The translations under genes were made by a program, and so were the position numbers. DNA of 64,000 nucleotides. It comes from Leucoraja ocellata. Taxonomy: Eukaryota. Below the pieces are notes generated by a model. The model saw only the letters and a list, made by a program, of their open reading frames with translations, did no database searches and was not told the origin of the DNA. Positions within the stretch are counted from its first letter, which is position 1; every line of letters starts with the position of its first letter. The stretch is taken from positions 3,596,001-3,660,000 of the forward strand of contig JAWMAR010000143.1 of the NCBI GenBank assembly GCA_036785375.1, given 5' to 3'. Of this stretch, positions 1 to 64,000 are shown piece after piece.

Positions 1-160
1 GATGTCATTATTTTTTTTAAATTAAGACAATTAAAATCTATATAGAGTACTTTTAAAAGTTCTATGTGAACAGATTTTCTTTTGCCATCCAGAGGAATGC
101 TTTATTTATACTTTTTTGCATTTGCCGTAATGAAATATAAAAATCAAGGATAGGAATATT

Positions 161-800
161 TCTATATATTACTAANNNNNNNNNNNNNNNNNNNNNNNNN
201 NNNNNNNNNNNNNNNNNNNNNNNNNNNNNNNNNNNNNNNNNNNNNNNNNNNNNNNNNNNNNNNNNNNNNNNNNNNNNNNNNNNNNNNNNNNNNNNNNNNN
301 NNNNNNNNNNNNNNNNNCCCATGTGATAATGGAACTACACCAAAACAGTACACAATAGCACTAACATTTTTGCACCATCTTACTGACCATTGTCCTGTGG
401 TCATAGGTGTCAAGTTTTGTTCAGATTGATGTTATATTTCACAAGTTATTGACTTTAAAAATTTACAAATTCAAGTTTAAGAAAAATTTAACAGCTATTG
501 GGATCCTTATCCTTGCTGGCCCAGCTTGCAACAAAGTTGCCATCGAGGAACACTCAGTCCTTCCAGCAAGTTTTCAGCTGAACAGGAGGGGGAGGGGGCA
601 ATTGCATTATTTTTTAAAGTCCTCTCAGGAAGTGGAGGGGGAGGCAATGCTGGGGGATACGCCCTTGCGCAGTTGGGGGCTATGGGTGAGTGCTGGAATA
701 TGGGGGAATGGGTGAGTGGTAGAATATTGCGTTGTGGAACGGGTTGCGTTGGGGGACCAGGCCCATGTGACAGGGACCTAACAGGTCCCAGTTGGCCTAG
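161..800 (+). mobile_element. Non-autonomous Helitron-like element (spans an assembly gap)
   Basis: 5' TCTATATATTACTAA at 161. 3' end has a perfect hairpin GGGACCT-AAC-AGGTCCC (773-789), then 7 nt, then CTAG (797-800) followed by T. No TIR or TSD. Internal similarity to 37425-38969 and 52506-53227. Confidence 0.7.
176..317. other. Assembly gap (N run)
   Basis: Run of n characters. Confidence 1.
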
Positions 801-869
801 TATGTAATAAAAATAAAATAAAATATTAAAAAATGATATGTCTATTAGTTCTCCAAATAACCAGATTTC

Positions 870-1545
870 CATGCAAGGGATACCACAAGCTGACGAGGTG
901 GTGAGGAAGGCTTTTGGCATGTTGGCCTTCATCAGTAAGGGCATTGAGCCTGGAGATTGGGAAGTTATTTTGCAGTTGTACACAACATTCGTGAGGCCGC
1001 CCTTTGAGTATTGTGTTTAGTTTTGGTCACTATGCTAAAGGAAGGTTGCTGTTCAGCTGGAATGAGTGGAGCAGAGATTTACAAGGATGTTGCCAGGACC
1101 CGAGGGACGAGTTATAGGGAGAGGTTGAGCAGACTGGAACTTTGTTCCTTGGAATATAGGAGACTGCGATGTGATCTCATTCTATGTCCATTTCTATGAT
1201 TCTATGTCCATCATGATTTTATACACCTCTATGTGTATAAAATCATGATGGACATAGAAAGGATGTATACACCCAGTCTTTTTCCCATGATTGGGGAATC
1301 AAGAACTAGAGGGCATTGGTTTAAAGTGAGAGGTGAAAAAAATAATACAGGGTGGTTTATATATGGACCAAGCTGCCAGAGGATGTACAATAACAACACT
1401 TAAAAAACATTTGGGTAGTATATGTTTTGGAAAGATTCATGTAGATATAGTCAAATATGGAAGATGGGACTAGCACAGATGGGCATCTTGGTCGGCAAGG
1501 ATGAGTTGGGAGGTAAGGCCCATTTCTGTGCTTTATGGCTCTACA
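870..1545 (+). mobile_element. CR1 LINE, degraded 3' part of ORF2 plus 3' UTR
   Basis: Translations VVRKAFGMLAFISKGIE...LQLYTTFVRP.FEYCV and SYRERLSRLELCSLEYRRLRCDLI are typical of the CR1 ORF2 C-terminus; multiple stops and frameshifts. Confidence 0.9.
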
Positions 1546-2434
1546 ACCAATCAGATGAAGTTTAGTTTTTGGTATTGAAATATTTATGGTATTCAATTGT
1601 TCAATGGGTCATTTTATCTTGCTATATCATAAGTGGTTGGAAGGCAGATTACAACAATTAACATTAGTCTGCTATTGCAAAAATATCTCAAGATGCATCA
1701 CCTTGTGTTAACAATCAAAAATGCAAATTAAGCCAGACAAGGAGACATGAGGTGATCTAATATGGAGATGAGCTAGAAGCCAGAGTTCTAAAAATTCATT
1801 TCCCTCCTAGAGCTGTAGAAGAAATGAGTATTACTGAGATAGGATCACCAGCTTGAAACAATTGTACAGCAAACAAGGTCAACCCTATTAATTGTTTCTC
1901 AAGCTGAATTCTGGAAGCTTGCTGTGGATAACGTGTGTTTGAGATGGAAAAATCGTATACAACACAGATGATGAGTGTAGATGTATGCATAAAAGAAAAT
2001 TTCTACCCCTCTGAGTTATCGTAACACTCCTGGTGTTAACTGTGTTCATCTGTCACTTAGAGCTGGAGTAAACAGTTAATATAATTTTTTTGTTCTCGGT
2101 TTCTCACTATTTAAAATCCAAATTGCATAGTTACTTATTGAACCAGGACAGATGGAGTAAATAGTTCCTTGATTCAGCATTAACACCACAACCTCAAGTT
2201 GATGGGAAAATTGTTTTCTTTTAATTTTGTTGTCAACTGTGTACAGCAAGATTATAGATTTTGACTTGTTTGCTTAAACCCCTCACAATTAACAAAAATT
2301 GCAGTAAATAAGCATTATCATTATTAATAATAATTAAAGCTGTGTCTCACAATTCAGCAGGAATATTTGGATGAATAAGAGGAACCAAGAAGCAGGACAG
2401 TTAGTGAAAACCTGAAGAATATTTTTATGAAGAG

Positions 2435-2700
2435 ATGAGAAACTGCAGATGCTTGAATCTTGAACAAAAAAACAAAGTGCTGGAAGAACTCAACGGGTCA
2501 GGCATCATCTATGGAGGGAATGGGCTGATGACGTTTTAGCTTGGGACTTCTTTAAATTGATAGTTGGAAGATTGCTGGAAAAGAGAGGTGGGTGTGGGAA
2601 GTGACCAATGGATACAGGTCAGGGGGGGGCAGTGAATTGGCAGATGGGTAGATAGTGACAAAGGAGATGGTGTCAGATAAAGAAAGAAGAGAGTGAAATG
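2435..2700 (-). mobile_element. Old Penelope-like element terminal (tail) fragment
   Basis: aactgcagatgc...aaagtgctggaagaactcaacgggtcaggcatcatctatggaggg matches the tail that follows the GIY-YIG remnant at 47934-48140. Confidence 0.7.
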
Positions 2701-2731
2701 TAATGCCTAATGTCCTTAACTCTGGCAATTT

Positions 2732-2855
2732 GGTTTAGTTTAGAAATACAGCACGGAAACAAGCCCTGCAGCCCACCGAGTCCACACCGAGCATCGATCA
2801 CACATATGCTAGTTCTATGCTAACCCATCCTACGCACTAGGGGCAATTTACAGAG
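2732..2855 (-). mobile_element. SINE 3' portion (CR1-like tail)
   Basis: tttagtttagaaatacagcacggaaacaagccc...gcccaccgagtcc...ggggcaatttac resembles the tail of the SINE at 31660-31800. Confidence 0.7.
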
Positions 2856-3059
2856 TCAATAGAGGAGGATGCAAAAAGTGTATGTGAACCTCTCTCTCAC
2901 CTGGATGGACTGGTAGAGTACTTTTACATCATTTTTTTTATGGCCTTTTCGAGCTCTCTTGTTTACTCTGCAAATTCTGTTTGGTCTCTGGGTTCTCATT
3001 GTGAGGATGTTTGAGCAAAACATGGGGGGGGGGCACAATTCTTTGGTAGCCACGCGCAT

Positions 3060-3062
<3 letters not shown>

Positions 3063-3129
<67 letters not shown>
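3063..3129. repeat. (CA)n microsatellite
   Basis: Perfect CA dinucleotide run. Confidence 0.99.
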
Positions 3130-3131
<2 letters not shown>

Positions 3132-3385
3132 CTTTGGTGGCTTTGGCTGTGGGGCTTGTGGACGGTAACATCAGGCGCTGACCTGGTTGGTGATCGACTC
3201 CAGCAACAGCAGCTTCAACCTCCCCGAATCATGGGGCTTGAATCGGCCCGTTCACGGGGCTTTTCATCGACCGGTGCGGCTTAAAATCGGCCAGCGGTGG
3301 CTTGGACCATGGGAGCCTCGATCACCTTGCTGCAGCAGTTTGATTTTAAGCCACGCCGGGCGACGAAAGGCCCCGCTTCAACCTT
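3130..3385. repeat. GC/CpG-rich repeat fragment with an internal inverted repeat
   Basis: Arms 3255-3288 and 3342-3375 are imperfect reverse complements; abrupt GC-rich island in an AT-rich background. Confidence 0.55.
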
Positions 3386-3750
3386 TAGAAAGCGTCTGAT
3401 ACACGCTTGAATCTTTCAAAAGTTACAATGTGATAAATAACACTTAAACAAATAAAACTGAAGCAAATAAAGGCAAACCGAAGAACCAACCTTCTGGGGG
3501 AGAGAGAGAGAGATAGGGAAAAAATACTAAATAATGTGAGTGACCTGAATGAGTCAGCCAGGAAACCCATTCGACCGAAGCACTTAATGACCTGTCCCGT
3601 TTTTTTTCGATACCCGTTTAAATCTTTCCCATCCACCAATACATCCAATTAGTTCAAATGGTAATTGTACCCACATCAAACAGCTTTAAGAAATTCTCCA
3701 TGAATACCTTCAGTAATACTTGGTCAAAACACAATTGGTGACACATCATT

Positions 3751-4276
3751 TAGAAACATAGAAACATAGAAATTAGGTGCAGGAGTAGGCCATTCGGCCC
3801 TTCGAGCCTGCACCGCCATTCAATATGATCATGGCTGATCATCCAACTCAGTATCCCGTACCTGCCTTCTCTCCATACCCCCTGATCCCCTTAGCCACAA
3901 GGGCCACATCTAACTCCCTCTTAAATATAGCCAATGAACTGGCCTCAACTACCCTCTGTGGCAGAGAGTTCCAGAGATTCACCACTCTCTGCGTGAAAAA
4001 AGTTCTTCTCATCTCGGTTTTAAAGGATTTCCCCCTTATCCTTAAGCTGTGACCCCTTGTCCTGGACTTCCCTAACATCGGGAACAATCTTCCTGCATCT
4101 AGCCTGTCCAACCCCTTAAGAATTTTGTAAGTTTCTATAAGATCCCCTCTCAATCTCCTAAATTCTAGAGAGTATAAACCAAGTCTATCCAGTCTTTCTT
4201 CATAAGACAGTCCTGACATCCCAGGAATCAGTCTGGTGAACCGTCTCTGCACTCCCTCTATGGCAATAATGTCCTT
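3751..4276 (-). mobile_element. Young 5'-truncated CR1 LINE (ORF2 C-terminus, 3' UTR and octamer-repeat tail)
   Basis: Open frame KDIIAIEGVQRRFTRLIPGMSGLSYEERLDRLGLYSLEFRRLRGDLIETYKILKG...FFTQRVVNLWNSLP; ATAGAAAC repeats (+ strand) at 3751-3772 form the CR1 terminal microsatellite. Confidence 0.96.
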
Positions 4277-4299
4277 TAATATGATGTTAATAGAGACAT

Positions 4300-4490
4300 A
4301 ACAAGCGCTTAACAGTGACACCCCCACAGTCTTGCGGAAAGCGGAGATTTTAATAGATTTTTTTTTCACCAAATTTCAAAATCTGGATTACAAAACAGGG
4401 GGGGGGGGGGATTGTTCCCCACCTCTCAAAACACGTGGGGGGGGGGGGGGTACGCGTCCTTCTCGTCCCCCCTGGGATTTCCGCCCACGA
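4300..4490. mobile_element. Probable terminal fragment of a non-autonomous DNA transposon
   Basis: GC-rich block with poly-G runs ending cccccctgggatttccgcccacg, resembling ends of hAT-type MITEs; partner end not seen. Confidence 0.35.
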
Positions 4491-5894
4491 GCTAAAAATG
4501 CAGAAACATTTTAGTTTGAAATGATCTAGCGAGCAAATACATAAAATAGAAGAAATAGAGGCTGTTTCTGTGAGTAGCATCTCAGCAGCATCTGGTCTCA
4601 ACATCTTAGTGAGGTTTTTCTCAACCGTGTGCCAGGATGGAAAGGTGAAAATGGTGCTGTCAATGGTGAGCTGTGCTCTCATTATGTTTACTGCTATGTG
4701 AATATTACTTTTTACCTGACCCTGTTGACATCTGTTTGCTGTTGTTTTTCAAGTGAGCCAGGAAACAAACAAACAACGTGTCTGCTTGAAATAAGCCGCA
4801 GTTTATCTGCAGTCTGTTTGACCACGTTCCACTTAAGAGATTCAGTGCAAGCAACCTTTTAAGAAGCCCTGTCAGTCGTGCATAAATGTTTAAGAAAGAA
4901 CTGCAGATGCTGGAACTATGAACCATAGGTAGCTCTGAAAAGCAACCACAGATTTTATTTGAGGAGTCAAGAGGAGCATAAATATTTCTCTTTGCCTCAC
5001 CAACCGGTTTCTGCCAATTCTTCTGTGCCAATCTATCCCTATTGTCCACCAACTACTTAGCAGTCGACTTCCAACTCTGCTCCTTTCCCACCCCCTCCTC
5101 AATGAACAAGCTGTCAGATGGTGCTGGCAGCTTGCTGCAAAGATTCAAATTAGGCCCAATCATGAAAATTGCTCAAGCTCCGTTTGCTTCTTATATACTG
5201 TGTACTGAAGATAAAAGTTGGAGCCTGTAGTTTTAAAATTGCCTGCACAGGAATGTGAGTTAAAGACTGGCTAGCCCTTCACACCACCAATATAAAACTT
5301 TCTTCTCGTATTCCATTGCAGTGAGGCGGACAAACACCCTGGATACAAAAGTCTGCGGTATTGCTAGTGTCATTCAATGCTGTCAGCTACTAATGCTGAA
5401 AAGATTGCCAACAATAGTCAAGCTGGAAACTCCAAAATAAAAGAGCATTAAATACAACATTCTGGAAATGACTGGATGATGTTAATGATAGAAGTTCAAA
5501 AATATTTATTTCAATTTCTCTTCTATTATTAATTGATGAAAATAATTGAATTAAATAACCGTCAAAGTTTGATACTAAGCACTTGAATGATCACATCACA
5601 TGTGGGGGTTGTTTCATTATAAGGATTTTACATTGAACAATGGAATTACAAAATTTAATGGAGAAATTGCACACTGAAAATATGTTAATATGGAATAATA
5701 TTAGATAAAATCCACATCGAGAATGCAAAAAAAAAGTCTTCACAAAAAACTTGCAATCTGATCTAATTAACACAAAGAACATGATTTCTATGTCAAGAAA
5801 TTTTTAATGGGCATTAAACAGGTATGGGAGAAGGCGCACAAAATATTCAAATTAATTCTCACAATTTATCACAATATATTTCACGTACCATTTT

Positions 5895-6090
5895 TCCCCG
5901 TAATGGATGGTGCATACAGGAATGTGTGGGCAAAGGAAGTAGCAGAGGCAGGTACTTGGATTGGAAATGCCTAGAGGGATTTGGGGCAAACACATGCAAA
6001 TGGAACTTTCTTAGATGAGGCATCTTTCTCAGCATGAACGAGTTGGGCCCGAGGGCCTGTTTGCGGACTGTATGACTCTACGACTGTGAC
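5895..6090 (+). mobile_element. Degraded CR1 3' end
   Basis: gagggatttggggcaaac...gggcatc...gagttgggcccgagggcctgttt...ctgtatgactcta is the CR1 3' UTR/tail, as at 1440-1545. Confidence 0.75.
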
Positions 6091-6494
6091 ATGTCTTGAA
6101 AGCTTGCATTATTCTGGTGTTCCAGATACCTGTTGGATTGTGAAGCTGAAAAGGTTTCCATGATAATGTGTGTACAAGCATAAACCCATTAATTTTACTC
6201 ATTAGCAGGTTTACCTCATTTTGTAGAAACTGTATAATTAGCTGGTTTATTTTTGTTAATTAATAATATCAACCAGCTTTCCAAAATTGGTTGATACATT
6301 TTGATCCACCCCTGTGACTCGTGGGCAAGTAGAATAAAACTGCCTTTATGCATTTCAAGTGTTTTACCATTGGAGTTCTGCAAAACTAGAGACTATCATA
6401 GCTAAAACATATAATATAAAAATTTATAATCTAGATCTCATTATCAGAAGTTTTTAAATGTTGAATCTTGTAATTCTTTTCTTACCTTTAAGGA

Positions 6495-6630
6495 AAATAC
6501 TGTAGATACCAGAAAGCTGAACTTCTCAGCAGACCAGAGAAAGGACCGTAGCCCTGAAACAGTATATCTTCCTTCGTTTCTCTACAGATGCTGCTTGGTT
6601 TGTTGGGTGTTAGCAATATTTTGCAGTTGT
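6495..6630. mobile_element. Highly degraded Penelope-tail short element
   Basis: actgtagataccag...ccctgaaacag...tctctacagatgctgcttggtttgttgggtgttagcaatattttg has the same layout as 11442-11570. Confidence 0.45.
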
Positions 6631-7379
6631 GTGTTTCACTCTTTTCACACTATTTTCGCAGTGTTTTATTAAATACAGCAGGCATGCAGAGAGATTGACT
6701 GAAACACTTTCTCTTTTGGGTAATTTTAACTGCTTGTGTGGTCAGGTTGACTGGTCCAGTTGTAGATGCACTATGTTACACTGCAGGAGGTACACCAAGT
6801 ACAAATTGGACCAAGGGTGGAAAATGAGGCAGTGTGGTTCCATGCAGAAGAAATGTGCCACACTGGAAGGAGAATGCAATCAGTTTCAGCTGAAAGGACA
6901 GGACAGGAATAATAAATCTGTTGATACTGCAGAAAACAATATGGTGCTCCCCAAAGAAGGGTGATAGAGACTGATTGATGACAGCTCAAAGGATCACTGA
7001 CTAACTATAGCTTGGGGATTATGGATACCTAGCATTGCCATGTCATTCATGGATGCTGATGCCAACAATTGATAGTTTGTTAAAATAATCAGCTCTGTGG
7101 GCTTTTTGACTATTGTTGTTTCTTTTCCTTTGTTGAATATAACTTGTTTATCCTTGTCTCATGTAGCAACAACAAGTTGCACAATGGAGGAAGGAGAAGC
7201 CAAATTCTGTTCAACCAATGGATAATATTAAACTTTTCATACTGAAAACAAGGTGTGGTTTATAACAGACCAGTTATTTAACTTCTTGACTTCGATCACT
7301 TCGAAAATAGGAATGCTCGTGATAGAATTGTTTTATTTCTGTCACCCAAAAGGCAATGTTAAGCTTCCAGGTTAAATAA

Positions 7380-7620
7380 TGCAGTGTCTGAGGAACTGTT
7401 TTTTGGATGAAATAATAAATCTTGCCTTAAATGCTTACTATGGTTGAGTATTAAGAATGTCGTGCCCAACAAAGAACATTCCTGTGCTCCCCATGCCTCC
7501 AGCTAAACCTGCTAAAACAGCTTAACTGGTCACTTGTGCTTTGTGGGCTCTTTCTGTCCCCAATTGGTTTTCAGCCTGTTGCTTAAGATTCACAATAACA
7601 TTTCAAAAATATTGAGAGCA
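7380..7620 (+). mobile_element. Ancient Deu-domain SINE remnant (SacSINE1/AmnSINE1-like)
   Basis: gcagtgtctgaggaactgttttttggatga... and ctaaaacagcttaactggtcacttgtgctttgtgggctctttctgtccccaattgg match the Deu core as I recall it; also similar to the reverse complement of 12435-12660. Confidence 0.6.
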
Positions 7621-10600
7621 TCATTTAAGTAGATACCAAACCAGCAAAACATAGCAGAGGTACCTGATGGAACTAGTGTGAGCTCACTGTAAGCCCATCT
7701 GCTGTAAGTGTTGAAACCAGAGGTGGAGTGAATGTGAAAATTGAGGAGGGACACTATTTTAATTGATTGATGGGAAATGCATTGTGATTATTGATTCCTC
7801 TGTGATCAATTATGTTACCAAGATGTTTCACTGTGCCCAGAACAGTGCCTGGTAATGCCTTAATGATCTTAATGTAGATTCTGAACTTGGGCATAGCCAA
7901 AAGAATTTCTCAAGAGCTAGGTAAACCCTCAACATGCTTTACAGCTGTTGTGATGTGGATATAGTGGGCTACAAAAAAATGTAGTGCACCTATCACTCAC
8001 CATTTCTCTGCACTGGGATTTCGTGCACATATTAAATGAGATAAAAAGATGAATTTCAGCCTCTGCTGATAGAATTTCAAAATCTTGAGATATGATTGCT
8101 TGGATTTGATGACCTGTTTATGAAACCAGTGGACGTATGACTAAGTAGGTTTTCTATGCTGGAAGTTCCTTTTTCCTGGTGTACATGATACACCAAGAAC
8201 ATTTTCTGGCTCAAGTTCAATGGCTTGTGGTGTCTTCTTTTAATGGAGTGGCAACATTCCTGTAAACCGGCACTTACCAAACTTCCTTGTAGGTCCCAGT
8301 AGATAAATTAAGTAATTAAAATATTCGGCATGTGAGATATTTAAAAAAATAGATGGCTTCCAGTCGTGGTAAAATATAATAGATTTTTAATAGTTGTCTC
8401 TATGCTTGTGGTACATTGGTTAAAAATTATAATTTTGTTTTCGGGAAACTTGATGAAAAGAGCAGGTTAATTAAGAATCCAGCAATCTTGCAGATACTTG
8501 AATTTGGCTTAACCCCAAAATCGGTCTTTTAAAAAATTCCTTGTCCTCGTTTAGTTTTGCATTCATCGCTGGTCAGTCTTGATACGCAGCATTGAGTGAA
8601 AGTTTCTTCATTTGCATATGAATCTCTATTCAACAGTTAATGTCCATTACAGACAGAACGCTCAATTCTTGTTTTCTGTAAGCCTGTTGTAAAATGTCGG
8701 TCTGTCACTTGCAATATAAAAAAGCAAAAATGATGGCATTTGTAAAAATGTTATCACCTCATAAACACAAATTGTAAAGACATGAAAGCGATCTCTGCCA
8801 TGCTTTCAGTGGGAGTTAGTACAGCTGCCTTTTTTAAAAACACAGTTGTCCAGATTCCCACAGCTCACTACCAGTAGACCAGTTTACACAAGCATATTTA
8901 ATTCACAGTTCCCCAAATTAACATTTCATTTGCATAATATGTGATGCTCTATACAACGTGGACTTGCTCAAGAATTTCAATCCTTTGCGCATTTCTTCAA
9001 AATGCTCTTGAAACTTCAATAATTCACTTCAAACTAGACACTTTTTTGTCTCCACATAAAATTAAGCCGCGTTTAATATATAGTCATCTAATTAATGAAA
9101 CGTTTGATGTTAAAGCCAGATTATTACCATTCTCAATAGTCGAGCGTTAATTGTTGCAGCCAAATGTGTGCTCAGAAATGTTTCTGCATTTTGTACAATT
9201 ACCAGTGCTGAATCTAGGTCAAAAGTCAAGCTTTATAGAAATGCTGTTACTGTTGCCTGGAACAGTTTGTCTAGAAACTAGTTAGTACTGCATGGGGAAC
9301 TGGAAAAATAGTTTATGAAATCAAAATCAATTGTAGCAGGCATGCCATTGCTCTAACATCCTCAAGGCCACCCAGTCCTATATGTTTTCTTGGGTCTATC
9401 GTACTTAGCCATCTGTGTGCTTGCTTCATGTGTGCAAACAGTTTTTAAGAAGGTGGAAAGATTGACAGCTACATTAGTAATTGTTAAAGACATGGAATCA
9501 CATGACTACACTGTCACCAGATCAGATGATATCTCTTATGCTGTTAAATCTGGTGCAATGTGGCACAGGACAATACAGAGATCAAAGGCAATTATTTGTA
9601 AAATCGAATAAAAGCCTTTTTGAGAAACATTCACAGTAAATATGCCCTGATAACTATTAGTCGGTATACCTGTTTGGAAGTGTATATCTTACATCTCACA
9701 CTTGATGTTTCAAGATTATTGTGAACATTTTCCAAATCTGAGACAATATGAACAGTAAGGGAGGTGCGGCAATTGTCAAATTAGATTCCTAATGGCTAAC
9801 TTGGGAGAATATAACCAGTAGGTCATTATTTAGCCTCTAGAGCATATTCCAAATTGTTATATTGGTTATTCTCTGATTCAATAATCCCGAATACCTTTAA
9901 TTACCACTAGAATTACTGTTACAATCAGCGAGTCTCTCCATCAACATCCAGTAGACACATAATTGCAAACTCTCCATTTGTCTGGATGAGTGAAGCTCCA
10001 ATACCATCCAAATAACTAGTTGGGTCTAAAATGTGGAACTTGATCAGCTCTCTAAACATTTCATTTCCTTTTCTGTTGGTGTACAGTGATTGCAGTGTAT
10101 GAATCATCTATAAAATGCATGTCTTGACTATTTTGACAACAAGATCCAAACTGCAACATCTTCCATTAAGTGCATGAGGTAACACCACTGCCTACAATTT
10201 CCTCTATAGGTTAAAACCATCCTGAATTGGAAAAAAAATATTGCTGGAACCTTCACCAGAAGGGCTGCAAAGGATTATGAAGTTGGTTTGCTATTATTGT
10301 CTTCTCAAGGGCAATTACAAATGCACAATAAATACTTGTCAATGATATCTGATTCTTGTAAAAAGTATAGAATAGTCATGTGGGAACACCAGAATGTCTG
10401 TTTTAACTTGGAGTAGGAATTAGGCTGACATGGTTTGAGTGTCATTAATAGGTGCAGAATATTTAATCTATATCTTATCTGCATGTCTTCTGTTGCTTTG
10501 AGCTTGAAACTAATGACAGCCAAACAGTGGGCAGTAAAGCTCTCTTGATGGCAGAGAGCTGCTGGTTTGGCCATGGAATTGCTGCCACAGCCAAATAAAT

Positions 10601-11441
10601 TAGTGGTAGGGATTTTTGGATGGGCCTCACAGTCACAAAGAGAGTTAACTGGATGAAGAGAGACTATGGCTGGAAATGTGATAGAGCATTAAGAGTTCAA
10701 TGGACTTAAATTCCATGGAAGTCGATAGATCTGAATTTTGAAGGCATAATACAAAGCTACTTTAGCGTTATCGACCGGGGATAAATTCCTGCGTATACAT
10801 TTTCTTTGGAGCACTCCTGGATTTCCTGACATCAGAAAGATATATCTTTTAAAGAAAGCTTTTACATAAAGGAACTGTTGGGACCTCTTCTGGACTCCTG
10901 TTCTTTTTCCACTTTATTTACTTGAGAAAATCACAAAAGCTTCCTCACTCAGGCCAGCAGTTAAAACACTTATGGAAGTCTGTTGATCACTTCAGTTTTG
11001 AACTGCAGAACAATTGAAGGAACCTGCTGGCTTCAGATGGGCAGACAATACATATGCTGAGAAGGCTAATTGCAGTGTCATTATTAGAGATTTGATAATG
11101 GTGTCAGCATGTAAAGCCAAACAAAATGTTTGCTACTGTCAGCGGGAGCAGCCTTAAATGTATTGCTAAAGAGAAATGGTCAGATAAGCTCGTCCTTTAG
11201 GTGTAAGAGATATAATTTAATACAGGTAATTATGGGCTGCAGGACCTAATTCTTAAGGTAGCAGCTAAGATTCTGAATTGTTGATCCAAAGCCATTTTTA
11301 AATCCTGCCATGGTAGCGAGTAAATACTAATACGGATTCTTATATAAATCTCAAATTGCAAGACAAAACTCGTTTGAGTAACTGCAACCAAGAATCTTCT
11401 GGATTGAATCATTGTAAAAACCTCTCTGAATAACTAAATGT

Positions 11442-11570
11442 TTATGAAGGAACTGCAGATGCTGGAAAAATCGAAGGTCTGAAGAAGGGTCTCGACCCGA
11501 AACGTCACCTATTCCTTTGCTCCATAGATGCTGCCTCACCCGCTGAGTTTCTCCAGCATTTTTATCTACC
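11442..11570 (+). mobile_element. Short Penelope-tail-derived retroelement with a short inverted 5' arm
   Basis: gaaggaactgcagatgctgg joined to ctgaagaagggtctcgacccgaaacgtcacc...ctccagcattttt; degenerate flanking duplication ctctgaataactaaatgt / ctctgattaactgatgt. Confidence 0.85.
11475..11510 (+). ncRNA. Minimal type I hammerhead ribozyme motif
   Basis: Stem I AGGT (11475-78) / ACCT (11507-10); CTGAAGA box (11479-85); stem II GGGT-ctcg-ACCC; GAAA (11499-502); palindromic ACGT stem III; GUC triplet (11504-06). Activity is not shown by the sequence. Confidence 0.65.
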
Positions 11571-11619
11571 TCTGATTAACTGATGTACTTTAGGAAAGAA
11601 AATTTGCCATCGTCACTCA

Positions 11620-11935
11620 ATTGGTGGCATGGTGGATAAAACCAATGCTTCACAGTGGCAGAGACCCGGGTTCGATGCTGACCTTGGGTCCTCTTGGTGT
11701 GGAGCTTACCCATTCTCCCTGTGATCAGGTGGGTTTCCCACAGTAGCTCTGGTTCCCTCCCTATTCCAAAAATGTGCAAGTTGGTTGGTTAATTGGTCAC
11801 TATAAATTGTAGGTGAGGGGTAGGATCTGGGGGGAGCTGATGGGAATATATGGAGAATTAAAAATAACACAATATTGGATAGTTGGCATGAACCTGATAG
11901 GCTGAAGTGCCCGTTCCTATGGTGTATCCATGTCT
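11620..11935 (+). mobile_element. tRNA-derived SINE (V-SINE/HE1-like) with CR1-like tail
   Basis: A-box-like ggtggcatggtgg, B box gggttcgatgc, core tgtggagcttacccattctccctgtg...tgggtttccc...gctctggttccctccc, tail ggctgaagtgcccgttcc. Confidence 0.85.
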
Positions 11936-12217
11936 CTCTTTCAGCCCTAAATGCAGTTCAGACCCAAATACGTAGACAGCTCTTAACTGAGTCCTCATTT
12001 AGGGTCAAATAATAATTGATATTAAAGTCTGGCATTGCCAGTAATTCTCATATCTTGTGAATGAAAAAACAAAATAAAAATATCTTGGAAGGTACCTTGA
12101 ATTTTGACCTCATCTTAACGATTTGGAAAATTATGAACAGTACAAAAAAGTGAGAGTTTACTAACTGGTAATATTTTATTCCATGATGCTTCACAACCAG
12201 GCAATCACTTTTGGAGT

Positions 12218-12392
12218 CCAAAAGGTACTGCAGATGTTGATTTACACAAAAAAACACAAAGTGCTGGAGTAACTCAGTGGGTCAGGTGGTATCACTGGAG
12301 GACATGGATAGATGATGTTTTCTTCCAGGTTCCTTGTTTATCCACATCCTCCAGAAATGCTGCCTGACCCACTGAGAGACTCCACCACTTTG
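12218..12392. mobile_element. Older fold-back Penelope-tail element
   Basis: caaagtgctggagtaactcagtgggtcagg...ctggagga and tcctccagaaatgctgcctgacccactgagagactccaccactttg are inverted arms. Confidence 0.8.
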
Positions 12393-12434
12393 AACGGTAG
12401 TTTTTTGGATGATAGTTATGCTTGCAAGTACAGT

Positions 12435-12660
12435 GAACATTTTGTGCATAGCTGGGTCCCGCAAACAGTAAAAATAAATTATTTGAATTGTATTTGATGT
12501 TGAAATGGTGAAAAGAGTATTGGCTAGGATACATTTGTTAAAAAAAACATTTATCTTTTATTAAAACCACGGGATCTTTTCTGTTCACTAGAAAAGATAG
12601 TAAGAGTCTTAGTTTAACTTACGAGAGGTAACGGCTTCACTGGTGCACTGATTCCATAAT
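12435..12660 (-). mobile_element. Ancient Deu-domain SINE remnant
   Basis: ttttgtgcatagctgggtcccgcaaacag...tattggctaggatac...ccacgggatcttttctgttcac...gtttaac matches the reverse complement of the Deu core as recalled. Confidence 0.6.
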
Positions 12661-12734
12661 TAATGCGTCTCTGGTGTGAGGTGACAAATATCTCACGACT
12701 TGGGACCAATCTTCACATGAATGGAAAGACTTAA

Positions 12735-12979
12735 AGGCCTGTCCCACTTGGGCGTCATTTGCGCGTCACGCAGATGGCAAGCGAAGATTTTGTACATCCC
12801 AAAATCCTGGGACGACGCGCGCGACCGCCTGTAATTGCCTACGTCACCACGCACCATGCACGCATAATGCATGCCATGCGCACATCACGTGCATGTCATG
12901 ACGCACGGGTCATGCATCGTGACGCGTAAATGATGCCACATAAATGACGCACAAATGACGCCCAAGTGGGACAGGCCCT
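12735..12979. mobile_element. TTAA-targeting MITE (Kolobok/T2-like)
   Basis: TIRs aggcctgtcccacttgggcgtcatttgcgcgtca / tgacgcacaaatgacgcccaagtgggacaggccct; flanks TTAA (12731-34) and TTAC (12980-83); CpG-rich interior. Confidence 0.85.
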
Positions 12980-15900
12980 TTACCACATCTTGCTGATCAT
13001 TGTCCATTATATTGATTTCAATACTTCGATGGATAATTTTTGAATTTATGTTTTTATCCTCTTACATTGTATGATGAATTACAAAAACTATTGCAGTTTC
13101 CAAATATAAGGGTGTTTTTTTTTAAATGTTGCCCAATAATATTGAAATCACAATAGAACATTTAAGGTATGGAATTCTGTCCTTCAAACCGAAGGCACTT
13201 AAAACATTAAACTGTCTGTACAAATTGGATTTGAGATTACCATACACTTGGCAGTTTCAATTACTTTTATTTAAAGTCTGCAGAACAAAAGGCTCCCAGC
13301 AAACACATTGCAGTCTTCTCAGAAAGATTGACATGAGTTGCTTGAGAATAAAGATTTGCAGGATGTTAATGGCCAAGGTACCTGCAAGACTGGTTCACAG
13401 ATTTTTTTTAAAATATATTTGCAAAGGCTTCTTATATAAACTGAGGGAAAAGAAAATGTAAACATTAATTATTCACTCCACTTTGATAATAGCCTTGGGT
13501 TATTGCCTGTAATTTTTGTTTTGTTTTTTAATGAAGGAAAGACATAATTATCTTTAATTTGTTGTTTCTTTTCATTGGAAGTTGCCGCTCGTGTTTTAGT
13601 TGGAATAACTTTGACAATAAAGGCACAATTACTGTCCAACCTCTCCACTCACTGATTTGTACATATATGTTTGGACACATGCCAGCATTCTCTTAATGTC
13701 ATTGCCAACAAAGTTTTTGGAAAACTGGTCTTATTCTTGTGCAGTGCAATGAAGAATTATTCTGTTAATATTTTAGATTTTAACTGGTCTTACCTATTTT
13801 GAGTTGGTCAATAACCAATGAATTACGTTTATGCTTAAGCGTCAGTGAACGGATGCACGCCAATAAATGGTGTAGTTGAGAAAGGAACGAGATGAGGCAT
13901 TTAAACTAACAATAGGCTTTAAATGTTTTACTAAAGCCATTTCTCTTAACATTGTAACAGAGTAGAAATATTTCCATCAAATGAAACTGCTTAGTAATAA
14001 GATGAGGAGATCTTCTTATGGGCAGCCGGTTACAATGTTTAGCATAATTTGAATGCAAATATCATTACTATGTTATTGTTTATAAATTGAAAGTAAAATG
14101 CTCTGAAAATCTCAGAAAAATGCTTTGTAAATGTGGCCAGGGGATACTTTGTAAATCGTGATTAATCCATACTGCTACAAACAATTACAACTGTATTGGA
14201 TACTTTAATGGCAGATGGGAATTACTTAATTTTTAAAGTCATACAGTTGAGTTTTAAATAAAAGATGTACTGGCTTTGACGTAGCACATACCAAGTCTGT
14301 GTGAACTTTGCATTTTGCTTTTCATTTTCAATGCCATTACTTTAAGAATATTGCAAATAATCTTATGTCCGTTAATTGATTTGTTTTAGATACCCTATTT
14401 TCTTAGATCTTTTTCCTTGCAGTCAAAATGACAAAGGTACTCCAAGATGAGATGTCATGGCTTTCTCTCTTAGTTTAGCAGCAACTCCACCTCTCCTGTG
14501 CCCACTCCAAACCTTTCCCCTTCCCTAAGTCAAGTTGCCATGGTTCAGAGGTGTAGGATGAACAATTTTTAACTGTCTAATTTACACTCAATGAACTGAT
14601 ACATTAAGAAAATAGATCCCCCAAAATGGAGCCCGTGTTTTTTACACATGAGAAAGATATTGTAGAACTATTTATAATGGCCTTGTATAAAATATCAGCA
14701 CTTTCATATAGCATACATAAATCATTCCAAGGGGCAGTTAAGTACCGTAAATCCATTAGATCTAATTATGTACCCATGACCTATAATTAATTATGCTTTC
14801 CAGACACAATCTCATTAATATTATGACGTCATGTCTTGAAGGCATTCTTAACTGTTAGATCAAAACACTTCAGGCAGTGAAATTTAGAGAAAAGGTACAG
14901 GTGAAACATTTCATCAAATTATAATTCAATTTTGTAAAGCTCGCATGAAAGAATCCCATTTAGACTGTAAACAATGGACTGGATAGAGGATTCGCAGGCT
15001 AGGATGCTTTGAAGTCAGGTTGACTTCGTAGTGCAGGAGATCATGACTGTTATTCCTCTTTGTACAAGAATATATCAGTATTCATGCCCCAGACACAAAG
15101 AAGGTTTATGGATGTACATTTGAAATTTAAAAAGCAATCTTTTATATTGTATATAAATCTGCACACAACGAGGAGTTCGCTTTGGGAGTAGTTGATGAGG
15201 AAACGAACAACTAATCGGATGATGGCTGATCCCTGTGAACCTTCCTGTTCTACTGCTCATGATATGACTTTTTCAAAACTGCTTTGTGCTCTTCAGCGTC
15301 ACAGAAAGAGCCCCAGTAAAAGAAATCGGAGCCAGTAATGTTAAATAGTAGCACACCATCGTATTGGGCAAACATAGTATTGCTTATCGCGTGTTCACAT
15401 GTTGTGCACAGCATGGATTAATAAAATATAACATCAACTCATTTCAACCACTGGGCTTTGAATATTTTACTAAAATCAATTATATTTACAGTATAATAAC
15501 TTACTAATATCACCACCAAAACAAAACTGCTCAGTAATGAGATCTGGAAATAGCCTGACAGTCAGCTAGTTAAAATGTTTGTATATTTCTGAAATTGTAG
15601 GTTCTGCTGTACTTTGTAAATGAAAGTCGGAAGAAAACTTAGATTATTTGTTTTTTGCAATATTGTGGAGACTCGCTTTGGCAAGGTCTCCAGCAAAATC
15701 ACAACCTGGGAAAATAATTACTCTTAAACTGTTTCAATAAAGACTAATTCTGAGATGCAAAGCTTTCATTTTGTGATTTGGGCGCTAGTTGACTTAGAAT
15801 TTGGATTAGTTAACTATATGTTATAGATTCTTTCCCTCTATTTTAAAGAGGTTTTCTTAAACCAGTGCTAGATTTTAAATAATCTGAACTTTATGAGATT

Positions 15901-18900
15901 TATTTAGCTTTAATTGTTGGAATTCTATTGCCTACTGGTATGGACTGGTTGGTGGACTTTTAGCAAAGTTAAAAGTAACGGTCTGTATTTTATTGATTGT
16001 TAGAACCATGAAGGTAGAGTGACCAGCACTAAATTCAAATATTTAAGGAAAGTGTTGGATTTAATATTTTAAATATATCTAAGATAAGCTAATTTTGAAT
16101 TTTGCAAATTAGTAGATTTTTTGGTATCCAAAAAAAGGAGAGAACTATTCATAGCAATTCAGTCCCTTCTCTTTGTGAGGGATTTTGTGACCACTATTAT
16201 TCTAAATACTGCTGATTATGTTCCAGTAAATGTTAAAATATTTTGGAATAGTATTTTAATCTATATTGGATTACATAAATGTATCGCTTAAATGGTGACT
16301 GCAAGGACTCCGAAACGAAGGTAGGTATTTTTATTGATGTTTACAGAGGCCTTAATGGAAACTGTCACAAATTTTGTGGCATTGTTCTATACTAATGCTT
16401 TTGACATTTTAGTATCGAATCTTACAAATGTTCAACATGGAGGCAGATTCTAAATGTAGCAATTCGAATTACCAAGCCCTCTGGCACATTTGAGGATTCC
16501 CTAACCTACGATTTTTAACTAAAATAAAAAAAGAATTCCTTTAGAGTTTTTGATGCACTCAGTATGGCTGAGTTTCTGATACAAAATAAACTGCAACTAA
16601 AATGTTTCCAAAAAAGGGACATACTACCATGACATGAGGAAGTGGTGTGAGATTCAAATTTTTATACAGTGGAAAATGAATGCCATTCTTTTTCAAAAAA
16701 TCAGTCGTCGGAAAATTAATAACGCATTCTCTGTAGAAATGCAATAGATTCTCATGTCAACTTTGGAAATCAAAAATAATATTTTGAATTTCTGCCCCAA
16801 CTCTATTTTGTCTTTGATTTGACATTTACAAGAGAAATCATGCCAGTTTCGCTACGTCTTTTCACCAGGATGGTAGCATCGGACTATACTATTTTCAGTC
16901 TAGTTTTTTGATCTGCGCTGGCAGCAGGTGTAAATTACTGAATAAAACTCACAAAATTACGGTCATTATGTTGGAATCCAATGAAGTACGCTGAAATCAG
17001 TCGAAATACGGCTAAAGAGATTTTTGTGAAAAGTTGGCGTTATTCAGCAGTGATAATAAAAACAGTGAGCCTTGTTCCCCTGTCTTTGTTTGCCAAAATG
17101 CATAGCGCAGTCCTAGGCATATCATTAAATTTGCATTTTAATTTAATGAATACTGACGAAGGACGGAGAGCGATTATATGTTTTACTTTTTTGTTAAGCA
17201 AATGCACAATTAACTTATAAAGAGGTTAGATTTCCTACATTGTGGATAGTAAATTTGGCTTCTATTAAGTATTCATATAGACTTTTAGACATACTTCATT
17301 AGTACTCAACTTTGTAGAGGACAAAAAAAATCTGTTTACTGTCAAAGTTATTGTCTATGTAAAGTTAATGTTGAATTTTTAAGATAGATTTAATAACAAA
17401 TATTTTTTAAATAATGTTTTATTAACAGCTAGCTGCACATCTTCAAATCCCTTGTACACTTTTATTTTAGTGTTTATTTAACAAATAAAAATCTTCAACT
17501 ATTGAGAAACTATTGTGGGAAAATGCATATTCAGCATTTTTTTCTTATTTCTTGTTGCGTTTTATTATATCTCAGTCACAAATGCAGCACAAAATTAATT
17601 GTGAAAAAAAAGAAATATCAAGATAGTACACTTGTGTTTAGTTCTTGAACAGCAACTTTATGGTAAAAGTATGCGTAGATTGGTAGGTTGGGTATGTGGT
17701 GAGTGGACAGAGCACAAAGGAATATCACCTAGATCACCACTATTTATTGAGATAGAATAAAAACATTTGAACCAAAAATAATTTGTCCTGTAAATATGGA
17801 AGAAATAGAAAGTATTCCTTGCAGCATGCAAAATGAATTTAAAATCACTTTGGGAGATTCATCAGTGTGAAATTGAATAAATGGAGGAAACATTTTGCAA
17901 ATAGGAAGATTAAATGAAAATCATGATGGAAACAATAAAATTGCATCATTACCAAGGTGTTTTGAAATAATTTGCTCCTTGTCTCTTTCCTCACCCATCT
18001 AACTTACAGTTTCATATCTAAATAATTCTAAAGTCCTGATACTGTTCAGTTTAAAGCATTGCAACTGTATTTATTTAACCCTTTACATTTGCTGTGTGTC
18101 CACGGAGGAAAGAGTTCGTCTTGCTTTTTCTCGACAAAGCCATTCATATTTATTTAGGAGAGGAATTAACTATTTTAAATATTTCTGTAATGGTATAGTA
18201 AGGTTAATTTAGGATTTGAATTCTGATGTAGTAAAGAAATTATAAAATAACATTTTATTGTTCTTCAGCCGCGTGCATTTACACACATTTATTTAAGCAT
18301 GCTCATTTTCATACAATATTGTGTCCTGGAATCACTAGGCTAAACTCCTTTGTTGGTTTTCAAAAAATTCAGGTAAATTGTACTTTATTTCTTTATTAAA
18401 TGTAATATTTTTGGCTAAAAAAATGGTTGTTTTTCTTACCGATTTTCAAAAAGTGGCCTCAGAGGGATGTGGGTTTAGTCAACAGAATCTTTTATGTTAC
18501 TTGTGTGTCACAACATTGGACATAATCCATTTGATTTGAAGTGGAGGTATTATAGACTGACCAAACCTTTGAGTTTATGGGTCATTTCCACAGAATTCAC
18601 CATTATTTGCTAATTACAGGCTTACACATTATTTGTTTCTCAAGCTTTTCCATAGTACCCATAATTGCTGAAATCAAAAAGAACTCGTATTTGTCATGAG
18701 GGGAAATTGATATTCCAATTTTCACCGCAATTTGTGATCATTCAAATATATGCCTGAGGTAGTTGTGACTACAAAATAATGTTATTAATTTGTTTCATTT
18801 AAGCAATTTGTTTTTTTTCCATTGAAAGCATTGTTCACTTTCTGAGAAAACTAATCTGATGTTTTCCCCCTAACTAATCAGTAGGTATCTGCTGTTCAAA

Positions 18901-21900
18901 CCATGCTCAGATTTATCGAAGATTCGGATTACTTTCTGGAAATTTTAAAAAGATGGGCTGAGGAAATGTATCTCAAATTACAAATATGTAAAAACACTTT
19001 TATTTAAAAGTTAAACTGGGTACTTTTTAAGAGGGCATTAATAGTTTCTTCAATGAAAACCTTTACATCATAGACAGTCATACACATCAAGTATTATATT
19101 TGCTAATTTCAATATTGAGTAGTTAACAATGACTGATTTTGTTAAGAAAACATTAAAATTGACAATGGTCAATCGTAAAAAATATATTTTCCATCAAAGT
19201 GGCCTTTACTTTTGTGGCCTGATATTAGTTTCAGAACAAAAGAACAAATCGAATAATTCTGCAGCACATTTAATAAAACACAGGTGTTTGATGGGGCTCC
19301 AAAAGACAATTTAAACTGAATTTAAGTATTAATTTTATGAGTAAATGTGACTTACATTTGGATTCTTTTTTACTCCAAGCCATGTACTGGAAAAAGCTGG
19401 TTTGTGGGCCACAATTTCCATTAATGCAGATGTATGATGTTAACTGTTTTTTTGCATAATACCTGCAACCGACTGCATTTAATTTATTTTTTGCACTTTT
19501 AGTTATTTTATTTGATGTTAGAATATTTATTAATAACAGGCACTAGGTAAAGTAATTTGTTTTCTTTATCCCATGGTGTTACATAGATTACAGGAACATT
19601 ACTTTTCACAGTCACTAATCTTAAATAGGCTCAGTTTTATTTGTATATTACTATATTAATCTCCTTATCTGAATATATTTTTGTTTATTGACAATGATTC
19701 CTTGTTTGTTGACTTGCAGCTAAGATAGCTTGGTGTAATTGCTTTCTTGTATTTATTTTAAAAGCAGTAGCGAATAAATCTGAATAGTTTCTTTATTTGA
19801 ATTGATGTGTGCTGTTTAATTGTTCACTCGTTGCATCAAGCTGCGTGTGAATGCATTGAACCACATTGTTAGCTCTTTATATGCAAAAGTAAAAACTTGG
19901 ATAATGCTGCGGGCATTTATGGTGTTTTTAGGTTTTCAATCCATAGAACACAGGGTATTATTATTTCATGGAAAAATATTGAGGGATTTTTTTTCATGAA
20001 ATTCTCAATTAAATAAAAGTCAACTAGTACAGCGTCACCTCGTTTCTCTTTGGTAATTTGTTTGCATTGCATTATCTCCCTATTTTGTTTGCTCCTGCTT
20101 TCTTTTCAATATGTTCTGGGTTCAGTTACTTTTCAGTTTGATTGCAAGTTAAGTTCTTTAAAAGATACTCTCTAGCACGGGCCGCACTATTGCATATTTA
20201 TTCCATACAGATTCCCTGTACTGTATTATGTGGCTTTTGTAGAAGAAAGAGCAGATCTCAGACATAATCCAGCTGTGCGAGTGTAACCCTGGAATGAACG
20301 TGCTATGCAACGCAGTAGATTATTTTTTAAATGTGAGACACATACATTGCATTTCATCAAATTAAGATTTTTATCAGGGATGCTGTTATAAATCATCCAT
20401 CATTAGTGTGTTTCGAGTTCAAGACATAACACACATTTTGTAATAAGATTTGTTGCTATTGTGTGTCAGCCTCGTATATGAAATGTCTGGAATATGTTGT
20501 AATTCAGATAAATAGCAAATGCGTTTTGAATGTAGTTAAATAGAAATAAATGTATATGTTACAGTTTTGACTACAGTCGTTCTTCTATTGCACATTTATA
20601 ACTGAGGAGAAAGTAAAAAAAAGTTTCAAAGACTTAACTGAGCCATGTCAGAAATCTTGCATGAACAATTGATGTGTACAGTGCATATAGACCTCTCGGG
20701 CAAAGATTTTCCTTTGCCTTTCAGTCTGCAGTGGCCAATGTAAAACATTGCAACAATTTTCTGGATTGGGAGAAGAAGTGGTAAAACCTTTTAATTCAGG
20801 AACATTTTAATTTCCCCAAATTGCAATTGTTCAATGACTCTTTCTTGAATATCTAAAATTTAATTCCGAGGTTGCAAAATATCAGGAAGAAGTTAGTGTG
20901 TTACCCAGAACTCTTCATATTCTCTGATAAAGTTAACATTCCAGGCTGTTTCTCACTGTTGTTAATTTCCTGTAATCCTTTCCCCCCCCACAATAAGATT
21001 AGAATTAAACCCTGACAGCAAATAGCCATTCTTCCAGTTCTCATTCATTTAGTTTACAACAGAATTCATGTTGACTTTGACTCATAATATTCAGCTTTGT
21101 TTATCACGGAAAGAAAGTATGCTGGACAAATACATTTGATCCTTGATGTGAAAAACCTTTAGAATGCGATAGCCAGCAAAATATTCAGAGATTTCTGAGT
21201 GTTATATAAACTGTCAAAGCATGCCTCGGCTGTGAGTTGTCAGACCTGTTAGCTATGTAACAAAATACAACTTAAAATGAGTGGGAATAAAGGAAAACGC
21301 AATTGTAAAATGAAATTTACAATCCCTGTTACGTTTCCGTTAATAATCCAAGATTATGTAGCAAATTTGATTTATTATTATTATTAAATCTGTGCAGCAT
21401 CCATAGTGGCATGCGACCATGTTGCTCCGAGGTAGTTTCATTATTTTTTTGCGAGTGTTTTAGCTGCATCCATTATAATAGGTTTGACTGAACTTTTGGT
21501 TGGACTAAAGGCTCCAATCAAATAAATTACTGGGCCTCCATTTCAGCTTTCCTGCTCCAATTTAAGCACTTATTTTCCCAGTAAAGCAGGCTTCAAAAGC
21601 CATGTTTCAAAGTTGCAGTTAAGCTCAAAGTCATAGTCACACGCACACCCATACCCACCCCACCCCCTCCCCACCAGCCACCCCCACATCACATCTGATA
21701 CTTAATCCATCATCTTTGTTTTCCCCAAACATCGTGCAAGCTGTTCTTGATGATGTTGGCATGGGTTTGAAACTGATGGTCCATCTGGATAGCGTGAATG
21801 TGGGCCAGGAAGAAAGAGAGATGAAGAGGGTGTGCGTGGAAGGACAGATAACACTCAGCTGTCGGAAGACCCTGCGGTACTGTCACAGTCTGGCTGCCAA

Positions 21901-24382
21901 TGTGATATTTGATGTTACAAACTTCTGCTTCATTAAAAATCGGAGACTTATTTGGTGTTTTAAAATTTAAAATAAGCATTGTTCGCCATGTTTTGGGAAA
22001 AGCAGCTTTATTTCCTTTATTGACACACCAATGTTTTCGGCGAATAAAGAGCATGAACTGCACGGTAGTGTGCATATTCAAATTTTAAACAGAACATTGT
22101 GTGTTGATATTCACAATCAAGCCTGATTTATAGTTTTGAATATGAAATGAAAACCATGCCCGCAAAACTGAAAAATTAACCTCAAGGAGAATCACATTTC
22201 CAGATAAATACACAGTTCTGCCATCAACATGGGCAGCGGCTTATGGGACTCGCATTTCAGAGAAACCCTTTGAAAAAGTACATTTTTGTTGTTTCTATTT
22301 ATATAATTTCGCAGTTGAATCTCATACAATGTCTGACATTTTAAAAGCACCGAGGCTTTTATTTGTTAGGTTGTAAAAGTGTTTGACAACTGTGCTAAAA
22401 TAGGCTAAATGTTTCCATTTTGTTTAGCAGTAAAACAATAATTCCCAGTGAAGAGAGCATTGCAGAATAATTCCATTGAATTTAATAAAAAGCAAAATCT
22501 TTTGACTGAAATATATTATAAATTACTTTGATTGATCATGGTATTGGATTAACTGTTCCTGTTTTGCCCGTTTTTTTGCAAATGCGCAGCCAGTCTATGC
22601 TTGTAAACGTAAGCCTAAATTTCTGCAAGGCCTATTTGAAATGGAAGTGAACGGGTCCAGTTTTGCACGTACTTGTTATTCATAAACAAGCTGTGCCGAA
22701 TAGTATGTTTATATTTCATTATCGAGACTGATGAATTGTTTCTTAACCCTTTTCATCCTGTCTTGGCCAGCAACTACGCCAAAGCTCTCATCCCTTTCAG
22801 TGGATCTGGGAACCTAGCCAACCGCTGTTTGTCTTCAAAGAACCCATTGATACTTACTAATGCGTCTTCCAAGACATGTTAGCAGATTTATAAATGGAGG
22901 TGTGTGCATTGACATCATGGTGCCTGCTCCTTGAGATTTTTGAAAATTAATTAAAAATTTTGGATGGGAGATCTCATTGCAAAGCCTAGTGCTGTTGCTG
23001 ATCTTGTAATGTAGCATGAACTAACCCTGTTGACCTGCAACACAACAGGAGCTGTCCCTTCAGCTTAGATTGCACTGAAGTTTACCCCTTGAAATGGATT
23101 ACAATTGAAAATTATCAATCCTTTAAGGATAGCAGGATCTACTGATCTAATAGAAAATAAAAAAAATACTATAGTGATTGAGTACTATTTTAAAATTTGT
23201 TGTGTATTGGGACTGGAACAATTTGTGATTTCCTTTTTGCTCAGCTCTGCCCCTCTATGGTGCCTCACCTATATGTTTTAACTTTGTGTCCAGTTAACAT
23301 GTTAGTAATCATTGTGTCTTGAATGAACTAATCTGTTTTTTAAACTCTGTTCATTCTGGGGTACATTACTCCCGAGGAAGTATATTATAAATGGCTTAGG
23401 TCTCATTTCATGTAAAAATTCTTGTACAAATCATAGTGGATGATTTTCATTTTTACACATTGCAACAAACACTACAGCTAAACAAATATTTAACTGTCTG
23501 TAAAACTGAGAAGTCCCGAGATTATAAATGATACTGTAAAATGCGGATCTTTCCTTTCTTCTTATCAATCTGGCATACATTAAACTCCAAATCTTTGAGG
23601 TAGAAGGTGTATTTTTATATGACTACATTTCCCCAATCTTGTTATTTACAATGTTTTCAATTGGCCATAGTTTGTGTTTGTTTATTTTACTTACTTTGAG
23701 GTCATTCAAGGAATAAGTGCAAATACCATTAGGTTGGCAGGATAATGTACTTTATAAAACACTATTGTTTGCTCAAAAAACTGATGAAATAGAGAAAAAG
23801 AAATGATAAATCAGAAAATAATTCCCTGCAATCCTTTTTGAATGCAAGGCCCGATCCTCATTATAATTGAGCAACAATCTTTCACAAAAGTCCTGTCCAT
23901 GCTGATTTTGAAGAAAAGTTAGAATGCTGTTCTTGCTCTTTCTTTTGCTAAAATCGGTAAAGGCAGAAATTTCTGCCCCAAGGGGAATAAACGTGGTGCT
24001 GTTTAGAATATTAGGGCTCAAAAGATTACTTGGGCTGCTTAACTATGGCTTTTTGTTATTTTTAAAATCAATTCCATCATGTGTGATGGAGAACATATTC
24101 ACACTTTGCAATGTTTGTTCCTGGTTTATAAATTAGCCCAAATGCATGTAATAAGTGAAGTGATTGCCCATTTTTGTTTCTGCATTTTTTAAAAAATCTA
24201 TTTTTTATTTATTTTTTATTTAATCTCAGTTCATGTTAAATTGTGCATTGATTCTCTGTCTACCGACCATTTGCCCCATTTCTCCAGAAGGACAACGGAT
24301 CTTGCACTGACATCAATAAAACTGGCAAAGTTCAGTTTTACAGGCCACTATGTTTTTCCTAAACACAAAGACGGATTCTTCT

Positions 24383-24618
24383 AAGGTAGACACAAAATGC
24401 TGGAGTAACTCAGCGGGACAGACAGCATCTCTGGAGGGAAGGAATGGGTGATGTTTTGGGTCGAGACCCTTCTTCAGACTGCAGAAATCTGAAAAGGGTC
24501 TCGTCCCGAAAAATCACCCATTCCTTCTCTCCAGAGATGCTGCCTGTCCTGCTGAGTTACCCCAGCATTTTTGTGTCTACCTTCAATTTAAACCAGCATC
24601 TGCAGTTCTTTCCTAAAC
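24383..24618. mobile_element. Fold-back Penelope-tail short retroelement with TSD
   Basis: About 95-bp inverted arms (24383-24480 and 24488-24583); TSD acggattcttct (24371-82) / atggattcttct (24619-30); both arms hold mutated hammerhead cores. Confidence 0.92.
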
Positions 24619-24689
24619 ATGGATTCTTCTCATAAGTACTTTCTAATGTCTTGCCCAGGCGAAACTAGAATGAGTGTTGGCATATCATC

Positions 24690-24910
24690 TTTAGATTGAA
24701 TGTACAGTAGGCAAATCTGACCATCCACACCCATGCTGCACTTCTTTTGGCCGTGGAACTGCATCTAATTTCTGATTCCTCCACCAGATATAGAGAAATC
24801 AATCTGTAACTATCGTGGCTGAGGTAGGCTAACTCAGCATTAAGCAGGTAATGAACCCAGGACCTTCCTGCTTGTACTACTCAACTGCCGAAGCCAGCTG
24901 AGCCATTAGA
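24690..24910 (-). mobile_element. Old tRNA-derived SINE remnant
   Basis: Minus strand reads tggctcagctgg (A box) ... ggaaggtcctgggttcatt (B-box-like) ... tgctgagttagcctacctcagcc. Confidence 0.55.
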
Positions 24911-25744
24911 AGACCATAAATATTTAATCTAGTCCTTATACAGTTTGTAAAAGGTGGAGACCCAGAGGAATTTTCTATCTCATGAACCTAAGTCACTGCT
25001 GGTCCTGTGATAAGTACAAATCAATGGCCTAGGGACTCCAACCTGTGGCCATCTGGTTAAAAAGCTCGATTTGAACTCTCAAAGCTACTGGGCTGCCCAA
25101 AGGGTATGAACAGATTTCATCTTCTTTGCCAGAAGTGGAATCTAGCATGATTTAAAAATGATTAATAAATCTTTAATTACCACAAAGCGTATCAATTATT
25201 AACAGATTAATTGTACATAATTATGACTTATTCAGCATTGTAGCCACATAAACATGTTCACACTGTGCCAGAGCTGGGAAGCTTTCATTTGAGTGATGCA
25301 TAGAAGTGTATGCTGCAATTCTAAGATATTTTAATGATTCTGAATAAATAAAATTAATTTGCCAAGGGATTACTGTTGTCATGCAAGCAACTGCAGATGA
25401 AGACACCATGCTTGGTGAAAGTAAGCTGGAATTGACAACTTTTTTCAAAAACCATGGCCCTTGTTTAGCACGAGCCAGAAAATAACAATTCTCCCAGGTA
25501 TCAATAAGTTTTTATTTTATAAAAGCATAGTTTTTGTGGAAGAAAATGTCAGTTATTAAGGGGATGCAGGTGGATTTCATAGACACTTTGAGTTAATGAA
25601 GTATTATTTTGGTGCAAAATTGAAATCATTTAAAAATAAAATGTCTGATTTTGAATGGAGTAATCAAGCCCAAAGACTATTTATAGTCAAATGCAATTCC
25701 TCACACACCTCTTCCTTTTATATGTGAATCCTAAAATGAACAAA

Positions 25745-25870
25745 TTGATTAATTAATTAATTAATTAGTTTATTGGCCAAGTATATACACATACAAGGAA
25801 TTTGCCTTGGTATGCCCCCCGTAAGTAACAACATGACATACAATAAACAATTAAGAATAAAACATAACAT
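25745..25870 (-). mobile_element. LINE 3' terminal fragment with (TAAT)n tail
   Basis: attaattaattaattaattagtttattggccaagtat...acatacaaggaatttgccttgg: short tandem tail plus a minus-strand AATAAA signal, typical of Rex/L2-type 3' ends. Confidence 0.55.
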
Positions 25871-26015
25871 TAAAACATATTACTATATTGCCCCTTGCAA
25901 CATAATGTTCTCAATTCAATTATCATGGCTAAGAAGAATCATGACAACACTTTTGTTTTCTTGAGCAAAGGGCCAGTTTCTGGGGGAAACATCTGAAAAA
26001 ATATTCCATTAAAAT

Positions 26016-26100
26016 GGAAAACGGCCCGAAACGTCGCCTATTTCCTTCACTCCATAGATGCTGCTGCACGCGCTGAGTTTCTCCAGCATTTTTGTGTACC
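26016..26100 (+). mobile_element. Truncated Penelope-tail short retroelement with TSD
   Basis: cggcccgaaacgtcgcctatttcc...ctccagcatttttgtgtacc; perfect 12-bp TSD ttccattaaaat (26004-15 / 26101-12). Confidence 0.9.
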
Positions 26101-28703
26101 TTCCATTAAAATATATGTTTTTCTGACCTGTGTTTTGCACAGTAGATTCTAGCATGCCTACCCTGTTTATAAAATATTTTTGGGAAACATCACATAACGT
26201 AATTGCTTTGTTGCCGTTGCTGGTTTGTTTCTCAAAAGTATGTATTTTTTGCAAACTGACAGATACACAAGGAGAATGGGGTGGACAGTTCTTGGTTTTG
26301 ATTAATACTATTTTAAACCAATCCCGTTTCAAACTAGTATAACACTTATTCAGCAGAAACCCAATCCATTAAAGTATGACTTTTATTCTTCCCAAAAATG
26401 CTTCCTCATTACACTGTGGTGCTATAAATATAATATTTTAGTACAGATAATCATACTCTATTCTGAAACTATGGTGAATATTGTCAGTTCCCAGTCTGGG
26501 AGATAGAAAAAAACTGAAAGTTAACAATATTGCAGAGTATGCTAATGGAAACCATTTTAAATAGCAGTGAAGAAACAAAGCCATTGTGCTGTATTGACAT
26601 ATTGATGTAAAAAAGATTAACCTTGAAAGTTGATATACCCGACTATAATAACAACTTAAGCCTTTGTTTTTCTTATATATAATGAGCTGGATTGTCGTGC
26701 ATTTGGCCCTGCCCAAACTTGCCGCCTCTGGGTTCCTATTCGTCAACACTAACGCGATCCACATATGAAGGGTTGACTGAACTGAGCTTCCATCCCTGGA
26801 TTCAACGAAATGGGACGGGCTGTGAGTGCCTCGACTATTATCGGCACCAGTGGCCTTTTGACGCTTGCAGCTGTCAAAGGCCTTTAAACTATATATAAAT
26901 GCCACTAATGATCAGAAAGTTTAAACAGAATTGAAAGAGACTGAAATAGTTGTCAAAAATATAACATTAAATCTAATTAAATTGTGAGAGATTTTAATTG
27001 ACGACATTGAGATAAAGAGTGTTAAATAAATCACATGCTGATTCAAGGTCAGTGACTACATTCAAACAAATGAAGCAATGCGGTTTGTGCCTGCCTTGGC
27101 TCTGTATTAGTGATTTACCGCAAAATTCATCCTATGCATGCTCCATCCAATTTAATAATCACCGTAGAAGATAAAAACTTAAGTTATAAGCACTTAGAAA
27201 AATGGATTGCTTGCCTTCAAAAAAAAAAGTTTGAAGATTTGTTCGGTTAATTAGAAAATATTCTGAAATGAATATAGTTAGGAGTACCGATAGCCAACAC
27301 AGTCCATAGTGTGTTGTTAACTGATATAAGCTGTTGTGATTAAAGAATTTGAGATCTTGCAATGACCTATATTATGGTGGATTATCATTTTACATTGGCT
27401 AACGGAGATGAATAGTAGAGTCATTATTTTGATTGGCTTCTAAACAATTCAAAATATCTAAGCAGCAAGAGGCCATTTAAATCATTTTGTGGCCCACTTA
27501 TAATTGTTCATTTGGAATTTGACGGAGTGCATTTTTAAAGGAATTTAAGGCTGCATTATCTTCCTTTGTCTGCTTCCATAGTTCTGTTTTAGGACCATCA
27601 AGAAGTGTCATTTAAAGCCTCATGTGAATGGCATTCTGTCGTTGTTTAATAAATCAAGCTCTTATGTGGAATTTTCTGCTGGAATTAAGGCAATTTTGTT
27701 TCAATTTCAAACCTTTGTTGCTGAAATGTTCGAACCTTTTTCATTTCCATCCTCCGATGAAAACTTTCTGCTATTTGAAAAGTATCATCGATGGTTGAGA
27801 AACTTTATGAGACAGTTTTATGTTGTCAATGACTACGGGAGTAACCATTTTGCATGTGAAGATTAGGTGATGGTTGTTAAAATGGATGTTGTAATTTCAT
27901 GAGTTTACGAAAGAGATAAATACTTTCTTTAAACAAAGAATCTCAATGCTTATCATTAAAAGTTCCTCCAACATAATGTTTTTCCCTGTATCCGTGCACG
28001 TGATAATAATAAACCAATACGAATATTCATTTAAAATCTTGCCTGGTCATGGATTACTCCGGCTGGATCTGGTTTCAGACTTCACTTGTGCCAAAGACAG
28101 GTAACGGAGCAGCTCTTAATGTAGTCTGAGTTAACTGAAAACCAATGAGAACTGGTGGTTTATTACTATCTGAGCCTGAAACTGTCCATGGTTACTCAGT
28201 TAGTTTGTGAATGCAGTCCTACAGGCATTCTCAATTTATTTTGAAGGGTCTGGGTGTTTTGAACTATTTGAACAATCTCTTCCCCCCCCAACGCCCTCCC
28301 CATTTTTTACTAGTAAACTAGAAATGTTATATCTTGGTGTGAAAAGGAAACATTAAGCCATGTATGAGGTGCAACATGGGCATAATTATGTAATTGCAAC
28401 ATGCTGCCAGCTATTTAAACAATGACTACAGTGAATTTACCGTTTGAATGTAGTTTTAACTGTGGTTAAAACAGTTCAAATACCCCATTGGAATTAATAT
28501 AAAATATTGTAATTTTTTTTCTATTTGATCCCTTTTCTCAAAATAAACCTTTACCGTTGTTAATAATTTGAGCTAAGGTTCCCATGTCAGGTTAACATTA
28601 ATTTTGTAGATAGCTATAAGATATAAGGCTAAACACTTCTCGGATAATCCTCGATCTGTGTTAAATCATCCAGCTCAGCTCCGGTGGCATTAGGGACAAA
28701 ATA

Positions 28704-30358
28704 CAGTGCCCTCCGTAATGTTTGGGACAAAGACCCATCATTTATTTATTTGACTCTGTACACCACAATTTGAGATTTGTAATATAAAAAATCACATGTG
28801 GTTAAAGTGCACATTGTCAGATTTTAATAAAGGCCATTCTATTTTCATTTTGGTTTCACCATGTAGAAATGACAGCAGTGTTTATACATAGTCCCCCCCC
28901 CCCCCATTTCAGGGCACCATAATGTTTAGGACACAGCAATGTCATGTGAATGAAAGTAATCATGTTTAGTATTTTGTTGCATATCCTTTGCATGCAATGG
29001 CTACTTGAAGTCTGCAATTCATGGACATCACCAATTGCTGGGTGTCTTCTCTGGTGATGCTCTTCCAGTCCTGTATTGCAGACATCTTTTACTTATGCTT
29101 CTTTTGGGGGTTAGTCCCCTTCAGTTTTCTCTTCAGCATACAAAAGACATGCTCAATTGGGTTCAGATCGGGTGATTGACTTGGCCACTCAAGAATTGAC
29201 CATTATTAGCTTTGAAAAACTCCTTTGTTGCTTTACCAGTATGTTTGGGATCATTGTCTTGCTGTAGAATGAACTGCCGGCCAATGAGTTTTGAGGCATT
29301 TGTTTGAACTTGAGCAGGTAGGATGTGTCTATACACTTCGGAATTCATTATGCTACTGCCATCAGCAGTTGTATCAACAATGTAGATAAGTGAGCCAGTA
29401 CTTTCAGCAACCATACATGCCCAGGCCATAACACAGCCAGCACCTTGTTTCACAGATGAGGTGGTATGCTTTAGATCTTGGGCAGTTCCTTCTCTCCTCC
29501 ATACTTTGCTCTTGCCATCACTCTGATACAAGTTAATCTTTGTCTCATCTGTCCACAAGACCTTTTTTCCAGAACTGTGGTTGCTCTTTTAAGTACTTCT
29601 TGGCAAACTGTAACCTGGCCATTCTATTTTTGCAGCTAACCAGTGGTTTGCATCTTGCAGTGTAGCCTCTGTATTTCTGTTCATGAAGTCTTCTGAGGAC
29701 AGTGGTCATTGACACATCTGACTCCTGAAGAGTGTTTCTGATCTATCGGACAGGTGTTTGGGGATTTTTCTTTATTATAGAGATAATTCTTCTGTCATCA
29801 GTTGTGGAGGTCTTCCTTAGCCTGCCAGCCCCTTTGCGATTAGTAAGCTGATCAGTGCTCTCTTTCTTCTTAATGAAGTTTCAAACAGTTGATTTTGGTA
29901 AGCCTAAGGTTTGGCTGATGTATCTAACAGTTTTATTCTTGTTTCTCACTCATAATGGCTTATTGGACTTTCATTGGCACAAATTTGGTCCTCATGTTGA
30001 GAAAAAGCAATAAAAGTTTCTAAAGGTGATGAAAAGACAGGAGAAAGACTAGGTACTGAGAGCTCTCTTATACCTGCATTAAAGAGGCAATTAAATACAC
30101 CTGAGCAATTACAAATGCCTGTGAAGTTGTGTGTCCCAAACATTATGGTGCCCTGAAATGGGGGGGGGGGCTATGTATAAACACAGCTGTAATTTCTACA
30201 TGGTGAAACCAAAATGTATAAAAATGGCCTTTATTAAAATCTGACAATGTGCACTTTAACCACATATGATTGTTTTCTATTACAAATATCAAATTGTGGA
30301 GTACAGAGACAAATAAATAAATGATGGGTCTTTGTCCTAAACATTATGGAGGGCACTG
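28704..30358 (-). mobile_element. Full-length Tc1-family (IR/DR type) DNA transposon, inactivated
   Basis: TA TSDs (28702-03 and 30359-60); CAGTG...CACTG termini; TIRs of about 235 bp, each with outer and inner direct repeats (ccataatgtttgggaca-like); 1655 bp long. Confidence 0.98.
28966..29995 (-). pseudogene. Tc1 DDE (DD34E-type) transposase pseudogene
   Basis: ATG at 29995; HTH-like TVRYISQTLGLPKSTV and GRLRKT; catalytic WTDETK, QQDNDPKH and SPDLNPIEH; C-terminus KGYATKY*; several in-frame stops and frameshifts. Confidence 0.95.
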
Positions 30359-30639
30359 TAACATGCACCAACATAACTGAAGTAGTTCATTAAAATATAA
30401 ATAAGCCCTTACAGCTCTTTGTATTCAAACATCGTCAGAACTGGATGCTTTTATGCAGGCCCTCTTTCTGGATAGCTTGCAATATACTCCATTCTATCAT
30501 TCACTAGACTTCGTTCTGGCTTAAACAACCAAAGTTACACACGGTTCCCGAATGAAAACAATAAACACGGGAGGTAAAAAGCAAGAAAAATTAAAGCGAG
30601 AAATGCCGAGGGAAGGTACTATTAAAGAACCTCGTTGAA

Positions 30640-31280
30640 TTGCATCCTGCAACTAGCAAATACTGCAGCCTTAGTTCACCAGGGGTAGCGAGAATGGTGC
30701 TTACAGTAGTGGGGAGAGTGTCCATCAAATGCCTGCTTTGTCTTGGTGCACATTTCTAGCTTTTTTGGGGGGGGGGGGGGGGGGACTGCAATCCTCCACC
30801 TTTCCAGGCAAGTAACAAAAAATGTTTTGTCATGAAGGTGGAAAAGCTTTGGTGAAACAGAAGGTGAGCCAGTTGCAGCAGAATATTCAGCATCTAATTC
30901 ACACTTATGGTGACATTATCCACTTGGCTAACCCAGTAAAACATCTGGTTTATAATGAGGTCCTAGGATGTTGATAGCAGGGGATTCAACAGCAGTAATG
31001 CTACTGAGTGTTAAAGGGTGTTGATTGGGCTCTTGTTTTTATGATTATCTTTACCTGGTACTTGTTTGAATGAGTGTATTTATCTTTATCAGCTCACTTC
31101 TGATTATTGTTCCGCTCTTGTTTCAAGTGGGTATGGATGTTTCATTATCTGAGGAATCACAATAGATCCAAACACTGTAATGACTAGCAAAATGAGTACT
31201 TCCAAGCTTCTATTGGAGAGAGATTTTGTGGTGAAGTGGTCTATGGTTGCTTAGCCAAGAACTTTGCCTTTGAAGAATTC
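30640..31280 (-). mobile_element. Ancient degraded non-LTR retrotransposon (CR1/L2-group) RT and C-terminal region
   Basis: Minus-strand remnant PLTLSSITAVESPAINILG resembles the post-RT segment of a common chondrichthyan LINE as I recall it; heavily mutated. Confidence 0.6.
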
Positions 31281-31659
31281 AACATTTGAACCTTCCTCAC
31301 TCATCATGAAAATACTACACAGTACAATTGAGGGTTTCTTCTGTTATGAGGGCTTTTCCTCCATAAGGAATCAATGTTATCAGAGACATGTATCAGTGGA
31401 AGGTAGATTGGCAAGGACAGGGTTAAGTTGGCTTTTCTCTTGTTATGATTCTTTAACCTTGTGCTACACACCAACTTTGGTAGCAGTGAACTGCAGCAAT
31501 CGATAGACTCCTATGGTGTAGCTTTTGTGTGGAGGAAGCATGAAGGAAGTCTTTGGTGTTTTTTCTACATCAGTTTTTAACATGGAAGAGTCCTGATCTA
31601 TCACCTAGTCATCATTAGACAGTTTACATGCCTGAGTTTGATCTGATGCCTTCACGATG

Positions 31660-32253
31660 TTTAGTTTTAGTTGAGAGATGCATCGCAGGAACAGGCCTTT
31701 CTGCCCACCGAGACTGCGCCGAGCAGCAATCTCCACACACGAACACTATCCCACACACATTAAGGACAATTCACAATTTTACCAGGCCAATTAGCCTATA
31801 AACCCATACCTTTGGTGTGTGGGGGAAAACTGTAGTGTCCGGAAAAAAAATGCACATGTCACGAGGAGAACGTACAAACTCTGTACAGACAGTACCTGTA
31901 GTCAGGGTGGAACCCAGGTCTCGGGTGCCCCTGTCCCACTTTCCCGAGTTACTCACAAATTCTCCCGAGTTTTCCCCTTGATTCAAACTCGGAAATGCCA
32001 GCCGTAGGTACTCGGGGCTATTTTTTTTTACTTGTGGATATTTTTCAACATGCTGAAAAAACGTCCTGACTTACCTGATGCCCCGAGTGCCTACGGCTGG
32101 CATTACAAGCCACTATGAAATATCTATGGAGTCGCTACGGACATTCTCCGTGTTTGAATCTAGGGGAAAATTCGGGAGAATTCGTGAGTAACTCAAGAAA
32201 GTGGGACAGGGGCTTAAGGCAGCAACTAGACAGCTGCGCCGCCATGCCGCCCC
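31660..32253 (-). mobile_element. tRNA-derived SINE (V-SINE/HE1-like), interrupted by a MITE
   Basis: Minus strand: GGGGCGGCATGGCGGCGCAGC head, gggttcc B box, ctgtacagagtttgtacgttctcctcgtgac core, CR1-like tail with (ctaaa)n. Confidence 0.9.
31927..32213. mobile_element. TTAA-targeting MITE (Kolobok-like)
   Basis: TIRs of about 52 bp (gcccctgtcccactttcccgagttactcac... / ...gtgagtaactcaagaaagtgggacaggggc); TTAA on the right (32214-17); shares CCTGTCCCACTT terminus with 12735-12979. Confidence 0.88.
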
Positions 32254-32519
32254 AATGGTCTGCAGTCAATGTTGACCAATTTGAGGCCCATCCTTTTAAC
32301 TTTGGATCTGTCCTACATGTGGGATAGTTCACACCCAGGGATGGAGCGTAATGTTTAAGATGTCCATAGGACAGTTCTCTCAATTCTGGAATGAGCTCCC
32401 AGATGTGAATGATCAGGAATCACTAAAGTTAATTTGGTTTAGTGTGTCTTTATCATGTTCAAATCCTATGCGTAGGTTGATTATTTTACTATGGTTTTTC
32501 ATAATGTTATGGTATGTGC

Positions 32520-33010
32520 ATTTGAGTGGGCATTTAGGGGTATGCCACAATATTATTAGTTTGGACACAAAATGCTGGAGTAATTCTGTGAGACAGGCAG
32601 CATCTCTGGAGAGAATGAATGGGTGACCTTTCGGGTCTCGACCCGAAAGGTCACCCATTCCTTCTCTCCAGAGATGCTGCCTGTTCCGCTGAGTTACTCC
32701 AGCATTTTGTGTCCATCTTTGATTTAAACCAGCATCTGTAGTTCTTTCCTACACATTATTAGATTGGAATTACTTATGTGCCAGACTAGATAAAAACAGT
32801 AGGTTTTCTTTTGTCAGGGTATAGAAGTGACCTTGAGGAGTTGTTCATAACAATCCAGTAGTCCACATTACTGTTGCTAACTTATTATTCTAGATTTATT
32901 AAATTAATTGAATTTATTTCATCAGCTGCTATGGTGACATTTGAACTCGTTCTCTGAATCATTAGTTCAAGTCCTTGGATTATTAGTAAAGTAACTTCTT
33001 ACGCTATCAT
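32520..33010 (-). mobile_element. Old tRNA-derived SINE remnant interrupted by a fold-back element
   Basis: Minus strand: ttactaataatccaagg...gagttcaaatgtcaccatagcagctg...aattcaattaatttaataaatctagaat...ctactggattgttatgaac, matching a recalled shark/ray SINE. Confidence 0.6.
32562..32754. mobile_element. Fold-back Penelope-tail short retroelement with TSD
   Basis: Near-perfect palindrome centred on gggtc-tc-gaccc (about 32633-32644); TSD attattagtttgga (32552-65) / attattagattgga (32755-68). Confidence 0.92.
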
Positions 33011-35850
33011 ACTCATGCATTTTTCATAACTTTTTTGAAGTAATAATGTGCCATGGGGGATAGCAATGTTTTCACATTGCTAAACAGGGTCACAGTATGA
33101 CTGTCAGCATTAGTAATATTTTTCAATTTGTTCTTAAGCAAATTTCTGCAAAGGTTTTTAGTATTTAAGTCTGAGAGGGTAAAGTGTTTATATTATAAAA
33201 TAGAGACAGTTCATGTGGCTTGAGCACGTACATGACACAGCAGTGGAATGTGCTTGTAAACTTGGTGGACCATGTGACTGTAAACCCCCTTTTAGAGTGA
33301 AGAGATTAATATGTATGATGCAGTGCTGCTGAGCTCTTCCCTAATGCACAGAAAGCTGTTTTTCATATATTGTAGCCTGGGAAAGCTCTGTACCAGCGAA
33401 GGCGTAACTCTATCTCTTTCTGAGTTGTTGCCAAGCAGATGTAGGGTCCTGGAACCTTCCCAGCAAACTTGACATAGCCAATACTTCTGTGAGCTGGCCT
33501 TCATCTCCTCTGTTCACTCAGTTCTATTCAAATGCCTGAAGTGTATAATTTATTTTCTGCTGTGGCAGGGAAGCTACAATTTGGTGTCCAATCCTCCTCA
33601 ATGGCAACCCTGAAATGTTGGAAGCTGCTTTGAATTAACCCCCTCCTAGAATGCTAAAATTGCAGAGTGTATCATTTTTTTTATAGACTGGCAGTATTGT
33701 TAATTTAATTATGAACAATTAAGAGTGAAGGAAGGATCATGTCAGTTGGCAGTGGTCATTATGCAGTGGACTAAAATGTTTAACACAAATGTACGCATTT
33801 TTTAAAATTCACTACTTTTTAAGGGATCTTAACAATCTTACTGACCAAATAAATTGCTGAAGTCACTGAAAGAAATAGAGTAATTCAGATGCCAAACACT
33901 GCTTGTTCCAGGACTGCTAATAATATTTTCTTTGATCCTTCAGGCATTTCAGCCCCACCCCCACTAATTGATTTCACTCCTGACTTCATAATACCCAGGC
34001 TGTATATAACTCTAAGCTTTGATGTCCCGATGTTTTGAGATTCCTCAGATATTGCAGCCTTCCTAGGCCCTACTTATATCAGAATTCCCAATCCTCCAAG
34101 GACGCAATCACCCTGAGGCTATATTCTCCTTGCATCCAGCTTCTTACAATCTCAATTACAAACCCGTGCCATTCACTAGCCATCCAATTGGCCCATACCT
34201 TCAAGTGTGCAATTGTATTTTTTTTCTCACCTGCCTGCATCCTAACTCATGGACAATCCAGATTTTTTTGTAATCTGCAGCTCCCTCTGAATCATCCCCA
34301 CCCTAAGCACTATTTCCCTCCCTCAGACCCTTCCTCCTCTATCCAGCTATTTTCTATCCCAGCAACGTGACCGCCTCACCTCTCCCAACAATCTGGCTTT
34401 GTTTTCAAGCAGCATGTTTATGATTTCAGTGGGAGCTGCAGTGCAATTGAAATTAGCAACAATGGTCCCAGGACTGTAACTTTTAGGCCAGACAGTGTTC
34501 GATTAAACTCCCAACGATGTGGGATCCAGTTGTTTGGAACTCTTGGTGGTTTGGAACCTTGTTCTCTCATTAGTGCAGAATGAGATCAGGGGACGAGATT
34601 GCTGATGGGGTATGTAGGCAGAGCCAGCAGTCCTGAGGATGGCAGGGGCTGGTGCTGGGAAACTGGTGTGCATCTTTAGCCATGATTGGGTTCTGACGTA
34701 TGGACCGTATGCTGGAACCCGTGTTCGGAATGATTGTATGTTTCCTGCACTTCTCAAACTCACTAGGTTCACTGGAAAATGTATTAAAAGTGTATTAAAA
34801 GAAGGAAAATCCAATAGCCCAGAAAATCAGATGGTGCAGCATGACCAAAGTTTCAAGAAATGTAGTGTAATTTTAATCAGGACTGCGCAATCAACTGTTG
34901 TTGAACCGAATAGGCAAGTATTTATTTCATTATTACTTGACCCCAGATGCACACTGGAGATAATTAGCTATTCATAACAGTTGCCAGTTATTAGTGTTCA
35001 GAATGAAATGTGCCTTTTTTCACAACATTTTGGTACATTTGCCCAGTGATATTCCCAAACATTGTAAGTTGCTTTAATTATAGATCTACTGGCTAAAGGA
35101 TTAATTAGTAGAAATGACCTACTGACCTTAGCTCTAAGAAAAGGGAGGGTGAATTGCTTGGTTTGGTTTATCTATCGGAGGCTGATTATTTTCTCTCTCT
35201 TGTCACTCTAGAACTCTCAATGCAAATATTTCTAAATTGCAGTAGTTTTGTGGCAGCCAACAATTCATTAACATTATAGCTATAAAGCTGTCAGGAACAG
35301 TGGATGTTCATCCCTCATTCCCAGGCTGGATTTACACTCAGACCTCTGGTGTAGAACTGGTATCATAATTCATGTCTTAAATCAATTCACTGTCTAATCC
35401 TTTCAAAAATTAACATTTTCTAACCTGTTGGTATTAGCAAAATATTCTAGCACTGAACTGTGCTTCAAAATCTTGTGCTCCAACTACTGCACTGAATTAT
35501 TTGGTCATTTTTCATAATGTTTATCTTTACTAATCAAAAACAAAATCTGTAAGCAAGCTATTTTCTTTGGTGTTCTCCAAGCAAAACTGAACACACACAT
35601 TCTGCAGCTTGGATTTCAATAAAATTGAAGATATGTTTTTCTTTACTGATTTGTTTCCTTCTTTTACCTTGGCTCAGTGAAGCCAGAACCAGTGTTCTGG
35701 ATTAGGAGGCAATGGCACAGAATGATCCAGAAGAGACCATGTGATACGTTGGAGCAGTCTATTTATATAAAAAAGTATGTAGTTTAGTCTTGGGTTGTTT
35801 CTTGATTTGACAACCAGTGTTTAACACAACACTGTATCCTTTACAGGTAT

Positions 35851-36160
35851 ACATAGAAACATAGAAAATAGGTGCAGGAGGAGGCCATTCGGCCCTTCAA
35901 ACCAGCACCACCATTCATTGTGATCATGGCTGATCGTCCCCTATCAATAACCCGTGCCTGACTTCTCCCCATATCCCTTGACTCCACTAGCCCCGAGAGC
36001 TCTATCTAGCTCTCACTTAAATCTATGCAGTGATTTGGCCTTCACTGCCCTCTGTGGCAGGGAATTTCATAAATTCACAACTCTCTGGGTGAAAACATTT
36101 TTTCTCACCTCAGTCTTAAATGACCTCCCCTTTATTCTAAGACCTCCCCTTTATTCTAAG
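35851..36160 (-). mobile_element. 5'-truncated CR1 3' end
   Basis: acatagaaacatagaaaataggtgcaggag...gccattcggccctt is the same subfamily tail as 3751-4276. Confidence 0.92.
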
Positions 36161-36434
36161 TATAGATATCCATGGAGGAAATATGAATGAAGTATAACTT
36201 GGGGTGGAGAAGACAATGGCTCCTTTCTTGCCCTCTGTGCACTCACTGCTGGGCAAGTGCTCCCGCAGTGGAATTTCAACCCTTTTGAGTTTCTTTTCAT
36301 GAACAAGTGTACTTTACAGTTGCAAATAAATGATGCAGTATTTCTCATATGAAGATGAAAAATAATTACTTTTGGGGTCTTCTATTCTCAAGCTTTGTTA
36401 TGCATTAAAGATCTCTTCATATTGGATGATCAAG

Positions 36435-36565
36435 CCATATGTGATAGGGCCAGAATTAGGCTATTCGGCCCATCAAGTGTACTCTGCCATTCAATCATGG
36501 CTAATCTATCTCTCCCTCCTAACCCCATTCTCCTGCCATCTCCCCATAACTCCTAACACCCGTGG
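36435..36565 (-). mobile_element. CR1 3' UTR fragment (different subfamily)
   Basis: gaattaggctattcggcccatcaag...ctgccattcaatcatggct...ccccattctcctgcc. Confidence 0.8.
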
Positions 36566-37119
36566 CAACCTCCATTCCATCATTGCTATTTAATACTTCA
36601 TAGACCATTCTCTTGCAAAGTCAGTTACCTGTTGAATACAGAATTGTTTTAGTCCGAAAGCTCTGAGCAGGCTATCCTCGTGTATTTTCTAAGTTGCTGG
36701 AGGGACATTGAATCATTGTCTTGAGCTATCAATACCCAAATAAGAACGTTTAAAGTTTGACATAACTGTAATTATATCTAAAATAGACAATGTGGCTGCA
36801 TGCAAGTTTTCAAGGGAATCTGAATTATGCTTTCACTGTAATTTTATCAATGAACATTATGCAATTCATTAGTCTGTTTATGTTGATATATTTATGTTGT
36901 TAATTGTCATCTGGCAGTAACTATGTGTTTTTAGAAATAACTGCAATAATCAGGTTATTATCTCCATGAATCTCACTTGAGATTTTAAATTGATCAATAT
37001 TAATATTTTAAAATTATATTTTTAGCAAAATCTTTCACTGATTGGCAACCATTTTAATGGTGTATATACATTGAAATGTATTGTCATTCATTTGAGTTGG
37101 TATTAAATCCCTTTCAAAT

Positions 37120-37185
37120 AATAACCAAGGATGGATATTAAATGCTGCTTGTCAGCAATGCCCACATCCTTGAAAGAATAAAATC
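37120..37185 (+). mobile_element. LINE/SINE 3' tail remnant
   Basis: ggatggatattaaatgctgcttgtcagcaatgcccacatccttgaaagaataaaa resembles a common chondrichthyan retroposon tail as recalled. Confidence 0.5.
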
Positions 37186-38124
37186 ATGTTACTTTTTTGG
37201 TGTTTTATTATAATCCGAATACCTCAGATTCAAACCAAATACCTTCACAGCATTAATGTAAAGAGAAAGTTGAATGCAGAAAGTACAAACAGAAGAAATG
37301 CAAATTGGACAATTTAGCAATAGACGGTGTTAATTTTACATTAGGATGGGCTTCCAGAGCCAATCTGCACCAGCCTGTTGAGTTCCTGCCAATTATTTCT
37401 TATTTCAAACTGCATGGTGGTTTTTCTATTTGCGCAAAAATGGTATGCGATTGTTCGCCAGGTTACTCACCGTTCTCCTATGCTGCGAGTGCAACAAGTT
37501 TTGTTCCGATCGGTGGTATATTGTAAAAGTTATCGAGGTTTAAAAATCTTAAAAACCACGCGTGCACAGATTCCTTCAGTCAGCACCACGCAGATTGGTC
37601 TCTTCTCCTGTCAGCCAACGCAACGGCCCTTCCTGCCCCACCGTGGCGGCCTGTCCAGCCTCACTCACAAACTCTTCTCTCCCCTCCTCACAGTAACTTG
37701 ACTATCGTCTCCCCCACCACTGTGGGGGGGGGGGGGGGTTCAGTGGAGGCCCTGGTCCCTTCTCTCTCCCTCATCACTCACCCCGATCCCCCGCCCGCCC
37801 TCTGCGGCAATGGCGGTCCCGTCCCCCCGGGTCCGTTTCCTCCGCCTCCGCCATTGCGGTAATTCACCCTCATGGCCTTCTCAGAGGAGATTTTCTCCAT
37901 CAGCTCATCGAAACTCGTGGTGCCCACCGTGACGAACACTGACTCCATTCTCTTCCACCTCCCCCATGGCCCGGCGGTGGCAGCAAGAAGGCGGGTGGGC
38001 AGGGACGGACCGAGCGGGAACAGCGGTCAAGCAGGACAGGGATGGACCGAGCGGTGGCTGAGCTGGAATGGGCAGAGGGGGATGGAAGGTGAGTTGGGTT
38101 GCAGGGTGGCCGAGCAGTTTGCAT

Positions 38125-38309
38125 NNNNNNNNNNNNNNNNNNNNNNNNNNNNNNNNNNNNNNNNNNNNNNNNNNNNNNNNNNNNNNNNNNNNNNNNNNNN
38201 NNNNNNNNNNNNNNNNNNNNNNNNNNNNNNNNNNNNNNNNNNNNNNNNNNNNNNNNNNNNNNNNNNNNNNNNNNNNNNNNNNNNNNNNNNNNNNNNNNNN
38301 NNNNNNNNN
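38125..38309. other. Assembly gap (N run)
   Basis: Run of n characters. Confidence 1.
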
Positions 38310-38384
38310 TCAATGGGATCTAAACCACAGCTAACAATGAATGACCTGTGGAGGAAGGAACTGCAGATGTTGCTTTTAATGGAT

Positions 38385-38800
38385 GGAGGGAGGGAGTGAC
38401 TGAGGGTAGGGGAAAGGAGAGGTGAGGGAGGAGAGGGGAAGGATCTTTGGGTGAGGAGGGAGAGTGGGGGGATTGAACGAGAGGAAGAGTTAGGGAGGGA
38501 GAAGGAGAATGTGGGGGAGGTGAGGAGAGTGGAGGAGGAGGGGGAATAGAGAGGGAGGAGGGGGAGGTAGGGAGTGGGGAATGAGGGGAGGGCAGTGGGG
38601 GAGGTCAGGATAGATAGTGGGGGGGATAGGGGGAGATGAGTAGTGGGGATAGAGGGATAGGAGGGGAGTAGGGAGGGGAGAGAGGTTATGGAGGGAGGGA
38701 GGGAGAGGTGAGTGAGGGATTGGGGGAGGGGAGGAGGAGAAGGCAAATAAGAGGGAGGGCGAAGAGGAAGTGAAGGGAGTGCTGGGGGATGAGGGGAAGT
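38385..38800. repeat. G/A-rich low-complexity tract
   Basis: Almost C-free, G/A-rich sequence with many GGG runs. Confidence 0.95.
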
Positions 38801-41800
38801 GAGCCGTGCCTGCCCAGTTGTGGACTATGCGTGAGTGCTGCAATATTGTGTTGGGGGGGGTTGCATTGGGAGAATGGGTGAGTGGTGGAATATTGCACTG
38901 GGGAACGGGTTGCATTGGGGGACTGGGCCTCCCGTGTCACAGGCACCCAATGGGTCCCACTTAGTCTATACAAAGATAAATCTTACTCGGTTATAGTGGA
39001 CAATCGGTAGTACCGAACAACACCCCCCCCCCCCCCCCCCCCTCTATGTTCCTTTATAATGTGGGCTTACTAGAGTGCTAGATTTACGTATATTTTGCAT
39101 ACAAAGCAAGATTTATAATACAAATGTACAAAGTTAGAAGGATTAGACATGATTTGATTGAAAATATCTTGATATTAAGAGAAACTGATTGAGTGGATTG
39201 AGAAAACTATTTTGCTGGACGGGGAGTATAGAACTTTCAGGAAACACTTGAGGATGAGAAATGTTGAACTCTTACAAACAACATTTGAATAAGCCCCTTA
39301 TTGGCATTTCTAATTTAAATTTTGTTCGAAGAGGAAGAATTCTCTATGGCATGGTTGCCTTAGATTCCCTCAAAGGCAGGAATGGAATCATAGTTTCTGG
39401 TGGACCTGACTTTAACAAGTTGTTTGCCAATCTAAAATTAAAAAGACAGCCAAAATAAAGGGGTGCAGCTGAAGGTGACTGCTTATAAATGCAGTAAATT
39501 GTGGTTCCCTGTAAGGAAGCCTGATATTATTTATGACTGTGTTTAACTATGCGATTCTGCAGGAGGGTTCTAATGATAGATTTTACTGAAGGTCAATTGT
39601 ACATGGTTTGGGTCCAGGTTCTTTTTCTTGATTAACTTTAATCAAAGCACATGAATTCCATGACCCCAATAAAGCAATTTTTCTGACAAATGAAGACTGT
39701 CTTAACAAGGCTGGCCCATCTTAGCCAAACCAAAGCTGAGGTAATGTGATGTTTGAAGCCTCATTAAAGGCCTCAGCATGAAGTCCAAGGAGGGGGAGGG
39801 GGAACGATGAAACAGTGCTCTGTAAAAATAGCCCTTCTTTAAATTTAATCAGACAAATTATATGCAACCGAGTAGCTACCCTGGGAATGGCTTAAACTCA
39901 GTAGATGAAAGGGCTTCAAAAGGACCTAAAAGAACAGTCAGATGGAGGGGGAGGGAAATGTGAAAGAAGAAGAGCACTAATTTACACTAAAGCATGGTAC
40001 CTGCAATGACCATATCATGTCTGTGAAAAACTATGGGATAATATTAAATGTTGGAACTCAAGGCTTGTCATGGTTTGAAGATAATGTCACTCAAGCTGAT
40101 TTATCAGGATTATTCAAGCATATGTGTTCAATTATACATGGAGTAGTGTGATGTTGTTATGTTTCTTTTGTATGTCTAATCCTATTTGTTTTAAGCTTAA
40201 TGTGAATGGACCCCTAAAAATTAATTAACAGACAAATAAATGGCGTTTTCCTTTTGCTGATCCTCTTGAGAGAGTTTTTGTGAGGTTAGACTGTTCGAGA
40301 TGACGCAGGGGACAGAGCATTCATGATTGCAACTAAAGACCTCATGGGCATCTAAACCAGGTGATCATAGTATTACCGTCCTTGTTGAATAATCTACCAA
40401 TATATCTTTGGAAAGTTTGCAGCTCGTATGAAGGCTCATTTAGTCTATTCAAAATTGGAAGGAAGAAAATAAGGTGAAAACCTATGGTTGATCCTGTGCT
40501 TTTCTAACAATTCTCCTTTTGCAATTTAGTTTATCATCCACTCGTTTTGTGAATGTAGCTATTTGGTCCAGCAGCCACATGGTCCAGCAATGGGCAATTT
40601 GCTTCCTGTAGCAGATGATTCTATATGTATAGAACCTTGATCATGTTTGCTGCCACCTGAAACTAAATATCTGTTAATTGAAGCAAATGATGTCAGACAT
40701 TCATCAGTACTGCAAACTGCACTCTTAAATGTTTGGAAGGAAGCAAGTTCATTGTTGCTCTTCGAGGACAGTGGAAATACTATTGACTGATTCATATTCA
40801 AGTCTTTTAAAGCTCTTCTGATGATGCAGCCTGTCCCTATTGCTCAGAGTGGATAAAATACCACGGGACACAGATTTAACATTTTACCTTAAACTATAAG
40901 GAAATGTAATAATATACTTTGTTTTGAGCATTATTAGGATCTGGAATTATATGTGTGAAAGAGTGCCTTCAAAAGAGGCACTTGAGAGAGTAGAGTTTGC
41001 AATGTTTACCATGAGCTGGTGTAGACTTAATTGCTTGAATGTCTTTGTTCTGTGCAGCAACAATTCTTTGAAAGAACATCTGAATTTTTTGGTCATGACA
41101 ACATCGCTTTTCCATTGTTAACATTTGAAAGATGTGCCTAACTTTATTACATTTGTCTATACCTTGCTAGTTGGATAAGAGACCTTTCTAATTATCAAAC
41201 AGGATTTTTTTCTTGGACCACCTATCAGCAGAATTCAATAGCAACAAGACAAATAATGATCATTACAGATGATCATACAGTAGGCTACATGGGATTTGTC
41301 TGGTTAAGCCTTAATGATGAAAGCTGAACTTGGGAAAAGAAAGGGTGGAAAAGAAACAAATTGATACTGATCCACATATAGTGGAGGAGCTGATGTCATA
41401 GTTGTATAATTCTGGAATCCGGGTAGAAAACCTGTAGCATTTCTGTTAATTATTTAACGGGTTACAAGTTTCTTATACAGGAATAAATATATTTCTTCTT
41501 ATAGAATTTCCATCAACTTGTCACTATATCATAGCACCAAGTTGCCATGACCAAAAAGTTCAAATATACTTTCAAAGAATTATTAAGAAGGAGGCCATTC
41601 ACCTAATCGAGTGTTTCCCAGCGCATGGTAGACCCAACAGATTTTACTCTCTCATTGGCTGTTTCGGTCACCTTTGAAGGCACTGGTTTGCACAATTAAT
41701 GTTAGAAGTCGCTCTGCACCCAGCTCTCGCACAATACCAGATATTAGTGCTGCATCTCTACCATTTAGTGACTGTGGAGAAAGACTGATCTAGTCTTGTC

Positions 41801-44800
41801 TATGAATGATGTCACTGACTTGGCAAACTGCTCAGGAATCAGCTGCTTGCAAACCAAGTGTGGTCAAAGCCACCCAGAGTGGAGAATGTGCGTCACAATT
41901 TATGAATATTGGGTCTGTTACTTGGCTTATCAACTGAAAAGCCAACATGCATGAACTGTGTTTTCACTGTTTCTTTTGGATGCAACCACAGCAAGCAGGC
42001 CTTTAATCTAATTCTTCTCCATTATCTTTTTGCGTGAAGATGTGTTGCTTTTGTCAGCCCTGGGATTCACCATGGGACCTGCATTTCCTCTGTAAAGATG
42101 TTCTGTGGGATGTTTCTGACAGTGTAGTTATGCTGTAAATCTAGCATTGTTTAACATCAATAGAATATTTGTTAATTTTTTTGCAGATTACCAATTACAA
42201 AACCTAGGAATATGATACATTATTGTAAAGATTTGTGCCCAAGACCTAACAAAATGAGAAAAGCTAAAAATAGAAACATTTTTGGCATCATTGTGGTATA
42301 ATTGTAATTTAACTATTTTCATTACTATCAGTGTTATGATTTTCATCAATGTACTTACAATGTATTTTTCCTTGTGATAATACTAATTTGGTAAAATGAA
42401 CAGAGAACTATGTCAATATTTTTTTGCAAGGAAGGTCATAAATATACCAGCTGTTTGTTATGATAGAGCAGCAAAGGATTATTTGTGGTTTGCTCCTTTC
42501 AAGTTAAAAAGTTTTATTCTCTTGCTGTGAAGCAAGAATGCTTTTATTTTTAACCCACTGTGATAGGATGCTTTTGTATAGAGCTTTATTAATTAAATCA
42601 TATTATATTAGTTACGTAGCAGCTCTAATATACAACAAGAAACCTCACGAGTAACTGGTTAAACTTCACATTAGTGATATAATTATTAGATTAATTTTAT
42701 TGTCAACTAAAATGGATTAAAGAATACAGGGTCAATCTAATGGTATCACATTTTGATTTATTAAAAATAGATTGTGTCCTTGGGTATGACCCAGACTGTG
42801 TGGGGGCAGATTCATCCAAGAAAAGGATTAGGAATTAAAAAAAAAGACTTTTTTTGAGCAAAGACAGTTAAAAATTAGATCTAAATTCAACTAATATGCC
42901 ATTAAACCACCTACCATTAATTCAGTAACTCTGTTGTTTCTACTCGAGTCCATCAAAGGATTTAGTATCAGCTCTAATATACAACAAGAAATATAAAGTA
43001 TAAAGTTGTTATACATCTTCTTAACTTTAAAACTTACTGCAACCAACACAGACTTATGAAAGCATCATCAAAGCAGGCTATCCTGCATTTCTTTAATATG
43101 ATTATGTCATTTTAAAATGTTTGATGCTTACCAAAATTAACTTTGAGTCCAGGCTTCCTTGGTTCACTGCCCTCCGTATAACTGCATTTTTTCAAACAGA
43201 GGCAGTAGTGTCTCAGGGAGTTAATCTTATCCTTATTAAATATTCTGTCATAAAAATAGGTTCTGATAAAGGGCATGAGGTAGAAAGTAAGTATGTGCAT
43301 TTGTCTCAAATGATACAACACCACCAACCAAGGTAAAACGGGTGTAATCTCTCCCAGTTTCACATATTTGGCTGCTCTGGCTTTTCTACTTTCAATTTAA
43401 CCATTTAATCAAATATAATTGAATTTACAATTTGTGTGAGTTGGAAAATCTCTTTTATTTACTAAAAAGTGAATGTGCAACTGGGCAATCCATTTTCATT
43501 ACTCTGCTCAGCACCATTCCCTATCCAACTAATCAAAAGATCCTACATCTTGATCAGTACAAATTTACTTAGTCCTTTGCAATGCAATGCAATGTCAACT
43601 TTATAATCAAACATATAACTGATCTTGTCCAGTTTCATTTTAGGCATATGTCAAAACAAGTATGGAGTTCAATTGATGGTCACCATGAATAACTTCTTTG
43701 GCCAATCCATCCTGCTCTCATAGTGGGGTGATGAAGGTACGGTTATTGTTGGCAGCCTACAAGGTTATAATAATTTGTGGAAAAGTTAAACAAAAACATA
43801 ATAATTGTGAAGAAAAATGATAATGTTGTGAAATGTCCAGTTATTCTAACACAAGAAAACTTGGTCCAGTGTTGAGAATCCTTGTGTGTGCTACATAAAG
43901 ACAGACTTTGAAATATAGCAGGGGTTGTGGTCTTCAGTTATTTTGTTTTAAATGAGTCCCAAACGATCATGATAACCTGCAGTTGAAACTGGCTCTGCTC
44001 CTTTGAACAAAGCAGTTACAACTTTGAGCTCTATTACTGTTAAATGTTCGCATGGTTATTTGCTTTTGGGCTGTTTTTAACTAAACAAATTTTGCTTTGC
44101 TTTTAAACTCAATACTGGGAGCTTTCAGATGAGCATATGTTGCTGCTATAGATGTGAAGGATTTGAGCAACAAAGTGATTTGTCCTGTAATCTAGGTATA
44201 GTCACAGTTCACTTTAGTTAGTCTGTCCAAGTAATAAGCCTAACATGATTACAGTTTGCTTAAGCAGATTAATTAACAGTTTAGAGATAATTCTGCTGGC
44301 AAGTCTGTATTTGCAGTAAAAAAACAAAGTTTACTTCTTAAACATACTCAGTTGAAGTTACCAAAAGAAAGCACTGCAAACTAGTTTGCTGCTTGGTGAC
44401 CCTTATGAATGTTCAAAATATTCATTAATAAATAAGTTTGGTGAAGTAAGTAAGCATAAATCAATAGCTTGCAGATTGAAACAACTAGTTAAGATGATTT
44501 CCGGGGAAATAAGTTCATTCTTGGCCATTCATTTTGAACACTTTGGAAAAGGGTTTTAGAATTCTAAATATTGTGCTATTGTAAATTGTGCACAATTGGA
44601 ATCAGAAGATCCTCATGTCATATTTAGTGAATTACAATCATCCACAATGCCCATCTGAAATAAGTCTAAGCGCTTAAAAAGTAAAAGACCCTAAAAGCAA
44701 CTTACAAGGAACTACAAGATTTTCATATTTAGGGGCCCAAGATGTGTTGTTGCAGTATTTCTTGGAAATGAAAAGCCCCAGATCCACTAAAAACTTGAAA

Positions 44801-46032
44801 AATCATTAATTAGGTAACATTTTCCAGAATTCATATTCCAAAAGAAAATGTGTGCCCATAATCGGATGTGCTTGGCTTTCTCGTGTAAAAAATATCAATA
44901 GGGTTTATGTTATTCTTGCACAGGTAATTTTGATAGAATGTAGTGATTCAACTATTAACTAATTGTGGCACACGTTGCACTTGCATTTTAGGTTATGTTA
45001 AAACAGAAGTTACTGTAGGGAAGACAAGTTTATCTCCTTGAGATCCAAAAGATACAAACAGATTTTATTGGTCTGCCAGATGCAGAAGACACCGTGTTAC
45101 TGATGCAGAATTTTGCCTAAACACTAAAACCTGCTACAATGGCCCCAGTCCAGTGATGGCTTGAAGGAGGCAGCAAGGGCAGAAGTAGCAGAAGCAAATC
45201 CTGGAAGAGCACTGCTGTTATGTCAGCTGCAACATCAGTTGCGGGGACTCACTTCTCAGAGGAGTGCCTTTTTTGGAGGAGACAGAGGCAGAATAGGGCT
45301 CTGAAGGCTATGGGGAATAAAAAGACATACTTATTCAGAATTAATGCAGGATATGATTGTCTGGAGAATAGTACCTTTCTCCTCTGGGAAGGTGATTAAT
45401 CTTCAAGAACAGGGTAGAACATTTAGCTGGAAGTTTGTTATGATTTTCCAGCTATTCATTTAATTGTTGGAAAGCTGTTTATAGCTTGTTCATTTTATGC
45501 ATTTGAAATAACAGTTCGCAGTTAGAAAAATGCAGATGTTTCGTTGAAAACCAGATTTTGTGGTTGGCCTGTTTAAAAAAAAAATACACATAGGCTTTTA
45601 AAGGCTAATGCGACCTCTAAGTGGTATATGAGAGCTTTCTCAGACCACATAATGAACACTCCAAAAATACACATAAAAATATAATGGCAACCCTCCTGAC
45701 CTGAATGGAAGGAGCAACATTAGGTGATGACATTCTAGAACTGCATTGTGTTGTTCTGGGAAGATATGTGCAAAACTGGCACTTAGCACAAATGTTTTAG
45801 GCATTGTAACTTAGGGAAGGAGTGCAACGTGTGTTGTTGAGGTCAGGCCACAAAGCCTGCAAAGCCTACAATAATGGCATGGAGATTATTATCTCATCCA
45901 TGTCCATTTGATATTGCCGAATTTGGTGATGAGCAAGAAATAAGAGCAGGAATTCAAGCCATACACCGTGGACACAGGCTCCTAAGCCTAATATTTTCCC
46001 CTTCACCTACTCTGAGCAAGGGATTCTGTACA

Positions 46033-46502
46033 CATGGCCAGATTTAGATGAAGGGAGGCCCTAAGCAGTTCCACTTGTGAGGCCCCCTCCGCGTTGGTTT
46101 TCAGCGCTGGCGGCGAGGCAGCGACCGGACAACCATGGCGGCCAAATCTCCCACAATTCAAAGCGAGGGAGAAAGTCCCCAGTGCCGACCAGTTGCCGTT
46201 GCAGTGCGCATGCGCAGGGCGGCCGATAATGTGCTGGCCGTGGTTGTGCGAATGTGCAGGGGGGAGGACGTGCAGGCTGCAGCAATGCGCATGTGCAAGG
46301 CGGCCTGCCGTGCCGGCGGATGAGGAGCGAGTGGAGCCCGGCGGCCCGGACGCGGATACCGGGAGGAGATGGAGAGAGAGAGAGATAGAGAGGGTACCCC
46401 GCCCATAGTTGAACGGTAGGTGTCCTGCCTTGGCCGGAGGCCCCCCTAGACCTCGAGGCCCTAAGCTTCAGCTTGTCTAGCTTAAAGGTAAATCAGGCCC
46501 TG
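46033..46502. mobile_element. Non-autonomous hAT element (MITE)
   Basis: TIRs catggccagattta / taaatcaggccctg (12 of 14 match); 8-bp TSD tctgtaca (46025-32) / tctgtgca (46503-10); repeated subterminal gaggccc motifs; CpG-rich interior. Confidence 0.9.
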
Positions 46503-46510
46503 TCTGTGCA

Positions 46511-47062
46511 TCCACCCGATCTATTCCTCTCATGATTTTATACACCTCTATAAGATCACCCTTCATCCTTCTGCGCTTCAAGGAATAGAGTCCCAGGCTA
46601 CTCAACCTCTCCCTTTAGCTCAGACCTCTAGTCCTTGTAAATCTTTTCCGTACGCTCTCTAATTTGACAACATCTTTCCGATAACACGGTATCCAGAACT
46701 GAACACAATACTCTAAATACCCCAGAGCTCTACCATTCGCTGTGTTGGTCTTGCCCATGTTAGACTTACCAAAATGCAACACCTCCGTATGCAATTTCTC
46801 CGTATTAAATTCCATCAACCATTCCACAGTCCACCTGGCCAATCGATCCAGATCCTGCTGCAATTTTTCACAACTATGTTCACTATCTGCAAAACCACCT
46901 ACTTTTGTATCATCAGCAAATTTGCTATTCTTGCCATCTATGTTCTCATCCAAATAATTGATACAGATGACAAACAGTGACGGACCCAGCACCGAACCGT
47001 GAAGCACATCACTAGTCACAGACCTCCAGTCCGAGAAGCAACCTTCCACCATCACCCTCAGC
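46511..47062 (-). mobile_element. CR1 ORF2 reverse-transcriptase fragment with internal deletions
   Basis: RVMVEGCFSDWRSVTSDVLHGSVLGPSLFVICINYLDE...SKFADDTKVGG...LQQDLDRL..W...WLMEFN...LEYCVQFW. Confidence 0.95.
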
Positions 47063-47933
47063 TTCATTCCAAGAAACCAACTGTCCAGATTTCTATGTTC
47101 CTGTAAGGCTAATCCTGAGGAGTTAGCATGCTCCTCCATAGTGAGTAGATGGTTGTTGGTCTCAAAACCATTTTCTGCTTGATCCCCTTTAATTCCCTGT
47201 AGTTCACAATGGTTATCTGACCAAAGAAGTAGTTTAATAACAGAATGATACAACATAAACTTGCTCAATCCCTTGAAGTCTACACAGACCATCAAACATC
47301 TATTTCCCTTCATCCCATGTTCCCACGGTCCCATAAACTCCATGCCATACCCCCCTGATTCTACTCATGCACAAGAAGGAATTAACAGTGGCTAATTGCT
47401 TATCAACCTACATTTTTGATGCTGTGATTTTGCCAAATGCCTCATAGCATGTCATGTTTAGGATGCATCACAGTACTAAAAGAGGTGAATTAGCCCGAGG
47501 TGATTATGAAAGAATGAATCTTTAATCTAAAATACCTGCTCAACCAAGAATTATTGATTTGGATGATCAGCCAGAATCGGATGACATGGTGGAAGAATCC
47601 CCAACAGCTTAGAAAGATGAAGGTTTATTAGGAAACTGGGGAAGCAACTAGCTGCTGGTTTTGAGACCATACATCTTTCTCCAGAGATTATGCACCTGGA
47701 ATTGTACTTTATCTAATATACCCATGAATGACACTGAACAATGTTAATATATATAACAAGGGAATGCAACCCACTAATTTCCTGCTTTTTATATTCTGCC
47801 CTGAGGACACGCAGAAAGGCGAGCCAACCAGCTATCACTAGACAAATATTATGTCCATTGTTAATCTCTATGTCTTTCTTATGCTTCATATAAGTACCTG
47901 ACTAATTACATACTAGAACGATACTAGAATAAT

Positions 47934-48880
47934 GTAGACACAAAATGCTGGAGTAACTCAGTGGGACAGGCAACACCTCTGGAGAGAAGGAATGGGTGAC
48001 ATTTTGGGTCGAGACCCTTCTTCAGACTGATGTCGGGAGTGAGTGGTACAGAGATAAAATGTGTTCAGAGACAGTAATATTGGTGGGAAAACAGTGAAGG
48101 GGAAGGGGGAGGGGATGGAGACAGAGGGAAAACAAGGGCTACTTGAAGTTATTCAAGTGAATGTTCATACCGCTGGGCTGTAAGTTACCCAAGCGAAATA
48201 TGAGGTGCTATGCCTCACTCTGACAATGGAGGAGGCCCAGAACAAAAAGGTCAGATTGGGAATGGGAGGGGGAGTTAAAGTGCTGAGCAACTGGGAGATT
48301 AGGTAGGTTTAGGCAGACTGAGCGGAGGTGTTCAGCGAACCGATTGCCGAGCCTGCGCTTGGTCTCGCCGATATACAGGAGTCAACACCTGGAACAGGCG
48401 GATACAGTAGATGAGGTTGGAGGAGGTGTAAGTGAACCTCTGCCTCTCCTAAAATGATTTGGGGTCCTTGGATGGAGTCAAGGGGAGTGGTTAAGGGACA
48501 GGTGTTGTATCTCGTGCGGTTGTTGGGCAAAGTACCTGGGGAAGAGGTGGTTTGGGTGGGAAAGGACAAGTTGATCAGGGAGTTGCGGAGGGAATAGTCT
48601 CTGCAGAAAGCAGAAAGGGGAGGATATGGGAAGATGTGGCTGGTGTTGGGATCCTGGTGGAGGTGGCGAAAATGTTGGGGGATTATGTGCTGTATGCGAA
48701 GGCTGATGCAAAGATACAAGGACTCTGTCCTTGTTACGAATGGGGGGAGGGAGAGCAAGAGCGGAGATGCGGGATATCGAGGAGAACAATGTTCCAGCTT
48801 AATCATGAAAAATATAACGGGATAGAAACCAGTAGACATAATGTGTCGGAAGGAACTGCAGATGCTGGTTTAAACCGAAG
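47934..48880 (-). mobile_element. Penelope-like retroelement, 5'-truncated
   Basis: GIY-YIG coding remnant followed (minus strand) by a terminal repeat containing a mutated hammerhead motif (47994-48028); an additional tail piece lies at 48841-48880. Confidence 0.92.
48139..48787 (-). pseudogene. Penelope RT-linker/GIY-YIG endonuclease remnant
   Basis: Joined frames give RIQHII.QHFRHLHQDP.TSHIFP.PPLSAF.RD.SLRNSL...CPLT...SSNLIYCIR..CSRC*LLYIGETKRRLGNRFAEHLRSV...PVAQHFNS; frameshifted. Confidence 0.92.
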
Positions 48881-49236
48881 ATTTTGCAGTGACATATACG
48901 TACATTATATACCTAGCGACTAATTTTGTTTCACTTTATTATTACTGTTTGTAGTAGATAATGATGATTGTTTCCAGTTTTTTAGGCTCTATTAAACGCG
49001 AGGAAACAAAACAAAAATGCTGTAAACACACAGAATTATCTTTGGAAACAATTCAGCAGTTTCAGTTTCATGTGTGAGGCACCAAGTTCCCAGAACAGAA
49101 ATATTCAGTGGAAACATCGAGCTTCTTGGGCTATGATTATATTCCAATTACAAAGAGACTTCTGTTAATATCAATCATAATAGTGAATTGTAGTGGAACA
49201 ATCTTAGATTGATATGAGCTTATCCTCTTTGATAGT

Positions 49237-49365
49237 TGTTTAAGAAAGAACTGCATATGCTGGAAAAGTCTGTCTGAAGAAGGGTCTCGGCCGGAGACGT
49301 CGCCTATTCCTTCGCTCCATAGATGCTGCCTCATCCGCTGAGTTTCTCCAGCAATTTTGTCTACC
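49237..49365 (+). mobile_element. Short Penelope-tail retroelement with a short inverted arm and TSD
   Basis: Same layout as 11442-11570; perfect 13-bp TSD cctctttgatagt (49224-36 / 49366-78); hammerhead GAAA mutated to GAGA. Confidence 0.92.
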
Positions 49366-49749
49366 CCTCTTTGATAGTGTTCATTTTCATATTTCCTTCT
49401 AAAAATGCATTTCTAATGACTTCTTTGGTAATATTAAAGCAACATTTACCTACCTAGTCTCAAGACATGAATATTGCTGTACAATTGTTACATTCTGACA
49501 GCAGTTATTTAACTGACAAACTGTGGCAACATCAGAATAATACTACTTTCCTCATTCTTCTCCAGTATTATCTTGGGAATACTGCAATACGTTTAAGTTT
49601 TTCTTTCATGATTGGAAGGATCATTCATTGGAAGATTTATTCAACAATTATGCATTTTAGCCAGCACTTTTCTACAAAGGACAGCTTGAATTAAAAATAT
49701 ATATATTCTTTGTGTTGATGATGCATGTTAAAAATAGTGATTTTTAGTT

Positions 49750-50265
49750 TATTTCTCATCTAGTTTAGTCTAGTTTATTATTGTCATGTGTATAGTGATA
49801 AGCTTTTGTTTGCGTTCTACCCAGTAAATTAAATGACTATACATCATTACAATCAAGTTGTCCACAGTGCACGGATAAAGGGTACAACATTTAGTGCAAG
49901 GGAAAGTCTGATTAAAGATAGATCAAAGGTCTCCAATGAGGTAGGGTGGGTCAGGACTGCACGAGCTGATGAGAGGACCATTCAGTTGCCTGATAACAGC
50001 TGGGAAGAAACTGTCGCGGAATCGAAAGGTGTGTTTTTTCAAATTTCTGTACCTCTTGCCGAATGGGAGAGTGGAAAAGAAGGAGTGACTGGGATGAGAC
50101 TGATCCTTGATAATGCTGGTCGCCTTGCCAGGCAGAGTGAAGTGTAGATGGAGTCAGTGAAAGGGAGGTTGGATTGCATGACGGCCTGGGCTATGTCCGC
50201 AACTCTCTGCAATTTATTGCAGTCCTGAATGGAGCTGTTGACAAACCAGGCTGTGATGTATCCTT
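49750..50265 (-). mobile_element. Rex/Babar-like LINE 3' fragment
   Basis: ccaggctgtgatg, ctgtacctcttgccgaatgg and ggactgcacgagctgatgag; homologous to the coding remnant at 51808-52175; (tagtt)n tail. Confidence 0.8.
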
Positions 50266-50849
50266 ATATCCAAATCTGCATAGACCAGCACATTGTTTCC
50301 TCCTAAAATAAAAAAAATGCCTTTGTTTGAATCTTTTTTGTTTATTAGGGTTTATTGAAAACTGTACACATTTCCTGGCACCCATAAAATTGTAGAATAG
50401 GTAGAATCCACGTAGCTTTTTCAGAGGATTGCCTAAATTTAAGCTTACTATTGAAATTAAAGGCTTGCTCTAGTCCCTGTTAACCTTGCTCTCTAAGGAA
50501 AGGTGTCCATAGGAGTGATCCAGGGTTTCCTGTTGGTTTAATTTACTACACCATGTCCAATTTGACCTTTCTATTGGAAGCCTCCTGCACTGTAACAACA
50601 AGGCTCAACACTTTGTAAACAGCACCGTCTTTATGGCCAAGATAAGACTCTAACATTTTTAACAACTCTGAACTTGAAGGGTCCAACAGGCGCTGGAAAT
50701 GTGACAACTCTTGTGCATTGCTTCAATGCAATCTACAATTCTTACACTCTTAAGTCCACTGCAGAGCAAGATTTTTACTGAACTGCATACAAAAAAAGGA
50801 ATTTCACTGTGCCAGCATACACACGACAATAAAGCACCATTGAACATTA

Positions 50850-51275
50850 ATCTTCTGTCTCTACATATTGCAGCCTTCCAAACTTAATATTGAATTTCTA
50901 ACTTTAGGTTAGCATCCTTCCTTCTGCATTCAAACTGCTCATTTCTGCATGTCATAATTTTGGCTCAATTTTGATTTTTCCATTAGTATAGTCTGGCCTA
51001 CTGGCCACGTCCCACAACCTTGCACATGACACAGAAACAAGTGCTCCTAAATACTACTTTGACTGCCTTCCCCACTAATTGACTAGTTCTCACTCTATTC
51101 ACAGACAATTCCTTTTCAGATTCATGTTCATCCCCATACCTAATTTTCTATTCAAACTAACTTGGTTTTCTCGCTTTCCAGTTCTGATGAATCCTCCGAG
51201 AGGTGAAACATTAATTGTTTCCTGATCCCCAGTTGCTGCCCAACTTGCTGACTGTTTCCAACATTTATTACCTTT
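50850..51275 (+). mobile_element. Old Penelope-like 3' end with a degenerate hammerhead motif
   Basis: ttgcagccttccaaacttaatattgaattt (LQP..LNIEF, a PLE C-terminus), followed by cagttCTGATGAatcctccgagaggtGAAAcattaattg at 51179-51217. Confidence 0.6.
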
Positions 51276-51731
51276 TAAAGTGCTCCAGCTAAAGACTATA
51301 AAGATGTTGTTGATCACATTTGTCAGTATTTATTATCGTTAGCAAGCAAGCATAAATGTTTAAATTACCAAGGAGCTACTGTTTAGTTTAAATGTATTGA
51401 AAAAGTATTAAAACATTTAGATAATTAGGAAGACAGTGAAGATATTGTCTTTATTTTTAATTTCAGACTATTAAACAAGTAAATGGCTTGTTTATTTTTC
51501 CATAAATTATAACAAAATATCGATCATCAATATAAATGGTTACATTAGTTTTGCTGGACAAAATGTTTACGGGTTGGATTGAAAACTTTGATCTCGAGAC
51601 ATAAAATTGCAGAAAGAACTGACTTAAGGAAATGCTGATAATGAGAACAATGAATTGTGAGATAACACATTATAAACATTTTATGAATTCAAGTTAAAAA
51701 TAGCCAACTTTAAGAACATGTGTATTGGCAT

Positions 51732-52175
51732 GAGAATTGAGAACGTTTTATTGCCATATGTACCCAAACGGAGCAATTAAATGTTTGCAACCAAGGCAGT
51801 TCAGAGATTAGTTGGAGTTTGTAGTGTTCAATAGCCTGATGGTTGTTTGGAAGATGCTATTCTTGAACCTGGATGTTACAGTTTTCAGTATCCTATACCT
51901 TCTTCCTGATAGCAGGACAAAAATGAGAACATGGCCAGGGCGGTGTGGGTCCTTGGATGATGCTGGCTGTCTTTTTGAGACAGCGCCTCTGATAGATCCC
52001 TTCGATGATGGGGGATCAGTACCCATGATGGACCAGGCGGTTTTCACCACTTTTTGTAGTCCATGTTCCTGGGCGTTTGAGTTGCCGAACCAGACCATGA
52101 TGCAACCAGTCAATATGCTCTCTACCGCACACCTATAGATGTTTGAGAGAGTATTCTTCGACTTACTGAATCTCC
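51732..52175 (-). mobile_element. Rex/Babar-like LINE 3' fragment
   Basis: LSNIYRCAVESILTGCIMVWFGN...LQKVVKTA..I.G...DPHRPGH.....LLSGRRYR.LKT.TSRFKNS.F..TIRLLN is the typical Rex1/Babar ORF C-terminus. Confidence 0.9.
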
Positions 52176-52505
52176 TAAATAATGAATGAATCTGCATTTT
52201 GTTTGACAATGACCTGGTGGTCCCTCTTGCCGTATTAGTCTATTTCTTGCCATAGTAATCTACCTTCAGTCTTTGACATATACAGGTGAAGAATACTGTA
52301 GATTCCCAGTAACTTACGTGGCTTCTTTGTGCTTGCTTCAAATTGGCATTCCTGACTGAAATGTCAACACACTTCTAATGTTGTCAGGCTGCCCAAACAA
52401 TGAAGATTGGCCAGGTTAACCTCAATCCAACTTTTTCTGACAGTAATTCTTTTGGCAATTTTCTAAATCAACCATTATGGGAATGGAATTAATTTTAATG
52501 AAATA

Positions 52506-53227
52506 CTAGACCAAGTGTAGACCCGTGTGGTTGTGGGGGAGGGGGGACATGCGGCGTCACACACTCTAACTATTCCCCCTCAGAAACGCTAACTACCCCC
52601 CTTGATATTATATTAATATTATTAATTTGCTCCTTTTACCCCATAAGCACCCTATCCACTGATGCATAGCCCCCAACTCGCAGACGCGTCTAGGGAGAGG
52701 GGGGGGGGGAGGGGTAGAGTGTGAGGGCAGGGAGAGAATGGGGAGAGACTGAGAGAGAGGCAGAGACAGAAGGGCAGGAGACAGAGGGAGAGGGGGGTGG
52801 AGGGGAGGAGGAGAGGGAGGGGGGGTGTGGGGGGGGGGAGGAGGGGAGAGAGAGATGGGAGGAGGAGAAGAGAGAGAGGGGGGCTGAGATGGGGGGGGAA
52901 GGGGGTGAGAAGGGAGGGGGAGAGGTGGGGGAAGGGAAGTGGAGGTGGAGGGAAGGGGGTAGGAGAGGGGGTGGAGGGAAGGGGATAGGGGAGAGGGGGG
53001 AAGGGGGTTTAGGGGAGGGAGGGCTCGGGGTTGGGGGAGAGAGAGAGAGAGGGGGAGAGGGAGGGGAGGAAGAGAGGAGAGAGAGAGGGGGATGTGAGAG
53101 GGGGTAGGGAGAGAAAGGAGAGGTGGGAAGAGGGGGAGGGAGAGAGAGAGGGAGAGAGAGAGAAAGAGAGAGAGGGGGGCGGGGTGGCAGCCCGAGCACG
53201 ATTAAAAGAAATGTGAAAAAATATAGA
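52506..53227 (-). mobile_element. Non-autonomous Helitron-like element, mostly low-complexity
   Basis: Minus strand reads A|TCTATATT (53227) ... gagttgggggctatgc (shared with the other copies) ... cgggtctacacttggtCTAG|T (52506); 3' hairpin partly decayed. Confidence 0.6.
52692..53185. repeat. G/A-rich low-complexity tract
   Basis: Nearly pure G/A on the + strand. Confidence 0.95.
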
Positions 53228-54309
53228 TTAGGAATTAGTCTCCGCATTGGAATTGCAGTCTAAGAAACATGGGAACTAGGCACCATTGCAAAAGGAACGG
53301 ATAATTGAGGAGATCAGAAGGAGTGCTTTGGTATTTTAGACGTGTATCTGTGGGCTCTGCACGAAAATGGGATATTTTTTTATCAATTAAACTGTAGCCT
53401 TGTAATCTTCATCAATCCTTTCAAAGGTCACTAAATTAGACCTTTCCTTAATGCAAATTGGAAGAGATGAATTTTGTAACAAAGATGGTGAATAACCTTT
53501 GATTGACATCATTTATTTCTGGAGAAAGAGGGAGCTGCTAGGTCTGCAGATGGACAAAAGGGTTATGGTAAAGGGAAATTTAACTAATTAAGAAGAAAGG
53601 GTAAGGTGGCAATTAAGGTGGCAAATGAGTAATGCTGGAGTCTATGTGGAAGGGATAAAAACAGAAAAATATGTCTATATCTCCAATTAGAATCAGGGGA
53701 GGGAAAATTGATAAATAGACAAAATAAACAACTGAATGTATGTATACAGTATTCACAATAAGATAGATTAATTAATCTCTAATTAATGGAATAGGATAAA
53801 AACGTGAAGAGAGTACAATCTAATCTGGTTCAACTATGCAAACTGCCATGAGGTTGTAGATAAGCATAAAGCACAGCCATCTCAGGAAGAACGTTAGATA
53901 CACCCAGTGGTGGGCATGTGGAGCAATGCGGAGATACGGAGTTTGACTAAGGTAAAAATGTACTTATCAAGAAGAAGGTTGGATGAATATCTTACTGTTT
54001 TTTCTTCGACAATAAAGAAACTATTAATCAAGAGACTGTTATGAAGATTTATCTTTCGAGAGTCTAGTGGTGAGCTCCCATGTGTAAAACGGCACACTCT
54101 CCTCACCCTATGTTTTCTCCTGGTGGCTAGAGGGAGCAATTCCTTGAACAATATATTAATCTGCCACTATATCGAGTCATATTCTTAACTGGAAAGAATG
54201 CATATGACCTAATAGCTACTAAAGAGATATGTTTGTAAAATGACTAAGGTTGGAAATAAAATCTTCCGGAATATTTAGCATTTATTAAAGAATCAGAAGG
54301 ATATTGTGA

Positions 54310-54820
54310 TAGGCAAGGACTGATTAGGGATCGTTAATGTGGTTTTCTGCATGGAAAATCGTGTCATATGAATTTGATTGATTTTTGAAGGCGTATTGAA
54401 AGAGAATGATGAGGGGACACTGGCAAACGTACTTTAGCAACGCCTTTGACAGGATCCTGCGTGGAAGGCTGGGCACATGGGATCTAGGATGCAGTAGCCA
54501 AATGGATTCAATATTGGCTTGGTGTAGGACTCCAATGGAGTGTGGCAGTGGAGGGTTCTTTTTCAGATTGAAGGATTGTGAACAGCAGTGTGCTGCAGGG
54601 ATCAGTGCAGAGTCCATTGTTATTCCTTATTGTTATTAATGATTTGGATGATAATCTTGTTCATAAGTTTGCAGACGACACCAAAGTGGGTAGTAAAATG
54701 GACTGTGAAAAAGGTTATCTATGAATTCAAACGGATCCAGATCAACAGGAAAGTGGGCCAAGTATTGGCAGGTGGAATTTACAATGAACAAGTATGAGGT
54801 GTTGCATTATATTGGCGGGA
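54310..54820 (+). mobile_element. Old CR1 reverse-transcriptase fragment
   Basis: Remnants LIRD...GF.HGKSC.MNLI, FSNAFDRILRGRL, QGSV, INDLD and KFADDTKVG across frames. Confidence 0.85.
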
Positions 54821-57280
54821 GAGCAACAAAAGATGTAAAGCCGATGCTGAACAACATAAAGAGAATTCACGTGGCGTTGTGTTGATTGCAAAGAATCCAG
54901 TGGCCAGTTCTTAAAAGATAATGAGCAAAATTCTAAACAATTGTTAATAGTTTCAGTAAATAGGTGCACAAATTAAGTAAGAAAATGTTCTATGAGAATA
55001 GTTGAATAGTTTTCTAAGTTGGTTGGATAATATTGTCCACAGAATTCCCTGATTCATGTTGCATTGTCACTTACATCTGACAATAAAATGAAATAATATC
55101 TGACGAACATTTTTTTTAAATCTGCAGTTTAGGAAATTATGCAAATTAGTGAAAAATCAATTATCTTTAAAATAAAATTGGGGAAACTTCTACATGGTAT
55201 AATGTTAGAAGCTAAACATGTTCCATCAGTATTCGTATGGGTCAATTAAAAAAAAGTTTGACATGATTCATAGCAAGAAGATCAGAATCATCGTTGCAAA
55301 CAAAAGAGTAAACTGTGGATATTGGAGCCCATTTAATCTATCAAGATGACCCCGCTAGGTTACAGAATGCACTTTCATGTTGTGAGGTCGAGGAATCAGC
55401 AAAGAACATGAAAATTACGCCTTTAATTCAAAAACGCTGCCAAAGAATATCTTGAACAAATTATTTGCACAGATTAGTTAAGTGGGAGGAATGGCAACCA
55501 AACCACCAAAAATAAGCTTCAGATAAAAGAGCAAAACCAGAATTTATGTTTTTATTACCCAAAGTTGGACTGTTTCCTAGTGCAGCCAATGTATGAATGG
55601 TTGACTCTGTGGTTGTGGTTTCCTGCAGATTTATAGGATGATTCCTGTCCAATTATATAAATAATACATATCTATGCTGACCATAGTTTCATGTCTTTAA
55701 TGGCAGCAAACGCTATAAGAAGTTACACAATAAACTACGAGTGAATTGGAAGTGTATTCTACATACAAATATTTTAAAGTTGTTTAATAAGCTAATGTTA
55801 TGCTGGGGAAAGGTTAGTAAAAAGCTGAGCCTGAATCAGCAGAATGATGGTCAGCTTGCCTTTAAAAATAATAATTCCCCAAACTTATTCACTTGTTGGT
55901 TGATCTCTATTAGTTACTGCTTTCCGTGGACCAATGCTCCACAGTTCTAAGAACGTAAGGACATTTCTCTGATTTGTACATCTTAGATTGGCATAATTTA
56001 ACTGATGAGCTCTTTACGCACTCCATTTCACGTATTCAATATACTTATTAGACATTGTTTATATTCTGACTCTGGATGGCAACAGTGGTGTTTTAATTGA
56101 GATTATGCAACTCACTGCCGTATTGGTGTCAGTTGAGTGCAACTTTTATAAGGCAGGACAACCTATAACATATGCGAAGGTTTTAAAAACCATTCTCAAT
56201 GCATGTCAAGCTTAATCAGTATATGATAGGCAGACTTCTGCCCCCCCACAGTTATTTTCAAATCTATCCCTCAATATGGAGCTCAAACCAGTTTCCTGGT
56301 AAGTTGATTCGTCCAAGATGACTGTTCCCATTGGAGGCTCTTGGTTGGCTAGGGTTCAAAAGTTGTAATATGTACAGAAATATTTTGGACAAACAATTTA
56401 AAAAAAAGTAGGATGGTATATATTTTGATGGCTTGAGTGCAGAAGGCCTGGACAGAACTTGGAAAGCTGCTTTTTGGATTACTTGAGAAACTGTAAAATA
56501 TTATCCAACAGTGGAAGCAAATTCAAATATCAATAAGGAAGCAATTGCCAGCCACATTGAATTGTAAGTGTCTGTTAGTTTAAGTAAATTGAGCAAGGTT
56601 TTTCCATGCTTTGGTTGTGCATGAACGTCAGCTATCGCTCCTGTTGTAGATGAAGAACTGAACTAAAGTTAACAAAATACCACTTAGTTTCTTTACAAGA
56701 GCACATTTGGCCTTAAAAATCAAGTCTCCGGGATAATAAGGCCTAAATAATACATAATGGAATAATCTTTGTGGAATCTAAATTGAGAACTTCAAAAGCA
56801 CATAAATGCTTTTAATTATTGACATTGCGTATTTTTTATGCTGAATCCGTTAACAAGACTGAAGTACGTACTTTTATAAATAATTACAAATAAGTTAAAC
56901 AGAGTGGCGCTTATGATGCTGCCTTTCCCATTCAAATTACATACTCAACGATATCTTATTGAAATAGATATTTCAATAGATGCTTGCTCATCCTCCCATC
57001 AGGTTGTGCAATTTCAAGTCTATCCACTGATGCTTATTAAATGAATATTATTACAATATTGTAATCACCCCCACAAGATGAGACTTGAAGCACCTTTACA
57101 TTTCAACAAAAATGTTTTTAAGATGGCACAATATTATTTCCTTTCTCAGCTGAGTAAATAATAGCATTTCCATGTCTTTAAGCGCCCAGTATAGTCTTGT
57201 CTATTGGTACTCACTGTCCATTATAGCAGAGATACTTCTATTTCCAAATGATGGTCCTAAAAACAATACCAGGAGAAGCA

Positions 57281-57405
57281 ATGTGTGGGAAGGAACTGCA
57301 GATGCTGGTTTAAACTGAATATAGACACAAAAAGCTGGAGCAACAGGCAGCATTTCTGGAGAGAAGGAATGGGTAATGTTTTGGGTCGAGAACCTTCTTC
57401 AGACT
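57281..57405 (-). mobile_element. Penelope-tail short element (single arm)
   Basis: tgtgggaaggaactgcagatgctggtttaaac...gggtcgagaaccttcttcagact. Confidence 0.85.
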
Positions 57406-58216
57406 AGGAAAGGCATACAAGTGCTTGACATGGAAGATTTCCGAAGGTTCTAAATCGCCGTAGGTGCCTCCTGGTTAATATTCTCCATGTCTAGAGCGCT
57501 CTCAAATGTCCCTCTTCATTTTAAGTCGATATAAGGAGACTGACTTTTTGCATTTGCAGAAATCTTGGATGATGGTTTCCATAAACCATGTGCGTATATG
57601 TACAATACACACATGTATGCACATTGATTGCAGTTGTTAACTAACGTCTAATTCAACATAGACTGAAATTTGAGCCTTTTAACTTCTGCCCCCCTGAGTA
57701 TGGTACCAGTGCTGTATTTGCTCATTGGACAAGCTGTCAAAAATTCTTCAGTGTAGAATCTACCTAAATAGCTGGCAAATTTCCATGATGTTATTAAAAC
57801 ATCGTACTCCCGCACAATTCTTTTTGAAAGTTTTGATCAAATTTATGTACAGTTTTATAATTTCCAGTAATCACTATTATAATGGAAAATGGCCAAGTAA
57901 ATGTTTGCTGCCTTTTCAATCTTCTACTTTAATTCAAGGACTAGCTCTAGGACGTCTCTTTGATATTTCCCAAATTATTTTTGCTCTGTCCCCACTAATT
58001 TGAAATGTTTAATAATTTGTCTATATAACTACACCTTGGTTCTAATCTTACGATATTCCCAAAGGTGGAATGGGTGAGGGGGGTGGGGGGGGGGGGGGGG
58101 GGGGAGGGTGGTAAGTTGGTCTAGTGTGGGGGGGGGGGGGGTACCTTTCCTCAAATTTGTAAACAAAACTTTTAACTCTGCTGTTGGTACTGCAGAATAT
58201 TCCATATAGTTGAATT

Positions 58217-58295
58217 ATAGGCAGTCCCTGGGTTACATAAGATTTCCATTCCTGAGAACTGTCTGTAAACTGTTTTCTCTTTAAGTCAGAAACAT
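58217..58295. mobile_element. Possible Tigger/pogo-like terminal remnant
   Basis: TA followed by taggcagtccctgggttac...ttccattcctgag resembles Tigger-type TIR starts; partner end not found. Confidence 0.3.
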
Positions 58296-61200
58296 CTGTT
58301 TATCATATCATTCTACATATATTTGCTGGATAGAATATATACTGTATCCAGTCTTTGTTGGATACGACAAAATAGTTTTTTGAAATTCTTATTGCTTGCA
58401 GGAAAATTGCTTTAAAAATGTATGGGAGAATTTGTGTGTCAGATCATCAGAGCCCCTTTAATTAAATCAGATTGCTTCTAAAATTATATTAATCTTTGTT
58501 ATTTAACTACTAACACAATTAATTCAGATGGGTATTAAAATTAGAACAGCTTGTATGATTTTAAACTTTAGACTGAATGATGTGTTTTCCTGATTCATTA
58601 TCCCCCTGTTTCTCGGTCACCTTTGTCATTTGGTCTGGAATTCGACTGAATCATCACTTTCACATATTTAAGGTCTCAATCTCTGCCCATACTTTTACAC
58701 TCTGAGTTAGACCATTCACAGTTACCAAGTACACTTACTGCCGTTTGACGTTCTGGGGTGTCACAACTGGTAGTTTCACAGTAATGAATTAACACAGGCG
58801 GTATGTGTTAGGCAATATTCTATCTATGATTGGATTTGGGATTCACCCAAATTAATTGGTCCTTGTGCATGGGTCAGTAGAATGCCCATCACAAAAAATG
58901 ACAGGACCTTTTAAGAACTTAAGGGCAGATCCTTTAAAATTATAAATATTAAAAAAACATTTTTTTTTCATTGTGTTTCTTTTAATGCCTTAACTATATG
59001 TATGTGTTCTGATCATTATGTAAAACTCTGCATACATTTCAAAGATATTTACAACTTTGTTTCTTCATGGTATGCTAGCTCTGAGAATTCAGAGAAGATT
59101 CACTGCTTGATGACGTCAGACTTGCTGATCACCACAAATCCTTTTGAACTGATGCCAGGCAGCAGCAAGCATCATTTGCTGAGAAGTTGTCACCAAGGAA
59201 ATTGCTGGATCTTTGTGGGGAGCTTTTTCCACGATCAGTTGCGAGCACAGTTTCTTTGTCAGTGGTAGTCGGGTCAACCAAAGTCGAGTGTTTCAATTGC
59301 AGAAGATAAGGCACCAAGTCGTGCAAATGCAACTTTGTTTTCCTTCATACCTTATTGTTTCAAAACACTGAGAAAGTAAGAGAAAGTGTTGTTCCAACCA
59401 AACTGGGTGGGTTGGAGGTGGGGAAATTGGGTGGGTGTGGGTGGTCTGCTACTTGAAGCAATTTGTATTAATCATTGATGCAGAGTCCCAGTTTGAACTA
59501 GCATGTTTATACAACACAAAACTACTGAAGAGTAAATGAGACCCACCTGGGAGTGGAGCTGATTCCCACGTGTACCGGTATCTGTTGAAGCTTTGGGAGT
59601 CATTACACAAAAGGAGCTGTGATATAATCCTCCTCTTGAAACAAGGTACCTATACTTAAACAGAAGTCTCTGTCAACCAGTGAAAGCAGTCAGAAACTGG
59701 AACAAGCAACAACTGAAAGCAGCCAACTATCCCCAGCAGTGTCTATTTTTTTCAGGTTTCCAATATCAGCAGGATTTTATTTTGCTTTTCAAAAAGCAGT
59801 AGGTTGCCTAAATGACCAACAACATTTATTGCTTACGTTAAGAGGGATTCTTTGGAATTACGGTATAGATCACAACAATTTTCTTTGGTGAATCAGGAGC
59901 TTCCTTCCTTTATGAATTGCAGATTGCAACTGGTTATAAAAATCATAAACATTTAAAAAGTCGTTAGTTGGATTACAAATTGACACGTATCTAGGTTAAT
60001 GAAGCTTAATATTGAAACAAACCTCATAAAGATTGCTGCATTTCTTGGACAGTTAATTTTTTTTAACATAATAAGTTAATAAATCATTTGAATGACTCGA
60101 AATTTGTACATGTGGAGGGAGGATAAGGAAAATTGATCAGAAACGTAATCCCCACCGAACATAGTGGTAGAGCAGGTAGGAAACTGATGTTGGTATCAAA
60201 GTAATTGGAGACAATTCTTTTCCATTCTGAAATATCGTAGCATGATTTTGTAGCTTCTTATTGCAAAGCCTTGTGAAGATTGAAGGATAGTTGAATTATT
60301 GCAGAACTCGTACTCATTTGAAGGCTGATTCCAGATGCTCAGCATGACATGGAGTTTTGCTTTATTACCCTTTACACAGTCATAGTTCCAGACATCAGCT
60401 CAAAGTGCAACAATTATTTTATTCATTTCTTTAATAGCTCAAGAAAGGCTTCCTACGGAATGAAGACTCAACGATAATTTATTTCCTCTAATGAATGATC
60501 AGATCATTGAGACAAATGATAAATTATTCATGCAGATGGCTACTTGCTTGTGAGGGAAACACTGAAAGTTTTTTTCTAAGTGCATTTATATTCCGAACTA
60601 GTGATTAAATAATAAACCAGCAGTGGATAAAACCAGCAGTGCAAAAGACGAGCAGTGGAACTCTTCTTTTCCATAGATTTTGTTTTATATTTTAGGTGTG
60701 AGTGATAACTTCCCAATCGATCTCTAACTATTTTTTCAGCGAAAAAATATCCACACAAGGAAAGCAGTCTTTTTATTTCCTTTCATTGTGAAATTACTGT
60801 TCAAAATTGCCGTATAATGCAGCTTTCAACAGTACAAACCTGGCTTTGGAGTTTCATTTTCCTGAAAGAAAGTAATCTTGGTGAATTTGAGGAACTATAA
60901 AACATTTAATCTTTAATCCTAACTTGGTCAACTAGAATCGGTAGTTGATGGCAAATGATGCCGACTATATTTTAACAGTTATTACTGAGTTGAAATGATG
61001 AAAATATCCTATGCATGATGTCAAAATATGTTTCATTTACATAGTTTACAGTCAATGACACATTCTGTGAGATAGAAATTCTTTAAATCACTTGCATTGA
61101 CGAAAGTGCATGAGTAAAGGTGATGTAATTATTAATTTTGTGAGAAACAGCAATAAATGTCTACCTGCATATTTATGTCCACCCTCTACATATGCTACTT

Positions 61201-63199
61201 TTGCATTGCTGTAGAATTTAACAGGCTATAAATTATGATCTAAATTTAGGGAGCTAATTGCAATTTACTTGATTCCATTAAAGTTATAATTCATGAAATG
61301 TTTTAATGTTTCTCTAAAACAATGAGTCATAGGTGAAAAGGCAAATTGGTTAACTTGAATGGCTCTATAGTTCTTCAAGTATGGCAGTGGAAAGTACCAG
61401 AATACTTCATATTTTGTTCTGAGGGATAAAGAAAAGTTATGACTGCAGTCTTCAACTAGTTTAAATGTGTGGATGGAAACAAAAAACAGCTCATTATGTG
61501 TCATGTGTCCCAGTGTTCTTCCCTTTTAATTAAATATGCAAAGGGACTGTTTCTTCAGGTAAAGTGGACAATAGTCAGGAAAGATTCACAAGTCAAGCAG
61601 CTGGTTTATCCGCCACCCCTATCCCCCTTCATGCATCGACAATACTATAACTATCAATTGAACCAAATGTGCAAAGATAAACATTGTCGATAGCTTATAC
61701 TTAAGCATTTATTGCTAGCAACCAAAGGCTCATTTCTCTTCACAATTTCTTTGTATAGGCTACTTTTGAAGTCATTAGCCCTCTCTCATTCTAGTAAAAG
61801 CCTGAATATTTTTCAGAAGCTAAATTATTGTCTTGTAAACTTCTCTCACTTTCTGAGTTCTTTATTAGGTCCCTACATTTTTGTATTGGTATATTATGTT
61901 GGTATCAGTTTTGCTGAGTTTTTGGATGTAAACATATGGTTTAACAGAGAGCGATTTTGACCAAAGGAAACTTAGTCCTATAATATAATCTATGCTCCCT
62001 GAGGTACATAATACATATGGTAATCCAATTTTCAATATCTTCCCTATTTTAGGTTAATATAATGAAAATTCATCAGTTTTAGAGTGAAAAGAAAGGACAA
62101 TAAACACAATTTTAGTTCATTTGAATAGCCATTCATCAATTTACACAAAGAGTGCAGCTCTAAACGATAGTTTGTAAATCAAAAAAGATTGGATGAAATG
62201 CAATGCTGTAGTGTATTCCCATGCATGGAGAGTGGTATGCTATTTATTATAGAAAAAAAAACAGCCTCGTAAATGGAAGAAGCATCCCAGCGAATCAATA
62301 GCACTATTGCAAAAATTCATAAATTGAACATACGTAAATCAAGGATTTACGTTGTTACCATTAACTCTCAAAATGTTAACACGAAAAGTTATTCTCTGTT
62401 ATATGTTTGCACATGGTTGTCTTGTTTGGAGACTGCCTGCCCCACAAAACTTTCTGAAAATTTTCCATTATATGACAGTAGTCATTGGCCACGAGAATAT
62501 TATGCCATTCCACCCCATTTTTAAAAAAGTATTGCGCCCTTGATTGAAACACTTGCTGTCATTCATACAGGTTAAGTGGTTTATTAGCTGTTGGGAAAGT
62601 GTTCATTCATTCAAGGACATCATTACTGATTTTTTTGTTTTGGCATCAATTTTGCTCAGAATGATCTTGTTTAAAATTTTCACACACTATTTTATTTTGC
62701 GATTTGAACATTAAAACATTTTAAATGTGGAGCATTAACCATTTTAATACCAAGAACCAGATAAAAATTTACACTTTGAATTGATCATTTTCAGTTGATT
62801 TTGGATTTAATGAAGGACTTGTGTTGGTATTTTACATCTGAGGTCATTTAATAGCATAGAGTACGTTAGCAAGTTAACTGTTACACGGATACAAATGAAC
62901 AATGTAAGCATATTTGTATAAATTAATATAAGATCAACAATTGCACAATAAGATTGAAGTAATCAGTTGGTGATCTCTGGCACAAAGATGCTTCCAATGA
63001 TTTTAGTATTTTGCATTTTCAGAGTAATTCTGCAAAAAGGAACTCGATAACATTCCCCTTTCATCTTGTATTGAAGATCAGCTGGGAGTCGGTGCTGTAA
63101 CAATGAAAACTATTTTTTTCCTTTGAATAATGGTCCCTTCAGTGGCAGGTTATTTGAAGCCAAAATGAGGGCTTGCCAAGGTCAATATAGTTGTAAAGA

Positions 63200-63915
63200 T
63201 GATACTGGATGTACTGAAATAGCAAGAACAGAAAGCATTAGAAATACTCAACAGGTCAAGCTGCATCTTTAGAGAGATTAACTGAGTTAATATTAAAGGT
63301 CAATGACTTTTCACCAGAACAGGGATAAGAGCAAAAAACACATTTTTGGGAAGGGGTAAAGAGAATAAAGGGATTGTTATTGATAGACTAGAGTCCATCA
63401 ACAAGGTACTTTACCTTGCCCTTTTACCTCTTTCCTTCCCACCATCTGGGGACCCAAACATTTCTTCCATATGAACTCGATATTCATTTTTAATTCTTCC
63501 AATTTAATGCTCATGATGTGGTCTCTTCCATGTTGGATGAACTAAACACCAATTGGGTGAGCGCTTGGCAGAATGGCTTTGTTCAGTTGGTAAGGTAACT
63601 GAGTTTCATTTCTTCATCCCACTTGCACTTTGAACTCTGGGTCTTAGGCTTCCCACACAGTTCCAACAACGCCCAACAGAAATTCAAGGAATGTTGTCTC
63701 ATCTTCCTTCTAGACATCCTACAGTTCTCAGGACTCAAAATTGACTCCAATGATTTTAGATAACCAATCTTTACAGTTTGTATCAGAACTAGCCAGTTTT
63801 GATGTTAATCATCAAACTGTAACATTACTTCAGTTTTTCTCTCACAATAGAGGTAACCTGGCATGCCGAGTTCTTAAGCATTCCATTTTGTTTCAGATAT
63901 CTCGCATAGGCTGTT
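63200..63915 (+). mobile_element. Old Penelope-like element with an inverted 5' tail
   Basis: Degraded GIY-YIG region (ggggacccaaac...tcttccaatttaat...gttggatgaactaaac...ttgggtgagcgcttggcagaa...ggactcaaaattgactccaatgattttag), flanked by an inverted tail (63200-63325) and a direct tail (63840-63915). Confidence 0.7.
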
Positions 63916-64000
63916 TTATGCATCTAACCGATCCAACATTTGTTTTACTCCATCTGTCATTTTTGTCCCTATATTTATACATCTCCCAGATTGATCAACC

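Follow-up and report, generated by a model that had tools for sequence, protein, structure and literature searches.

Does a hammerhead ribozyme core that has kept all of its boxes, within a short retrotransposon insertion of the Leucoraja ocellata genome, mark a self-cleaving RNA, or is it an ordinary remnant of the element that brought it? The window analysed is the whole 64-kb stretch of DNA surrounding this core. The locus is very probably a terminal repeat (pLTR) insertion of a Penelope-like retrotransposon, carrying its family's minimal hammerhead with a 4-bp stem I made by the insertion seam, and as a lone copy it is unlikely to cleave. The genome contains tens of thousands of such stubs, and this one, lightly diverged, combines a familiar type of motif with a familiar type of insertion. 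The single locus matters little; taken together, the copies of the family document on a large natural scale how Penelope elements insert.

The hammerhead and the insertion that carries it

The motif occupies positions 11475-11510 of the forward strand. The 5' strand of stem I (AGGT, 11475..11478) was read from the letters, and its 3' strand (ACCU, 11507..11510) from the letters and the fold. Between them lies the minimal core (11479..11506), recognized from the letters, a descriptor and the published consensus, and made up of CTGAAGA (11479-85), a bulged A (11486), stem II of 4 bp with a CUCG loop (GGGT-ctcg-ACCC, 11487-98), GAAA (11499-502) and C-G-T-C (11503-06). The unpaired A11486 falls between positions 9 and 10.1, and G11487-C11498 is the G10.1-C11.1 pair. 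An ACGT palindrome (11502-05) is found where stem III would be, and the GUC triplet ends with C17 at 11506, after which the cut is predicted. The boxes, stem II, the 4-bp stem I and the palindrome are all found where the earlier note had placed them.

The motif agrees letter for letter with the consensus in Fig. S3 of PMC4209133. It has the CUGANGA, GAAA and NUH boxes and a palindromic 15.2-16.2, and it is without helix III. The minimal hammerheads of metazoan Penelope-like pLTRs share this plan (CUGANGAH, a G...C stem II, GAAAN, the palindrome and NUH, with no helix III) and occur mostly as solitary copies, with some pairs on opposite strands (PMC4209133). Their helix I measures 2-6 bp in the published rows, a range that includes the 4 bp found here. 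What sets the present family apart is a short stem II, of 4 bp, and a stem I that natively measures 2 bp; this copy differs further in having its stem I made by an insertion seam. Canonical type I hammerheads in Rfam, in contrast, have a looped helix III and a 6-bp helix I and match the model; here no hammerhead family was matched at E values up to 10, either with the whole window or with 11400-11620, a silence that is expected since the motif has no helix III.

A minimal-hammerhead descriptor (both core boxes, stem II, palindrome and NUH) run over both strands of the 64-kb window returned the single site at 11475-11510. Of eleven family segments displayed in the window, each of the ten others is either cut short or altered by mutation in its core, stem II or palindrome, so that the copy is, as had been claimed, the only one in the window with an intact core. 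Four of the others keep the CUGA box; as the same note had it, they are preceded by agt (24384, 47934 and 57345) or tgt (49244). In 150 random 64-kb sequences with the dinucleotide frequencies of the window the descriptor matched twice when stem I was ignored, and never when a stem I of at least 2 bp was demanded. A loose two-box pattern is not significant, with 10 matches against a mean of 5.9 and 11 of 100 shuffles reaching 10. As text the motif is beyond chance, yet it is expected for this genome.

Two further segments of the window are of unusual structure. That at 32569-32708 is a head-to-head palindromic copy with its seam centred on stem II and the CUGA box in neither arm, and was the source of spurious miRNA-family matches in the Rfam search. 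At 24384-24612 two hammerhead ends lie head to head a few bases apart, both cores being mutated and one arm carrying a tail.

The insertion measures 133 bp (11439-11571) and consists of an inverted 40-nt tail arm joined through GT to a 5'-truncated forward pLTR. It begins after a degraded left target-site duplication (11424..11437, forward strand), which is identical to 11570-11581 at 11 of 12 positions, or at 12 of 14 if lengthened two bases by eye. The inverted arm (11439..11478, reverse strand) consists, in reverse complement, of the final four bases of the pLTR and a Penelope tail of about 37 nt; at 38 of its 40 positions it agrees with the tail in native copy L110. Beyond the hammerhead the remaining pLTR (11511..11571, forward strand) runs to a tail-less end point which recurs in many copies; the pLTR of this copy has one mismatch at 42 invariant flank columns. 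The right target-site duplication (11570..11583, forward strand) overlaps the end of the element by its first two bases. The order is thus duplication, inverted tail, seam, truncated pLTR, duplication.

In its native context the pLTR has a pyrimidine tract and CAG before TCTGAAG, which gives a stem I of 2 bp, the letters in front of the core being CAGT. In the AGGT of this copy the AG comes from the inverted arm, and the GT is a 2-nt microhomology common to arm and native pLTR. The 4-bp stem I straddles a seam likely formed at insertion, which bears out the claim that the junction with the inverted arm completed it. The end of the pLTR, ACCU, coincides in letters with the 3' strand of stem I, and because the arm ends in the complement of that ACCU, the seam would have extended stem I from 2 to 4 bp by accident.

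The route of insertion we infer, rather than observe, involves two cDNAs. The element protein would prime them at two internal start sites, the tail end and the tail start, and they would be made on opposite strands of a staggered cut. One would have halted after 40 nt and the other at the usual spot just before the hammerhead, and the two would then have been joined through the GT microhomology. Insertion units of endonuclease-bearing Penelope-like elements of the Neptune clade have the same parts: a pLTR, partial tandems, an adjacent inverted 5'-truncated copy, a 30-40-bp tail at one end only, a target-site duplication, junction microhomology and a Cys-rich linker (PMC3846280; 10.1101/2021.04.23.441226). 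This copy differs in being cut down to the tail on one arm and to about 93 nt on the other. Animal non-LTR retrozymes, by comparison, are tandem hammerhead units, whereas here a single intact core is found in 64 kb and the insertion is bounded by its own duplication.

The parent element

Longer copies, walked upstream, contain an ORF that carries motifs of RT type and, after a Cys-rich linker, an endonuclease at its C-terminus. Three motifs read by eye in L141, L155 and L190 (LPKIHK...RPIVS, GVAMG and YIDD) we take to be of RT type. Between RT and endonuclease lies the linker CNRRKCYTC...FTC...YCIRCSRC (L137, L141 and L147). In L147 a stop-free stretch of 349 amino acids stands immediately 5' of the same pLTR; it has a Pfam GIY-YIG match (E=0.0032, below the curated cut-off, and the one hit among six fragments scanned) and Atlas matches at 0.95 that carry the HTH_animal and GIY-YIG families. 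The five other ORF fragments had no Pfam match at all, no fragment had one to an RT family, and a PDB search with the RT fragments gave none; the support from databases is thus slender, though consistent. A near-full-length element (L189) ends in the same pLTR, and tandem loci (L199, L203, L207, L214 and their duplicates) show ORF end, pLTR with hammerhead, tail and the next ORF in succession, an arrangement found in several of 30 loci carrying the ORF start. The longer and tandem copies link the pLTR to the RT/endonuclease element, to which it belongs. The published consensus and this link to an RT/GIY-YIG frame support the view that the hammerhead is of the Penelope type, as had been proposed.

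The clade is likely Neptune, judging from sequence; the assignment rests on motifs read by eye, since Pfam support for the RT is absent. The Cys-rich linker is a feature of Neptune which Nematis shares (PMC3846280; 10.1101/2021.04.23.441226). The likely start codon lies about 33 nt past the tail, within a donor-like AAG|GTATG. At the boundary of pLTR and ORF (L191-L220, e.g. L207:1445-1545) the sequence CATTTT(T)GTCTAC occurs just before the tail and again just after it. It thus adjoins both fixed ends of the element, and perhaps contributes to the signal by which the two internal RT starts are chosen.

The window itself holds a longer relative on the reverse strand (47931..48690), with a broken ORF end comprising a Cys-rich linker remnant, an LYIGET endonuclease motif and the C-terminus, followed by a pyrimidine tract, CAG and a mutated hammerhead core. 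On the same strand (47931-48870) a sense tail with a few post-tail bases lies about 150 nt upstream of the ORF remnant, an arrangement like a deleted partial tandem. Elsewhere, L200:884-1316 is a tandem array whose 66-bp repeats come from the 3' portion of a related pLTR and seem to lack the CUGA box.

Intact cores, seams and copy ends across the genome

A genome-wide search gave 85,114 intact-core matches, equal to 1.6 expected per 64 kb with assembly duplicates included. The counts are inflated because many loci occur twice. The members of such pairs (e.g. L140/L143, L151/L152, L252/L253 and L262/L263) have flanks about 98-99% identical and are probably uncollapsed haplotypes or segmental duplicates. 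In an unbiased sample of 600 kb in 60 stretches, 125 of 213 alignments span the core and 13 of these are intact, which corresponds to 1.4 per 64 kb. Intact cores are therefore common, and the suggestion that this copy stands out is not supported. Minimal hammerheads have been counted in thousands per genome, with about 4,000 in coelacanth and 9,000 in Xenopus (PMC4209133), against the approximately 85,000 matches here, assembly duplicates included. Cartilaginous fish appear neither in the Fig. S3 rows examined nor, by term, in supplement file 2 of that paper.

Excess conservation of the core across copies had been named beforehand as a test, and did not emerge clearly. In the unbiased sample non-CpG mismatches amount to 73/1304 (5.6%) in the core and 520/7490 (6.9%) in invariant flank (p=0.08), and CpG mismatches to 169/641 (26%) and 151/658 (23%), respectively (p=0.16). 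Since the rates are alike there is no clear protection of the core after insertion; domesticated solitary hammerheads in host genes are marked by conservation of the locus beyond neutral expectation, of which the family as a whole gives no clear sign. Compared with all non-CpG flank columns the core is somewhat more conserved (0.94 vs 0.89; Mann-Whitney p=0.03). Columns that vary between subfamilies number 0/10 in the core and 16/60 in the flank (p=0.10), the differences sitting at loop II, H17 and wobble positions and sparing the core boxes, and 44 of 62 flank columns are as invariant as the core. The weak core excess and the subfamily pattern fit selection acting in master elements only. Decay of the core after insertion is near-neutral, and the core of this copy is still intact, probably because the copy has diverged little and has so far escaped CpG decay.

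Of 83 intact copies, which all lie in a single 4.7-Mb stretch of C1, 13 were set aside as duplicates; in the remaining 70, stem I measures 2 bp in 56 cases and at least 4 bp in four. A 3-bp stem I is found in 6,093 intact cores (7.2%). Helices I of 2 bp are on record in elements of Drosophila, Culex and Oikopleura (PMC4209133). Exact copies of the native context number 2,273 genome-wide, versus 33 of AAGG, and of 15 AAGG loci examined only this copy has the tail seam. Its seam has 59 matches in the genome, less than 0.1% of intact cores. Thirty of the 59 were compared with this locus, and include several assembly-duplicate pairs; their flanks differ, most have duplications of their own, and they belong to more than one subfamily. 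Among the first 100 of 185 tail-to-core seams, 29 use the GT register, 19 the AG register, which leaves stem I unextended, and 52 other registers. GT is not clearly favoured over AG (p=0.19), and the seam that completes stem I thus represents one of several registers of microhomology.

Just before the core the 5' ends of copies are crowded together. Of the 112 copies still at risk in the unbiased sample, 78 end between -8 and +3, or 0.058 per nt as against 0.005-0.009 at +20 to +49. A scoreable duplication was present in just 11 of 165 copies of the old unbiased sample, and the duplication-anchored test was therefore repeated on the intact-core copies. There 32 of 70 end near C3, GT being kept in 28 of the 32 and AGT in 16; within a conservative interval of 24 nt the rate is 0.019 per nt, compared with 0.0025 further upstream. 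The enrichment just before CUGA is at least about 8-fold, on the understanding that local alignment blurs ends and that copies of rare subfamilies may be taken for truncated ones. No 5' end falls on the base that follows C17, and 4 of 192 come within one base of that position. Cleaved RNA was accordingly rejected as the template for insertion.

A pile-up before CUGA with none at the cut site suggests that the RNA begins just before CUGA and that the templates were uncleaved. The likeliest cause of the pile-up is transcription initiation at TCAGTC, which is initiator-like when set against the familiar Inr consensus. An Inr within the pLTR has been described (PMC2377424; PMC3846280). Competing causes are a protein block or a splice site at the pyrimidine tract and AG, or annealing at the near-palindrome TCAG-T-CTGA. 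The native upstream sequence does resemble a 3' splice site, with its pyrimidine tract and YAG and, in some subfamilies, CTAAC or CTGAC. No forward skip across the pyrimidine tract was seen among the 15 RNA joints listed, a further 153 being unlisted, and either candidate donor spliced to the core would still yield AGU and a 2-bp stem. A spliced form that completes stem I was considered and rejected, none of 345 core starts being joined to the ORF end or to the donor-like site after the tail. Upstream sequences in L031, L039, L074, L077 and L088 are unrelated from one subfamily to another, and all end in a pyrimidine tract and YAG; in several of those subfamilies the branch-point-like CTAAC or CTGAC lies a few bases before the AG.

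We propose tentatively, and with less than even confidence, that the RNA starts 2-3 nt before CUGA, that stubs of about 100-135 nt are complete copies of uncleaved RNA from the start to the internal priming sites, that the ribozyme is held inactive by the 2-bp stem I of native copies, and that insertion seams have accidentally lengthened stem I in several thousand copies. If so, the seam-lengthened copies would constitute a pool from which cleaving ribozymes in host transcripts could arise. The accessible parts of the Neptune-clade papers (PMC3846280; 10.1101/2021.04.23.441226) do not describe a strong pile-up of 5' ends before the hammerhead, and a literature search that left Repbase and most subscription journals uncovered found no report of this family or of such a pile-up. 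Ends that collect in front of the ribozyme and not at its cut site are relevant to the unsettled function of minimal hammerheads.

Folding, cleavage and the competing explanations

In the minimum-energy structure of the isolated 36-mer both stem I and stem II are formed. The pairing probability of stem I is 0.28-0.40 in contexts of 131-401 nt and rises to 0.95 in the 36-mer, as against no more than 0.05 in native contexts; that of stem II is about 0.65 here, whereas most native contexts give 0.01-0.05 and a single one reaches 0.5. By these predictions the seam makes this copy fold better than native ones. Two copies can be modelled as a double hammerhead, sterically nested, at -13.9 kcal/mol (-6.1 for the native 2-bp form), which is weaker than two monomers (-15.6) and than an inactive dimer with swapped stem II (-25.7). 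On these energies the active dimer is not the preferred form, and the folding z-scores of the motif are 0.1-0.6.

Single minimal hammerheads show no cleavage, and dimers little (PMC4209133). No partner core that could supply helix III was found on either strand of the 64-kb window. In the Poseidon element PAc of the green anole cleavage occurs only with the element's protein and is dispensable for insertion in vitro; reverse transcription begins at two internal sites that define the tail, and no RNA ends lie at the cut site (PMC11167929). PAc resembles the present family in its two fixed ends a tail length apart, its pLTR hammerhead and the lack of any sign of template cleavage, and differs in belonging to another clade and in having an ORF that starts at stem II rather than past the tail. 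A lone copy would thus likely not cleave itself. The earlier note's suggestion of a self-cleaving RNA is not supported: the window offers no partner, and published monomers are inactive (PMC4209133) or dependent on protein (PMC11167929).

RNA records listed none that contains the locus, which tells neither for nor against its transcription. Four RNA runs of a related species were mapped to the tandem copy L207. Family RNA is abundant on both strands; these are standard libraries, which speak for the family and not for the 11475-11510 locus. No pile-up of molecule ends was seen in them, a weak test with such libraries. The reads have loose ends at the same three places, reflecting the genomic copies of that species.

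Of the other readings, the least improbable, though we consider it unlikely, treats the match to a hammerhead as a relic or as a side effect of signals for promoter or splicing, with no ribozyme role even in the master element. It draws on the native stem I of 2 bp, which is not predicted to form, on the lack of copy ends at the cut site and on the many flank columns as invariant as the core. It has to contend with the published consensus, which is matched exactly down to the bulge, the G10.1-C11.1 pair and the palindrome, with subfamily variation that spares the core boxes and with the published 2-bp helices I (PMC4209133). For this copy the relic reading is compatible with the best explanation, namely a pLTR insertion with a seam-made stem I.

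More doubtful still is that the seam produced a working ribozyme, which would cleave as an intermolecular dimer or with the aid of protein when host transcription passes through it. All core bases are present, the 36-mer folds into both stems, the double hammerhead gains stability over the native form and family RNA is abundant on both strands in a related species, but the active dimer loses to the monomers and to the inactive dimer, the window lacks a second intact core, no host exon was recognized in the 150 frames between 1 and 31.5 kb, and no RNA ends accumulate on the tandem copy (in another species and in standard libraries, a weak test). Should seam-extended copies cleave after all, insertion would provide a simple way to switch on a latent ribozyme. 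Hardly credible, finally, is that the short form of tail, seam and pLTR is a non-autonomous element copied as a unit since its stem I is complete. The same seam does recur 59 times, and of the 30 loci displayed three (L256, L268 and L274/L275, a duplicate pair taken as one locus) repeat the arm end just before the seam. The seam is found, however, in more than one subfamily, as told by their different diagnostic bases, with most displayed matches outside that of this copy; neighbouring registers are nearly as common, and the seam accounts for a minute share of intact cores.

The search for a host exon ran Pfam on the 150 candidate frames, out of 159, that lie in 1-31.5 kb and revealed none, short exons being able to escape it. 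Its yield was two sub-threshold matches and one Tc1-type transposase fragment. The latter, on the reverse strand at 29548-29742, is of the Tc1/mariner type (HTH_Tnp_Tc3_2, E=1.2e-13). The window also contains, at 1199-1260, an AT-rich, near-perfect hairpin of about 60 bp.

Follow-up and report, generated by a model that had tools for sequence, protein, structure and literature searches.

At 24371-24630 of the window (the whole 64,000-nt stretch of Leucoraja ocellata DNA analysed here) lies a head-to-head insert bounded by a 12-bp target-site duplication. Its parts are listed below in window coordinates. Element positions are numbered with 0 at C3 of a hammerhead-like core, whose predicted GUC cut falls after +27; PLE denotes Penelope-like element.

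24371-24382, unstranded: left target-site duplication, 12 bp with one transition (10 bp exact)
24383-24481, minus strand: tail-less arm, element positions about +94 to –4, core mutated
24482-24487, unstranded: inter-arm junction, 6 nt
24488-24583, plus strand: second arm, element positions –1 to about +94, core mutated
24584-24620, plus strand: PLE tail of about 35 bp, on the second arm only
24619-24630, unstranded: right target-site duplication, pairing with 24371-24382

The palindrome formed by the two arms (24383-24583, 89% self-match) has a predicted fold of –167.9 kcal/mol (z –18.8), in agreement with the proposal of an earlier sequence-only reading that such inserts can form RNA hairpins; both mutated cores are locked within the hairpin. 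The 6-nt junction was absent in identical form from the other independent palindrome loci that we read. Immediately 5′ of the left duplication, an 11-bp match to the tail end (24355-24365) may be a chance match or a trace of aborted priming.

The window contains further members of the same family:

47931-48785, minus strand: Neptune-type PLE copy, 5′-truncated, with a broken GIY-YIG region, 3′ UTR and tail-less arm
47926-47935 and 48783-48792: duplication of the 47931-48785 copy, 10 bp, one mismatch
11435-11572, unstranded: subfamily B insert, inverted tail plus arm
11424-11435 and 11570-11581: duplication of the 11435-11572 insert, 12 bp, one mismatch
26016-26100, plus strand: single tail-less arm, start near +14
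26004-26015 and 26101-26112: duplication of the 26016-26100 insert, 12 bp, exact
32562-32757, unstranded: head-to-head insert, turn at stem II (+8), tail on one arm
32552-32565 and 32755-32768: duplication of the 32562-32757 insert, 14 bp, one mismatch
49237-49365, unstranded: inverted tail (+98 to +128) plus arm (–2 to +91)
49224-49236 and 49366-49378: duplication of the 49237-49365 insert, 13 bp, exact
57280-57405, minus strand: single arm plus tail, –3 to +130, no clear duplication
12222-12392, unstranded: older degenerate head-to-head insert
2442-2537, minus strand: old degenerate arm plus tail
48840-48881, minus strand: tail-only piece, outside the duplication of the long copy
4883-4915, minus strand: tail-only piece

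Eight pieces had been related from the letters alone to the terminal repeat of the 47931-48785 copy, and self-BLAST of the window recovered all eight, with E values from 6e-35 (24382-24481) to about 1e-6 and with the 2435 piece linked to that repeat only via other copies. All four of the 12-14-bp duplications proposed at the same time (at 24371, 26004, 32552 and 49224) were found. Altogether, five short inserts and the long copy in the window bear duplications, of 10-14 bp, and none was found flanking the 2435, 12218 and 57281 pieces. Shuffled flank pairs (n = 400) gave equally strong duplications in 0.5% of cases at a score of at least 9 and in 0% at a score of at least 10. The description of several pieces as long palindromes holds for 24383-24583, 32562-32715 (91%) and 12257-12392 (72%), but not for 11435 and 49237, which each consist of an inverted tail and an arm.

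A further tail-only piece lies at 38347-38376, and tail-only inserts with their own 13-16-bp duplications occur in a random genomic sample (L065, L069; sample described below). Outside the PLE family, a separate 60-bp AT-rich palindrome at 1200-1259 (93% self-match) is kin to a repeat near 46530-46570, and inverted ends of about 235 bp (92%) at 28702-28935 and 30130-30360 belong to a DNA transposon. The minus-strand ORF 29163-29588 inside this 28702-30360 transposon is presumably a Tc1-like, transposase-like fragment, and we take the minus-strand frames at 3848-4375, 46615-47364 and 51808-52239 to be pieces of LINE reverse-transcriptase ORFs (CR1-like and others).

The long copy is 83% identical to a near-full-length genomic copy (L231). 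It had been named a GIY-YIG element; in the window copy this region is frameshifted, which explains why a Pfam search of the window's own frames gave no match, but the domain is confirmed in the relatives L231 and L221. L231 encodes a reverse transcriptase (RT) with a DKG motif (Pfam RVT_1, E 0.001, below the curated cut-off) together with a GIY-YIG domain at the C terminus (Pfam E 0.0075, likewise below the curated cut-off), and a PDB sequence search with it gave no match. The order of an RT with DKG motif and then a C-terminal GIY-YIG domain with two internal cysteines is present in both L231 and L221. A natural 257-aa frame of L221 matches GIY-YIG/HTH_animal clusters of the ESM Atlas at 0.96, and its ORF carries a C-X4-C-X2-C linker, of the form CX2-5CxxC, before the endonuclease; a CX4CxxC-type linker is assigned to Neptune and Nematis (PMC8557442). 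Judged by these motifs, the parent is an endonuclease-bearing (EN+) PLE of Neptune type.

Three of 294 tailed copies run on into a common sequence, and searching with that sequence gave the 5′ region of the unit. Arm, tail and post-tail sequence form a single reading frame into the ORF N-terminus, and the repeated piece is therefore a pLTR, the start as well as the end of the unit. An intron in the post-tail sequence was considered and dropped because this sequence reads as the ORF N-terminus. The derivation of the short pieces from Penelope tails was thus right as to their origin, but incomplete in that the repeated piece is also the 5′ start of the unit, in frame with the ORF. The family displays a pLTR, an inverted 5′ copy, a one-sided tail of 30-40 bp and a variable duplication. 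We also observed mini-units in which an arm, tail and about 150 nt of ORF start are followed by a second arm in direct repeat (L241:1369-1789, L250, L254, L255, L262, L263); one direct-repeat mini-unit carries its own 11-bp duplication, and several break near about +285, but the query ended close to that position.

Abundance was estimated from a random sample of the 3.44-Gb assembly, made up of 100 arbitrarily chosen 10-kb pieces of the 40 largest contigs (1 Mb). This random megabase holds 432 arms in about 370 insertions, with 36,546 bp (3.7%) of arm or tail sequence, a density above that of the window; by extrapolation, the genome would contain roughly a million inserts. Single-arm inserts account for 555 of 749 de-duplicated inserts, and simple head-to-head inserts number 124, compared with 8 tail-to-tail. 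Many genomic match pairs share flanks at about 95-99% identity (e.g. L072/L074 and L090/L091), a sign that segments were recently duplicated or that the assembly retains haplotypes.

The outer ends of the inserts are sharply placed. Arm 3′ ends are bimodal, at about +86-95 and about +126-129, flanking the tail, and inserts with two arms combine one arm that has the tail with one that lacks it. This tail-plus/tail-minus pairing was found in 46 of 54 classifiable inserts of the random megabase (27 expected, p = 7e-8; 21 unclassifiable) and in 27 of the 29 with a confirmed duplication. Over all de-duplicated loci the count is 88 of 102 (51 expected, p = 1e-14; 39 unclassifiable), leaving out palindromes picked by targeted search. 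Both arms belong to one subfamily in 47 of 48 two-arm inserts. The duplications range from 10 to 22 bp (median 14, n = 48, overlaps with the element included). The mean microhomology with the RNA continuation is 2.5 nt for the distal (n = 15) and 1.2 nt for the proximal site (n = 31), compared with 0.34 nt by chance, in a table that includes one mis-anchored row. The sequence-only reading had offered extremely truncated Penelope insertions as one alternative; the parentage stands, but random truncation is wrong as an account of the ends, as both are sharply placed.

The resemblance to a MITE, a non-autonomous DNA transposon, lies in the long inverted arms and the flanking duplication. The duplications show the 10-22-bp spread just given in place of the fixed length and fixed termini of a DNA transposon, the termini are asymmetric because of the one-sided tail, lengths and junctions vary among copies, about three quarters of the copies are single-armed, and the sequence is that of a PLE end. 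Neither a fixed duplication with symmetric fixed termini nor a homogeneous palindromic master was found, and we regard a DNA transposon as extremely improbable.

The relation between the two arms bears on how many cDNAs were made. Scoring an insert as non-nested when its tail-less arm extends more than 5 nt further 5′ than its tailed arm, we found 27 of 54 two-arm inserts to be non-nested, 16 symmetric and 11 nested, in a count that omits 12 inserts with spacers longer than 12 nt and includes some loci from targeted searches. Each arm of a non-nested insert holds bases that the other lacks, and two cDNAs were therefore primed; 11435 and 49237 are the extreme cases, pairing an inverted tail alone with a full arm. 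Fold-back self-priming, in which one cDNA (or an antisense template) folds and copies back on itself, has been proposed for head-to-head repeats of rotifer PLEs with palindromic junctions (PMC3846280). It is compatible with the other 27 of 54 inserts, symmetric or nested, and the 32562 insert does turn on the stem-II palindrome. In the non-nested half, however, 11435 and 49237 included, neither arm can have been copied from the other, which refutes fold-back as the sole mechanism, and the second arm ends at the same +94 site as single-arm copies; we consider this route improbable. Junctions were surveyed in the best 30 genomic matches to 24383-24620, of which 28 were read (L083 and L100, reverse-strand repeats of other matches, were left out). 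Among these best matches, the 28 palindromes include eight pairs with common flanks, giving 20 independent sites, and distinctive junctions are common only to flank-sharing pairs. The simplest join, through a CTG overlap of 3-4 nt, is found repeatedly, at several sites and in each of the two subfamilies, as microhomology predicts.

The inner ends converge on one position. In a set of 266 young arms, 128 reach +5 (in-arm ends derive from BLAST alignments, with later decay included, and two 5′ ends were placed manually), and 87 of these 128 arms at risk end within –5 to +5. The resulting rate of 0.083 per nt compares with 0.007-0.017 per nt for the rest of the arm and 0.003-0.008 for the UTR. 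Single-arm copies behave likewise (46 of 86 end within –5 to +5), and several adjoin their duplication at the 5′ stop, which therefore marks an insertion boundary rather than lost homology. Copies of the unit's own 5′ end, read by eye at 22 independent loci (L264 left out), reach the core in 13 cases, of which 9 stop at –7 to +2 and 4 continue into UTR. TCAGT is kept at the stop in at least five diverged UTR families, and by consensus we take it to be initiator-like. A TCACT motif has been noted in a PLE pLTR (PMC3846280), and the Penelope element of D. virilis has an internal promoter (PMC2377424). The stop at –3 to 0 may then represent the transcription start, and most stubs may be run-off copies. 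An extra G of the kind that a reverse-transcribed cap would add is no more than a weak signature: the base preceding perfect copies that start with AGT is G in 433, T in 392 and A in 362 cases, in addition to 3020 with the templated C, so that G makes up 36% (433/1187) of non-templated bases before –3, a modest excess over the roughly 28% expected. Before –2, a hand tally of the first 100 of 3077 copies gave 57 with G, about 20 of them with a templated explanation, and 5 of 30 GAGT loci inspected are long copies.

Two other readings of the 5′ stop and of the many stubs that share it were weighed against a transcription start used by the full element. The stop could be a 3′ splice site, a branch point or a strong RT pause ahead of helix I, any of which would leave twin priming unchanged. 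At least five diverged UTR families do converge there on a pyrimidine tract, CTGAC or CTAAC and then CAG with the break before T, the frame is open from the core onward with no early ATG, and in D. virilis the intron ends where a helix I of 2 bp has its 5′ end (PMC4209133). Short copies, however, share no upstream exon (anchored extension is mostly ≤14 nt and low-scoring), AG at –3 and –2 is kept in many copies, and the modest G excess fits a cap. The distance from branch point to AG would moreover be only 3-6 nt, too short for a usual vertebrate intron, and on balance we rate this group of explanations as unlikely. The second reading holds that a non-autonomous short element, a solo pLTR resembling a SINE, re-amplifies from an internal promoter and gives many of the stubs. 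Such an element would fit the D. virilis internal promoter (PMC2377424), the duplication-flanked single arms that begin at the putative transcription start, the share of short forms among young copies reaching the core (about two thirds) and the existence of mini-units with two direct repeats (L241). A lineage of short copies only is nevertheless lacking. In a weakly resolved tree of 114 arms with no starred branch, 77 short and 37 long arms are interspersed. The tree has 28 label changes, compared with 31.5 after shuffling (39 of 500 shuffles were as low), one long arm is identical to one short arm, and the youngest B subclade, although rich in short copies (24 of 28), has long members too. 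We hold self-amplification of a short element to be rather improbable, about on a par with fold-back. The fold of a single arm plus tail is no better than that of shuffles (z 0.57), and we therefore claim no stable recognition structure.

The inserts had also been called hammerhead-bearing, which is true of the family but hardly of the window: of 106 young arms reaching the core, 71 have the minimal type I form, with conserved core, stem II and the extra base 9/10.1, but among the 11 window arms read only that of 11435-11572 (core at 11477) is intact. An Rfam search of the window at E ≤ 1 yielded miRNA models below threshold on the hairpins but no hammerhead. Helix I has at most 2 bp in 63 of the 71 cores, short of the 4-5 bp of a minimal type I hammerhead, and the four cores with at least 4 bp are all short copies. 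At 11470-11512 the inverted tail-arm join gives the intact core a 4-bp helix I where the parent has 2 bp, and as judged from its sequence this core is the window's best candidate for a functional ribozyme. A retrozyme-like system, in which hammerhead cleavage frees a unit that is circularised and retrotransposed, had been put forward, and both the conservation of the core and a 2026 preprint tying vertebrate retrozymes to PLE pLTRs (bioRxiv 10.64898/2026.07.22.740005) speak in its favour. The ends speak against it. The 5′ ends are found some 30 nt upstream of the GUC cut, and mapping against that site revealed no enrichment: 6 ends fall at +26 to +30, compared with 19 in the surrounding 15-nt bin and an average of 10.6 per 5 nt, and genome-wide 831 matches start at +28, compared with 994 at the control position +32. 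Several of 30 inspected +28 matches are internal deletions or mirror junctions with microhomology. Nor were tandem arrays found, the 16 same-strand neighbours within 1 kb in 1 Mb including no multimer, and no RNA read ends were seen at the cut in four poorly suited libraries of a related organism. Together with the short helix I and the interspersion of short and long copies, these data make a retrozyme-like system very improbable.

The four raw RNA runs (oligo-dT or single-cell, fragmented or 3′-type, and poorly suited to mapping ends; 82% likeness to a family copy) contain matches in 0.3-0.4% of records, and 91-96% of the matching reads continue into unlike sequence. A pile-up of molecule starts or ends was not seen in these runs, whose libraries could easily miss one. 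Strand-switch joints are read in RNA, e.g. 164 reads at one joint (run X23), and mirror copies are therefore transcribed as parts of other RNAs. At L024:2258-2400, single-cell reads (X21, X22) fall about 7:1 on the element minus strand, possibly through oligo-dT priming on the purine-rich antisense UTR. The hairpins are liable to be mis-annotated as MITEs, as miRNA precursors (given the weak Rfam mir matches) or as retrozymes, and a few percent of the genome can supply double-stranded RNA to host transcripts.

The inserts are short copies of the initial 95-135 bases of a Neptune-type PLE, likely made anew at each site, and we think it probable that they arise by paired twin priming, with cDNAs that begin at two RT start sites and run off a fixed 5′ end of the RNA. 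The element endonuclease would nick both strands about 10-16 bp apart, and each nicked 3′ end would prime reverse transcription, one at about +94 (proximal) and the other at about +129 (distal), aided by 1-5 nt of microhomology. Both cDNAs would extend toward the RNA 5′ end and be joined via microhomology or a few added bases. With priming at the recognition signal's 5′ copy, most stubs may be run-offs, and the ends would be set without the hammerhead. Pairing and non-nested arms come from counts; tying them to two nicks and to the transcription start is our inference. On a broader reading, which we favour by a small margin only, every PLE insertion would be a coordinated two-primer event, with the proximal start on one strand and the distal start on the other, and a start signal about 100 nt from the cap would yield mostly strong-stop-like run-offs. 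If true, this would explain the inverted pLTR with its one-sided tail, and also the approximately one million stubs, headed by a hairpin or hammerhead, whose ends locate the RNA 5′ end to the base.

The inserts are real and abundant stubs of a Neptune-type PLE, an ordinary element class with a testable mechanistic footprint. In L1 twin priming, two target ends prime two cDNAs that are joined head-to-head by microhomology, with a random second primer site and only occasional inversion, whereas in the skate family both priming sites are fixed and paired. The layout of inverted copy, one-sided tail and variable duplication is already published for PLEs, and PMC8557442 calls the origin of the inverted pLTR and one-sided tail unresolved. 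Neither a start-site pairing rule for PLEs nor this family in skates or rays was found in the literature outside Repbase, Dfam, subscription journals and the supplements of PMC11167929 and the retrozyme preprint. The rotifer element Pen2a_Av shares with the skate family an inverted, 5′-truncated head-to-head copy, a 30-40-bp tail at one end, a variable duplication, and a pLTR that takes in the ORF start and carries an initiator-like motif (PMC3846280, PMC8557442). The skate inserts differ in being usually 85-240 bp long, without the body and, by extrapolation, present in about a million copies, and they favour two primed cDNAs over the self-priming of PMC3846280.

Metazoan PLEs carry minimal type I hammerheads (PMC4209133) that resemble the skate core in CUGANGA, the extra base before G10.1, a G-C closed stem II, GAAA and a palindromic 15.2-16.2; their helix I is typically 4-5 bp, compared with 2 bp in the skate family and in D. 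virilis. They are mostly single dispersed motifs from truncated PLEs, with opposite-strand pairs 100-700 bp apart (PMC4209133). Non-LTR retrozymes are likewise short and related to PLE pLTRs, with a type I hammerhead and long duplications (PMC7229834; bioRxiv 10.64898/2026.07.22.740005), but the skate family has no tandem arrays, has its ends off the cut and is arranged head-to-head, not head-to-tail.

The closest experimental counterpart is PAc, a Poseidon PLE of the green anole, which nicks and extends both strands, is predicted to be dimeric and does not need the hammerhead (PMC11167929). The two systems share a pair of internal RT starts, mapped in vitro for PAc, on either side of the tail and some 95-130 nt downstream of the hammerhead, and a lack of read ends at the hammerhead cut. 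The skate family differs in being Neptune-type by its linker motif and in its overlaps of 1-5 nt, whereas PAc primes without homology; no strand difference in start site was seen for PAc, and pairing per event lies outside that study (PMC11167929). The paired starts and non-nested arms of the skate inserts thus provide counts that separate the models and a direct prediction for the anole in vitro system.
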